Shown piece after piece: positions 1 to 64,000 of a DNA stretch of 64,000 nt. Under the pieces are notes generated by a model. The model saw nothing but the letters and a program-made list of their open reading frames with translations, had not been told where the DNA came from and searched no databases. Origin of the DNA: Malacoraja senta (lineage: Eukaryota); NCBI GenBank assembly GCA_038087875.1, contig CM075981.1:30814001-30878000 (forward strand), given 5' to 3'. A program made the translations under genes and the position numbers. How positions within the stretch are numbered: the first letter of the stretch is position 1; each line of letters opens with the position of its first letter.

Positions 1-979
1 TCCCCGTGTTCATGTCGCAAAAAATCATATTTGGGCACCACAGCAATCAACAAATCCACAAACGGCAGAGATTTGCAAAGCTTAATTCCTTCTCCTTATA
101 ACAGGGGGGGTGGATCTCACAGAAAGTGCACTGTATTCTCCAACTTAGAGCTGGATAATCAAGGGAAATCTGAACTCCCACAAGCGTGGGTTAGCTTTAG
201 CTGGAGCCAGCCAATAAGCTGCCTTGTCGCGGTAAAAACAGTTCCTCACCGAATGGACGGCTGATGTAAAACATGAGGAAATTATAGCTGGGATAGAGAT
301 CAGGAGAGAGCATGTCACAATGAAGCAGTCAGAGTGTATAGGAACTGCCCATCTGCTCCCACTGATAATCACACGCCTTTATATCAGCCAGGTGACTGAT
401 TACACCCTCCTGTCAGAAGGCAAACGGACCAAAAACCAACGTGGGTGCAGGCAAGCAGTGTCAGATGGTACTCAGATCATCGATACCACTTTAGTCCCTA
501 TTATCAGGCCTCTAATTAAACCCAGGATATGTTGTGTGGCTGTTGATTTTAAAATTAATCGTATGGCTCTCTGTAGTTAACTGCTCCCATTATATAGTGG
601 ATTTTATAGGATTATATTGGCAGTGAAACATATCGCTCTGCTTGTTGCACTTTGGATCGCAGCTTTAAAGGTTCAAAGGTTTAGCCGAGAAAGCAGGTTT
701 CCATCATTCTAAAGGCACTGTTGCCGTGTCACAGTAACAACACTGTCCGCATTACACAGGAACTTCTAATACTAAAAGTACAAACACTGCACTAAATCAA
801 GTGCATAATAAACCATTGAATAAGCAAGTCACAAGAGATGATTTACTCCTTCAACAAATGCTCATTTAACGACCCAAGTACTGAAGCAGCTTTATGCTTT
901 ATTGTACCGAGAAGGATCTTGAATGATGAGATTTAAAATCCTACGCACATCCACAAGCAAAAAAATAGCACAAGATTAC

Positions 980-1278
980 CGCAGACTTAGACAATGACTG
1001 ATGCATCCTTGCCGCTTTTGAGTATTTACTTCCCTCCTCGAGAGTTCTGGAAAGTTTGCTTATGAATTTAGCGATAAAGGAAAAGCTCGTCCCAAGGCTG
1101 AGGAGAATGTGGTGGTGATTCTTCCAGTGTTCCTGCTGAGCCAGAATTCTTTCAACCCAGCCACTATTGTTTACCTCAGCAATAAAATGTGGGTCAGGCA
1201 TGACTTGGGTCCGCAGTAGTCGTGGACTCGGAATTAGTTGTGCTGGGCCCAGTTTGCCTCTACCCAAACCCACAGTCA
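980..1278 (-). CDS. Candidate internal coding exon of an unidentified host gene (VTVGLGRGKLGPAQLIPSPRLLRTQVMPDPHFIAE...)
   Basis: Non-repetitive, stop-free 299 nt. Acceptor tttAG at 1280-1279 (phase 1). Donor GCG|GTAATC at 979, with an alternative strong internal donor GAG|GTAAAC at 1174. The other two frames hit stops immediately. Confidence 0.5.
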
Positions 1279-1699
1279 CTAAATATGCAGCATAGCCAAA
1301 TAACTACTCTTACAAATGGGAGAACCAAACACCTCTTTCTGAGAAACAATAAACAGCCTTTTATGGGACACAATTAGAATTTTATCAATATTTGCACGTT
1401 CAATATGTCTTAGAGAGATAGAATAATGACTAACAGAAACATCTTAGTTGAAAATAGCAGCTGAACAATGACAGATCTAAAATTGAATACTAAATTTCCT
1501 TTCATCTGTGCTTCAATTTTTAGCTGCATTAAAAAAAAAAAATCATTCTACTTTAGTTTTGCTCTTCATTAAATGTACGCTGTAAAATTCTCCATCTGCT
1601 ACCAGGCAGGGGGAATGTGTTGTAATTTAACCATTTCAGTGACAGCTGTGCTCCAGGTTAATGGCAATACAATTGTGTGCCAGATATAACTCAGACAAA

Positions 1700-2190
1700 C
1701 CCTTTTGCTGCTGAATTTGTAGGTTCCAAGCTCAACACTCACTCCAGAGACTCAAACACAAAAATGTTCAATTGATATTCTCATACTGTGGGAATACTTG
1801 CCTATCATGGGGCCATTCTTCAGGTAAAATAATAAATAAAGGCCCGTTCTGCTTCTTCACGTGAACCTAACGGATCCCATTGCATGATTCTGAAGAGGAT
1901 ATGGGTAGTTACGCCTATTATTCCAAACAAAACTTAGTCATCAATATCTGAAAACAAATTATATAGAGACTTTAAAAAAAAAGACACAAAGTGCTGGAGT
2001 AACTCAGCAGGTCAGGCAGCATCACTGGAGTTCCACCTATCCAGCATCTGCAGTTCCTTCCTATACAGATTAACACAAATTGGTTGACACATTTCCTAAA
2101 TTGCAACAGGCACCACACCACTTTATTGGCTAGAGACTTCTGGGGGTGTCCTGTGGTTTTGAAACGCACTGTGTAAATATAAGCTATTCA
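1700..2190 (+). mobile_element. Ancient SacSINE1/DeuSINE-like element, interrupted by a PLE fragment (about 1975-2065)
   Basis: Degenerate match to the recalled Deu-domain consensus (cactccagagac...aaaggcccgttctgc...ggatcccattgca...gaagagga) and an L2-type tail. Confidence 0.55.
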
Positions 2191-3454
2191 TTCTATATTC
2201 ACTTTAATGGAAGCTGCTAGTTCCGCTGCATCTCTCTACGACTCTATAATTCATAAAAGCTAGCGATTAATCTTTTTTTTGTTTCCTTAGCTAGCATGAA
2301 TTTAAATGCCAATTGTGGTCTCGAGAGATATCAATGACTGCTATTCATCCACACTTTAACAGAATGGAAAAGCCATTCAGCACATCAGACCTGTGTTGGT
2401 TCTTTGAAAGAGCCACTCCTGCTCTAATTAGTACTATTTAGCCCTTTCGCCTGGCCCTGCACATTCCTACTATTTACACATTTGTACGCTTCCCATATGA
2501 AAGTTTGTTGCATTTAATCAAACCCCCCATATTAGGCAGTGCATTTTAGATGACAATTGCTCCCCGTAAATTAGTTTGCTCATGTCACCTCTAGTTCTCT
2601 TGCAAATCACCTTAAATCTGTCTCCTAGATAGACACAAAATGCTGGAGTAACTCAGCGCGGGACAGGCAGCTTATTTCTTTAAAAATATATAATTGCCTG
2701 TAATACTCTAATATTGTACATATTTTGTACTCGTCTATTAATATTTGCAGTTGTAATCACCTCAAGCTGAGCTATACTTGGGGTTGCCATCTGTGATGTA
2801 CAAAGTCATGCCCCTGATATGCACTCCAGTTGTAGTTTTAATGCCCATTTAGAAGCTTTTTCCCAATTGAACATTTATGAACGTTTGCCTGTCTGATTTT
2901 TGTTTCATCAGCTTTAGTACCTCGTACAGCTGCATCCAGGTGACCACGGGACACCTCTTGGTTTGAACTATCTCTCTGGACTTGCTGGGTTAAATCCATA
3001 AGCATGAGCACCTTTCACATTTCTCCCCAAGCTCTTGTGTTGCACAGTTAAGTTAGAGATTTCTGTACTGACTGCAGGGCATTGGAATTGAATAAGGCCC
3101 CACCTCGAACGTGAGGTACTTCAGATGTCCAGAGATCAGCCAGGATGTTAAACGTATGATATTGGTATTGAATTGTATTGTAACATGCAGCGAGATACAG
3201 TGAGAAAGTTGCTTTTGCTATCCTACCATACATGAGTGCATTACTTAGTACAAGAGAGAAGGTAAATTTGTTGCTCATAGTGTGCAAGCTTGAAGGTGGG
3301 GTGGATGCATGGTGCCTTCTTGGATGTTCCTTATTTATTTACAGTGGTTATGCACCAAGAGTTGGTGAGGGTGTTATATTTTAACACACTGAAGCATCAT
3401 CAAGGCATGTCTCTGTCTTCCTGGAAATCTCTTGCTATATTGTCTCTCAGAATA

Positions 3455-3826
3455 TAGATAGACACCAAATGCTGGAGTAACTCAGCAGGACAGGCAGCAT
3501 CTCTGGCGAAAAGGAATAGGTGAAGTTTCGGGTCAAGACCCTTCTTCGGACTGAGAGTCAGGGGAAAGGGAAACGAGAGGTATGGACGGTGATGTAGAGA
3601 GATATAGAACAAATGAATGAAAGATATGCAAAAATGTTATGGTAAAGGGAACAGGTGATTGTTAGCTATGTGCTAATGAGTACAGACAATGGGACTCAAC
3701 AAGAGCTGGTACAACTTGGGTGGGGGAGGGATGGAGAGAGAGAGGGGATGCAAGGGTTACTTGAAGTTAAAGAAGTCCAGCATTTTGTGTCTATCTTTGA
3801 TTTAAACCAGCAGTTCCTTCCTACAC
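3455..3826. mobile_element. Penelope-like element fold-back fragment
   Basis: agatagacac...tgctggagtaactcagc repeat with an inverted partial copy at the right end; flanked by duplicated tctcagaata(t/g)ag. Confidence 0.75.
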
Positions 3827-4184
3827 ATCTCAGAATAGAGTATTTGTTTTGTAAGTCTGATGCCTCTTATTGCCCAGCCTAAAGAGCTGGTTGGGTGTGT
3901 GAATGTGAACGCTATCCTGGCAGAACATGCTGACATTGTTTCCCACAAATGGAATTGGAGGAATTTGTTGAGAATGCATGGTACTTCCACTGCTTTGTGC
4001 TGCATACTGTCAATTGTCCGTGTCCCCAAAATGTGCAGGGGGTGAGGGAGCACTGCAATCCGTGGACCATGAACTTACTGGTGCGTTTTTGAGGTATTGG
4101 TCTTCCAATGCTGTTTCAATCAGTTGTTCTGGCAATTGTTTTAGCCATGGTGAATGTGGTCATCAATGTCTTCCTTTGGGAGAA

Positions 4185-4470
4185 ATGGCTTCTCAGGTGA
4201 GAGGAGTAAAACTTAAAGGAGATGTGCAGGGCAACTTTTTTTTTTACAGAGGGATGGAGGGTGGTCAGTGCCTGGTACACGCTGCCAGGGTTAGTGGTTG
4301 TGGCAGATAGTGGCATTTGATAGGCTTATGGACAGGCATCTGGATATGCAGGAAATGGAGAGATATGGATTGTGGCACAGGTAGATAAGAAAAGGTTTGA
4401 GCATCATGTTTTGTACAGACATTGTGGGCCAAAGGGCCTGTTCTTGTGCCGTACTGTTCAATGTTCTATA
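4185..4470 (+). mobile_element. CR1 (HER1-like) LINE 3' fragment
   Basis: Degenerate RT C-terminus (KLKGDVQGNFF...W..LP) followed by the gggccaaagggcctgt tail shared with the HE1 SINE. Confidence 0.7.
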
Positions 4471-4704
4471 ATATGGAAAGTGATCCACATTTTCCAGGAT
4501 CTTGTATGTTGTAGGCGTGCAGTGATGCAGCCTGGAGTTGTGGGTGTGTTTTGACAAGTTGGTCGAGATCCTCTAGCATCCTCATCTTTAGTTTAAGGTC
4601 CATCTTTTGTCATATGTACTAAAGCCCATATGCTCTCACTATCACCAAAGAAATGTTTTTTCTTAAGTTAGAAGCCCTGCAATATTGTAACCAAATTAAA
4701 CGTT

Positions 4705-5372
4705 ACATTTTGTGTCTATCTTCAGTGTAAACCAGCATGTGCAGTTCGGGACACCCCTGCTTCCTGTGACAGCAGGGCGAGTTATCAAAGGAGTGGGAAG
4801 GAACTACAGATGCTGGTTTATATCGAAGATAGGCACAAAATGCTGGAGTTACACAGCGGGACAGGCAGCATCTCTGGCTAGAAGGAATGGGTCACAAAAT
4901 GCCAGAGTAACTCAGCGGGACAGGCAGCGTATGCTCCATTTGGAAGGTGTGAGGAAATACTTACAGTAAATGGGAGAAAAGGGAGGGAATATTCAATATT
5001 CAATATCCAACAAATCAGAAACAGTCAGGAAGAAAAAATGTTACATTTTCAAATAAAACCACTCAATCTCACATGGCAGATGGAGCTGAACAGAAGCCTT
5101 GGCTTTGGACCAGCAGACTCTTACAACGTCACGTGGTGCCACTGAATTCAGGATTAAAACAATTACATAGTTCTTGCAAAATGCACAGAGAAGCATAAAC
5201 TTTCGCCATCTGCTGGGTCACAAAGTTAAACCGTTGCTATCAAAAGTTCAATGGAGCAAAACCTAAATTGTAAGAATGTGTAGAAAGGAAGTGCAGATGC
5301 TGGTAAAAACCAAAGATAGACACAAGACAAAGTGCTGGAGTAACTCAGCGGGTTAGGCAGCATCTCTGGAAA
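4705..5372. mobile_element. Cluster of PLE terminal-repeat fragments
   Basis: Several copies of gaaggaactgcagatgctgg...gacacaaaatgctggagtaactcagcggg in both orientations. Confidence 0.7.
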
Positions 5373-5764
5373 AGGTATTTTCAGCGATTTTTCATGCTTG
5401 GTTTTGTTTTATTCCAGAGAGGGTGAGAGTTAACATGGAGAGAAAACGTTTGGTTGACTGTATCCAGATTCTTTGGGATGCATCCAAACTGATCAGAGTG
5501 GTTAACCTCTCTGATCCGATTGCAACATCTATTTCTGTCAGTGGGAAAATTCTCGGCTCACGAGTACGGTTTCAGATGAGTTGACAGGATTCAGATGTTG
5601 GGGGCTGGCCAGGCAAGGGTAGATGAGGCAGTGGTCGTATGAAGCAAGGGGAGAGGGCACAGAGGTCGTATGAGGAAAATTAGCAAGAAAAAATACCCAT
5701 ATAATTGTGGCAGATCTGCTGAGGTACCAATTAACGTTCTGCGCATCCAATTTCTATTTATTAT

Positions 5765-6275
5765 GCCCGGCAGAAGACTCCCGGGATGCACCATGCGGCG
5801 GCAGATTCCCGGGATGCGCTGTGGAGACGAACGGCCGGTGGGCCGCCGAGAACAACCTGATGGACGGGCCGCTGAGAACAAAGAGGGGCCCGGCCTGGGG
5901 CCACCGAGAACAGTGGGGCCTGGTGGACGGGCCGCCAAGAGCAAAGTGTGATCCGCCGGGTGGGCTACCCGGCAGATGGGCCGCCGAGAACAGAGGGACC
6001 CAGCAAGGGGCTACAAAGAACAAAGAGGGGCCCAGCGGAGGGTCACCGAGGCCCAAGAGGGACCCCGCTGCGGCCACGTGCGGCGGCAGGGCTGGATCGC
6101 CGCTGCGAGAAGATAAGACCGTACTAAGAAGTTTTGAAACTTTGCTGGTGTAAGAAACTCTTTCTGTACTGCCTGGGTGAAGTCTGCCGTATGATTTTAC
6201 CGGATTGTATGCAAAAACAAAGAATTTAACTGTACCCAGATACATGTGACATTAAAATATCACCATCACCACCAC
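5765..6275 (+). mobile_element. GC-rich ORF-less retroposon with internal tandem units and a Rex1-like 3' tail
   Basis: About 5 degenerate units of gggccgccgagaacaaagaggg; ends actgtacccagatacatgtgacattaaa plus (cac)n. Confidence 0.55.
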
Positions 6276-6286
6276 ATTCATGACTC

Positions 6287-6420
6287 ATAAGGTCATAAGG
6301 AATAGGAGTAGAATTAGGCCATTCAGCCCATCAAGTCTACTCCGCCATTCAATCATGGCTGATCTATCTCTCCCTCCTAACCCCATTCTCCTGCCTTCTT
6401 CCCATAAACTCTGACACCTG
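6287..6420 (-). mobile_element. CR1 3' tail fragment
   Basis: cataaggtcataaggaataggagtagaattaggccattc... is the reverse complement of the CR1 3' end. Confidence 0.7.
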
Positions 6421-6689
6421 GACTCAAAATCTACCAGCAATTCAACCCAACAAGTCAATGTACAGAGCTTGTATTATCCTTATTTTTGGTTGTCTTCACA
6501 GTACTGTTGAACTTGGACCCTGCAATCTTACCCACCTTCAGTCATCTATAGGTTTTGAGAACTTCAGCTGATATCATTGAATCATTGTTATCTTTATCCA
6601 CCTATTCTTTAGATCACATTCTATGTTGGACTGTAACTTTCTGGGACTGTAAATTCTTTTTGTTATCCTAGTGATGGTGCTTCCAGTCC

Positions 6690-7025
6690 CAGAACCTCGC
6701 TTGGGCAGCTTACAGCCCAGTGGTATGACTCTTGATATCTCTAACTTCAAGTAACCGTGCCTCTCCCTCTATCTCCATCTCTCCCCCACCGAAGTCGCAC
6801 CATTTTCACTCAACAGCTAACAATGGCCTGTTTCCTTTATTATCATTACATTTTTGCATATCTTTCATTCATTGTTCTTTATCTCTCTACATCATTGTCT
6901 ATATCTCTTGTTTCCCTTATCCCTAACCAGTCTGAAGAAGGGTCTCAACCCGAAACATCGGCCATTCCTTCTCTCCGGAGATGCTGCCTGTCCACTGAGT
7001 TACTCTGGCTTTCTGTGTCTATCTT
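6690..7025 (+). mobile_element. PLE 3' end (GIY-YIG C-terminal remnant plus terminal repeat with hammerhead motif)
   Basis: RLGSLQPSGM-like remnant, then CTGAAGA-AGGGTCTCAACCC-GAAA at about 6932-6955. Confidence 0.75.
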
Positions 7026-7368
7026 CGAGCTAAATTGTTGATCTCCAGCCTTTCTCATTGAACAAGTTATCTAGTTTAGAATCCCAGAGTGTTTTTTACT
7101 GATGCAAAATTATCATAGATTTCACTGAAAACCCTGCAGACATTCTGAGCTTCCTGTTGAAAGTCATTAGGTTGGCTGTGAGCATTATTTCCAAGATCTA
7201 ATTCCTTTTTTTTCTGTGGCAGTATTTCTATTGCCTTCCTTATTTTGCAGCAATGTTAAGAGACATCACAACGAGGATAAGATGCTGGATGGTAGTTGTT
7301 GCTGTTGTAGTGTGGATCAGGCATCCTTCTAGTCTCTCACTTAGATAGTGATATAATTGCCAGTGTCT

Positions 7369-7672
7369 GGCATAGTGGTGCAGCGGTAGAGTTGCTGCCT
7401 TATAAAGCCAGAGACCCAGGTTCGATCCTGACAATAGGTGCTTGTCTGTGTGGAGTTTGTACATTCTTCCTGTGACCGCTTAAGTTTTCTCTGGGTGCTC
7501 TGGTTTCCTCCCATACTCCAAAGACGTACATGTTTGTCAGTAATTGGTTCAGATAAAATTGTAAATTATCCCTAGTATGTAGGATCGTGCTAGTGCATGG
7601 GGTGATCGCTGGTTGGCACTGACTCGGTGGGCCAAAAGGCCTGTTTCTGCGCTGTATCTCTAAAGTCTAGAG
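7369..7672 (+). mobile_element. HE1-type tRNA-derived V-SINE
   Basis: A box (gtggtgcagcgg), B box (ggttcgatcc), V-domain (ggtttcctcccatactccaaagac) and CR1-like tail. Confidence 0.85.
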
Positions 7673-7714
7673 TTTGGATTGTGACTATTGCCATGAGGCC
7701 TTCTCCAAGAGAAT

Positions 7715-7990
7715 ACAGTTCCCGATGTTGGAGAGGTCCAGAACCTGGGGTCACAGTTTAAGAATAAGGGGTAGGCCATTTAGGACTGAGATGAGGAAAA
7801 ACCTCTTCACCCAGAGAGTTGTGAATCTGTGGAATTCTCTGCCACAGAAGGCAGTGGATGCCAATTCACTGGATATTTTCAAGAGAGTTAGATTTAGATC
7901 TTAGGGCTAAAGGAATCAAGGGATATGAGGAAAAAGCAGGAACGGGGTACTGACTCGAAGGGCCGAATGGCCTACTCCTGCACCTATTTT
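7715..7990 (+). mobile_element. CR1 LINE 3' fragment
   Basis: FPMLERSRTWGHSLRIRGRPFRTEMRKNLFTQRVVNLWNSLP. Confidence 0.85.
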
Positions 7991-7994
7991 TCTT

Positions 7995-9320
7995 TGAAGA
8001 ATGGTCTCGACCCGAAACGTCACCTATTCCTTCTCTCCAGAGATGCTGCCTGTCCCGCTGAGTTACTCCAGCATTTTGCATCTGGTTTCTATGTTTCTAT
8101 TTTCAAGGTATTGGTTTAGGTAATACCTAATCAAGACTGTGTGGTCAGAAAGGTGAATTTTGAGAAGAATCTTAAAGGGAGCAGATTTTGAAGAGACTTT
8201 CACAACTTGGGGCTGAAGGAGGGGTTAAAACAACCCTTGGTTGCTACATAACCAGCAAGTACTAAGTAAATAGAATCTCTGAACAGTGGCAATGCTCAAT
8301 AAGAGGAAAGACCATAATTGTTATTTGTCTCGAACAGAAACATCACTTATTCCTTTTCTCCAGAGATGCTGCCTGACCCACTGAGTTACTCTGGCACTTT
8401 GTGTCTATCTTCAATGTAAACCAGCATCTACAGTTCCCTCCTACATTGTTAGTAATGCCTAGGTTCTGACATCACTACAATATGGAGCAGTTAATATTAT
8501 GAACTTGGTCCTCAGGTTTTTAGTTTAATTAATAGCGTTCAAGTGGCAATCAGACATAATTGATGAATAGTTCTCAATATAGCTTAACGGTGCAAACCAA
8601 TAGGAGTAGATATCCTAATGCTAATGATCAAGTGCCTTAAATTATTTGTATTGGCATTTACAGACTTGCTTTCACCATCACAAAAATATGGATAGGTCAG
8701 AACAGCTCAGAGGTTTTCTTCCTCCACATTGAGAGTCCAGGATGAATTCTATGGATGTGTTTTTTTTTTCCCAGACTATATGAGATGAATAGAGAAATTG
8801 CTGAGGGTTTAACAGTCTGGAGATTAAAGAGAAAATGAAAAGCTTCTCTTCAAATGAGTGAATTTCAGTAGATGAAGCTTAAAGCTCAACTGGTATGACA
8901 TTTCCATCCTTCTCCACCACATGTGTAGGAAGGAACTGCTGGTTGAAATCGAAGATAGACACAATCGACAGGCAGCATCTCTGGAGAGAAGGAATGGTCT
9001 CGACCCGAAACGTCACCCATTCCTTCTCTCCAGAGATGCAGCCTGTCCCGCTGAGTTACTCCAGCATTTTGTGTCTATCTTCTCCACCACATGCTCAGTT
9101 ACACACATCTTCTAGTTTCATACCATGTGACTGGAAGTCAGCACTTGAATGGCAAAAAATAGATTGTCGAAACAAGGAACTGAAGATGCTGGTTTACAAG
9201 AAAAGACTCAAAGTGCTGGAGTAACTCGGCAGGTCAGGCAGCATCCCTGGAGAACGTGGATAGGTGACGTTTTGGGTCGGGACTCGTCTTCGGAATCCGT
9301 TTCTGGTTGGGACACTTCTT
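7995..9320. mobile_element. Cluster of PLE terminal-repeat fragments (7995-8080, 8335-8445, 8922-9078, 9168-9320)
   Basis: Same PLE repeat. The 8922-9078 copy is a fold-back flanked by duplicated cttctccaccacatg. Confidence 0.7.
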
Positions 9321-9404
9321 CAGGCACCCGTCTTCAAAAATAGATTGTTCACTCAAGAATGATTCAATATAGAAATCACATCAACTGGTCTACATCATGA
9401 AGAG

Positions 9405-10610
9405 ACCATAGAGCATAGAAACAGGCCCTTACGGCCCATCTCGTGATATCTGTCTTAGTTAATCCCATTTGCCCGCATTAGGATTGTATCCCTCTACTTC
9501 ATTCTTATCGAAGTACCTGGCCTGATTTAAATGTTGTGATAGTAACTGATGCCACGACCTCCTCTGGCAGTTTGTGCCAAATATTCATCACTTGCTGCGT
9601 AAAAAAACGTACCCCTCAAATCTCCTTTAAATTTCTCTTCTCTCAACTTAAACCTGTGCCCTCTAGTTCCTTATCCTGGGAAAAGGATTCCCTGTCTGTG
9701 CCTCATCATTTTGCAATCCTCTATAACAACACCTGCTCACCAGTTGAGATTAAACCCATCTTATTCAATCTATCCTTATAACAATCCAGACAATATCCTG
9801 GTGGGTCTATATTCTGTTATATGCTAGCACATACTCCCTGTAGTGTGGGGATCAGAACTGTACATGTAATCTTCCTTTCTCCTATGCAAGAAAGGAATGG
9901 AGTGCAATAAAGATTCAATAAAAGGACAAAAAGGATGGGTAACATTTCAGGTCAGGATCCTTCTTCAGAGCGTTTGATCAGGAGTGGCATCAAAACTCAA
10001 AAAACAAAGAGAGAGGCTCAGGGATAAACTCTACATATCTAGACAAAAGGAATTACGCCAGGGCTGTTGGAGATCAGCTCCAGTTGAGAAACCGAAGACG
10101 TTTCTCAAGGTCCACTTCCAATTTGAGTCATACAGTTTGGAAACAGGACCTTCAGCCCCTCTTGCCCACCCTGGCCAAAACATATCCCATCTACATTAGT
10201 CCCACCTGCCTGCGTTTGCCTATATCCCTCTAAACCTGTCCTATCCATGTATTTGTCCAAACATTTCTGAAACATTGTGATACTACCTGCCTTAATTACC
10301 TCCTCTGGCAGCTCGCTCCATATACCCACTACCTTCTGTGCGAAAATGTTATCCTTCAGGTTCCTATTAAATCTCCCCCCTTCCCCCCCCCCCCCCCCCC
10401 CCCCCACCACCTTAAACTTATGTCTTTGATTCTCAATTCCACTACTCTGGGCAAGCGACTCTGTGCGTCTACCCAATCTATTCCTCTCATGATTGTGTAC
10501 ACCTATATAAGATCACCCCTCATCCTCCTGCGCTCCAAGGAATAGAGTCCCAGCCTGCTTCCCTATAGCTCAGGCCCTCGAGTCCTGGTAACGTCCTCTT
10601 AAATCTTGTG
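9405..10610 (-). mobile_element. Two CR1 3' fragments (about 9405-9870 and 10125-10610)
   Basis: NIFAQKVVGIWSELPEEVIKAGSITMFQKCLDKYM is a CR1 RT C-terminus. Confidence 0.8.
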
Positions 10611-12214
10611 CAAAATATTGCTGGTACAAACAGTACTGCAACATCCAATGAATGTTCACGAAGATCAGCACACCTTATAAACCATGTAGCAATATGTTTA
10701 GAAATGAATGGAAGGAATAAAGAGCAACATTATCAGGAAGTCGTTTTAGATGTATGTAATTATTCTCCCAGTAAGTAGCTGCAAACACTGCAAAATTGAA
10801 AGCAATGCAAAGCGATTTATTTCTCAATTTGGAATCCTGGAAAAAATACCAGAAGACTATTTGTAAAGCTAAGGGGAAAACAGATTGACAATAAATGTTA
10901 TGTGGTTGATACATATTGCTGTTGTGCTATTTAGCAATCTATAAATTAGATGAGGCAACTAAACCTGAGTCTGTTGACTGAGGACATAAAGCACAGTGCA
11001 CAAGAGTATAACTGGTAAAGAATAAATAACCACAACAGTCAGTCAATAAACAGGTGCAGTCTTGTAACAGAGAGAATGCTCCATTTAAAGGCTTCCACCA
11101 ATCTTTAAGAGTTAAAATCTGCTTGCTAGCATAAGATGTTGAAGTCGCATGAGTGTTGCAAATTTTGTGTCAGATAATCATGGTTATTTAGTAAAATGTC
11201 GATCACTTTTTCTTTTATTCTCAGTGTTTTCTCTCCAATAATCTAGCAGAGGGCGCAGAACAAGTTGTGGTTTGTTTAACAACCTAAATTCACTGAACAA
11301 GCCAGGACAATACTTAAGACTTGAGACCTTTAAGCTGAAAATCGAACTGCAGATGCTGAAAGCGTGAGCAAAACACAAAGTGCTGGAGTAACTTAGTGGT
11401 CAGGCACCATCTCTGAAGGACACAGATAGACGTGTTTTGGGTTGGGACCCTTATTCTGAAGAGATTAGACACCCTCCCGTGTTCTCTGCACCTCACCAGG
11501 AGCTGTCGATGATACAAATATCTCCGCCAGGGGTCGGCAGTTCCTTCCCTCGTTTCACACGTCCTGCACTGTCGTTGTTTAACGGTTACCACAGTTCACC
11601 ATATTGATTCCCTCGTGAGATCACACCTTCCCTGGCCAACAATGGGCCTATCAGGGCACCTCCCTGCCTGAGGTCATTTGTGGCTGCCCCTCTGAATGCT
11701 CCTGGTCTTTTCTCACCCCCCCCCCCCACTGTCAGTCTTGACACAAAACATCACCTATCCTTTTCTTCACTCTTTTATAAATGTGGTTATTAATTCCGTG
11801 AATTACAACTTTGCTCACCAACATTTCACCCGTGACTTTCTCAAATGCCCCGACATTGTACAGCACAAAATCTTCTTTGAAGTTCTGACACTGTTTGGCA
11901 TTTAACAAGATACAAACATTAGACAACAGCTGAAGCCGCCTGACGCCTGCAGACTCGAGCTGTGAATAGTTTCTAAACCATGACTAATATTTAAGAACAG
12001 CTTTGAAAACATCCAAGGGGTTTCTAGCCATCAATACACAGGAATATAACTAGTAAAATAGATGAACTCAAAATTAATACAGGGTCCACGATACTGTTGC
12101 ACCAATGACAGATGGTAGGATGGCCAAGACTGGCAACTCAATGTCACAGGTACAGAGTTATCAGACTAGACAGATGGGGGAGTAAAAGGGGAGGAGGTAT
12201 TGCACTATTAATCT

Positions 12215-12352
12215 TGTGTGTGCCTGTGTCTGAATATATATGTTTCTATGTCTCTACATGTGTGTGTATATTCATATATGTGTGTGTGTGTGTGTATGTG
12301 TGTGTTTATTTTTTTTTAAATATATATATATATATACATACACACACACACT
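12215..12352. repeat. (TG)n/(TA)n/(CA)n microsatellite
   Basis: Directly visible dinucleotide runs. Confidence 0.9.
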
Positions 12353-12475
12353 GATCTTTTTGTTCTCGTTTATTATATTGTTTACAGTGTACCATGTTTA
12401 GATATTCTGTTGTGCTGCTGTAAGTAAGAATTGTATTGTTCTATCTGGAACATATGACAATACAACACTCTTGAC

Positions 12476-12777
12476 TAGATTTTAGAGCTACAGCACGGAA
12501 ACGTGCCCTTTGGCCCACCGGGTCTGCGCCAACCAGCAATCACCCCAGTACACTAACATTATTCTACACAATTGGGACAATATACAATTTTTACCAAAGC
12601 CAATTAACCTGCAAACCTGTACATCTCTGGAATGTGGGAGGAAACTGGAGCACTGGGCGGATACCCACATGGTCACAGTGAGAATATACCAACTCCATAC
12701 AATCAGCACCCAGTATAGTCAGGATTGAACCCGGGTCTCTGGTGCTGTAAAGCAACAACTCTTTCGCTGCGCCACTA
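12476..12777 (-). mobile_element. HE1-type V-SINE
   Basis: Reverse complement of the SINE consensus seen elsewhere in the window. Confidence 0.85.
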
Positions 12778-12859
12778 TGTCAAAGTTTGCATTACTTTAT
12801 TGAACGCCGATATCCGATATCCTAGAAGGCTCTTCAAAAGAGGCCACATAGGTAGGGAT

Positions 12860-13562
12860 TAAAAACAGAGGGTGTCATCACTTCACTGAGCGAAGACTTC
12901 AGACCACCCAGCAGTCAACGGGAGTTCGAGGAACAGATACGTGGATAGACATCAGAGAGGTGCAATAAAGGTAAAGCTAATGTACTGGGGGATTTCAATG
13001 TCCCCAATATTAACTAGGGACTGCCTTAGTGTTGAAGGTTCGGCAGGGGTGGAATTTTTGAGGAGTGTCTAGGACAACGTTTTGACACAATATGGAAGCT
13101 GGAGAGTTCAGGGAAGAGAACAGTGATTATGAAACAGGAGGCGTTGGTGGATTTAAGGCACATGAAGGTGGTTAAATCTTTGGGGCTTAACCACGTGTAT
13201 CGTAGATGTTGGGGAGAAGCAAGGGAGGAGATTGCCTGGATAGAGTAAATGTGCAGAGGATGTTTCCACTAGTGGCAGAGTCCAGGACCAGAGGTCATAG
13301 CCTCAGAATAAAAGGATGTACCTTTAGAAATGAGATGAGGAGGAATTAGTCTGATGGCGGTGGAATTCATGGCCACAGACGTCTGTAGAGGCTGTCAATT
13401 GATTTTTTTAAGGCAGAGATTGATAGATTCTTGATTCGTAAGGGTGTCAGGGATTATGGGGAAAATGCAGGATAATGGGGTTGAAATGGAAAGATAGATT
13501 AGCTATGATTGAATGGTGTAGACTTGAAGGGCCGAATGGCCTAATTCTGCTCCTAGAGCTTA
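12860..13562 (+). mobile_element. Internally deleted CR1 LINE (endonuclease remnant plus 3' end)
   Basis: VLGDFNVPNIN endonuclease motif at about 12980; RT C-terminus and tail at 13240-13560. Confidence 0.7.
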
Positions 13563-13564
13563 TG

Positions 13565-13965
13565 AACGGGTGAACGAGGAAGAGGACTGAACTTTGTTGC
13601 CTTCCCTCACAGTGGGAAACGATAATTCCGTTGTAGGTGATGTTTTTATGTTTAATGTTAAATTCTATAGTGGGAATATATTATAGTTCTAGTGTGTATA
13701 GTCTTAGAAACATAGAAACATAGAAAATAGGTGCAAGAGGAGGCCATTCAGCCCTTCGAGCCAGCACTGCCATTCATTGTGATCATGGCTGATCGTCCCC
13801 TATCAATAACCCGTGCCTGCCTTCTCCCCATATCCCTTGTCTCCACTAGCCCCTAGAGCTCTATCTAACTCTCTCTTAAATCCATCTCTTATTTGCGTGC
13901 TGCATGGTAACTCAAATTTCACTGCACCAATTGGTGTATGTGACAATCAATGTCCTTTGTCCTTT
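13565..13965 (+). mobile_element. 3' part of an ORF-less retroposon (shared hairpin plus Rex1-like tail), split by a minus-strand CR1 tail (13705-13885)
   Basis: ggactgaactttgttgccttccctcacagtgggaa...ttccgttgtaggtgatg; tail aatttcactgcaccaattggtgtatgtgacaat. Confidence 0.55.
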
Positions 13966-14196
13966 ATCCTTTGAACTTATTGCAGGAGCCCTGGCAGAGA
14001 TTCCTGAACCTTAGCCACGGTTGAGATACTGGAAGACTGGAGGATGGCAAATGTTGTGGCTTTATTTAAGAAGGGCCACAAGGACATCTAATATCAAAGA
14101 CACACAACATTCTGGCCATTCTCTCTTCCCAACCGTGTAATTCAGTCCATCCTTCTTATCCTTCCATCCTTCTTGTTGAGTTCACTGAGTATTTTA

Positions 14197-14918
14197 TCAG
14201 AATCAGAATCAGAATCGTTTATTGTCATTTGAACTAAACAAATAAGTTCAAACGAAATTGCGTTTCTGCAGTCATCATCAAACAAAAAAACCAAAACACA
14301 CAATTAACACATTTTCACACAAATCCATCCATCACCCAAACACCTCCTCACTGTGATGGAAGGCAGTCTTATCTCTTCCTTGTTCTCTGTGCCCATTCCT
14401 CTCCCGCAGTCAAGCAGTCAAACTGCTGCATCGAGCCGATCGAGGCTCCTGATGTTAGATGTTAGAGCCCCCCCTGACGGGCGATGGTAAAACCCCGCGG
14501 CCGTTTAAGCCGCGCCAGGCGATGTAAGGCCCCACTCTGGGTCGATTTAAACCCCTTGACTCGGGCACTAGGAATCCGCGAGCTCCCGATGTTACCATCC
14601 ACAGGCCTGCAGCCGGAGCCTCCGGGCTCCGGTCGGGTCGCAGTCGGGTCGCAGCCGCGCGCCACCACAGCGCTCCGCGCTCCGAAGTCGGCCAGCTCCG
14701 CGATGGTGAGTCCGCAGGCTCTGCGACTGGAGCCCCAGGTCGATTCTGGTTGGAGGCGCCGGTTCCACGATGTTAGGCCCCAACGACAACGGCAACGGAG
14801 ACTCGACAAGGAAAAGTACAGGGAAGAGATTAAAAGTTTACATCCACTTAACAAGACAAAAGAAGAAAAAAAGACAGACGGACTGCAGAAGACGCTGCCG
14901 ACAGGCGCCGCCATCTTA
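14197..14918 (-). mobile_element. Apparently full-length GC-rich non-autonomous retroposon without a tRNA head
   Basis: 5' end AAGATGGCGGCGCC, T-rich spacer, CpG-rich body, internal hairpin, Rex1-like tail ending ATGACAATAAA plus (ATTCTG)n. Confidence 0.65.
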
Positions 14919-15400
14919 AGCATTCCTTAGCTCTAGAAAAATAGAATATCAACCAATTCTAGGTCTCCTTATATGATAGTTCCACTGACCTAAGAACTAG
15001 TCAAGTGAATCTAAGCATATTTCTTCCTTTTGATAAAGAGACCAGAATTATGCAGTGGCATGATTAATTGAAGGGCACAGCAATTCCAACACTTTACAAC
15101 TCTTGTAGTAAGATACTCCTACTTTTACTGATCACGATTTATGATTCTAATTACCAGGAGGTAACTGAGAATAGCCCAAGTATTTTATTACTTTCGACAG
15201 CTCCAGCCAAGATATTTCATATTCCAAACAACATAGTGGAGCCTCGTGATCTCATCCTTCTTGGAATAATCAATACTGGTGGCAATCTATTCCTCAGAAT
15301 ATTCATTCTTATTACTGCTGCATTTTTGAGCAATTCCTGCTTAAGCTTTTCATCTTAGCCCCGTGACGTTTCGTTGCTTGCATGTTCGTGCATCACATTA

Positions 15401-15685
15401 GGGTGACACAGTGGTGCAGCTGGTAGAGATGCTGCCTCATAGAGACCCAGATTCAATCCTGGCCATGGGTGATATCTGTGGGGAATTTGCACGTTCGCCC
15501 TGTGACTGCGTGGGCTTCCTCCGAATGCTCCAGTTTCCTCCCACATCCTGAAGACATGAGGGTCTGCAGGTTAATCAGCCTCTGTAATCCTTATCCCTGA
15601 TGTATGGGGAGTAGATGATAAAGTGGGATAACATAGAACTATTATGAACAAGGTGGGCCAAAGAGCCTGTTTCCATGCTGTAGTA
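15401..15685 (+). mobile_element. HE1-type V-SINE (older copy)
   Basis: Degenerate A/B boxes, V-domain and tail. Confidence 0.8.
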
Positions 15686-15829
15686 TGGAAACCATCACAA
15701 TTAGCATTGCTGCAATTTAGAACTTTAACGTTTTGCCCGTAACTATTTTAAAGCTAATGGAATTGTGGTCGCTGGTCCCAAAAGGCTTTTCCACTGACAC
15801 TTCAGTCACATTCCCTGCTTGATTCCCTT

Positions 15830-16050
15830 AAAGCAGTGCTGAACTATTATCTACCTCATTGGTGACCCTCGGACTATCCTTGATTGGACTTTGCTGGCTT
15901 TACCTTGCATTAAACATTATTCCCTAATCATGTATCTATCAGACACAGTAAACAGCTCAATTGTAATCATGTTTTGTCTTTCTGCTGACTGGAACCCAAC
16001 AAAAGCTTTTCACTGTACCTCGGTACACATGACAATAAACTAAACTGAAC
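15830..16050 (+). mobile_element. Rex1/Babar-type LINE 3' UTR fragment
   Basis: Closely similar to 17600-17810; ends ttttcactgtacctcggtacacatgacaataaactaaac. Confidence 0.7.
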
Positions 16051-17204
16051 GAAAGTAGATCAAGCTTTGCCCTCTCCCCTTGTAGGTCCCTCCACATACT
16101 GAGGAAACTTTCCTGAACACATTTGACAAATTCCATCCCATCTATGCCCTCGGCACTATGGCATTCCTAGTCTATATTGGGAAAGTTGAAATTCCCTACT
16201 ATTAAAACCTATTATCTTTGCAGCTGTCTGCGAACTCCTGGCATGTTCGTTCCACTATATGCCTTGGAGGAGGAATAATACATGTTTTATTTGGGCTTGG
16301 CTTCCTTAACTTGAACAACTGTTATTATGTACATTAAAAAAAACAAAAAATATTGAGTGCCTTTCAAATCTCAAAAGCACTTTTAAGTCAATGAAGTATC
16401 TTTTAAGTGAAGCCACCTTTGTACCTTGGGAAGAGCATTAGTCTGTTTGTCCACTTTACCCATTGTTGAAGTTTGCTTCTTGCAAAATTGGCCCAGAGTT
16501 TCCATCAACTATGTGTGGGTCGCATGACATGTTTCCTCTCCTTGTGCGGCCTAAGTATATAAAACATCAGACATCACAGGCAACCAGCTGCCCCCTATTG
16601 CTCGCTGTCCCCCTATTGCTCAGTTGCCCTCTGAGGATTTGATTCTGCATGGCTTGATTAGATGAAATTGATTATGATTTGAGTTGATAATGAAATAGCA
16701 AACAGCAGTTAACAACAAAATCCTTAATTTACGGCCACGAAGGGATTGCCTCAAATATTAAGACCAGAGGCTATAGTAGTATTATGTTCTGAATGCTTTG
16801 TTGGTTACACGTGCTGGAAGTCCTCTGCTGAAGTGGATAATGTGCATGGATTTGTAGCCATATTAATACCCAATCCCCGATTGTATTTAAAGCTATAAAC
16901 TAAAACTAAACTAATTTGAAGAAGTTCTCCTCTCTCCGACTTCAGTTTAAACCAGCATTTGCAGTTCCTTCTGACAGTTTTAATCTGTTCTGATTGGATA
17001 GCATGCAAAACAAAGCGTTTTGCTGTACCTCGGTGCACGTGACAATAATAAAGCTGAACCTATCCCACCTTGTCTCAAAGCTGAAGATAGACACATAAGG
17101 CTGGAGTAACTCCACGGGTCAGGCAGCATCTATGGATATGCTTTGGATATTTTTCATTTTTGGAAATGGATCTACTTGAAATTCTCTTCCTCACTCCAAC
17201 TCCA

Positions 17205-17815
17205 GCACACCAACGCCCCTACCTCTACTTCCTTAGAAGGCGTAGGAGGTTCGGCATGTCTCCAACAACTTTCACCAACGTCTACAGATGCGCCATAGAA
17301 AGCACTTTATTGGGATGCATCACAGCTTGTTTGGGAACAGCTCCATCCAAGACCGCAAGAATTTGCAGCGAATTGTGGATGAAGCCCAGACCATCACACA
17401 AACCAACCTTCCTTCCATTGACTCCATTTATACCTCATGCTGCCTCGGCAAGGCCAGCAGCATAATCAAGGACGAGTCGCACCCTGGCCACTCACTCTTC
17501 TCCCCTCTCCCATCGGGCAAAAGGTACAGGTGTGAAAATGCACACCTCCAGATTCAGGAACAGTTTCTCTCAGCAGTCAACCATCCTACTACAATTAGAC
17601 AGCAGTCCTGAACTACTATCTACCTCATTGGATACTATCTTTGATCGGACTTTACTGAAGTTATCTTGACCTAAACGTTATTCCTTTATCATGTATCTGT
17701 ACACTGTGAATAGTTCGATTGTAATCATGTATTGTCTTTCCGCTGACTGGTTAGCACGCAACAAAAGCTTTTCACTGTACCTCGGTACACGTAAGCTATA
17801 AACTAAACTAAACTA
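17205..17815 (+). mobile_element. Rex1/Babar-type LINE 3' fragment
   Basis: YFLRR..RFGMSP..YRCAIES...LQRIVDEAQTI...LPSIDSIY...KASSIIKDESHPGHSLFSPLPSGKRYR is the RT C-terminus (frameshifted), followed by an (aaact)n tail. Confidence 0.8.
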
Positions 17816-18704
17816 ATTTGATAAAGTTCTCTCTCCGACTTCAGTGTAAACCAGCATTTGCAGTTCCTTTTGACACATTGTGGCACAAAAAGCTGAGTTG
17901 GTACATTGGTGAAGCAATGAAATGAACAACTTTCACTTGATTTGTCCGTGCAGCCCCCGAAAGTGAAATAGATATTGCAACAATTTAAAAACTCGTATTA
18001 AAGTCTATATTTTAGCAATTCAGATCTTTTCATCATTATATTTTTATTTAATTTGTAAGCTGGTAAATAATTTAAAATCAATCATGAAATGCCTGCTGGA
18101 TTTAAAATCCAGACTATACTAAAGTCTCCAGAGCTAAAATGGACTTTATAAAAATGATCTCAATCAAATTATGCCAGCGTGCACTCAAAATATCAGTCAG
18201 AGTACCCTGCTTTTTTAATGTTAACGGAGTTAACATTTCAGGCTGAAGACCTGAAAGAGATTAATCAAGTTACGGTTTTAGTTGTAGAGAGAGTGGGTGA
18301 GGATTGCTTAGGGCAGGGAGAATATCTCTGAGATTCAGGATATTGTGGTGATTAAGTTGTGATAAGGCCATCTGGTTGATAGATCTTTGTGACTTAATCA
18401 ACAGTTTTTTTTACTCAAACCATTTTCCCCTCCTCTTTCTGCAGGTGTTCCCGTAACTGCTGAATGCCTCCAGCATTTTTCATTTTTAATTCAGATTTTC
18501 AGTAAATGTTGTGTATTTGGACTTCCAGACTGCACTCCATAATGTGCCACATGAAGGATATATATATTTTTAATTATTTAAAGATACAGCATAGAAAAAG
18601 GCCCTTCAGCCCACCGAGTATGAGCAGGCCCATCTACACTAGTTCCACTTTCTTATCCTCTTCTTACACACTCGGGGGAATTTCCAGAGGCGGTTTAACC
18701 TACA

Positions 18705-18820
18705 AAGAGGGGAGAGGGGAGAGGGGAGGAGAGGGGGGAGGGAGAGGGGGGAGGAGAGGGGGGGAGGGAGAGGGGGGAGGGAGAGGGGGGAAGGGGGGTG
18801 GGGGGAGGGGGGAGGGGAAT
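18705..18820 (+). repeat. Purine-rich G/A low-complexity tract (G-quadruplex potential)
   Basis: More than 10 runs of GGG or longer separated by short A/AG loops. Confidence 0.85.
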
Positions 18821-18967
18821 GGGCATGACATTATCAATTTTGAAAGATAGAACAAATGAGTAAATTATTCTATAACAGAGTGAGGCTTCAAAATATTGCA
18901 GTACAAAGAGATCACGAAGTTAATGAAAGATCAATGAGATAACGCACGTAATCAGGATCGTTGGTGA

Positions 18968-19237
18968 AATCAAGTCAAGAATCAAGTTTCCTTTATTGTC
19001 ATTCAGACCTTTCGGTCTGAACGAAATTGTGATGCCTGCAGTCATACACAGAACCAATAATAACAAAACATACAATAAACACTAATTAAACATCCACCGC
19101 AGTGAGTTCACCAAGCACACCCTCACTGTGATGGAGGCAAAGTCTTAGTCTCCGTCTCTTCCCTCCTTGTTCTCCCTCTGCGCTGAGGCGATCGATCCAG
19201 GCCGAAGATGCCGCCCTCCAGTCCAGCGGACCTCCGC
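18968..19237 (-). mobile_element. 5'-truncated relative of the 14197-14918 retroposon
   Basis: Same internal motif GACTTTGCCTCCATCACAGTGAG; tail hairpin TTCAGACC-GAAA-GGTCTGAA then TGACAATAAA and cttga repeats. Confidence 0.65.
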
Positions 19238-19459
19238 TTACATGTTGGCCTTAATTACATGGGGCACAGGGTATAAAATTCAAGGAAGTTTAAATGCAAC
19301 TTTACGGGACACTACTGAGACTGCATTTTGAATACTGCACACAGTTTTGATCTCCATATTTAACAAAGAATTTGGTAAGAGTGGAGGAAGTACAGAGAAG
19401 GTTTACTTGATTCATTGCAGGGATGAGAGATGGTATATAAAAGAAAAGGTTGACCTTAG

Positions 19460-19663
19460 TGTCACATCTTCGCCTCAGATGTGGAATAATAATGATACTG
19501 ACACAATATTTATAGGTTACATTCCTTGGTCTCCGTGTTTATTATCTTACTCAGCCATGGCCTCCTGCCGAGGCTTACACAATGCACATGCGATCTGACC
19601 ACCGTCAGCTGATACAAAGGTCATGATATTTGCATATCATCATCATGACTCATCATCATAACA
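19460..19663 (-). repeat. 3' LTR (204 bp) of a Gypsy-type element
   Basis: TG...CA termini (TGTTATG...GTGACA on the minus strand), AATAAA inside, polypurine tract AAAGGAGGGA immediately upstream (19664-19673). Confidence 0.75.
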
Positions 19664-19919
19664 TCCCTCCTTTACTAGAATTAAACTTTAAATTAATATG
19701 TGTTGTTTCTAATATACTATCCAATTAAATTCTTACTAAACATATTTGTATTTTTATTTGTGTTCCAATAACTCACAAAACAGATGCATTACAACTACAA
19801 AACAAATGCAACTTTTTACACTCTTGTAACCTCTTGCTCACAATAAACAGTATTATAATAAACTGTATCATAATAAACCGTGTCGTAATAAACAGTATCA
19901 TACTAAAGAGTATCATAAT

Positions 19920-21240
19920 CTATAACACAAAATCGTCATATCGCTTGGGGACTCTCCTTTCATGGTCTGGTCTACCAGCTGGCATAGAAGCATCAGAGCC
20001 TGTTGAATCTGCCAAAGTGTTGTCACCCAGACACCTTCTCCACTCACCACCTGCGTTGCAGCATGCTGCCTCTGGAACTCTGGTCACCACCATGGAAATG
20101 TGGTCTGGCCCCTCTGAATCAGTAGCTCTTGGCGAATTTTGGGCTACCTCGTTTGTGTGTCCCTGGACATGTACATTTTGACGCTCGATACATTTCTTTT
20201 GTAGATAACACCTTCTGGAGACTTGACTGTCACCATGCTGCCGCTCCTTGATATAACATTGTATGGCTGGCAATGGTAAAGAGAGTCCATCTTACCGCCA
20301 TCATCTCGCCTCATTAGCACATCATCCCCATGAATTATTTCAGAGTGCCTGGCTCCTCGTTTCAAGTCGGCATACCATTTTGCCGCACCTTTCTTTTCGG
20401 CATCACAGTCTCTCATGTCCTGGTCTGCCATGATCTCTCACACTTCTGGTATTTTAGTGCGAATTTTCCTTCCAAACAAAGCTTCTGCTGGACTTTTCCC
20501 TGTCATTGAGTGAGTGATCGCCCGATATACAGCTACGTATGCTAACAGTGCCTCCTTCCAGTTTTTTCCCTTCGGCATAGGCGATTCGTATCCTCTTCTC
20601 TATGGACTGGTTTTGTCTTTCTACTTCTTCGTTAGCTTGTGGCCATTTCGGAGTCACTTTGTGATGATGGATACCTGTGATTCTCATGTATTCAGCAAAC
20701 GTCTTGGAAACAAACTGTGGTCGGAATACAATGTAACAGGCAACCCGTGCCTGGCGAAGATCTCTGCTAATGCCTGTACAGTCTTTTCTGCTGTAGTTGA
20801 ATTCATCACTGCATACTCATAGTATCTACTATAGTAGTCTACCACTACCATAATTGATTCTCCTGTTGGAAGTGGTCCAAGAAAGTCAACAGCTATGTCA
20901 ACCCATGGTCCTGTTGGCAACTTTGTACTTCTAATTGGTTCTGGTGAATTGCTCCTGCTTGTGATTTGGCATCCGTAACATGTCTTGACAAATTTTTCGG
21001 CAATTTTCTCACAACGTGGCCACCACACTTTGCTCTGCAAATTCTGTTTAGTACCGACGATGGATGTTGCTCCCAGCTGTTCATCCTTCAACAGTCTCGA
21101 CAGCGGGTCCGCGATGTTTGCTTTCCCAGCAATGTGGACTACTTCGTACTTGTACTGTTGGAGTCTCAGCACCCAACGTTCTATTCTGGCACATGGCTTA
21201 GACCTTGTCGAATAGATAATATCTAGTGGCTTGTGATTTG
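19920..21240 (-). pseudogene. Decayed Ty3/Gypsy pol (RNase H end plus integrase)
   Basis: ARIERWVLRLQQY...NIADPLSRL (RNase H end); CYGC; PWVDIAVDFLGP...VVDYYSRY...HGLPVTLYSD; PQANEEVER (integrase). Frameshifts and internal deletions present. Confidence 0.9.
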
Positions 21241-22199
21241 GAACAAGTTGTGGGTGTGCATTGTCATACATCTGTACCTTTTGCCTGTTGGGAGAGGGGA
21301 GAAGAGGGCGGTTTCCGAAGTGAGATTCATCCTTGATTATGCTGGTGGCCTTGACTTGCTGGGGGCAGCACGAAATGTGGATGGAGTCATGTAATTGTCC
21401 AATCTCTTCCAAACCACACATAAATGTTGAAAATGAACTTTCAATATATGTATTTGACTGTCAAGAAATTGTTCCTATTGAATTCAAACCAACTCCAAAG
21501 AAATATGAATATTTGCTCTCGGTAGCATTTTCAATCTAAGAAATCATTTTTCCTGGAAGCAATTTTAACAACTTTCCATTTCACATCCTTAAAGTACTGG
21601 TATCTTCCTCAGGAAAATTACAACATCCAAGGTAATCTTAAAATTATTATATATATCAAACTAGAATGATGTTCCAAAGCAATCAATGCTTCCCATGAAG
21701 CAACACCGAGGAATAATGCACCCTGCTATATGTGAATGTCTCGCAATAAACTTCAGTCTCAATCTTTGGAGCAGTTCATTTATTTCAATCCAGCACCAGG
21801 ATAAAGCTTGGAAAAAATTAACACCACCTACTGTGTTGCCGATCGTAATAATTTTCTCACAACTGATTGCCAGTGACCTTTCAAGATCATTTCACGCATT
21901 GAAAATTCAGCATAAATTGCGGTTTCAACCCTCTTGTAATTATTTGCAAAGCGGAGGCTGCATGGTTCAGAAATGAGAGCAGATCACTAGGCAGTCCTTG
22001 GCATTCTTTCACCTGTTAATTCAATAATCAGAAGGTAGGCACAAAATGCTGGACTAACTCAGTGGGACAGGCAGCATCTCTGGAGAGAAGGAATGGGTAA
22101 CAATTCGGGTCGAGACCCTTCTTCAAACTTCGATCAACATTCCTTTCACCAATGGAGTAATATTGACAATACCACAAAGGTGAATGCCTTTGTAGCCTT

Positions 22200-23165
22200 G
22201 TTAGAAACATAGAAACATAGAAAATAGGTGCAGGAGGACGCCATTCGCCCCTTCCATATAAACCATATAACCATTACAGCACGGAAACAGGCCATCTCGG
22301 CCCATCAAGTTTTTTTTCCCCCTTCTTTCTTCTTACTTCCCCCTAGTCCCATCTACCTGCACTCAGACCATAACCCTCCATTCCTTTCCCGTCCATATAC
22401 CCATCCAATCTATTTTTAAAGGATAAAATCGAACCTGCCTCCACCACTTCCACTGGAAGCTCATTCCACACAGCTACCACTCTCTGAGTAAAGAGGTTCC
22501 CCCTAATGTTACCCCAAAACTTCTGTCCCTTAATTCTCAAGTCATGTCCCTTTGTTTGAATCTTCCCTACTCTCAATGGGAAAAGCTTATCCACGTCAAC
22601 TCTGTCTAACCCGCTTATCATTTTAAAGACCTCTATCAAGTCCCCCCTTAACCTTCTGCGCTCCAAAGAATAAAGACCTAACTTGTTCAACCTTTCTCTG
22701 TAACTTAGTTGCTGAAACCCAGGCAACATTCTAGTAAATCTCCTCTGTACTCTCTCTATTTTGTTGACATCCTTCCTATAATTAGGCGACCAAAATTGTA
22801 CTCCATACATACTCCGTACTTCGAGCTAGCACTGCCATTCATTGTGATCATGGCTGATCGTCCCCAATCAATAACCCGTGCCTGCCTTCTCCCCATATCC
22901 CTTGATTCCACTAGCCTCCAGAGCTCTATCTAAATCTCTCTTAAATCCATCCAGTGATTTGGCCTCCACTGCCCTCTGTGGCAGGGAATTCCACAAATTC
23001 ACAACTCTTTGGGTGAAAAAGTGTTTTCTCACCTCAGTCTTAAATGGCCTCCCCTTTATTCTAAGACTGTGGCCCCTGGTTCATGGACTCGCCCAACATT
23101 GGGAACATTTTTCCTGCATCTAGCTTGTCCAGTCCTTTTATCATTTTATATGTTTACATAAGATC
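22200..23165 (-). mobile_element. Nested CR1 fragments (younger 22255-22817 copy inside an older 3' end)
   Basis: ORF 22343-22810 YGVQFWSPNYRKD...LERRRLRGDLIEVFK...FTQRVVAVWNELP. The older tail at 22200-22254 resumes at about 22818. Confidence 0.9.
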
Positions 23166-23319
23166 TATAAATTCTTGGATTATGTTCTAAATAATGTCTT
23201 TGAATGATATTCTAGTGGAAAAAAACCCACATAATTCTTACAGATGGACACAATTATGCACAAAAATTATGTTAATCTGTTCTTAACCTATATTTTTTCT
23301 ATTTCTATCTTATCAGCTA

Positions 23320-23720
23320 TGGCTCAGCTGCTAGTACAGGAGTTAGTGTTAGAGGTTATAGATTCCAGAATTTAAGCATAAAAATTCAAGCAGAACTCTC
23401 TCATTAGTGGGGGACCGATGTTTGCCAGAAGCAGCATCTTCCTGATTAGGCATTAAACCAAGGCCTCATTTGCTCTCTTATGGAGGATGTAAAAAATCCC
23501 TTGGTGCATTTTTCAAGAGCAGAGGAATTATTTCATTGGGTCCTGGTCAATATTAATTCCAGTCAACATTTCAATCACATACTATCTGGTCACGAGCACA
23601 TTGCTGTTTGTGAAGCCCCACTTTGCACAAATTGGTGGCGACATTTCCGATATTGCAGCAGTAGATATACTTCTAAAGTCCTTTAGTCCTATAATGGTTC
23701 TGAAAGGCATGAGAAAGATT
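23320..23720 (+). mobile_element. Ancient SacSINE1/DeuSINE-like element
   Basis: cattaaaccaaggcc...aaaaatcccttggtgca...tcctggtcaatatt...cacattgctgtttgtg matches the recalled Deu domain. Confidence 0.6.
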
Positions 23721-23982
23721 CTAACTCAGGGCAAATAAAGACCAAATGGAAATACACCTCTTTCAATACAAATTGTGATTAGTACTTAAACCTGGGTCCC
23801 AAGTGAACTGTGAAACTCGGACTCGCACTGGCATATAAACACTGCATTAAGTCCTTCCTTATATATTTATCTATCACATTTTAATTGGAAAAATAACAAC
23901 AGCCATCACCTATCAATCACTTCAGCATGGAGAAGGCAGGTGTTTAACTTTGTTCCACCACCAATTTTACTGCTTCAGTCAA

Positions 23983-24290
23983 GTGCCACAGACAGTAGAG
24001 CTGCTGCCTCACAGCATCAGGGGCCTGGATTCCATTCTGACCTTGGGTGCCATCTATGTGAAGTTTGCACGTTCTCCCTGTGACCACGTGGGTGCTCCGG
24101 TTTCCTCAAACATACCAAAGACATTCAGGTTCATTGGTTAACCTGCCACTGTAAGGAATGGTCAAATCTGGGAGTATTTCCTTAAATAATGGAAAGAATA
24201 AAAATGGGATCAATGTAGGATTCACGAAAATGGTGTTGAGGTGGTGCAGATGATGGGTGAAGGGACTGTTTCTCTGCTGAATCTCTCTAT
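23983..24290 (+). mobile_element. Degenerate V-SINE
   Basis: gtagagctgctgcctcacagc...ggtgctccggtttcctc. Confidence 0.7.
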
Positions 24291-25048
24291 CATGACATTA
24301 TAAATGCCCATGTACTTTTCAAACTATGCACACACTAGATGGAGCTAACTGATACAACATTACAATTCAACTTACTTACAATTCAAACAGCATTCTAATG
24401 GGATATTAAAAATATGTTCATATTCTTTCCAGAATGATGGTTTAACCCACTGTGTAGTGAGCAAAAGCACCCCAAACGCAAGTCTCAGACTCGACCGAAC
24501 GGTGAGGGAAGCCACATGCTGACAAGCCACAGGTCGTTCAGTGCTGATAATCTTTCTAAATTCCAACTAAACCAGTCACTCAGTATTGTGTAGGAAGGAA
24601 CTGCAGATGCTGATTTACACTGAAAATAGACACAAATGCTGGAGTAACTCAGCGGGGCAGGCAGCATCTCTGGAGAGAACGAATGGGTGACGTTTCACCT
24701 CGAGACCCTTCTTCGGACTGAGAGTCAGGGGAGAGCGTGTCTGGAGATATGGAAGGGTATGGTGTGCAGTTTAAGTTTTCACGCCTTACCCTTCCATATC
24801 TCGAGATTTGTGTCATTTAACCATATTATTGCTCCTTGCCGAAATGTATCTCTTCGCTCCTCTTCGCTCCTCTCTGCAGTAAATAAATCTGCCCGCTGCC
24901 TGCCAAATATCCCACTCTAGTATATTACTCAACACCTTTATGTTTTGATCCTACAGGTATAGGTACAGGTATAGGTATAGGAATCTATGGATTCTGAAAT
25001 TTTATCCTGCACACACATTTTGAAGTCTTCATCAAAGGAGTTAATGAA

Positions 25049-25353
25049 GTTTAGTTTAGTTTAGAGATACAGCACAGAAACAGGCCCTTCGGCTCACCGA
25101 GTCCGCGACGACCAGCGATCCCCGCACACTAGCACTATTCTACACATTAGGGAAAATGTACAATTTTACCAATTATCCCACAAACCTGTACGTCTTTGGA
25201 GTGTGGAAGGAAACCGGAGCACCCGGAGTAAACCCATGTAGTCATGGGGAGAACATTCAATCTCCGTACAGACAGCACCCATAGTCAAGATCAAACCCGG
25301 GTCTCTATCTAGTGGTGTGGCAGCAACTCTACCGCTGCGCCACCATGCCGCCC
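25049..25353 (-). mobile_element. HE1-type V-SINE
   Basis: Full head, V-domain and (ctaaa)n tail. Confidence 0.85.
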
Positions 25354-25560
25354 TGCACAAGGAGCAGGCTGCTGATACTAAGAGCTTCATTGTTCCGTTT
25401 CGGTACATATGACAATTAATCACAATTGTACAATGACAATGTTTTCTGAATAATGAAAAGATAAATTATGAACCACAAATGGTTTTAACCCAACAACTCC
25501 TCTTCTGATGTCAAAGTACAAAATTTGAGAATAAAATTTATTTTTTAAGCAGAAAAATAC

Positions 25561-25727
25561 CCTCAAATCCATCACAATCAAATCTCCTAAAACAATCATT
25601 TCCAGATGCGAGTACATTGCAATAAGCTTCACGATTGTGCATCGGGGACTGGGCCAAGCGTAATAAATTGAGGCATACACCAACAGAGTTAGCAGCTGCA
25701 AGATCTGTTCCCTGTACAGGCTTTACG
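25561..25727 (-). CDS. Candidate coding exon (VKPVQGTDLAAANSVGVCLNLLRLAQSPMHNREAYCNVLASGNDCFRRFDCDGFE)
   Basis: Acceptor cattgCAG (25730-25728), donor GAGG|GTATTT (25560). 167 nt, phase 2 to 1, with an excess of G-starting codons. Phase-compatible with the exons at 27983-28028 and 980-1278. Confidence 0.55.
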
Positions 25728-25990
25728 CTGCAATGCATAGATAGGTCACTGCAAATCGGCCTTTGTATGTTAACAACAATTTTTTAATATGTCTTTGCAG
25801 CATATACACAAAAAAACTGTTTGCAATTAGCTGTCCAATAGTTATTTCCTTAAACTTACAACACTGTAAGTGTTTGTTTCATAAACTAACATATAATAGT
25901 TACAAGCCAAATTGACTGTGGAAATATCAGAAGGGAAACTAACCAGAAAATTCAGTCAGATTATTCTGAATAATCTTTTTCATTCTGAAT

Positions 25991-26025
25991 GAGTCTGAGG
26001 AAGGGTCTCGACCTGAAACGTCACC
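25991..26025 (+). ncRNA. Minimal type I hammerhead ribozyme motif in a PLE terminal repeat (representative copy)
   Basis: CTGAGGA (25995-26001), hairpin AGGGTCTCGACCT, GAAA, CGTC/ACC. Matches CUGANGA...GAAA...UH with a palindromic ACGT helix III. Confidence 0.65.
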
Positions 26026-26625
26026 AATCCGTGTTCTCCAGAGATGGTACCTGACCTGCTGAGATAGTCCAGCAGTGTGTGTCCCTTCGAAAATGATTCA
26101 TAACGCAACTCCAATGTAATTATTAATATACTGATCATCGAGAATGGCGGGGGGGTGGGGGGGGCGGGGATGGTTGGATGAGATAAGGAAAAAGCGTTTC
26201 GCTTACAACAAAGTCATGGCAACAATGAAGTTGAGCGTATTCATTCCAGGTGGTCACGTCCCACCCACACTGTTCCCATTCCCATCATATTGCACAAAGA
26301 TGAAGGTATTTCTAAAGTATTTTGGAACAGTTCATAAAGTCTGTTATCAAAGCAGTCTTGCACTAGTCACTTTGGGTATGGAATATGTAATGGGTGGGAT
26401 TGAAAAAGAGGGGAAAATAAGTTGGGGGAAGAGCAGTAGAAAATGGAGGGCTTGTGAAAGGATGCTGGGAGAGACAAAGGTACCGGAGGGGAAAGGAAAT
26501 AAATAAAGAAACCCAGGAGAAAGTAGAGATACATTTATTCTACATGACCATTTGCTCTGAAGTATCAAGGCTTGGTGTGATGTGTTCTTCTATGTGTTTA
26601 TAGAAAGTTACTATAACTTCTCTGC

Positions 26626-26941
26626 TTAGTTTAGTTTAGTTTAGTGATACAGCTTGGAAACAGGCCCTTCGGCCCACCAAGTCCCCACCGACCAGCGATC
26701 ACTGCACACTAACACCACCCTACGCACACTAGGGACAATTTTATATTTATACCAAGCCAATTAACCTACAAACCTGTGCTTCTTCGGAGCATGGGAGGAA
26801 ACCGGAAATCTCAGAGAAAGCCCACGCAGGTCACGGGGAGAACGTAGAAACACAGTACAGACAGCACCTGTACTCAGGATCAAACCCGGGTCTCTGGCGC
26901 TGTAAGGCAGTAGTTCTACCTCTACGCCACGGTGCTGCCCA
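26626..26941 (-). mobile_element. HE1-type V-SINE
   Basis: Full head, V-domain and tail. Confidence 0.85.
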
Positions 26942-27803
26942 CCATGTCTACTGATGGATCCAACTTAGTTTCCACTGTGAGAGAAGACCTTTGAAGGCAA
27001 ACACCGTTTAACACATGGGGCCTGCCATTAGCAGCACTTAAGTAACCAACTCATCAGATTGTGATTTTTGGGAGGTGGGGGGGGGGGGGGCGGTCGAGAA
27101 CTAAGGAAGGGGAGGGGACCATTGGGGACAAAATAAGGGGTACTTTGTAACTTTGTCGACGCCCTTTATGTGGTGACTCTTTTTATGCCGAGGTCTGCAA
27201 AAGAAAGCATCTCATGTGAATAGACAATAGACAATAGGTGCAGGAGTAGGCCATTCGGCCCTACTGATCATCCCCAATCAGTACCCCGTTCCTACCTTCT
27301 CCCCATATCCCCTGACTCCGCTATCTTTAAGAATATCCGCTTGAAAGTATCAAGAGAACCGGCCTCCACTGAGGCAGAGAATTCCACAGACTCACAACTC
27401 ACTGTGTGAAAAATTGAAAAAAAAAGTATCTAATCTAATCTAATCTAGAACATGCCAACCAAGAAATAACCTGCTTGTTTTTCTGACTATTGATCTATCC
27501 TCATTCAAATTCATTAGTCACATCACTTCACACCAATTCCATTGCGGTAACTTGATGAAATAACGCAAATTACATTTCCTCACAGAAAAAAAAAGTTTCA
27601 TTTAAGGGTGTGTAAGAAAATAATTTTACCATTTAGCTCTCCAAACACCGATAGCAAGCTGTGAAAATAAGTGAAACAAAGGTTCAGGAAAAGAAGAGTG
27701 GAAAGAAAGAAAGATAATGAGCATGATATAGCTATCCAAAGGCAAAGGCAATTAAAAAGATGAGAATGATCGATGTGAACAAATGGCAAAATAGATACAA
27801 AAT

Positions 27804-27998
27804 ATTGTCAAATCTGCCAACTTCGAGGACCTCTAATTTCAAACAACATACATTTGCAAAGTTCTGTAACACCTGGATACCAAGACAGGCAATAGAGTCG
27901 GCAGAAAGGTGAATCTTCTCCAAAATCAGCAGTGATTGTCAAATCTGCCAACTTTCACAGCCTCTAATCGCAAACAACATACATTTGCAAAGTTTTGT
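27804..27998. repeat. 64-bp direct repeat pair (27804-27867 and 27935-27998, about 88% identical)
   Basis: attgtcaaatctgccaactt...caaacaacatacatttgcaaagtt twice, offset 131 bp. Confidence 0.9.
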
Positions 27999-28028
27999 GA
28001 ATGAAAATGTCAGGTTCAGGCTTGTGAT
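27983..28028 (-). CDS. Candidate 46-nt coding exon ((D)HKPEPDIFIHKTLQ)
   Basis: Acceptor ttgctgtgtcttgCAG, donor AT|GTATGT; phase 1 to 2. Confidence 0.45.
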
Positions 28029-29049
28029 CTGCAAGACACAGCAACCAACCATGAATTACTGGGATGAAGTTGGCAACACAAAAAGCCTGGCAGTATTCTT
28101 TCAAACCTGCCTTTTCAAAACAGGCTTCCTTGACATAAAGCCCTTAGGCAAGTGAGGTCCATCACATTTCAGCCAGCAGATTTGATCCCTAGGAGAGTTG
28201 AGATCCTGGATTGAAAAGAAAGCTGCAACAAATCTGCAGTGATAATGTAGTTGGATATATATTGCCCCCAATGCAAGCATTAAGTAAAATGCGTTTGCTG
28301 TCCAAAGATGATTCCACATTTCAATGCTCAGAACTGTGAAATCAATGCAGTGAGTTCACCGAGTATTCCCTCCTGATTAGTGGTGGAGATCATTAAGAGG
28401 CTGCCAGAGAACAGTAATTGGGCATGGTTTTAAGAGAATAGATGAGCAAATCAATAGTATTAGATGAACTATGGTGACAAGAGGTAGCTGCAAACACTAG
28501 AGCGGACCTGCTGGGCCAAATGTCCTGTTTTAGTGCAGTAGACTGCACAAATAACTCGCACATGTAAATATTGCGTAACAGTAGCTTTTCTTTTTTTGTA
28601 ATCCTTTTGCAAGACATAATTACACAGTGGGTAATAGATTACCGGTACTGCTGGTGATTTTTGTTTTATAACCATAGGAAAAGATTTTTTGCCACGATTG
28701 AAAGAAGAATAAAAACCTCAGTTCTAAAATTTACAGCTGAGGGACATAAATGTGTTTTCAAAGATTTTGCCCAACAGACCAGTCCTTTATAATCAATGCT
28801 CTATCAATAGGATGTCAAGGATAAATCTCAGCCACTGAAATTACATTCTTGGTGCTCTGTGGCTGCACAATGATGAAGCAGGTAGTGCTGCTGTTTCACA
28901 GCACAGGTACCTTGAGCTCGACCCTGACCCCAGTTTGACCCGTGTGAAGATTAATTGATCACCCAGAATCGAGGTGCAGAGGATATAGGTTTAAGGTGAA
29001 GGGAAAAAGATTTAATAGGAATCTGAGTAGGTATGTTACAATACTTGCC

Positions 29050-29320
29050 TTCAGCGGCGCTGTAATTCTGTCACTGGCCGTGTGCGTGATTTTGGCGCCT
29101 TTAAGGGGGGGCGGGGTTAAAGCGCGGGTTTCTCCTCCCTTGTCCTGAATTATACTTTGTTGGAGTACCAGCCTCTGTGGAAGAAGCGTTCCGAGTGCCG
29201 TTTTGCGTAGTTTGTTTTAAAAATCTCCCAACAAGTTCAGCGTTGGAATCATTTAAAAATCATCTTCTGAAGCGTCAACGCCAACAACGGGGACGGATTT
29301 CACACAAGGGAAAGGTAAAC
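29050..29320 (+). promoter_or_regulatory. Putative CpG-rich transposase promoter and non-coding first exon
   Basis: CpG-rich patch with GC box GGGGCGGGG at about 29108; donor AAG|GTAAAC at 29315; T-rich acceptor AG directly before the ATG at 29853. Confidence 0.4.
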
Positions 29321-29852
29321 GAAAATGCTTTATTTTAATGTATAACCGTTCTCCTTAAGAGGCCTTTAATTCACATTTTTACATGCGACACGGTGATTTT
29401 TTCCCCCGAACTAACGGCAATAATTTTCATGCCAATACGGGGTTAAATTCACCACAAATGAACGTTCCAAATGATCGTGTTCCAGAAATCCCCATTCGCA
29501 AGATGATATAAATTCCCATTAATTTACAGGTATTAAACATTCAATTTCTTCCATTTGGCCTATAAATCCATGACAATGAGATAAAAAAATTATGTTATAT
29601 TGTGAATTCTTGTGTGAATATTATTTGGACACTTAAGCTTTTTAAAAATGTTAATATTTTCTTAAATAAATGGATAGATGTTTAAATCTAGTAATTGAAT
29701 TTAGATGAAACTGATGATTTTCTTGTTGAGTATTTACTATTTGTTTTAGCATTTAACTTTATCATTTCTACCTTTTTTTCTAAAGCTGCAAATAATAACT
29801 TGTTTCTGTTAATGATGTTCAGTGTTTTTTTTTAAATTTACATTGTAAATAG

Positions 29853-30179
29853 ATGTCTCCAAAGAAGAAATGCAAAATTGACAATCCAAAAGCCCAGACA
29901 GGCATAGCTAGAGTTCAACTTGAAGAGAAGTTCTCTGTCATGCCTGAGTCTAAGAGGGATCTTAAAAATGGACACATCTTGTACTTGTATACCTCGTTTG
30001 GAAAAAGTCTGCCTGAAACGGAGAAATCGCTGAGTTCACATTTCTCTTTGTCGGATGCAGAAGGCTATTCATTTGTTACTGTTAAGTTAAAAGTGAAGAC
30101 TCTCGTTAACCGGACTTTGCTTAAGTTTAAAAAAACTCACCAATCCCAAGGAACTTGGAGTATTTATGGAAATTTGTGA
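29853..30179 (+). CDS. N-terminal part of the transposase (out of frame with the main ORF)
   Basis: MSPKKKCK NLS-like start. Deleting one A from the A7 run at 30129-30135 fuses it to the 874-aa ORF (978 aa total). Confidence 0.65.
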   Translation: MSPKKKCKIDNPKAQTGIARVQLEEKFSVMPESKRDLKNGHILYLYTSFGKSLPETEKSLSSHFSLSDAEGYSFVTVKLKVKTLVNRTLLKFKKTHQSQGTWSIYGNL

Positions 30180-32790
30180 TGAAACTTTTAAACTTCCAGA
30201 AGGCAGTCAACACATTTCTTTAGATGACATTCCACTGCCTGGTGCTCAAGATCCTGAATCCTTGACATCTGCCGAAAGCCAAGTGCCCATATTTCAAGAC
30301 ACTGAGGACATGGGCGATGACAGTCATAGTCTGCATCCTCCACTGAATCTAGCAATGCCAACGACACCTGCTGCCTCACCTGAACCAATGCCATCGACAT
30401 CTAGTGTTTCAAAAAGATGTAGCAGAGAATTTCTAAGTCTTTCACCAGGGAAACAAAAATTGACGAAAAGACTAAAGTATATGTACGAATCCAGGGCTGC
30501 TCTTTCAACAAAGTATCACACAAAGATCAGTGAACTTAGGGCACGGTTGAAAACTCTCAAACGTATAGTTAATCAAGCCTTAAAGAGAAAGCAAAACCAA
30601 ATAGATTTAAAGGACAGAAAGATTCAGGAACTCAAAACCAAATTACGTGATAATACTTCTGCACGAGTGCTTGCTAACACCAAGGCAGAGTTTTTGAAAC
30701 TTAAAAAAGCACACAGACAATTGCTGATGTTTCGTGGCAGTACGGAAAAGAGGAAAACTGTTTCAATTCACCAGTACAGAAAAGTTCATGAAAATTTAAA
30801 GGACAGGGAAGAGGATGTGAGACGCCTCGAATTTGACAATCTTGTCCTCAAAGAAACAATCGAAAATCTGCAGGCTGCCAGTATTGTCAAGGCAAAGGTG
30901 GGCCAGAAAACCTACTCCTCAACAATAAGGATGCATGTGTTTGACTGTATTGTAAACAGAACTCCCACAGCAAACATTCCAATCCTGATAAGCCAGTTCT
31001 ACAAGCGGAGTGGACTTCATCTGGATTATGTTCCTCGACGCAGTGCAGTTGAAGTTATGGCCCGAGAATTGGGAGCTATTGCTGAGTTGCAAACAGCAGA
31101 GATGCTCCTTGCAACAAGGGGTTTGACTGTGGGGTTTGATGCAACCACCCAGGAAGAGACCCACATTAACAGTGTTCATTTCACCACCACAAACAAATGT
31201 CTCTCTGCAGCAGTTGATGAATTGGCTGGTGGGACTGCTGAGGACTATGCACAACATATTTGCGAAACAATTGACAATTTGTGTAAAACTTACATTTATT
31301 TTAATGAGCAAACAAATTTTCAAGATACAAGACAAAAGATAATCGACAACATTTCAAACACAATGAGTGACAGGTGTGCAGCTAATCATGCTGCTATAAG
31401 AATTGTGAGTAGTGAGTGGGGTAAATATTTGAACGAGCTCTACTGCCACTTGCATCCTCTTGACTCCATTGCTACATCAGTTCGCTCAGCCCAAAAAATG
31501 CAGAAACAATCCGGAGGACAATTCTTATTTGGGAAAGACTGTCTAGCAGTAAATGCCATACTGCAGATGAGCAAACTTAGATACAAAAACGGAAAAGGGG
31601 ACCCAAAAGGATTTGTCGCATTTTTAGATGACAGGAACATCCCCCGAGGTGTCCTCCCACGGTACCGTGGCAACAGATTGCACATACTGTTTCATATTAG
31701 TGGAAAGCTGATAGAATATTATGATGACTTTGTAGCACTGCTGAATAGCGGAACATCCTGTGGGGGGTTGAAAAGCGCCATCCTCCATGACTTCACCCAG
31801 GCTGAAGCAAAAGTAGAACTTCAGATATTGGGCTTACTTGGCAAATATCTGACTGGGCCTTGGATGAAACGCTTCTACACTTCAAGCCAGAATCAGATCA
31901 ACCATGTTGATGGCATCAAAGTGGTTAAAAGGGTGATTGCTGCTCTAAAGGAAGCCACAGAAAATCCAGAGAACATGATATTGGCAAGGGAAGATTTCTT
32001 CGGTGAGGAGGTACATCTTGACGCCACATTGAAAAAACTTTGGGAGCTACCAATGCATCCACAGTTCAGTTCAAAGATGAGGAGCTGTCTTCAAGCTGTC
32101 ATCACTGTGTTGGAGAGGCAATATAGTAAATACTTTGAACTTGATGTAACTGAGAAACTGAAGGAGGAGACTGCATCAGCAAGATCACACAACATTGATG
32201 CGGAGGAGATAATGGGGATATTTAGCTCATTGAAACAGAAATCTCCCAATGCCACCATGTGTTATTTGTCATGTAGGATGCGGGCCTGCAAGAATAGAAC
32301 AGTCAATTACCTTGATAATCTCGAGGAGCATCGTAGGGAGGAGGTGCTCTGTAAGGCAATGAAATTGGGGAGAGTGCAGAGGAACAGACGGAAGAAAAAA
32401 CAGAAGGAATTGAGAGCAGAAATCATCAAGCGACAGAAAGGCAAGGAGCATGCTCGGGACACGAAAGAGAGGAAAAAAATAGAAAAAAAATTGAAAGAGA
32501 CTGATTTAAACAGCATTCGCAGAGATTATCCAAATTTGGACTACTCCAAATGTGATGATCTACAGGACATACTTAATGGGAAAGTAGTGGGCAGAAAGGC
32601 ATGTCATGTGTGGTTTGAAGAGCAAAAACCTGTAGTTTACAATGCCAAAATTGAAAAGTTGAGGAAAAACAAGGTGTACAGAGTTGCTTATTGGTTGCAA
32701 TCTGACGAGTATGATGATGCTACTGATTTTGATATGCCAATGTACCAGCTAGCAGCTGATCTTCTCCTTAAAGATTTGGTCTTTTGCTAG
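30166..32790 (+). CDS. DDE transposase (RNase H fold, CxxH insertion-domain type) with N-terminal coiled coil and C-terminal Tudor/Spindlin-like domain
   Basis: 874 aa uninterrupted. GFD325ATT, MSD402R, C427HLH430 and NIDAE680 fit the D-D-CxxH-E signature of hAT/P/MULE-type transposases. Lies between the TIRs. Confidence 0.88.
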   Translation: MEICDETFKLPEGSQHISLDDIPLPGAQDPESLTSAESQVPIFQDTEDMGDDSHSLHPPLNLAMPTTPAASPEPMPSTSSVSKRCSREFLSLSPGKQKLTKRLKYMYESRAALSTKYHTKISELRARLKTLKRIVNQALKRKQNQIDLKDRKIQELKTKLRDNTSARVLANTKAEFLKLKKAHRQLLMFRGSTEKRKTVSIHQYRKVHENLKDREEDVRRLEFDNLVLKETIENLQAASIVKAKVGQKTYSSTIRMHVFDCIVNRTPTANIPILISQFYKRSGLHLDYVPRRSAVEVMARELGAIAELQTAEMLLATRGLTVGFDATTQEETHINSVHFTTTNKCLSAAVDELAGGTAEDYAQHICETIDNLCKTYIYFNEQTNFQDTRQKIIDNISNTMSDRCAANHAAIRIVSSEWGKYLNELYCHLHPLDSIATSVRSAQKMQKQSGGQFLFGKDCLAVNAILQMSKLRYKNGKGDPKGFVAFLDDRNIPRGVLPRYRGNRLHILFHISGKLIEYYDDFVALLNSGTSCGGLKSAILHDFTQAEAKVELQILGLLGKYLTGPWMKRFYTSSQNQINHVDGIKVVKRVIAALKEATENPENMILAREDFFGEEVHLDATLKKLWELPMHPQFSSKMRSCLQAVITVLERQYSKYFELDVTEKLKEETASARSHNIDAEEIMGIFSSLKQKSPNATMCYLSCRMRACKNRTVNYLDNLEEHRREEVLCKAMKLGRVQRNRRKKKQKELRAEIIKRQKGKEHARDTKERKKIEKKLKETDLNSIRRDYPNLDYSKCDDLQDILNGKVVGRKACHVWFEEQKPVVYNAKIEKLRKNKVYRVAYWLQSDEYDDATDFDMPMYQLAADLLLKDLVFC

Positions 32791-32861
32791 AAATTGTAAA
32801 TTAATTACCTATCTGTTATGGACTTACAGCATATAATACAATAATATTATATATTATAATA

Positions 32862-32956
32862 CACCGAGTGTGACTGAGGAGTGAATGAATAATGCGATGT
32901 AAAGCGCCTTGAGTATTAGAAAGGCGCTATATAAATCCCATCCATTATTATTATTA
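32862..32956 (+). mobile_element. Short L2-type LINE/SINE 3' tail inside the transposon 3' region
   Basis: tgtaaAGCGCCTT-gagtattaga-AAGGCGCTatataaat...(att)n; perfect 8-bp stem at 32903-32928. Confidence 0.7.
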
Positions 32957-33794
32957 ATATTAAAGTTCTGATCTTGTGAATATCACATTTTTGAATTTTC
33001 AAAGCAGTCTGGGTGTTTATTACTATTTCCGTCACAACGGTCAATTTTGTAATTAGCTACAATTAAGTAACTAACTAATTATATGCTGCAATTTCAGGTC
33101 ATCCAAGTAAGATTATTTTATATTTGTTTCAGAATGCTTCAATCTACAATAACTGAAAATTTCATTCAGTTCTCTTAATTTTTAAGAAAGTTATGGGCTT
33201 TTGACTGTCCTCGATCACAGCTTTTGAGACAAGTCAATGGAAAGGCAATAGGGAACAAGATGCTAATTTCCGAGTATGAAAATGGCCATAACATTTTTAA
33301 TACTGAAGATATGAAAGTGAATTAGGTGTCAAATTAAACTTCTTGTAATGCTTTATCTGATGGGATAAATTACAGACTTGATTTTTAAAATCTCAAAATT
33401 TTGTAACATTGCTAATCTGAGGGGCATCTTTCTCACACAAAGGGTGGTGGGTATATGGAACAAGCTGCCAGAGGAGGTAGTTGTGGCAGGGACTATCCCA
33501 ACGTTTAAGAAACAGTTGGACAGGTACATGGAGAGGAAAGTTTTGGAGGGATATGGACCAAACGCAGGCAGGTGGGACTACTGTAGCTGGGACATGTTGG
33601 GCCAAAGGGCCTGTTTCCACACTCTATGACTATAATTGATTTAAAAATACAGAATGGAAATAGGCCCTTCGGCCTACAGAGTCCACACCGACCATTGATC
33701 ACCAGTTCACATTCGTTCGATGTTGTCCCACTTTTTCATCCACTACCTGCACACTCAGGGCAATTTACAGGTCAATTAACCTGCAACTCTGCAC

Positions 33795-35495
33795 ATAGAA
33801 ACATAGAAACATAGAAAATAGGTGCAGGAGTAGGCCATTCGGCCCTTCGAGCCTGCACCGCCATTCAATGTGATCATGGCTGATCATCCAACTCAGTATC
33901 CTGTACCTGCCTTCTCTCCATACCCCCTGATCCCCTTAGCCACAAGGGCCACATCTAACTCCCTCTTAAATATAGCCAATGAACTGGCCTCAACTACTTT
34001 CTGTGGCAGAGAATTCCACAGATTCACCACTCTCTGTGTGAAAAAAAAAAAATCTCATCTCGGTCGTAAAAGACTTCCCCCTTATCCTTAAACTGAGAAC
34101 CCTTGTTCTGGACTTCCCCAACATCGGGAACAATCTTCTTGCATCTAGCCTGTCCAACCCTTTAAGAATTTTGTAAGTTTCTATAAGATCCCCCCTCAAT
34201 CTTCTAAATTCTAGCGAGTACAAGCCGAGTCTATCCAGTCTTTCTTCATATGCGAGTCCTGCCCTCCCAGGAATCAGTCTGGTGAACCTTCTCTGTACTC
34301 CCTCTATGGCAAGAATAATAATAATAATAATAATGGATTTTATTTACGGGCGCCTTATACCGAGGTCTCAAGGACACCATACAGAGATTTATAGAAAACA
34401 TATAATCAGAATTTTAAAAAAAATAGGTTATAAAGACCAATACATAAATCAGGGACAGAATTCCTTCCAAAAACACAAAAAAAAGAAAATCAGAAGCACA
34501 ATTTGAGGAGAGAGCAGCGGCAATTTAACGCCAGCGTCCACTCTCCCCTCCGACCGCCATCTTGAACACAGACTAACAAATACAATTACAAACAATTACA
34601 TACAAAAATCATCCCCCCACAATGATTTCCACTGTGGGGAAGGCACAATGTCCAGTCCCCAGCCCCAGTTCACCCAAAAAAGTCAGGCCAAATGAAGCCC
34701 CCGCTATTGCCTCTACGGAGGCCCGATGATCCTGGCCGTTCTCGCCGGGTGATGTAGCCCCGGCGTCGGGAGAGTCCTCCAGCAGCTGGGCCACCTGGAA
34801 CGGCCGCATTCCTCACCGGAGGCCGCAACTACGGCTGGAACGGCCGATTTCCCGCAGGCGTCCGCAGCACCTGAAGCCGACAAGGCCGCGCCGACTTGGA
34901 GCTCAAGGCTCCAGATGTTGGAGTCGGCGCCGCCGCCCGCGAATGGTCGCTCCAGTCCCGGAGGTGTTGAGCTCGGCGGTCCAGCTCACCGGAGCTCCAG
35001 CGCGTCGGTCCAGCGCGGCGACCCAGGCAAGGCATCGCCCGCTCCGCTGCACAATAGCGCTCCAGCGCCGTGCCGCCACCGAAGCTGAGGGTGCTGTGCG
35101 GTTCCCGCCAGGAATCGCCGCTCCACGCCCGCTGGTAGGCCGCGAGGACGGGTCGAATGGGCAGCCGGAGAGAAGGCTGCCTCACCGACCAGGTAGGGAC
35201 CAGGAAGTGGTTTCCCCTTGATCCCCCCACATTAAAGGCAAAATAAATAAAAACAAAGACTTAAAGAAAAATAAAAAAACTTAGTAAAAAAGTGCAATTA
35301 ACGGACGGCTGCTGTTTTGCAGCCGTTCCTCAAGATGGCTCCTCCCATGAGTTTGTCTTTCCTCAGATTAGGAGACCAAAACTGTACGCAATACTCCAGG
35401 TGTGGTCTTACCAAGGCCCTGTACAACTGCAGTAGAACCTCCCTGCTCCTATACTCAAATTATTTTGCTATGAATGCTAACATACCATTCGCTTT
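33795..35495 (-). mobile_element. CR1 fragment (33795-34313 and 35352-35495) split by a GC-rich retroposon
   Basis: YSLEFRRLRGDLIETYKILKGLDRLDA; the sequence resumes at tgtctttcctcagattaggagacc. Confidence 0.85.
34314..35350 (-). mobile_element. GC-rich ORF-less retroposon with an L2-type tail
   Basis: GCCATCTT near the 5' end, CpG-rich body, hairpin CCCCACAGTG-GAAAT-CATTGTGGGG, tail gtgtccttgag...aaggcgcc..taaataaaat(att)n. Confidence 0.65.
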
Positions 35496-36810
35496 CTTTG
35501 GGATGCGAGAGGAAAGCGGAGCACCAAGAGGAAACCCACACGATCACAAGGAGAACATGCTAACTCTGCACAGACAGCAGCTGTAGGTGGTGGGAGGTGA
35601 GGGGGTCGGAGAATTTGGCAGGTTGTTTGAGAATTGGTTACAGAGCACAGGAGCCCCCCACCCGTGTTACAGCAGTTCAGGTAACAAAAACTTACCCTTT
35701 CAAAAGATCTGGGATACAAATTAAAAATTCCTCTCACAAAATTCATGTGAATAAATAAATAAATAAAAAGATAGATAAATAGATTGATAAATAAATAAAC
35801 AGGCAGGAATTGGATAGGCAGGATTTTTCTTTGAACATCATAGACTCCATGAGCAACATGGCATCTTTTTATGTTTTAAGGAGATATGAAGTTATAAAAG
35901 CCTCAAGCAAATTATTCCTCTGCCTCGATTTATCGCTGTGTTGTGGATGTTGTGAGCCAACTGTCTCAGCCTCGGGACATGTTGCAGGAGTTACTCAGGC
36001 CTCTGTCCTAGTCCCATCTATCACAAAGAGTGGGGCTTACACCTGTCTCTTCATCCCTGGCCTTTGTCCAACAATCTGCTGAACAAAAACTACCCTCACC
36101 TGCGTTTACCTAGAACTGGTCATGCTCTGTCCTGTACTTCCTCTCTTCCAGCTTTCTTTTCTGCCCCCTTGATCAAAGGTTCCAACTTAAAACATTGCCT
36201 ATCCATGTTCTCGAAGTACGTTGACCCGCTGAGTTACTTCAGCTTTTTGTGTCTTTCTTTAATTTTGTTGTTGTTGTTGTTGTGTTTTTGTGTTGTTCAA
36301 GAGACTTTCGCTTTGTGGCGAGACACAAACATTACAGTTAAAACGTTGCCGTCAAAGTTAGACTCGCAATAGTCACCGCAAACTAAGATCCTGACAAACT
36401 AGCCTCTCAGTGCAGCCATTCACCGAGCTCCAGCCCGCAACGTTAACTCTGAAAACTGTGAATCTGCTTTCCCTTTAAGAAGGGTCTCGACTCGAAACGT
36501 CACCCATTCCTTCTCTCCAGAGATGCTGCCTGTCCCGCTGAGTTACTCAATCATTTTGTGTCTATCTTTGATTTAAACCACCATCTACAGTTCTTTCCAA
36601 AACATCCCTCTAAACATCCTATCTGTAGATTTCATAAACATTTTCTGAGTTCCCAGATAAACAAGTGTCCAAAATAAAATTTAAAAGAAAACCATTTGGA
36701 CTCCACAGAGGTTCTTATGAAAATGAGGAAAGATGATTTCTAAAACAAATTGCTCGACAATATTTGCCAGGTTTTGCTGCCTGGCTTTTGGAGGCAGTGG
36801 GAGGTGTTTA

Positions 36811-37324
36811 TAGTGTTAAGCCCAATAGGCAACCGTCATTATAACAGCCCATAGATACGGGAATGGTGTCTGTTATTGCGGATTGTCCATTATAACCGAG
36901 TGCAATAGATGGCATTTCATGTGCAGAGACCCAACAACTGCAATGACAGAGGTGCTTCTTTTCAGCTGCAACATCAAACCAAAGCCTTGCCCGCTTTAAG
37001 CTGCAAATCTCCACGGTCTCAATACCATAATATAGGCGGTGGTGGCAGCGGCAGTGGAAGCGGACTGCAAGGACTGCTGAGGAAGCTGTGTGGACTGGTA
37101 GAGGCATCGGCAGCCCAGCGTGGAAGCGGCAGGGGACGCGGTGCAGGCCAGATTCAGCAGCCTGGCCTGGTGGAGAAGGTCGGCAGCCCAGCCTGGAAGC
37201 AGCCGGGGACGCGGTGTAGGCCAGGGGTGACATCGGCAGTCCGGTCTGGCGGTGAAGTTCGGTAGGTCCGTCCGCTATAAGCAAACTCCGTTATAAAGTG
37301 GTCCATAAAAACCAGGGTTTACTG
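36811..37324. mobile_element. Tc1/mariner-pogo (Tigger-like) non-autonomous element
   Basis: Right end gggtttactg|TA; repeated subterminal ccgttataa/ccattataa motifs at both ends; left TIR degenerate. Confidence 0.5.
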
Positions 37325-37587
37325 TACGTTATAGTTGTATGGTTCAGGCTGAAGAATATTTTCTTGTCCATTATCAAATTTTATCTAATTGATGTCTTCA
37401 GTTTAAAACCATGAGACAATATATTTGTGGTGAACAGTTGGCATCATCTGCACTGTATATTTGATGTTAAATGCCTCATGATGTATTAAAGTGTCAGAGG
37501 CTAAAAGGAAAAAAAAGTTATAATCTAAACATTATACACTCAAACCTGGGAGTACTTGGCCATTCAATTGGGTGTTGTAATTCAGAG

Positions 37588-37882
37588 AGGCACAGTGGCC
37601 CAGCGGTAGAGTTGCTGCCTTACAGCGCCAGAGTCGTGGGTTCGATCCTGACTACGGGTGCTGTCTGTACGGAGTTTGTACGTTCTCCCTGTGACCGCAC
37701 GGGTTTACTCTGGGTGCTCCGGTTTCTAACCGCACTCCAAAGGCGTACTAGTTTGCAGATTAGTTGGTTTCAGTAAAATTGTAAATTGTCCCTAGTGTGT
37801 TGCATGGTGCTAGTGTTGGGGGTGATTGCTGGTGGCCAACTCGGTGGGCTTAAGGGGCTGTTTTGCCGTGACATCTCTAAAA
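37588..37882 (+). mobile_element. HE1-type V-SINE
   Basis: A/B boxes, V-domain and tail. Confidence 0.85.
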
Positions 37883-38683
37883 AAATGAACCATAAGTATC
37901 CTTTTTGGGATCCAGAACACGGAATTGGAACTGTGTTTAAAAAAAAAAAATGGTGGTTCACTTTCTGAAATAGTTCAGTCCAATATTGGATTCCAATATT
38001 ATGGCTCTGAAATTAGCATTGGTTTATTATTAAATTGCAAAATTACAGAAATTTTGAAGACCACCATCGGGAGAGTGAGACCACCCTGCTAGTTGTGTTC
38101 TCATGTCACAGGTTGAGATAAATATACTGTTGTAACATAAGCAGTCCCACTAAAACACAAACTTTCCTTGATCTATAAAAGGAATGCTTTCCTCGATAAT
38201 ATTTTGTAAGGTAAAATTTTACGCATCATAATAGCCCAGAGAAATGCAATGCAAGTATAATGGCATGGTGTAGTTCTGCAGGCAAAGAGGCATGATATTT
38301 GTTATAGCAGGATTTGTAAATCAATGATGCATATTCCCAAAGGGCCATTGGTGTAATAACAAAAATTATTTCAGTGTACTGTACGTTCATAAATCGAGAG
38401 ATAGCTATATTTGATGTGAATTAGTCAAAGATTTGCACTTACTTTCGAAACTTGCTGACAAATTTTTAAACTGAAATAATTTAATCTAATGAATAACGTG
38501 CAAATAGCATAAGCTGATTATTTCAGCATGGTAGATGCTGCCTGACTTGTGCACCAGCCTTTGAGATCCCACTGCTCTTCTAGGAAGAGTATAGTTCTGC
38601 CTTCTAGCTGAAACTGGGAGGAATTTATTCATTTGTTACACATGGCATTACAAATTTGAAGTTGACTTCGATGGTTAATGAGG

Positions 38684-38920
38684 AGGAAGGAACTGGAGGT
38701 GCTGGTTTACACGGAAGATAGACACAAAATGCTGAGCAACTCAGTGAGTCAGGCAGCATCTCTGGAGAGAAGGAATAGTTGACGTTTCGGGTTAAGGAAT
38801 GTTGAAAGTTTCACGTCGAAGGGTCTGAAGAAGGGTTTCAACCCAAAACTCCAACTATTTCTTCTCTCCAGAGATGCTGCCTGACCCGCTGAGTTGCTCC
38901 AGCATTTTGTGTCCATCTTG
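38684..38920. mobile_element. PLE fold-back mini-element
   Basis: About 80-bp inverted arms around a short spacer; GGGT-CTGAAGA hammerhead remnant at 38821. Confidence 0.75.
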
Positions 38921-39277
38921 AATGATTAGTGAGAAGTTTTGCCTTAAACTCATTAAATTCCTGGAAAAGGAGATAAAGTCCATTCCTTTAGCATTCAAAA
39001 ATTACAACTATGGATTGCCGTGGGCATCGGTGCGTTCAGTAAAATTAGGGATCTTTTTTCCAAATTTGATATTAAATTGGATCTCCTGTTTGAAAAATAT
39101 ATCATATTAAGTCACTCGGTGATTATTGTATTAATCGCCCAGCAAGTTCAAGGTATTTATAGAAGAATTGCAAGCTGAGAAACACTGGAACGTGCTGGTC
39201 AATTGCCTTCAGGTGCTGAGGCAGGGTGAATTTGGTTGAAATAAAAAAGAGGTGAAGTAAATGGCTGGCCCCTAGTC

Positions 39278-39583
39278 TTTAGTTTAGTATAGTTTCGAGA
39301 TACAACATGGAAACAGGCCCTTTGGCCCACCGAGTCCGTGCCGACCAGCGATGCACATACACTAGCACTAACCTGCTCACTAGGGACAATTTTACAATAT
39401 TACTGAAGCCAATTAACCTATAAACCCGTATGTCACTTGAATGTGGGAGGGAACCGGAGCACCCGGATAACACCCACGCGGTCATAGGGGGAACGTACAA
39501 ACTCCGTCCGCACAGCACCCGTAGTCAGAATCGAACCCGGCGCCGTAATGCAGCAACTCAACCACTGGGCCACTGTGCTGCCC
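39278..39583 (-). mobile_element. HE1-type V-SINE
   Basis: Reverse complement of the consensus. Confidence 0.85.
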
Positions 39584-39796
39584 TCTCAATCAGAGAGTCA
39601 GGTACAGATGTGGCAAATGACACCATATTTTCCAAGATGTACCATGTATGTGAGAAATGTGGAATGCTTAAAAATGTTTAAAAAATAAAACAGCACGGAG
39701 GTCAAAGGGAAATATATTATCTTTATCAAAATTACATAAAATGTCATTTGAAAGTTTGATGGGATGGAATTCCCATTGGAGATAACGTCAGACTAA

Positions 39797-39936
39797 TGGC
39801 CCTGTCCCACTGGCAGGCGGTAACAGGCAGTGAAGCGCGGCGTCCCCGGAAGCGGTTGCCACTGTCGCCGAATATCTTTCAACATGTTGAAAATTTTGCG
39901 GCAGTCGCCTGTAGTCGCCTAAGTAGGACAGGCCCT
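39797..39936. mobile_element. Short PIF/Harbinger-type MITE
   Basis: TIRs tggccctgtcccact and agtaggacaggccct; TAA on the left; core related to 45096-45323. Confidence 0.6.
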
Positions 39937-39939
39937 AAA

Positions 39940-41900
39940 CAACCCCTCTCTCTCTCCCCCCCATTCCTCCCCCACACCCCCCTTTCTTTCACCACCCCTC
40001 CCCTGTGCCACACCTGGACTCACATCTATTATTCACCCCATCCCCCTCCACCCACATTCCTTCCTCTGGCTTCACAATTTGCAACTCCTAAATTATTTTG
40101 TCTCACATGTTTTTTATTTTTTATTTCTGGCCTTTATCCAATCATATGCCTATCCAAAAAAAAAACCCTGGCCCGTGTTCACCTATTACCTGCCACGCTT
40201 TATCCTGCCCCTCCTCTTTTCTAGCTTTCTCCCCAACCCCTACAATCAGTCTAAAGAAGGGTCCCACCCCAAAATGTCATCCAACCAAGTTGCTCCAGGG
40301 ATGATGCCTGACCCTCTGAGTTACTCCAGTACTTTGAAGGGCACTAAATGCTGGAGTAACTCAGCGGGTCAGGCAGCATCTCTGGAGAACATGGATAGGT
40401 TACGTTTTGGGTTGAGACTCTCCTTCAGACTGTATTAACCAGCATCTGTGTTTCCTTGTTTCTACTCCAGTACATTGTGTCTGCTTTTGTAAACCAGCAT
40501 CTGCAGTTCCTTTTTTCTATGTTGCGGCAAAGATTTAATGTTAGTTTCAGAGTCTGTTGTCAATTATAGTAAATGCAGGAAGTTATCTGGGAATAACAGT
40601 GCAACCAACTATTAAACGCCATGATAAATATAATGGCAATTTCTCTATCATAGGAAAGGAATAATTTAAACAGGAGACACTCTCTTCCTATACGTGATTT
40701 CACTAATTCACGCTCTGCAGTTGTCCTTCCATTTTTTCCCCTCAGATTTCATTGTTGGCCTGCTGTTAACCGAGGTCTCAGATGTCCTATTTCACACAGT
40801 TCCAACAAATGAATGTAAAAATTATTCTCAGCTGAAGGATGCACAAAGTGTAACAGGAGATGACTTGCTCTAACACGAAACTGTCCAAGACACTACCAAT
40901 GGAAATTCACTCACAGTTGAGCTCACAAAATGTGTAGGAAAGAACTGCAGAGGCTGGTTTAAATCAAAGGTAGACACAAAATGCTGGAGTAACTCAGCAG
41001 GACAGACAGTATCTCTGGAGAGAAGGAATGGGTGACGTTTTGGGTCGAGACCCTTCTTCAGACTGAAGAGATGCTGCCTGTCTCGCTGAGTTACTCCAGC
41101 ATTTTGTGTCTACCTTAGAGTTAAGCTCACCTCTGATGTTCAAATGTCATAGAAATACAATTCCACATTTTATTCAATCAGTTTTACTGAGCAATATATG
41201 ACATCTAATAAATTGAGATTAAAAACGCACCGTGATCATTAAAATGAAGTGGGCTTAACTGGTTAATTATCACCTTGTACACAATTGCACATGCTCTTAA
41301 GCTACATTGTTCTGTAAAATGAAATACAAGCTTTCTTAAAGCAAATACCATAAGATAACATTTGAATAAAAGCAGAGATTTCAGAATGCATGGCGTACAT
41401 AATATGGCTTCAGAGAGGGATTTTTACAAGGAAATTGATCTTGCCTCTACTGGTTAAATTTGGAACTAGGAATCACTGTTTAAAATTAAATGATTTGACA
41501 AATATGAGATAAAATTAGCCTCGCAGAGAATCATGATTTTTTGGAATTGATATTGCTGAGACAGAAGAGGGTAGTTACTTCATAAGCATGGGGTTGAAAA
41601 TTTACTATGGGTAGATATGAATGTAGCTTACAACCCAATGGTATGAACGTTGAATCCTCCAATTTTAAGCAACCCCTAACAAACCCTTCCCTCCCCTTTC
41701 TCCACCACCCCTTCCCCCTATGCCCCACCTGGACTGCCACTTATTCATCCCTTTCCCATCCACATTCCTTCCTCTGGCTTCACAATTTGCAGCACTTCAA
41801 TTTTTTTGTCTCATACGTTGTTTTTTTTCTCTAATTTCTGGCCTTTGTCCAGTCATCTGCCTATCAAAAATCCCTCCTGCCTGTGTTCACCTATTACCTG
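39940..41900. mobile_element. Cluster of PLE 3' ends and fold-backs (39940-40520, 40931-41115, 41620-41900)
   Basis: Same PLE repeat; SLQPNGMNVE GIY-YIG C-terminal remnant at about 41625. The 40931 copy is flanked by agtt(g/a)agctcac. Confidence 0.7.
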
Positions 41901-41996
41901 GTGAGGTACATTAAGGTTAGTCATATCTTAATAAATGACAGAAGAAGCTTGAGGGGCTGAATGGCCTGCCTGCTACTCCCAATATGTTTTGTGAAA

Positions 41997-42285
41997 AAGC
42001 ATGGAAATAAGCCCTGTGGCCCACCAAGTCCGCACCGACCTTTGATCAGCCGTTCACACTAGTTCTATGTTATCCCACTTTCACGTCCACTACTTATACA
42101 CTCGAGGCAATTTACAGAGGCCAATTAACCTACAGACTTGCACGTCTTTGGGATCTGGTAGGAAACCCATACACTCAAAGGGAGAACATGCAAACTCCAC
42201 ACAGATAGCACACAAGGTCAGGATCGAACTCAGGTCTCTCAAGCTGTGAGGCAGTGGCTCTATCAGCTGCATAACTATGCTGCTT
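41997..42285 (-). mobile_element. HE1-type V-SINE
   Basis: Reverse complement of the consensus. Confidence 0.8.
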
Positions 42286-42604
42286 TAATTCATGCATTTG
42301 TATACATAATGCCATAAAGGAGAATGTGTTGATGACTGTATCCACCAGTTACTGTTATCTTTCTCATTCGTAGTGGCTGCTGGTTTAGGAGTTATTGTTG
42401 GAGTCGATTTGATATGTAACTGCAGTGCATTTTACACTCTACAACATGATACATTGGTCATAGAGTGAATGTGACTGTAACAAGCAAGCACATGATTTGA
42501 GTGTTGATGGAGCTCTATTCATCTAGACATTACATTACACTGCTGATTTTGTCCTTATGCAAAAGCTTTTGGATGTCAAGAATTGGGTCGCTCACCATGA
42601 TCTT

Positions 42605-42865
42605 TCATGTGGGATTTACTCCCACTTGGAAGAGAATGGGCTAATACGGGATAGTCAGCACGGCGTTGTACATGACAGTGTCTTACTAACTTGATTGAGT
42701 TTTTGAGGAGGTGACGAAGGAGAATGATGAAGGTTGGACAGTGGATGTTGTAAACATGAATTTTAATCAGGCTTTTGATAAGGTCCCTCATGGTAGGCTA
42801 ATACATAAGATTAAGATGTATGGGATTTATGATGACTTGGTCATATGGATTCGGAACCGGTTTAT
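42605..42865 (+). mobile_element. CR1 RT core fragment
   Basis: CLTNLIEFFEEVT...VDVVNMNFNQAFDKVPHGRL. Confidence 0.8.
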
Positions 42866-44325
42866 CCAAAGAACCCGTTCCTGTGCTATACTGTTCTGTT
42901 CTATGTTCTATGCTTCTTACAACTCGGTAGACTTTCAATTGAATACCCCTTCAGTGTCTTTAGCTCAAAGAAGACATCAACAGCCGAGCGAGTCTTGCCT
43001 TATCACTGTATTTCTCCTGTCCTCTAAATATTTTTGCCCACCTCCTCTGCATTCTTTGTTGAGCTGTTACATCCTTTCCAAGAACACGGTGACCAGAACT
43101 GTACACAGTATTCTTGACCCAACAAGCATGTTATTTTGTTCAAGCATGGCCAGAGTCATCTGCAGAACTTGCATAACTACCCAGATCATTACAGGAAAAT
43201 CTATTAGGAGTATCACTTCCTTCCTGCGTCACGCCAAGACTTAAAATATTTAGCCAGATCAAAATTACGATAGACTGAATCATGCTGTCCATTTCTAAAC
43301 TTGAACAAGAACTATTTTTGTTGAATGAAGCATTACGCAGGTGAGGATAGTGCAATTATAGCATACTGCTTACTTCCCCATGGTGTACGAATATTACAGA
43401 ACTGTTTTTTTACTGGGATTAGGCTGGAGACCAATTATCTCTGCAGCACTTACACTGAATTTTCTCACAGTATTCTTAATCACTGCAAGTAAAATAGTAT
43501 TGATGAAAACATTTGAAGTTTTCATTTAATATCGAGTTGTTGGATCAACAATGTTATTATTTATCTCCAGTTGTGGGTAACAGCGACATTAATCTTTTTT
43601 TTAAATAATTGATTTTACAGAGTTCATTTTCCATGTTCAGAGGACATCCTAAAATACTCAACAGCTGAACAAGTGCTTCTGAAATGAACTGTATTTATTT
43701 TTGGTTCAAGCAAATAGCAAAATCCCACAAATCACCAAATCAATATGAATAGTCGTATCTGTTTTTGCTGAAGAAACAAGGAACTGCAGATGCTGGTTCA
43801 CCACAGAAAGACACAAAATGCCGGAGTAACCCAGCAGGTCAGGCAGCATCGTTGAGAAGTGTAGGAAGGAACTGCAGATGCTGGTTTACACCGAAGATAG
43901 ACACAAAATGCTGCAGTAACTCAGTGGGACAGGCAGCATCTCTGGATGCCTCTGGGCATCTCTCCAGAGATGCTGCCTGTCCCGCTGAGTTAGAATCCAG
44001 TAGAATCTAGCATCCTTGAGACCATGGATAGGTGACTTTTCAAGTCGGCACCCTTCTTCACACTAATTGCGGTGGTGGAGAGAAAGAAATTTAGAAGAGT
44101 CATCTAGCTTTCTTTCTCTCCTCCCTGCAATCAGTCTGAAGAAAGGTCCCGACCTGAAACATCGCCTATCCATGTCCTCCAGGGATGCTGCCTGGACCAC
44201 TGAATTACTCCAGCACGTTTTTGCTGATACTGACTGATCGAGGCAGATAAAATATTCTCTTTTGCATCTACCAAAAGCTTTGGTTAAACTTCTCATTCAA
44301 TTCCAACAGCACTGTTCTTTTGAAT

Positions 44326-44838
44326 GTACACAAAAATGCTGGAGAAACTCAGCGGGTGCAGCAGCATCTATGGAGCGAAGGAAATAGGCAACGTTTCGGG
44401 CCGAAACCCTTCTTCAGACTGATGGGGGGTGGGGAGAAGAAAGGAAAAAGGCGGAGGAGGAGCCCAAGGGCTGAGGGATGGGAGGAGACAGCCCGAGGGC
44501 TGAGGAAGGGGAGGAGACAGCAAGGGCTAGCAAAATTCAATGTTCATGCCTGCAGGATGCAGACTACCCAAGCGGACTATGAGGTGCATTTCCTCCAATT
44601 TCCGGTGTTGCTCGCTCTGGCCATGGAGGAGACCCAGGACAGAGAGGTCGGATACGGAATGGGAGGGGGAGTTGAAGTGCTGAGCCACCGGGAGGTCAGG
44701 TTGGTTATTGCGGACCGAAGGGTTTTGGCCCGAAACGTTGCCTATTTCCTTCGCTCCATAGATGCTGCTGCACCCGCTGAGTTTCTCCAGCATTTTTGTG
44801 TACCTTCGATTTTCCAGCATCTGCAGTTCCTTCTTAAA
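44326..44838 (-). mobile_element. Young PLE fold-back element with GIY-YIG C-terminal remnant
   Basis: 87-bp inverted repeats (44326-44412 and 44717-44803, 1 mismatch); LPVAQHFNSPSHS...LEEMHLIVRLGSLHPAGMNIEF; 16-bp TSD cactgttc(t/c)tttgaat. Confidence 0.88.
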
Positions 44839-45095
44839 CACTGTTCCTTTGAATAATGCCTTCATTAATCAAGCTACATTTTGTGTGCAGGTTACTCAAT
44901 GAGTTTTGAACTCTCTGCCCATGCCAGCACTGAATCAACATTGATGCTTTCTTGGGACAAGGCAATTACACTAAGTATTTCATTTCAGCAAAAGCTGCCC
45001 AACTATGTTAACCAGATATTTCATCAAACCATTTGAAGTGGCCTTAGCCTCTAGTCATCGTTTGTCTGCAAAATCCCACTGCAGACAAAGAATAA

Positions 45096-45323
45096 AGGGC
45101 CTGTCCCACTTGCCGATTTTTTCGGCAACTGCTTGCATCATTGACTGACGTATCAGGTCATCGAAAAATTTGCGGCGTGATGCGGCGTGATGACGCGCGG
45201 TGTTTTTTCAAGTGTCGCAACATTTTTTTTGTAGCCGCTGGATTTTGAAATGTTCAAAATCTTTTGGCGACTCTGATATGACGCCGGCAGTCGCCGAAAA
45301 AATCGCCATGTGGGACAGGCCCT
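45096..45323. mobile_element. PIF/Harbinger-type MITE (228 bp)
   Basis: TIR AGGGCCTGTCCCAC extending imperfectly to about 37 bp; 3-bp TSD TAA on both sides. Confidence 0.85.
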
Positions 45324-46482
45324 TAAGCCATATCAACCAAGGGAAAATTCCATTCTTTTTTGAGGCATCAAATGCTTCATTACCAAGGGTATTATTGCAG
45401 TTAGCCACATGGAAATCCATTATACAGAAAAATAAAATCCATCCGGGGTTGTGTAATTTACAGGCCAGAAAAACATTAGGTATTTTCATGAACATTATAA
45501 GTTGCAAAGTTGCAAATTAGAGATACCTTCTAGGTAGAAAACAAGGTATGCATCACCCATGTTTTCAAGGAATAAAAATGAACCACCTACTCGATCTGAA
45601 ATCAAAACCAGGTAAAATAAAGGAAAATGCTGGGGAAGGCGATTTCCTATATTCTAACAATATCAGAAACACCAGTTAATGGAAAATAAACCATTGAAAC
45701 AAAACACAACATGATCACCCTATTGTGCAGCTGACTCTTCAAAAGAACCATTTAATTCGACAGATTTCCTTACTGCAGGTACCTGTCAGGGGATATGGTA
45801 TTGAGGAGGGATTAACCCTGATTACAATCATTCACTGATTTATTCAGGATCCCTAAAGTTGATCTAATACTTAAAGCAGCAATATTCAGAATTTCATTAA
45901 GTATGTAGAAGCATTTAAAGAGCAGAAGGCAGGAAATACTGCCTGCTCTTTGTGTCAGGTACTGACATAATAAGTAAAGCACAAATGGAAAGAAATAACT
46001 TAAGCTGTGCAGTACTCTGGTCAGACCACACCTTCACCACTATTCTCTGCCTCAGTTTCCTTTACACATTCATGGAACGTTACTGGCATTGTTCATCTAT
46101 ACCAGGTGCGTTATCTCCCCAAACCACTGAAGCCCAGGTGGTGAAGGTACATCTATAACTTTATTGAATCCAGCTTTGGAGACTCAACAACAATGAAAGG
46201 GTGACAATGCATCTGGACATGTGGACCTATGAAAGGATTTGCCGAATGGGTGATTTCCCATGGATTTGGTGCTTTTGCTCTTCTTGGCAATAAAGGACGG
46301 GTTTGGATCAGATGAAGAATCCATGCATCCAGTTTTAATGCATTCTGCAGACATTATACACTGTAGATTCAAATATGAATAAAGTTGGTAAGTTACTGCT
46401 TTGCAGTCAATGAAGTACACAATAACAAGCAAGGGATGAAGTAAACTGCTAGGCATGAAGCAACAACTACCAAAATCATTTA

Positions 46483-46791
46483 ATTTAGTTTAGTTTAGGG
46501 TTAGGGATACAGCATCGAAGTAAGCCCTTCAGCCCACTGAGTGCACACAGACCAACGATCACCCGTACACTAGTTCTATCGCACAGACTAGGGGGGCAAT
46601 TTACAGAAGCCAATTAACCTACAAACTTGTAAGCCTTTGGAATGTGGGAGGAAACCGTTGCATCAGGGAAACACCACGCGGTCACAGGGAGAAGGTACAC
46701 ACTCCATACATGCAGCACCCGAGGTCAGGATCGAACCCAGGTCTCTGGCGCTGTAGGGCAGCAACTTGCTGCTGTGCCACTGTGCCACCCT
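46483..46791 (-). mobile_element. HE1-type V-SINE
   Basis: Reverse complement of the consensus; followed by PLE fragments at 46800-47185. Confidence 0.85.
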
Positions 46792-49011
46792 GGAAGCATA
46801 AACAAGGAACTGCAGATAGTGGTTTACAAAACAGAAGACACACAGTGCTGGAATTACTCAGCGCTGAAAAGACGGAAGATGGGGATTCGCAACTCTTCAA
46901 TCCTTTGTCTTACACCTTCTGTCTTTTATTTTCTGGCCTATTTCAACCATCTGCCTATCAAAAACCTCACTCACCTTTGTCAACCTATTACCAGCCAGAC
47001 TTTGTCCTGGCCTTCCTTTCTCCCAGCTTCTCTCCCCACCCCCCCCCCCCCCCCCCTCTACCACCCTCTCGCCTCCCCCCCACCTGTCCAATCAGTGCGA
47101 AGAAAGATTCCACCCCAAAACGTCACCCTATCCATATTCTCCACAGATGCTGCCTGATCCGCTGAGTTACTCCAGTACTTTCTCTCTTTTTTTTGCAGGA
47201 AGCAGAGATGGGTTGTGCACAGGATGTCTCATTGCTGCAGATGAACCTCGATGGACAGGTCTATCACCCATCGCAACCTGTCCCAGAAATCTGACAACGA
47301 ACAGCAGCCATGAAAGTCCCACATAAACACTGTTGCAGGATCCCAAATTATGGTCTATTTATAAAAACGTGCCTCAAATAAACCTCGAAAATAACCCACA
47401 GCCCTTCATGTCCAGCTTGTATGATCAGCTTGCCTCAATATCCTGCTGTTCACACACAGTCTAAGACCAGACACCAGTGTAGAGTGCGGCAAGTTAAACA
47501 TTGAGCTGTAACACCTTTTTAGGATTTTCAGTGAATTCTTATATTGAAGCAAGCTCACAACAAATATCTAGTCCTTCAGCACCAGCTACTGGTGAAATAA
47601 AATACAGCTCAGTGAATAAACTCATGAAAATCAACAACTGACTGACTCAAACTTTGCAGTAAAAGTTATTATTATTATGAAATCATTACGCTTATCGCTC
47701 GTGATTATTGCTGAGGTTCTAATTACTCTCACTGTCTCTGATGGTGGGGCAATACAGCTCACTTGTCCGACACCAGCCTCCACAGTGGCCACTCGATTCC
47801 TAGCCACGTCAAATGATTATTAGATGGACAAAGAAAGGATTCTGGGATATTTTCAAGGCCGTCTTGAAAACCACAACATAGCAGAACTCCCTCACCCATT
47901 GTCATTCAAAATGGAGAAGGACCAATAAGCCTCTGCACAACACTAGCCACAACCCCACCTCAGTAACTGTGGACTCTGTTTGGCTGCACTACCAACTTCA
48001 GTTTTGTATTGTTATGCTCCAGTTACCGAGCACTGCTGATTATTATTGTTTAGTTGATTATTGTATAATTATTTCTGCGACATTGCTTTAACGAGTCTGT
48101 GTACCAGAGCACAGCCCAGTGGAGAAGCGCAGAGCTTGAAGCAGGGAGTGGGGACTGGTGCGCAGGAAGGAATTGCAGATGCTGTAGTTTAAACTGAAGA
48201 TAGACACAAAAAGCTGGGGTATCTCAGCGGGGAAGGCAGGAGAAAAAGGAATAGGTGACGTTTCGGGTCGAGACCAGACTAATTTTAAATAGTAATGATG
48301 AAGGAGCGGGGGCCGGAAATGGAAGTCATTAAAGAGACGAAGGGCATGTGAGGTATCTTGGACATAGGTTTAGGAGCGGGACTGGTGCTGTGGTTCCCAG
48401 GGAAGACATCGCTCAGCTGGCAAAGGGTGCAGGCCATGTGCAGGTAACTGCAGTGCCGTGGCTGCAAGTTGGTGAGTCAGGCGGGTGGGAGGAGGAATGG
48501 TGCTGGTGAGCAGGCTGGGGGCTCACTGCGCTGGGGTTGGGCTGTGGGAGGAGCTGCAGGGCACAGAGGCTGAGTGGTGGCCATGTGATGCAAGGGATGG
48601 CATGTTTGCGGGTTGATGTTTCCGGATCGATGTGTCGGTGGAAGATGGCAGTGGCCTGGGAAAGGGTGCTGACATTTGTTTGTTTGTCCTGTTAATAGAT
48701 TTGGAGACTTTTCTGGAGACAGTGTTGGTATTTCTCAGGAGCTTTGAGGTGCCTGTTGTAGGTAGCCCATGTCTCAGCAACATAAAGGAGCGCAGGGATC
48801 ACTGCAACCCAGCAGAAAGTGAACTTGGGATCTTACGATCAAAGAGTCATACAACATAGAAGCAGACCCTTCATCCCAACTCATCCTCTTCCCAAACTGG
48901 CCAGCCATTAGCCTATCAAGTGCCTCCTCCACCTGTGGTAGAATCTGCAGGTTGCACATCGCCCTCAGCTTCTGCCTCAGAATCCAGAGTCAAAAGTGTT
49001 TTATTGACATA

Positions 49012-50296
49012 CTAGACTAAGTGGGATCCGTTGGGTCCCAGCATCACACGGGAGGCTGGTCCCCCAACTCAAATATTCCACCTCCCCACCAATTCCAATA
49101 TTTGTGGCCATTGGGGGCGGGGGGGGGGGGCTTTCTGGAGCGCTAGTATGGGTGTTGTGGGCTGAAGGGACTGGTTTCCAGAGGGCTAGTACGGACATTG
49201 TGGGCCGAACGGATTCTTGGGCTGGCGGCACAGTCACTCAAGCCTGTTGTGCTGGCAGCTCACTCACTCACAGCTGGTGGGCTGGCAGTTGACTCAAGGC
49301 AATTCCTTGAAATTCCATTTCAAGCAGGGTGCAAGGCCACCAAAATTCAATTGCAGTTTCTCACCACCAAGCAGGGTGCAAGGCCACCAAATTCAAGTGC
49401 AGTTTCATACCATTTCAAGCAGGGTGCAGGCCACTAAAGATAGCGAGTCGTGACCTCTCCTCCTCCCATCTTGCAGAGACTGAGCCACCCCCACACTTCC
49501 GGGTTTTATAGTCCCTCCCCCCCTCCCAGCAGAAGGGGCGTGGCCTTCATGGCGTGATTGACAGGAGAGAGAATCTCAACATTTTTTAAACACTAATAAC
49601 TCTCTTATTTTTCAGCGATGGGAAAAATCCTTGGCACCTGATGAGCGGAGGGGGACTGAGTAAGATGGCCAAAAATCACAGCTGTACGTGGTAGCGTTTT
49701 TTCTAAAATCAATATAAAGCACAAACAGGAAGTGGTCAAGATTAGACTTTTAATTATATAGAAGGCAGGGCAACTTTAATTAGGCAAGGCAACTTTAATT
49801 AGGCAAGGCAACTTTAATTAGGCAACACAGCTTTAGCATTTCCAAACCAAAGGCAACACAGCTTTAGCATTTCCAAACCAAAGGCAACACAGCTTTAGCA
49901 TTTCCAAACAATATTTTCAAACCACATATAGGCACTGACAGGTCAGTAAAGCCACTCACAGTTTAGTAGACATGTGTTCAGTGTTATTCACAGCTCAGAC
50001 TGAGGGACATGACCCTCTCGCTCCCCCATCTTGCATAGACTGACTGAGGCACTCAACACTTCCGGGTTTATAGTCCCTCCGGAAGCGGCATGGCCTTCAG
50101 GAGAGAGAATCTCAACGTTTTTTAAACACTAATAATTATTTTAATTTTCATCGATGGGAAAAATCCTCTTGTCCTGCGCAGCGGAGGGGGACTCTGAGTA
50201 AGATAGCCAAAAATCACAGCCGTAAGTGGCAGCATTTTTTCTAAAATCAATATACAGAACAGGAAGTGGTCAAGATCAGACTTTTAGTAATATAGA
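49012..50296 (-). mobile_element. Non-autonomous Helitron (composite)
   Basis: Minus strand A|TCTATATTACTAAAAG...TGGGACCC-AAC-GGATCCCA hairpin...CTAG|T. No TSD. The empty site restores a host repeat tail (ttattgacata|tgtcttg). Confidence 0.88.
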
Positions 50297-50763
50297 TGTC
50301 TTGAAACGGTGCAATGAAATTCCTACTTACAATGAACGGAAGTTGGAGGAAGTCTTCCTCAATCCCAATAGGCTAAGACGTCTGTGCCCAGTTTGCATTG
50401 AATTAACTTTCTTTTTTTTTTTTTTTTGAAAATATTTTTTATTGGAGAAAAGTACACAACCTATTAACATCATTACAGTCTTACATTTTTAAATTGATAA
50501 TATTATCAATTATTATTACATTGTCTCCAATACCTTTTGCCTTTTTTTTATTTTTAAAACTAGATAGAACTAAAAAGATAGATGAAGTAAAGAAAGAAAA
50601 GAGTGAGAAGAAAAAGAGAAAAAAAAAAGAAAAAAAAAAAAAAAAAAAAAAAAAAAGAAAAAGATGGTTAAAGAAGAATGGAAAAATTTATTAAAATAAA
50701 AAACTTCATTCGAGATATATTCGTACATTTCAGAGTATAGCATTTCATCCATTCTTTAGCCCA

Positions 50764-53700
50764 TTAGTCAGGTTCCTGTGCTGAACCATTCTGACCCTTT
50801 AAATAATCAATAAAGGGAGACCATGTTCCAACGAATAATTCCTGTTTGTCCAACAGGGAAAATCTGATTCTTTCCACGTTTAAGGTCTCCGTCATTTCTA
50901 TAATCCACATTTTAATTGTGGGGGACGTAGGGCCTTTCCAAAATTTTAGAATTAATTTTTTTCCTGTTATTATACTATAATCAATAAAGTTTCTTTGTGT
51001 TGTTGTAAATGTTTGATTTAATTCTAATGTTCCGAGTATTATTAATTTTGGATCCGGGTCCAATTATGTGCTGGTCACTTTAGATATTATACTAAAAATA
51101 TTTACCCAGAATTTTTTAATTTTTATACAGTTTGCAAACATATGAGATAAGGTAGCTTCTAAATGTTGACATTTATCACATATAGGTGAGATATGTTGAA
51201 AGATTTTATGTAATTTTGTTTTTGAATAATGTAACCTATGTATTACTTTAAATTGTATTAAAGAATGTCTGGCATTTAATGAACATTGATGTATGTGTTG
51301 TAAACTTTCTTCCCAAGTATCGTTCGTTATTATTTGATTTAATTATTTTTCCCATGTTTGTCTGTGTAAGTCCGTCGATGGAATGTCACTGTCTAATAAG
51401 ATATTATATATATAAGATATTAATTTTTCTGTATTAGGATGTTTATTCCAACATTCGTCAAGAATTTCTGAATTTCTAATTCGAAAATTTTGAGTATTCG
51501 ATTTTACATAATCTCTGAGTTGAAGATATCTGAAATAATCATTTCCTCGGAGTCCATAAGTCTGTTGCAACTCCTGAAATGTCAGAAAAGTGCCTTCCTT
51601 ATAAAGTTGTCCCATATTTTTAATTCCATAATTCTTCCATTGTGTAAAACCCCTGTCCAACCATGAGGGCTTAAACAAAGGGTTATTCACAATTGGGAGA
51701 AAAAGTGATAAATTATCTAATTTTAATGTCTTTTTTAATTGTTTCCAAATTCGTATGGCACTAAATATTATAGGGTTTTCCCTATACATTTTTTTGTTTA
51801 ATTTAGATGTAGCAAATAATATCGAACCGATATCAAAAGGCAAACAATCTTCCTTTTCCATTTTTAACCAATCTGGTTGTTGATCTATTTCTTCCAACCA
51901 GAAATTCATATTTTTAATATTAACTGCCCAAAAATAAAACAGAAAGTTGGGTAAAACCAAGCCTCCATTTATTTTTGATTTACACAAATGTCTTTTGTTT
52001 ATCCTATGATTCTTATAATCCCAGATAAAATCATTAACAATGGAGTCCAATTTAAAAAAAAGTTTTTTGACAAATATATCGGAATTGTCTGGAAAAGGTA
52101 TAATATTTGCGGTAAAAAAATCATTTTTATGGCATTAATTTTGCCAACCATTGAGATAGGAAGTGTTTTCAAGTATTGAATATTCTTATGTAGTTTATTC
52201 AGTAATGGGGGAAAATTTGCTTTAAATAATGATGTATATATCTTAGTTACATAAATACCTAGGTATTTAAATTTTTCATTTACTATTTTAAATGGAAATT
52301 GTTGTATTATCTGTTTGTTATGTTCCCTTATTGGCATAATTTCACTTTTATTCCAATTTATTCTGTATCCTGAGAGTGAACCAAATTGGGTTATTAGCTC
52401 TAATAAGTTTGGAATACTAATTTCTGGTTTTGTAATGTAAATTAGTACATCATCTGCGTATAGAGAAATTTTATTCACTGTGTCCTTTGTGATATACCCA
52501 TATATTTCCGGATGACCCCTAACTCTTTCTGCGAGTGGCTCAATAGCAAGCGCAAATAATAATGGAGATAACGGGCATCCTTGTCTACAACCTCTAGATA
52601 GGTTGAATTTAGATGACAACCTTTAGTTTGTTAATATTCTAGCCGTAGGATTTGTATATAACAGTTTTATCCATGTGCAGAATTTCTCCCCTAGCTGCAT
52701 ATTTTCCATCACCGAAAATAAATAAGACCATTCAACCTGATCAAATGCTTTTTCAGCGTCAAGTGAGATTATTGCTAGATCTTCATTAATAATTCTCTTA
52801 GAATAAATAATATTAAATAATCTTCTTAGATTATAATATGAGTACCGTTTCTGAATATAGCCTGTTTGGTCAGGGTGTATTAATTTATTCATCACTGTAC
52901 TTAATCTATGCGCTAGTATTTTAGTTAATATTTTCTGATCTGTATTTAAAAGTGCAATTGCTCTATGTGATCCCGGATCTTCCGGATCTTTATCAGCTTT
53001 AGGAATAAGTGTTATTATAGATTCATTTAAAGTATCTGGACATTTCTGTTGAGTATAGATATGCTCATACAGCCTTTGTAAACGTGGGCAGAGCAAGTCA
53101 TAATTGTTTTAATAAAATTCAGAGCCTAAACCATCTGGTCCTACTGCTTTACCATTTTTTAAAGAGCCAATAGACTCCTCAATATCCTTTATCGTAATCT
53201 CCCTTTCTAATAATTCTCTATCATTTGAATCTAAACCTTTTAAATTACATTTTAGTAAAAAATCTGCTATTCCTTCTGATTGTGCTACAGTTTTAGTTGA
53301 ATAAAGGTTATGATAGTATTGGAGAAATCTTTCATTTATGTCCTTGGGCATTTTTAATAATTCTCCTGTCTCTGTTCTAATTTTATGAATTATTTTTTCC
53401 CCTTCCATTTATCGTAACTGACGTGCTATAGTTTTTGTGGTTTGTCTCCAAATTCAAAATGTAATTGTTTGGTTTTTTGATAAAGTTTTATTACTTGTTC
53501 TGAATACATTTTATTTAATTTATATTTCAATACAGCAATTTTATTATGTTTTGAAATAGATGGCATTCTCGCATTTTCTATATCTAGTTGCTTGATTTCG
53601 CTTTCCAATGTTTGTTGTTTAATCCTGTTCTCTTTATTATAAAATACTTGAGCAGAAATTAATGCACCTCGAACAAACGCTTTAAACGTTTCCCACATAA

Positions 53701-54575
53701 GAGAAGTAGGTGTGTCAGGGTTATCATTTATCTCAAAAAATATTTGAATCTGTTTAATAATATATTCCTGGCATGATCTTTCGTTCAAAATTTATGGGTT
53801 AAATCTCCAGTATGTTTGTTTCTCGGACATTCCATTTAATTTAATCATAAATGTTACAGGTGCATGATCTGAGATTATAATATTATGGTATTTTGAGTTA
53901 TAAGTAAATGGGATAAACGTGGAGTCAACTAAAAAATAATCTATTCTTGAGTATGTTTTGTGTACTGGTGAGTAAAATGAATATTTCCGTCCAGTTGGAT
54001 TTTCTATTCTCCAGACATCCTTAATATTAGTGGTATTAATAAATGAATTTAGAAATACACTTGATTGAGATTTTACTTTTTTTTGCCTTGATGATCTATC
54101 TAAGTATGAATCTAATGTACAATTGAAGTCTCCTCCAATTATTAATTTATATTGTGTAAATTCAGGAATTGTATTAAATGTTTTATTAAAAAACATAGGG
54201 TTATCAAAATTAGGCCCATATACATTAAGAAGAATCACTTTTTCTCCATTTAACTCTCCAACTAATATAATATATCTACCATCAATATCCGCTATTGTTG
54301 ATGAATTCGTAAAAGGTATTCCTTTACGAATTAATATTGCAACTCCTCTGGACATGGGAAAAAGAGGAATGATATGATTCAGCGATCCACTTAGCTTTAA
54401 GTCTATGTTGAGATTCCTTTTTAAGGTGTGTTTCTTGAAGGAATATTATATCTGTTTTGATTGAATTTAGATGTGCCAAAACTTTACCTCTCTTAATTGG
54501 TTCATTGATTCCCTTGACATTCCAACTACAAAATGTTATTCCCTGACCCCCTCTTGTCATATTAACATCTTGCAT
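50764..54575 (-). pseudogene. L1 ORF2 (APE endonuclease, RT, Cys-rich domain), disrupted
   Basis: SWNVKG, LQETH, GGDFN, SRIDY, SDH; LDAEKAFD, RQGCPLSP, LYADD, KYLG; CDKC...HMFANC. At least 8 stops or frameshifts. Confidence 0.95.
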
Positions 54576-54949
54576 ATTGTTTCTAAGGTGGTCTATAACC
54601 GAGCAGAAGGTGCAACACATAAAACCTGACCCTGCTCCCGAACCTCAAATAGATGAATTTAAAATCATATACATCGCTCTTCCGAACACATCTCCTTGTA
54701 TTAGTCTTGTTTTTCCATTCAAACATTAAGTTATAAAAATATTTAAAGTGAAAAAAGTGATAGAATTGGTTAGCATAGGGTGAAAGAAAAAAAACGACAT
54801 CTACAATTAGTGTAGTTAGTGATAGCCACACTAACGTGGCTAGAATTCTAAAGACTTCCGTAGCCTTTGTAAAAAAAAATTCCCAGCTCCGTGCCCGAAA
54901 AAAAAAAGATTATTTCTAACAATCAAATAACTTCTTTGGGAGTAACAAA

Positions 54950-55040
54950 CATATATACATACCCATACATACGTACACACATACATACACATATACACAT
55001 ACATATATATATATATATACCCATATGCATACATACATAA
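54950..55040. repeat. (ATAC)n/(AT)n microsatellite in the L1 inter-ORF spacer
   Basis: Directly visible. Confidence 0.9.
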
Positions 55041-55571
55041 GCACGCATCCCTGCAGAAAAGTCCGAGAACAGCATAACTTCATAACGTTATTATTCTCTA
55101 CATATCATATTAATATCTTCGCTAAATCTATAAATTTAATTTTAAATTGAAAAATAAAGAGAAAAACCGTCAAACCTTATTATGACGTAGGCTGAATTAC
55201 CTCTTGCATATCTTCCTATATAATATAAGTATGTAATTCATTTCCACGTTAACCAAAGACTGTTAGTTATTAATCATTGTTATCAATCATACCCAGTATT
55301 AAATTTTTATGAGTAATATAAATGTTAATAATTTTAGTAGTAATATAGATATTTAATAAGTATTAGTTGTTACATATATAGTTAGATATGAATATACAGA
55401 TAATAATAGTGATTAATAAAAATAAAAAAAATAAAAAAACCACGGTTTTCTCCAATGTCCACCGTCCATTCGGTTTTCAAATGTCCTTAAAGCTCTTAAA
55501 AGAACTTTAAAGGTCCTTTTAGATCTGGCGGTCCCGTTAATCCTTGACTCCTGAGGAGTAATGTAAATTCT

Positions 55572-56540
55572 TCAGTCTGTGGTCACGTTCCCGATTTCTT
55601 TGGCAAATTCCAGTGCTTTTTCATGGTCTGTAAAAAAATGCTCCTTGTTCTTGTAGGTAACTCTTAGTCTTGCGGGGTAAAGCAGGCCGTATCTCAAATC
55701 AGGTACATTCTTCAGTATTCTTTTTGTCTCAGTGAACAGCGCCCTGTTCTTGAAGACCTCTGCCGGATAATCTCGGTAAATACTGAACCTCACACCTTCA
55801 AAATGGAGCTGTCCGCTTCGGACGATTTTCTTCATTATATCGTCAAATTCATGATCCAGTTGCACCTTTACGATAATTTGTCTTGGATGGGCATCATCTT
55901 GTGTACGACGCCGCTGCGCTCTATGAGCTTGACCGAGTGAAGGTTTTTGATCCAATTTTAAGGCTTTTTGTAGTAGGTCTGCCACAAAATCCCGAGGGCC
56001 CATTTCCCTCTCACTTCCTTCTTTCACCCCTACAATTCTTAGATTCTTACGTCTTTGACGCCCCTCCAAATCGGTACATTTATCACTTAATTTGATCACC
56101 ATACCGGAGAGGCGTTGGTTTTCAATAAGAAGTCGACCTACAGTTTCCTCACTTGTCGCCGCCCATTTCTCAAGTTCGGTTATCGCTGTTCTATGTTGTT
56201 CAAGTGTTTGATGAATGGGGGCCACCTCCATTTTAACGTTCGCTTCCACCGAAACGAGCCTGGCTTCCAGCACTTCCATCTGTTCCTTGACCTCTTCCTC
56301 CCTCGACCTCTTCCAGACTTCCAGTATTTCTTGAACAGTAGAAAGCATTTCTGCTTTAAAATCTACCTTAAAAGAGTAAAGTTCCTCTTTAAAATTCTCT
56401 CCATAGGTTTTCAATTCAGCAGCGAGAAAAGTTTTAAGATCATCCATTTCAGACTTTTTCTGCTTTGATTTCTTCGGAGGGTCTTCCTGGGCCGTCATTG
56501 TAACTGAGGCCGAGGCCTCAGTTGGGCCTTCCTCTTCCAT
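55572..56540 (-). CDS. L1 ORF1p (coiled coil, RRM, C-terminal domain), intact, 322 aa
   Basis: DLEGRQRRKNLRIVGVKE, AHRA, PRQIIVK, IYRDY, YPARLRV motifs. Confidence 0.92.
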   Translation of the reverse strand: MEEEGPTEASASVTMTAQEDPPKKSKQKKSEMDDLKTFLAAELKTYGENFKEELYSFKVDFKAEMLSTVQEILEVWKRSREEEVKEQMEVLEARLVSVEANVKMEVAPIHQTLEQHRTAITELEKWAATSEETVGRLLIENQRLSGMVIKLSDKCTDLEGRQRRKNLRIVGVKEGSEREMGPRDFVADLLQKALKLDQKPSLGQAHRAQRRRTQDDAHPRQIIVKVQLDHEFDDIMKKIVRSGQLHFEGVRFSIYRDYPAEVFKNRALFTETKRILKNVPDLRYGLLYPARLRVTYKNKEHFFTDHEKALEFAKEIGNVTTD

Positions 56541-57137
56541 CGGTGGTTTCCCTTTAACGGTTTTTTTTTTGTGTCGACGTTGTAACGACGTTGTAACGAC
56601 ATACCGTCAAAGTCGCGCGCCTGATTACGTCACGCGGCAGGCAGCCGTTCAGGTCGCGATCGCTGCAGGTAAGACCCGATTTTCTCCCGTTTTCAGTTTC
56701 TTCGGCACGGAGCTAGTTGGCACTGGACTCAAGCCTCCATAGCGCCACCGGAAGTCTGAATTAACTTTCTAACACATGATCTGATATTTCCTTTCCAGTA
56801 TTAAATTAGATTTTGCTCACTTAATTCTCACCACTAGCTGAATACAAACATCTTAAACCAAGGGATTTCTCCATTGAGCTCGAGTATCCGACAAACCGAG
56901 TTCCTGCTGACTCGAGTCTATGTTCCGATAAATCATTCGTGTTCCAGTAGGCCCAGGCCATGAAAACCTGCCTCGTTATCTGTCAGGTGTGGGAAGGAAC
57001 TGCAGATGCTGGTTTAAACTGAAGATAGACACAAAATGCTGGAGTAACTCAGCAGGAAACTCTGATCATAGATTTCAAAGAATTAAACATTCACTCATTA
57101 GAATAAGCATAAGCATCAGAATAAGCATAATCATCAG

Positions 57138-57506
57138 GGTCAGCACGGTGGCGCAGCGGTAGAGTTGCTACCTTACAGCGCCAGAGAACCGGGTTCGATC
57201 CTGACTATGGGTGCTGTCTGTACCGAGTTTGTACATTCTCCTCGTAACCTGCGTGGGTTTTCTCTGGGATCTCCGGTTTCCTCCCACACTCCAAAGTACT
57301 GGTTTGTAGGTTAATTGAACTGTTTTGTTAATTGTTACTGGTTAGTAGGTTTATTGTCAAAGGTACTTGTTTGTAGGTTAATTGGCTTGGTATAATTATA
57401 AATTGTCCCTCGTGTGCTGAGGATAGCAGAACTGTGCGGTGATCGCAAGTCGGCGCGGGCTCGGTGGTCCGAAGGGCCTGTTTCCGCTCTGTATCTCTAA
57501 ACTAAA
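57138..57506 (+). mobile_element. HE1-type V-SINE with internal duplication
   Basis: A/B boxes; gtactggtttgtaggttaattg segment repeated about 3 times at 57296-57385. Confidence 0.85.
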
Positions 57507-57689
57507 CAAAATTAAATCAGAATAAGCTGCCGAGACCACCCCACCCCACCCCCCTCCCCCTACAGTGACAGGCCTGGCTCGCTGCCTCAAAGATAGACAC
57601 AGTGGGTCACGGCCTGCAGGGAAGAAGCTCGTAAGCCATCGAGCTCGGTCCTGAAGACTGAAGAGTCGAGGAGGAGAGAGCTGCTGGTG

Positions 57690-58030
57690 ACGACAGTCAC
57701 GAAGAGTGGGCCCATGGGAGAGGGACTGGGGAACTGTCTCCAATACATTCAAGGTCGGCTGCAGGAGGCACCCCACGGGACACAGAGGCGGTCGGGCGAG
57801 GACAGGGACGTCGGTTCGTGGGCCGAGCTGGTCGAGGGTGACGGGGCAGGTCCTTCAGCAGCCACGTTTACCTGGATCGGGAGCCGCTCCAGTACATCGA
57901 GCGTTGGACTTTTTTGTAAATGGCACCAAAATATGGCGACTTGTGCATGTGAGATCTATGCAAAACGAATTTCACTGTGCAGTGCACACGTGACAATAAA
58001 GCACCATTGAACCATTAAAGCACCACTGAG
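57690..58030 (+). mobile_element. GC-rich ORF-less retroposon fragment with a Rex1-like tail
   Basis: Ends aatttcactgtgcagtgcacacgtgacaataaagcaccattga. Confidence 0.5.
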
Positions 58031-58705
58031 TGTTCCTACCTGTCTCGATGGCCGTTACCCCTAAATCGCTGAAAGGAGAGACAAGCAGTTACTACAAGAT
58101 GAATGATCTCTCTTTGGAACGTTATATTGAATGACCTTTCCTTTAGTTCATTATAGTTTATTATTGTCACATGTACCGAGATACAGTGAAAAGCTTTTTT
58201 GTTGCTTGCTATCCAATCCGCCAAAAAGATCACGTTACCATGAAAGGAGCATTGCCAGTATAAAGCATTGAGGTGAACCTGTTACTTTTAAATCCTGTAT
58301 GAAATGATCCCTTGGCAATGGTTCAATGCCCACCCACTTCCTTCCCAGTATTGATAAAATCAATTTCACTGCCGTTAAATTTTATATGCACTTTTTAACA
58401 ATGTTAGCGACGTCTTTAGAATGTTTGCCCTATAACTGTGAGCTTGTACTATTTTCCAAAATAATTGTTGAACTCAGGAAATTAACAATGTCATCCAAGC
58501 AACCATTTTGGAGAAGGATAACAGTAAGGTAGACATTTCTGGGACTTCCTCACCGTCACTTTCTTGAAGTTTTCCCACGCCATGCACTCCCCCTTGTTGC
58601 TACACCAATCCAGAGAAAAAAAGAACATCAAGATAAAAATCTTTAACTAGAAAGTAATTATAATATGGAATTTATTAGCGTAAAGTGAAGTAGAGGCAGC
58701 ACAGT

Positions 58706-58990
58706 GGCACAGCGATAGAGCTGCTGTCACAGCTCCAAAGACCCGGGTTCGATCCCAACCACGGGTGCTGTCTGTACGAAAGTTTGTACGTTCTCCCTGT
58801 GACCTCGTGGGTTTTCTGTGGGCGATCCAGTTTCCACCAACATTCCAAAGACATGCAGGTCTGTAGGTTCATTGGTTTCTGTAAATAGTTCCGCATGTGC
58901 AGGATCAAACTAGTATCGTTGGTCGGCACTGACTCCACGGAACAAAGGGCCTGTTTCCACACTGTATCTCGAAACTAAACTAAAAATAAA
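58706..58990 (+). mobile_element. HE1-type V-SINE
   Basis: A/B boxes, V-domain and tail. Confidence 0.85.
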
Positions 58991-60203
58991 ATAAACTAAG
59001 GAGCAGAAAGGCCTTGAATGTGAAGCAGGGTGGAGTCCCAAGGGAGAAATGAGCTTAAATATATCAAGAAATGTTCGGTGGAAATCTGTGTGGAACTTTG
59101 GCAGTAAGACTTAACGGCTTCTGTAAACTCTATGTCACTCCAAAATAAATGATCAATTAGTTACTTGACTAATTTCAAATGCCACATCCCGGTCTTTTAG
59201 GCAGATTGCAAAAAGAGATTAATGTTCCATTTATAGAACCGTGGCATTTCAATCCTCCTCTTGGTAAAATTACCCACTTTCTGCTGCCGAGGCAGCTCAC
59301 TAGGAAGGAAAGAGTGAAACGGAGACTGCAGTCTCACTGCTCCTCATCTCCTTGTACATTTACGAGTTCTTGCCTGGAATAATCAAATGGGCCACAGCTC
59401 CACTGCACAAAAGAAGATGCAGGCCAGGGTGCTTTTTTTTACAATGACTTGACAACCATTCAGCAAATGCGGTGTGATGTTTACGCATTCACACTCAAAC
59501 CTTTATTTACATATTCAAACTATGGAGTGCTTCGAGTGATAAGTTCCATGGAGAACATCAGAAGGAAGAAGCACAAGAACTGAAGACGGATAGTTGTCAC
59601 CAATTCCGCTCTTAAACATCACAACAATTTATAGCGGTGGGAGAGCTTAGTCAAAGGTCACAGTCACTGCTGACTTCCTGCATTGCACTGTATTCCGTTT
59701 CACCGGGGCATCCGTTTACATGGGAAATGGGAAGACGAAGGTGCAGCCAGTAAATCAGCTCATATTTCCATTCACGGGGCTTCCAGCTCCATCAACTTTA
59801 AAGCATTAGGAAATTATTGCAACTCTAACATTTCACATGTAGGACGTCTGTAAGCATCGAGTGTTGGAAAAGCCTAATCTTTTCTGTGAGATGCTCTCGC
59901 CCTTCTGCACCACATCACAGAACACAGAGGAATTCAGGAGAAATGTCTTACGATACGACAGAACTTTATTTATTCCAGGAGGAAATTGTTCTGCCGACAG
60001 TCATAAAGCACAAGATGCATGAAATTAAAGTGACGAGTGGAAAGTCCAGGTTTGGGGATTTGCAAAGATTGGGATGGGGGGGGGGGGGGGGGGTGGGGTG
60101 GGGGGGGAGGGTGGAAGGGGGAAGGGGAGTCAGTCTACCCCATGACAGAAGGGGGAGGAGTTGTACAGTTCGATAGCTGAACTTGAAAATCTAATTTCCT
60201 TTA

Positions 60204-60919
60204 AGGGGCTGTCCCACTACGGCGACCTAATCTGCGAGTTTAGAAGAGTTTGCCCTCGACTCAAACTCGCAGCATGGTCGACACGTGGTCCTAGGAGGTC
60301 CTATGAGATCACTGGAACTCTCCTTCATGCTCGAGGGAAGTTCCCGCATACTCGCGGCCTCAGTTTAGTCGAGGAAAATTTTTCAGCATGTTGAAAATTT
60401 TTCCGCGAGTAAAAATTGGTCAGCATGGTTCTTTTGAACTCGTAATGCAGTGGAGTGGGGTCGCTATGTAGTTATAGGCAGTCAAGGGCAGCCGTAGGCA
60501 ATATCCTTCACTGACTGGGCATTTTAATTGGTTCATTGGAGTTAAAATGCCCACTAAACTTTATTATAAGTTGTCTGGCTTCTTAAAAGTGTCTCCACTC
60601 CTTCTAACCCCCCCCCCCTTCTCTCCCCTTCTCTCCCCTTTCTCTCCCCACTCCCCACTCTCTAAAGGACATACCATACACTGAGCAGGCGTCTTTTATC
60701 TTCCTGTTCATCGCGGGTGTGAATTTCAGACAGCGCTCCCCTGCTTTCCCTGGACCCGCCTTTACGATGTGTTTGTGTTTGTGTATGTGTGCGGTCGGTC
60801 GATCTAGCTCGCGGTTTCATCGCTGACGGTCGATCCAGCTCGAGGTTTTTCAGGCGAGTGCACTCGAGCTTGAAGGTCGAAGACAGTTGCTGAAAAGTCC
60901 TGTCAGTGGGACAGGCCCT
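60204..60919. mobile_element. PIF/Harbinger-type non-autonomous element (716 bp)
   Basis: TIRs AGGGGCTGTCCCACT and AGTGGGACAGGCCCT; TSD TTA on both sides. Confidence 0.85.
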
Positions 60920-61029
60920 TTACTTCCAATTTTGCCCTACACTCACTTTTATATGGTTCATATCTGATTAATTCCTTCCACTCCTGACTTTTCTATCTCA
61001 TTTTATGAAATACATTAGCAACTAGTATC

Positions 61030-62470
61030 CACTACCATTCCACAGATTCCCAACAGCCAACTGTACTACATCTCCTCCCTCCACACTTCATATAAATGCT
61101 CTTCTTAAATTTTCCAGCCTCCTTCACTCCATGGAATCAGATTTGATGATATGACTATCCAAACTGAAGTCTGAAGAAGAGTCCCAACCCAAAACGTCAC
61201 CTATCCTTCTTCTCCAGAGATGCTGCCTGACCCGCTGAATTACTCCAGCATTTTCATCCTTTTGTGTAAACCAGCATTATCTTCAGTTCCTTGTTTCTAC
61301 ATTTTGGCTGTCTTTGAGATGTTTCCTTTTCTCTTTAAACATGGCTTCTTGTTTAACACAATTAGCAGGTTTCTTAATTGTGCCTCCCCCTACATTGCTG
61401 CTCCTCTGCTCTCACCCCTCTCCTTCCCAGTCCAAGAAAGGACAAGGTTCTCAACACACTGCAAAGACGTACAGGTTTGTAGGTTAATTAGCTTGGGTTT
61501 GTATACTTGGTATAAGAATGGTCCCTAGTGTGTGCAGGCTTGTGCTGGTCAGCGCGGACTCAGTGGGCCGAAGGGCCTGTTTCCGCACTGTATCTCAACA
61601 CAGCTTCCGACTAATCTTCTCATTCAGCAGATCTTCCTCCATAATTTCCATCCATCCCTCCCCTCTCAGGTTCCCCACATAACTCCCTGGTTTGCTCTTC
61701 CCCCTCCACAAATCAATTTTCCTCTTCATGGTATATTCCCATGTAAACCCTGACTTTGATCTGACCCATTCCCAGCATTGTGAAGCTCATAGTTTAGTTT
61801 TAAGTGAAGCAGCTATCAACTTGCTATTCCTCCAGTTTCATACAGGGCATTTATTTACATTGGAGAATAGGAACACAGATTGATGACCGCTTTGCTGACC
61901 TCCTCCTATCAGTCCACAAGGATGTTTCTCAGCTTCCATTTGTCCATCAGTTTGATTCTCCATTCAACCCTCCCCCCGCCTACTGTCTATCTCTGTCTTT
62001 GACAATCGAGGACAATTTAGGTATCAACACCCTTCCCAATTTTTTTTTCTTTCCCCTCTACCCCATCCCGTTTACCTGTGCCCCTTCCCCCCCCCACCCC
62101 AACCATGGTTCACACCCATTTCTACCACTATCCCAGCCCCATCCTCCCCGTCCGCTTCCACCTGTATCCCTCCCACTGGCTTTACATTTCACTCTTCCCA
62201 CATTATCTAACACTCTTTTGTTTCCTCTTCATCTCCAGCCTCTGTCCACCATCTGCCAATCAAATCCCCCTCAGCTGTATCCACCTATCATTCGCCAGAC
62301 TTTGTCCTGCCCCCATCACTTTTCCCGCCTCCCCATTACAATCAGTCTCAACAAGGGTTCTGATCCAAAACGTCACTTATCCATGTCCTCCAGAGATGCT
62401 GCTTGACCAGCTGAGTTACTCCAGCACTTTGTGTTCTATGCAAGATTCCAGCATCTGCAGTTCCTAGTGT
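61030..62470 (+). mobile_element. Decayed PLE body and 3' end, interrupted by a PLE repeat and a partial SINE
   Basis: DDRFADLLLSVH...LPFVHQFDSP (degenerate GIY-YIG region) followed by the typical 3' repeat. Confidence 0.6.
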
Positions 62471-62734
62471 TTGTTTGACTGCCTTGGTCTCCACTCCATT
62501 TCAGGGAGCTCAATTTCCCCCCCATCTATGCATCGCTCTGCTACTTAAAACACACTTGCTCACTCACCTATCCAGCCTGATTATATGTCAGTAACAGGAA
62601 ATTATAAATAATTGTTCTCGATCCATAGATGGGCCTTCTGCTTCATAAACCATAATTTTCTGTTTTTATTTCAGAGTTCCAGGGTATGCATGTTTTTGCT
62701 ACAAGTTTTGTCCAGTGGTTGGAATCTGGACTGA

Positions 62735-63047
62735 TTGATTGAGAGATACAGCATGGAGACAGGCCCTTTTGCCCAATGCCGACCATCGATCATCCATTCA
62801 CACGAGTTCTATGTTATCCCCCACTTTTGTATCCATTCCCAACACACATGGGGCAATTTACAGAGACTAATTAACCTACAAACGAGAACGTCTTTGGGAT
62901 GTGGGAGCAAAGCGAAGAACCTAGAGGAAACCCACACGGTCACAGGGAAAACGTGCAAACTCCACACAGACAGCCTGAGGTCAGGATCATATCCGGGTCT
63001 CTGACGCTGTGGGGCAGCAACTCTACCCGCTGTGCCAGTGTGCCACC
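62735..63047 (-). mobile_element. HE1-type V-SINE
   Basis: Reverse complement of the consensus. Confidence 0.85.
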
Positions 63048-63599
63048 TGGAACCTGCCCCTTTTCCGGGTTTACGTCCGCACCCACACAAAGGGACTACG
63101 CGCTGTCCGCGGGCGCCCTCGAGGATCTCCGGGGTCACGGCACCGCGGGGGGTGGAAGCATCCTCAATAAGGATGGTGATATAGTTGTATATTAGTTTAA
63201 TCAGTATTTAAGAATATTTGCTTTGCTTTACTGTATTATGGTGGTGGGTTTGTTTGTATCTTTGTACTGTACATGTAATTTTTAAAAATAATTGATTACA
63301 ATTATTTTTGGTTAAAAAAATAGTTCAGTTGTGGCTAATAGCATGGATACCTGAAAAGAGGAACAATATATGTCTGAAGAAGGGTCTTGACCAGAAACGC
63401 TACATATCCATATCCTCCAGAGATGTTGCCTGACCCGCTGAGTTAATCCAGCACTTAATGTTCTAAGCAAAATAATTACTTAACCACGATTTGATCAGAG
63501 TTTAGGAATTCTCCAGCAACTATCAGCATTAAGACAGCAGTAATTCAAGGAGATGGAACACCAACACCTGTTCAATGACAATAAATGTGGTTCATCTCT

Positions 63600-63957
63600 G
63601 ATCATCTCTGACTGCTCTCACCCTGGCCACAAACTCTTTGAATCACTTCCCACTGGAAGGCGACTCCGGACTGTCAAAACTGCCACAGCCAGACATAAAA
63701 ACAGTTTTTATTCACGAGTAGTTGCTCTACTCAACAGCCAAAAATCCGTAGCCTCCCTTTGATCTGGTATTTTGTTGGTTCACATGCTTGACCAATGGTG
63801 TTTTATCATTAATGTTTTATTATTATTAATGTTTAGTGTTTTCTGTGTCATTCGTAACTGTTACTGTATGTCATGTTGTTACTTGTGGGCGGAGCACCAA
63901 GGCAAATTCCTTGTATGTGAATACTTGGCCAATAAACTTACTTACTTACTTACTTAC
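63600..63957 (+). mobile_element. Rex1/Babar-type LINE 3' end
   Basis: IISDCSHPGHKLFESLPTGRRLRTVKTATARHKNSFY; AATAAA plus (ACTT)n tail. Confidence 0.8.
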
Positions 63958-64000
63958 CAGAGAAAACCTACGCAATCTCTTTAGCTGAAAAAATGTACCT

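What the first reader, a model, noticed from the sequence alone, without database searches (positions are those of the whole stretch)
32584..32790. DDE transposase ending in a Spindlin-like Tudor domain: candidate chromatin-reading transposon
Seen: after the catalytic E680 and a basic helical linker, the last 68 aa read VVGRKACHVWFEEQKPVVYNAKIEKLRKNKVYRVAYW...MYQLAADLLLKDLV. Established (recalled from memory, not searched): Spin/Ssty Tudor repeats of Spindlin follow roughly IGKAVEHMF...WRGMVL...FYITY...YMYQLLDDYKEGDL and bind methylated histone H3 through an aromatic cage. The G-x-x-x-x-H-x-aromatic start, the Y-x-V-x-Y strand and the MYQLxxDxxxxDL end all line up. Aromatic residues W816, Y825 and Y842 sit near the expected cage positions. 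Inference: this hAT-related transposase may read a histone mark to choose targets or evade silencing, as chromoviral integrases do with chromodomains. It could also point to an evolutionary link between such transposons and Spindlins. I do not know of this fusion as a characterised system, but cannot exclude that it is annotated.
Basis: partly seen in the sequence, partly recalled or inferred. Interest (0 to 1): 0.88.

Follow-up and report, generated by a model that had tools for sequence, protein, structure and literature searches.

The report
Transposase ending in Spindlin-like Tudor domain
A cut-and-paste DNA transposon found across animals encodes an enzyme whose tail is a small, highly conserved domain that looks like the histone-mark reader of Spindlin proteins, which suggests, without proving, that this mobile element reads chromatin marks.

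Summary
Window 32584-32790 encodes the last 68 residues of an 874-aa ORF in a 4.4-kb transposon (TIRs at 29028 and 33414, 7-bp target duplication).

- **Enzyme core.** Residues 284-717 superpose on the Hermes hAT transposase (Z 18.3). D325, D402 and E680 are invariant or nearly so across the family.
- **C-terminal domain.** Residues 786-874 lie beyond the Hermes-like core. They fold with pLDDT 92 into four core strands, a helix and one extra strand.
- **Profile match.** A 107-sequence profile of this domain hits only Spindlin-1/2B/3/4 among all PDB sequences (E 4.6e-4 to 0.018; next hit 0.59).
- **Fold match.** Fold searches put Spindlins first or tied with the RDM15 Tudor.
- **Cage residues.** W816, Y825 and Y842 align with Spindlin-1 cage residues and are 99-100% aromatic in 110 homologues.
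- **Distribution.** The domain is present in 127 of 146 family members that reach it, from cnidarians to fish.

Methyl-histone binding and chromatin-guided targeting remain inference. I found no paper describing this fusion. A 2025 paper calls a Gypsy element the first TE known to carry a Tudor domain. First readers noted the same idea on three other pieces of this genome. I rate it a new variant of a known kind.

The parts
29021..29027 (.). left copy of the target-site duplication, ATCTGAG
   Evidence: Identical 7-mer at 33415-33421. Paralogous copies of the host repeat run straight on from 29027 into sequence like that after 33421 (loose ends and joints).
29028..29041 (+). left terminal inverted repeat, TAGGTATGTTACAA
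   Evidence: The pattern has only two matches in the 64-kb window, in inverted orientation; 0.13 expected by chance.
29853..30134 (+). coding sequence for the family's N-terminal ~92 residues, in frame +3
   Evidence: tblastn with homologue P0001 residues 2-91: 53% identity, E 6e-22. The family consensus begins with the same motif.
30129..30135 (+). A7 run carrying the single frameshift that separates the N-terminal part from the main ORF
   Evidence: Frames +3 and +1 both match P0001 on either side of this run (sequence). In other copies one A is left out here: about half of the depth in X1, X3 and X19, and all of it in X18.
30166..32790 (+). main ORF, 874 aa (homology in this frame starts at 30121), transposase with C-terminal Tudor domain
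   Evidence: It has 133 homologues among the scored candidates and 1806 cluster representatives at E<=1e-3.
30445..30882 (+). long N-terminal helices (residues 94-239), coiled-coil-like
   Evidence: AlphaFold2 model elements H94-162, H164-192 and H201-239. Profile hits here are only coiled-coil proteins.
31015..32316 (+). hAT-like catalytic core with all-alpha insertion domain (residues 284-717). D325 at 31138-31140, D402 at 31369-31371, C427/H430 at 31444-31455, E680 at 32203-32205
   Evidence: VIA-align to Hermes: Z 18.3, 341 residues aligned, model 284-717 against Hermes 136-609. Foldseek gives Hermes E 1.4e-7 and P element transposase E 1.1e-5. E680, C427 and H430 are invariant; D325 and D402 are nearly invariant.
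32326..32520 (+). basic helical linker (residues 721-785, net charge +15)
   Evidence: Model helix H721-778; charge computed. It lies beyond the end of the Hermes alignment.
32521..32787 (+). C-terminal Spin/Ssty-like Tudor domain (residues 786-874; barrel 805-874 = 32578-32787). Candidate cage W816, Y825, Y842 and F855, with D854 beside it
   Evidence: pLDDT 92 model. Profile against PDB hits only Spindlins, E 4.6e-4. Fold searches. Residue conservation.
33401..33414 (-). right terminal inverted repeat, TAGCAATGTTACAA on the minus strand
   Evidence: Contigs of other copies diverge into unrelated sequence after 33414 (loose ends in X19).
33415..33421 (.). right copy of the target-site duplication, ATCTGAG

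Best explanation
The region is the 3' end of the transposase gene of a near-intact, 4.4-kb hAT-like cut-and-paste DNA transposon. The enzyme has a Hermes-type RNase-H-fold DDE core (shown by fold and by invariant residues). After the point where Hermes ends, it continues with a ~60-residue strongly basic helix and a single Tudor domain whose nearest known relatives are the Spin/Ssty repeats of Spindlins (shown by profile and fold). The domain keeps aromatic residues at the positions that cage methyl-lysine or methyl-arginine in Spindlin-1, and it is acidic, as a binder of basic histone tails should be (shown). The inferred mechanism is that the Tudor docks on a methylated histone tail. That would tether the transposase, or the excised-transposon complex, to a particular chromatin state and bias where the element lands. 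This is analogous to the chromodomain of chromoviral integrases. Which mark is read, and whether targeting is the purpose, are not known.
For: Mobile element: 14-bp TIRs unique in the window, a 7-bp duplication, empty-site-like paralogues of the host repeat, and many copies in sequencing runs. Enzyme: Hermes Z 18.3 over 341 residues, Foldseek E 1.4e-7, and D325, D402, E680, C427 and H430 invariant or nearly so. Domain: pLDDT 92, with four core strands, a helix and one extra strand. This matches the published description of a Spin/Ssty repeat (PMC3967050). Profile A3 against all PDB sequences gives 17 hits at E<=0.018, all Spindlins, and the next hit is at 0.59. In VIA-align's re-alignment of Foldseek's ranked PDB chains the top 24 entries are all Spindlins, Z 6.8-8.1, aligned to SPIN1 123-193, which is the H3K4me3-binding repeat 2. 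The Swiss-Prot AlphaFold top 13 are all Spin/Ssty proteins. Cage: the HMM alignments put W816, Y825 and Y842 on SPIN1 W62/F141, W72/W151 and Y91/Y170. In 110 homologues these positions are 99%, 99% and 100% aromatic, F855 is 90% Y/F, and D854 is 95% D/E. SPIN1's third repeat keeps the fold without a cage (PMC11499256), so the fold alone does not require these residues. Charge: the family barrel has median pI 5.0 and mean net charge -3.5. Retention: 127 of 146 members that reach the core's end have the domain, and most of the others are truncated gene models.
Against: No binding or insertion-site data exist. No family member reaches Pfam's Spin-Ssty gathering score: one of 59 hits it at E 0.13, and five each hit PTM_DIR17_Tudor and BAHCC1-like_Tudor at about 1e-3, all below threshold. 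A search that does not depend on Foldseek ranks the RDM15 Tudor (Z 6.8) just above Spindlin-4 (Z 6.5), and all Z values are in the range the tool calls middling for small domains. The fourth cage position lies outside the HMM alignment and I could not inspect model coordinates, so cage geometry is unverified. There is one repeat here, whereas Spindlin's pockets sit in an integrated three-repeat body; pocket 1 borrows F251 from repeat 3. SH3-like barrels in other transposases and integrases bind DNA or protein.
Confidence: 0.55

Rival explanations
1. The domain is a Spin/Ssty-like Tudor used for protein-protein contacts rather than for reading methyl marks. It might assemble transposase oligomers by packing repeats from different subunits as Spindlin packs its three repeats. 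Or it might bind a host partner through beta-strand addition, as SPIN1 repeat 3 binds SPOCD1 or SPIN-DOC.
For: SPIN1 repeat 3 has no cage and mediates protein interactions (PMC11499256). Spindlin repeats form an integrated body, and one pocket uses a residue from another repeat (PMC3967050). The solved Hermes entries matched include dimer and DNA-end complexes.
Against: The cage-equivalent aromatic residues are 90-100% conserved across phyla, which a pure packing role does not require. The best structural alignment is to the mark-binding repeat 2, SPIN1 123-193.
Confidence: 0.2
2. The domain reads the same chromatin signature as host Spindlin, or a methyl-arginine mark. It would then serve counter-defence or self-recognition rather than target choice. 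It could compete with a host reader that flags young elements for silencing, or bring the transposase back to marked donor copies.
For: Host SPIN1 binds H3K4me3-K9me3 on young LINE1 copies and is needed for piRNA-directed methylation (PMC11499256). Sequence-level similarity of the transposon domain to Spindlins is significant. Spindlin repeat 1 binds methyl-arginine.
Against: This is purely analogical. The SPIN1-SPOCD1 link is reported to have arisen early in tetrapod evolution, whereas the transposon family is metazoan-wide. No expression or silencing data exist.
Confidence: 0.1
3. The barrel is a nucleic-acid-binding SH3-like domain, as in the C-terminal domain of retroviral integrases or the N-terminal barrel of Tn7 TnsB. 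It would help to hold transposon ends or target DNA.
For: VIA-align lists TnsB residues 1-57 (Z 6.5, 4.8) and the TraI translocation domain (Z 6.3) among the matches. The preceding linker is very basic.
Against: The barrel itself is acidic in most members, with median pI 5.0. The profile search finds only Spindlins and no integrase or transposase barrel. The top structural neighbours are three methyl-lysine readers: Spindlin, RDM15 and BAHCC1.
Confidence: 0.1
4. The likeness to Spindlin is convergence of a generic small beta-barrel, so the domain tells nothing specific.
For: The Z scores of 6.5-8.1 are in the range that unrelated small domains can reach (notes). Pfam thresholds are not met.
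Against: Independent lines agree. Sequence-only profile hits are restricted to Spindlins, with a thousand-fold E-value gap to the next hit. The G-x-x-[IV]-x-H-x-[WF] motif is shared and in register. Language-model neighbours are Spin-Ssty and PTM/DIR17 Tudor clusters.
Confidence: 0.05

Closest known systems
Spindlin-1 to -4 and Ssty, Spin/Ssty repeats (Pfam PF02513), especially SPIN1 repeat 2 (residues ~123-193)
   Same: Four core strands plus one extra strand. The G-x-x-[IV]-x-H-x-[WF] start is shared, and aromatic residues sit at the aligned cage positions. The surface is acidic. These are the best sequence-profile hits (E 4.6e-4) and the best or tied-best structural hits.
   Different: One repeat instead of three. 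About 15-18% identity. The beta3-beta4 loop appears longer and acidic by my own reading of the sequences. Below the Pfam threshold. Attached to a transposase rather than free-standing. Ligand unknown.
RDM15 Tudor domain (PDB 7de9, H3K4me1 reader) and BAHCC1 tandem Tudor (8ye8, H4K20me1 reader); Pfam PTM_DIR17_Tudor and BAHCC1-like_Tudor
   Same: Single Tudor barrels with Z 6.8 and 6.0-6.6. Five of 59 family members give sub-threshold Pfam hits to each family.
   Different: Neither protein is hit by the family profile at E<=10 in the PDB sequence search. The alignments are shorter (57-62 residues against 63-68 for Spindlins).
Hermes transposase (hAT superfamily; PDB 6dwz, 4d1q, 2bw3)
   Same: RNase-H-like core interrupted by an all-alpha insertion domain, with 341 residues superposed at Z 18.3. 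There is a conserved D, D, E set plus C-x-x-H. The element has short TIRs beginning TAG.
   Different: No sequence-level match and no Pfam hAT dimerisation or BED domain. The N-terminus is a long coiled coil. There are ~155 extra C-terminal residues. The target duplication reads as 7 bp rather than 8.
Chromoviral (Gypsy) integrases with a C-terminal chromodomain, e.g. MAGGY
   Same: A DDE integration enzyme carrying a C-terminal royal-family methyl-lysine reader. The chromodomain is reported to direct integration to H3K9me chromatin (Gao et al. 2008, as cited in 10.1101/2021.11.30.470311).
   Different: Function there is tested; here it is not.
Gypsy-10_Ec32 of Ectocarpus (C-terminal Tudor) and hAT-Chromo fusions in the sponge Ephydatia
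   Same: These are the other reported cases of a Tudor on a TE (PMC12477816) and of a reader domain on a hAT transposase (10.1101/2021.11.30.470311).
   Different: The first is an LTR retrotransposon of brown algae. The second uses chromodomains and is restricted to one or a few species. The present fusion is ancestral to a family spread across animal phyla.

Membership tests
Spin/Ssty (Pfam PF02513) | Score above Pfam's gathering threshold | tested here: not met
   The window protein has no hit at E<=10. One of 59 family domains hits Spin-Ssty, at E 0.13.
Spin/Ssty (Pfam PF02513) | Detectable sequence homology to Spindlin repeats | tested here: met
   The 107-sequence profile hits 17 distinct PDB sequences at E 4.6e-4 to 0.018. 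All are Spindlin-1/2B/3/4, with repeats 1 and 2 both aligned. The next hit is at E 0.59.
Spin/Ssty (Pfam PF02513) | Repeat fold of four core beta strands plus one extra strand (PMC3967050) | tested here: met
   The model has E26-33, E36-48, E52-59, E68-73, then H74-82 and E86-88, at pLDDT 92. Published definition.
Spin/Ssty (Pfam PF02513) | Three tandem repeats forming one integrated globule | tested here: not met
   There is a single barrel at the C-terminus, and nothing similar elsewhere in the 874-aa model.
Spin/Ssty (Pfam PF02513) | Aromatic cage (SPIN1 F141, W151, Y170, Y177 or W62, W72, Y91, Y98) | tested here: inconclusive
   Three positions align and are 99-100% aromatic in 110 homologues. 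The fourth (candidate F855, 90% Y/F) lies outside the alignment, and model coordinates could not be inspected.
Spin/Ssty (Pfam PF02513) | Binding of methylated histone peptides | not testable with these tools
   Needs a peptide array, ITC or a complex structure.
Tudor 'royal family' fold | SH3-like beta barrel superposable on solved Tudor domains | tested here: met
   Spindlins give Z 6.8-8.1, RDM15 6.8, BAHCC1 6.0-6.6, and SMN, SETDB1, PHF20 and TDRD3 4.4-5.1. Sub-threshold Pfam hits to members are mostly from Tudor-type families.
hAT transposon superfamily | RNase-H-like DDE core with all-alpha insertion domain like Hermes | tested here: met
   Z 18.3, 341 residues, rmsd 3.4. The next non-Hermes entries score Z<=10.6. 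Foldseek E 1.4e-7.
hAT transposon superfamily | Conserved D, D, E and C-x-x-H residues | tested here: met
   E680, C427 and H430 are invariant, and D325 and D402 nearly invariant, in 47 full-length homologues. Equivalence to the Hermes catalytic residues is inferred from alignment offsets, not shown residue by residue.
hAT transposon superfamily | Pfam hAT C-terminal dimerisation domain and BED-type zinc finger | tested here: not met
   No such hit in the window protein or in any of 47 homologues. The profile against PDB sequences finds only coiled coils.
hAT transposon superfamily | 8-bp target-site duplication | tested here: inconclusive
   This copy shows ATCTGAG, 7 bp, when the TIRs are taken as symmetric. 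An 8-bp reading (AATCTGAG) is possible only if the right TIR is one base shorter. One copy only.
hAT transposon superfamily | Short terminal inverted repeats | tested here: met
   14-bp TIRs with 12 of 14 bases matching, unique in the window.
Reader-guided integration systems (works like, not membership) | Insertion sites biased towards the chromatin mark that the fused reader binds | not testable with these tools
   Needs insertion-site maps set against chromatin maps, or transposition assays.

The most novel reading that the evidence does not exclude
The transposon Tudor and the Spin/Ssty repeats of Spindlins share ancestry through exchange between host and element. Either Spindlins arose by triplication of a domesticated transposase tail, or an early animal transposon captured a Spindlin-type repeat. 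In this reading the element reads the same H3K4me3-type signature that host SPIN1 uses to flag young transposons, which would make this a molecular arms-race pair. A wider form of the idea is that the same module has been captured repeatedly by unrelated transposase superfamilies. AlphaFold DB lists it at the C-terminus of proteins auto-named THAP9-like, Mutator-like and YqaJ-domain in annelid and mollusc entries.
Probability: 0.15. Interest if true: 0.9.

Novelty: new variant of a known kind. Interest (0 to 1): 0.72.

Why it matters
Chromatin-reader domains are well documented on retrotransposon integrases, where they steer integration. For cut-and-paste DNA transposons the examples I found are few and species-restricted. 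The papers I could search describe no Tudor-bearing transposase.

It is an ancestral, strongly conserved part of a transposase family present from cnidarians to vertebrates, and cage-like residues are retained. If it binds a histone mark, three things would follow:
- It would show that DNA transposons also use chromatin marks to choose where to act.
- It would give a compact natural module for biasing transposase-based gene delivery.
- It would open a testable link to Spindlins, which in mammals mark young transposons for silencing.

The claim can be tested directly with a ~90-residue recombinant domain.

Tried and rejected
- **Single-sequence searches of the tail** found nothing useful. Pfam gave only DUF5734 at E 0.07 and PDB gave oligopeptidase B at E 0.39. 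Only family profiles worked.
- **The full-length family profile against PDB sequences** was swamped by coiled-coil noise and did not find Hermes. hAT likeness therefore rests on fold only.
- **Pfam on 47 full-length homologues** gave no transposase family.
- **A generic inverted-repeat scan of 26-37 kb** missed the short TIRs.
- **TIRs and TSDs in relatives could not be checked.** Three ENA contigs returned no DNA. Of the two loci that did (L001, L002), L001 showed no clear TIRs and neither locus holds the window's TIR motif.
- **A synonymous versus non-synonymous count** on 24 well-supported differences between this copy and other copies gave 6 against 18. That fits neutral decay of this copy and says nothing about selection on the domain, so I dropped it.
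The literature search found only RepeatMasker labels.
- **A further database search restricted to the Tudor region** was considered and not run. Distant relatives rarely share exact 5-residue words, so it would mostly return the same family.
Full report
**1. What is at the coordinates**

It gives residues V807 to C874 of an 874-aa ORF (30166-32790, + strand), with a TAG stop at 32788-32790.

The ORF is not quite the whole gene. A tblastn with the closest homologue (P0001, 960 aa, 65% identical) shows that the family's first ~92 residues are encoded upstream in frame +3 (29853-30134). The remainder runs in frame +1 from 30121. The two frames meet in an A7 run at 30129-30135. When contigs of public runs are laid on the region, one A is left out there in about half of the depth in three runs and in all of it in a fourth. 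So this copy carries one extra base, and copies with the open frame exist.

**2. It is a transposon**

The ends read TAGGTATGTTACAA at 29028-29041 and its near-complement at 33401-33414. The degenerate pattern has only these two matches in 64 kb, in inverted orientation (0.13 expected by chance). Both ends are flanked by ATCTGAG, at 29021-29027 and 33415-33421.

The element sits inside an interspersed repeat. Other copies of that repeat continue from 29027 straight into sequence like that after 33421 (loose ends and joints). By my own translation of the flanks, the repeat's reading frame is continuous once the element and one copy of the duplication are removed.

Word depth over the ORF is hundreds of times that of the unique flank, and the last ~900 bp and first ~750 bp are far deeper still. 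Joints such as 29697 to 33043 point to many internally deleted derivatives. An 8-bp reading is possible only with asymmetric ends.

**3. The enzyme**

Neither the window protein nor any of 47 full-length homologues matches a Pfam transposase family. A family profile finds only coiled coils among PDB sequences.

The AlphaFold2 model built on 47 homologues is confident in the core (mean pLDDT 81, mostly above 90 from residue 250). Foldseek's best PDB matches are the Hermes hAT transposase (E 1.4e-7) and the P element transposase (1.1e-5). VIA-align superposes 341 residues, model 284-717 on Hermes 136-609, at Z 18.3. The next non-Hermes entries reach only 10.6.

E680, C427 and H430 are invariant, and D325 and D402 nearly so, across the family. 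The alignment offset at the C-terminal end places E680 at Hermes residue 572. From memory that is the Hermes catalytic glutamate, and I did not check it.

'hAT-related DDE transposase' is therefore supported by fold and conserved residues, not by sequence. The protein lacks a BED finger and the Pfam hAT dimerisation domain, and it has a long N-terminal coiled coil instead.

**4. The C-terminal domain**

The Hermes alignment ends at residue ~718, so residues 721-874 are an addition to the core. Residues 721-785 form a long helix with net charge +15.

Residues 786-874, folded alone with a 59-sequence alignment, give pLDDT 92. The elements are one helix, four strands, a helix and a short last strand. 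The same elements appear in the full-length model. [quoted passage not shown]

Sequence evidence:
- A profile of 59 family domains against all PDB sequences returned Spindlins as 17 of 20 hits, best E 0.021.
- A deeper profile of 107 domains returned 17 hits at E 4.6e-4 to 0.018. All are Spindlin-1, -2B, -3 or -4, with both repeat 1 and repeat 2 aligned. Nothing else scored below E 0.59.
- RDM15 and BAHCC1, which have solved structures and so should be in that sequence set, were not hit.

Fold evidence:
- Foldseek against the PDB lists Spindlin entries at most of the top 50 places, with probability about 1 and TM by query 0.5-0.58.
- In VIA-align's re-alignment of Foldseek's ranked PDB chains the top 24 entries are all Spindlins (Z 6.8-8.1, 63-68 residues). 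They align to SPIN1 123-193, the H3K4me3-binding repeat 2. RDM15 Tudor (6.8) and BAHCC1 (6.6) follow.
- In Swiss-Prot AlphaFold models the top 13 are Ssty1 and Spindlins.
- A search independent of Foldseek ranks RDM15 (6.8) just above Spindlin-4 (6.5).

By structure alone the safe statement is 'Tudor barrel closest to methyl-lysine readers'. The Spindlin-specific call rests on the sequence profile. Pfam thresholds are not met: sub-threshold hits go to PTM_DIR17_Tudor (5 members), BAHCC1-like_Tudor (5), Agenet (3), SMN_Tudor (1) and Spin-Ssty (1). Language-model neighbours are PTM/DIR17 Tudor and Spin-Ssty clusters (a lead only).

**5. The cage**

The HMM alignments place the family's H-x-W on SPIN1's H-G-W62 and H-M-F141. 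They place the Y before N/S-G on W72 and W151, and the Y ending the third strand on Y91 and Y170. The numbering was checked against chain 4mzg_B at an offset of 40. PMC3967050 names F141, W151, Y170 and Y177, and W62, W72, Y91 and Y98, as the two pockets.

Conservation in 110 family domains:

| Position | Conservation |
|---|---|
| W816 | W in 108, 99% aromatic |
| Y825 | 99% aromatic |
| Y842 | Y in 109, F in 1 |
| W843 | 98% aromatic |
| F855 | Y or F in 90% |
| D854 | D or E in 95% |
| H814 | H in 107 |
| D865 | D in all 110 |

SPIN1's third repeat keeps the fold without a cage (PMC11499256). The conservation here is therefore not explained by folding alone.

The barrel is acidic in most members, with median pI 5.0. 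Spindlin's histone-binding surface is also acidic.

**6. How general it is**

The family has 1806 cluster representatives at E<=1e-3. Named members come from a sponge, Hydra, molluscs, annelids, a brachiopod, a priapulid, a sea spider, echinoderms and teleosts.

Of 146 members that reach the end of the core, 127 have the domain. Most of the rest are gene models cut within 30 residues, and one has a divergent version. The domain is thus an old and retained part of this transposase.

AlphaFold DB clusters also show a similar C-terminal domain on entries auto-named THAP9-like, Mutator-like transposase and YqaJ recombinase domain proteins. I could not follow this up.

**7. Mechanism and rivals**

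- **Shown:** a mobile element, a Hermes-like core, an added basic helix, and a Tudor barrel with Spindlin-like sequence and conserved cage-position aromatics.
- **Inferred:** the barrel binds a methylated histone tail and tethers the transposase to a chromatin state, biasing target choice, as chromodomains do for chromoviral integrases.
- **Rivals:** a protein-protein or oligomerisation role like SPIN1 repeat 3; interference with, or mimicry of, host Spindlin-based recognition of young elements; or DNA binding like other SH3-type barrels in recombinases, which the acidic charge disfavours.

**8. Novelty**

Searches combining Spindlin, Tudor, transposase and hAT found no description of this fusion.
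- PMC12477816 (2025) states that a Gypsy element with a Tudor is, to its authors' knowledge, the first TE reported to carry one.
- The Grau-Bove et al. preprint reports reader capture by TEs, including hAT-Chromo fusions restricted to a sponge.

The library does not include Repbase reports or most subscription journals, so prior annotation cannot be excluded. First readers of this scan noted the same idea on three other pieces of this genome (s1-210357, s1-187583, s1-195543). I did not examine those copies.

**Verdict:** The domain identity is supported by every computational test named, and the function is still inference. This is a new variant of the known theme of reader-bearing transposable elements.

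Noticed in passing
window 30129-30135: The only break in the ~965-aa reading frame is one extra A in an A7 run. Other copies in public runs have A6 here: about half of the depth in X1, X3 and X19, and all of it in X18. It could be a real mutation of this copy or a homopolymer assembly error.
   Followed up: partly
window 29448-29771 and 32526-33414: Word depth at the two ends of the element is 50 to 1000 times that of the middle of the ORF. Joints such as 29697 to 33043 and 29748 to 32955 skip the interior. This suggests very abundant internally deleted (MITE-like) derivatives. Their 3' part still contains the DNA that encodes the Tudor domain (32526-32849 is about 40-150 times deeper than 31000-32300).
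   Followed up: partly
window 29028-33414: 31-mers of this element are held by runs labelled as nine different coded organisms. Two runs of one organism hold about 70% of the words. Runs labelled as seven other organisms hold about 33-36%, which corresponds to roughly 97% identity. This points to either slowly evolving close relatives or horizontal spread. The organisms are coded, so I could not tell which.
   Followed up: no
window 29804-32831 (run X19): Contigs from a library labelled RNA cover almost the whole ORF at even depth (~165-205) with about 5% differences. Their indels in 31283-31401 sum to a multiple of three. A related copy may be transcribed in that organism, but DNA carry-over is not excluded.
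   Followed up: no
AlphaFold DB clusters: A similar C-terminal barrel (TM by query 0.5-0.8, 19-28% identity) sits at the end of entries auto-named THAP9-like HTH protein (T1FBE8), Mutator-like transposase (A0A6J8BGA8) and YqaJ recombinase domain proteins (A0A8B6HHS2, A0A6J8DEG9, A0A8B6H1V2). This may mean repeated capture of the module by different mobile-element proteins.
   Followed up: no
window 28962-29027 and 33422-33650: The element is inserted in an interspersed, LINE-like repeat of very high copy number. By my own translation, the repeat's open frame reads through the empty site. A further piece of a similar repeat lies at 33990-34223 on the minus strand, and a 65-nt inverted match lies at 26621-26685 / 33589-33653.
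   Followed up: partly
window 30445-30882 (residues 94-239) and 29853-30134: The transposase has no BED or THAP zinc finger. Instead it has a ~92-residue conserved N-terminal segment without any Pfam match, a disordered stretch, and about 145 residues of long helices. How it recognises its ends is unknown.
   Followed up: no
window 30166-32790: At 18 of 24 well-supported sites where this copy differs from most other copies, the change alters the amino acid. One is Q443, where the family has a nearly invariant L. This copy is decaying, not autonomous in the strict sense.
   Followed up: partly
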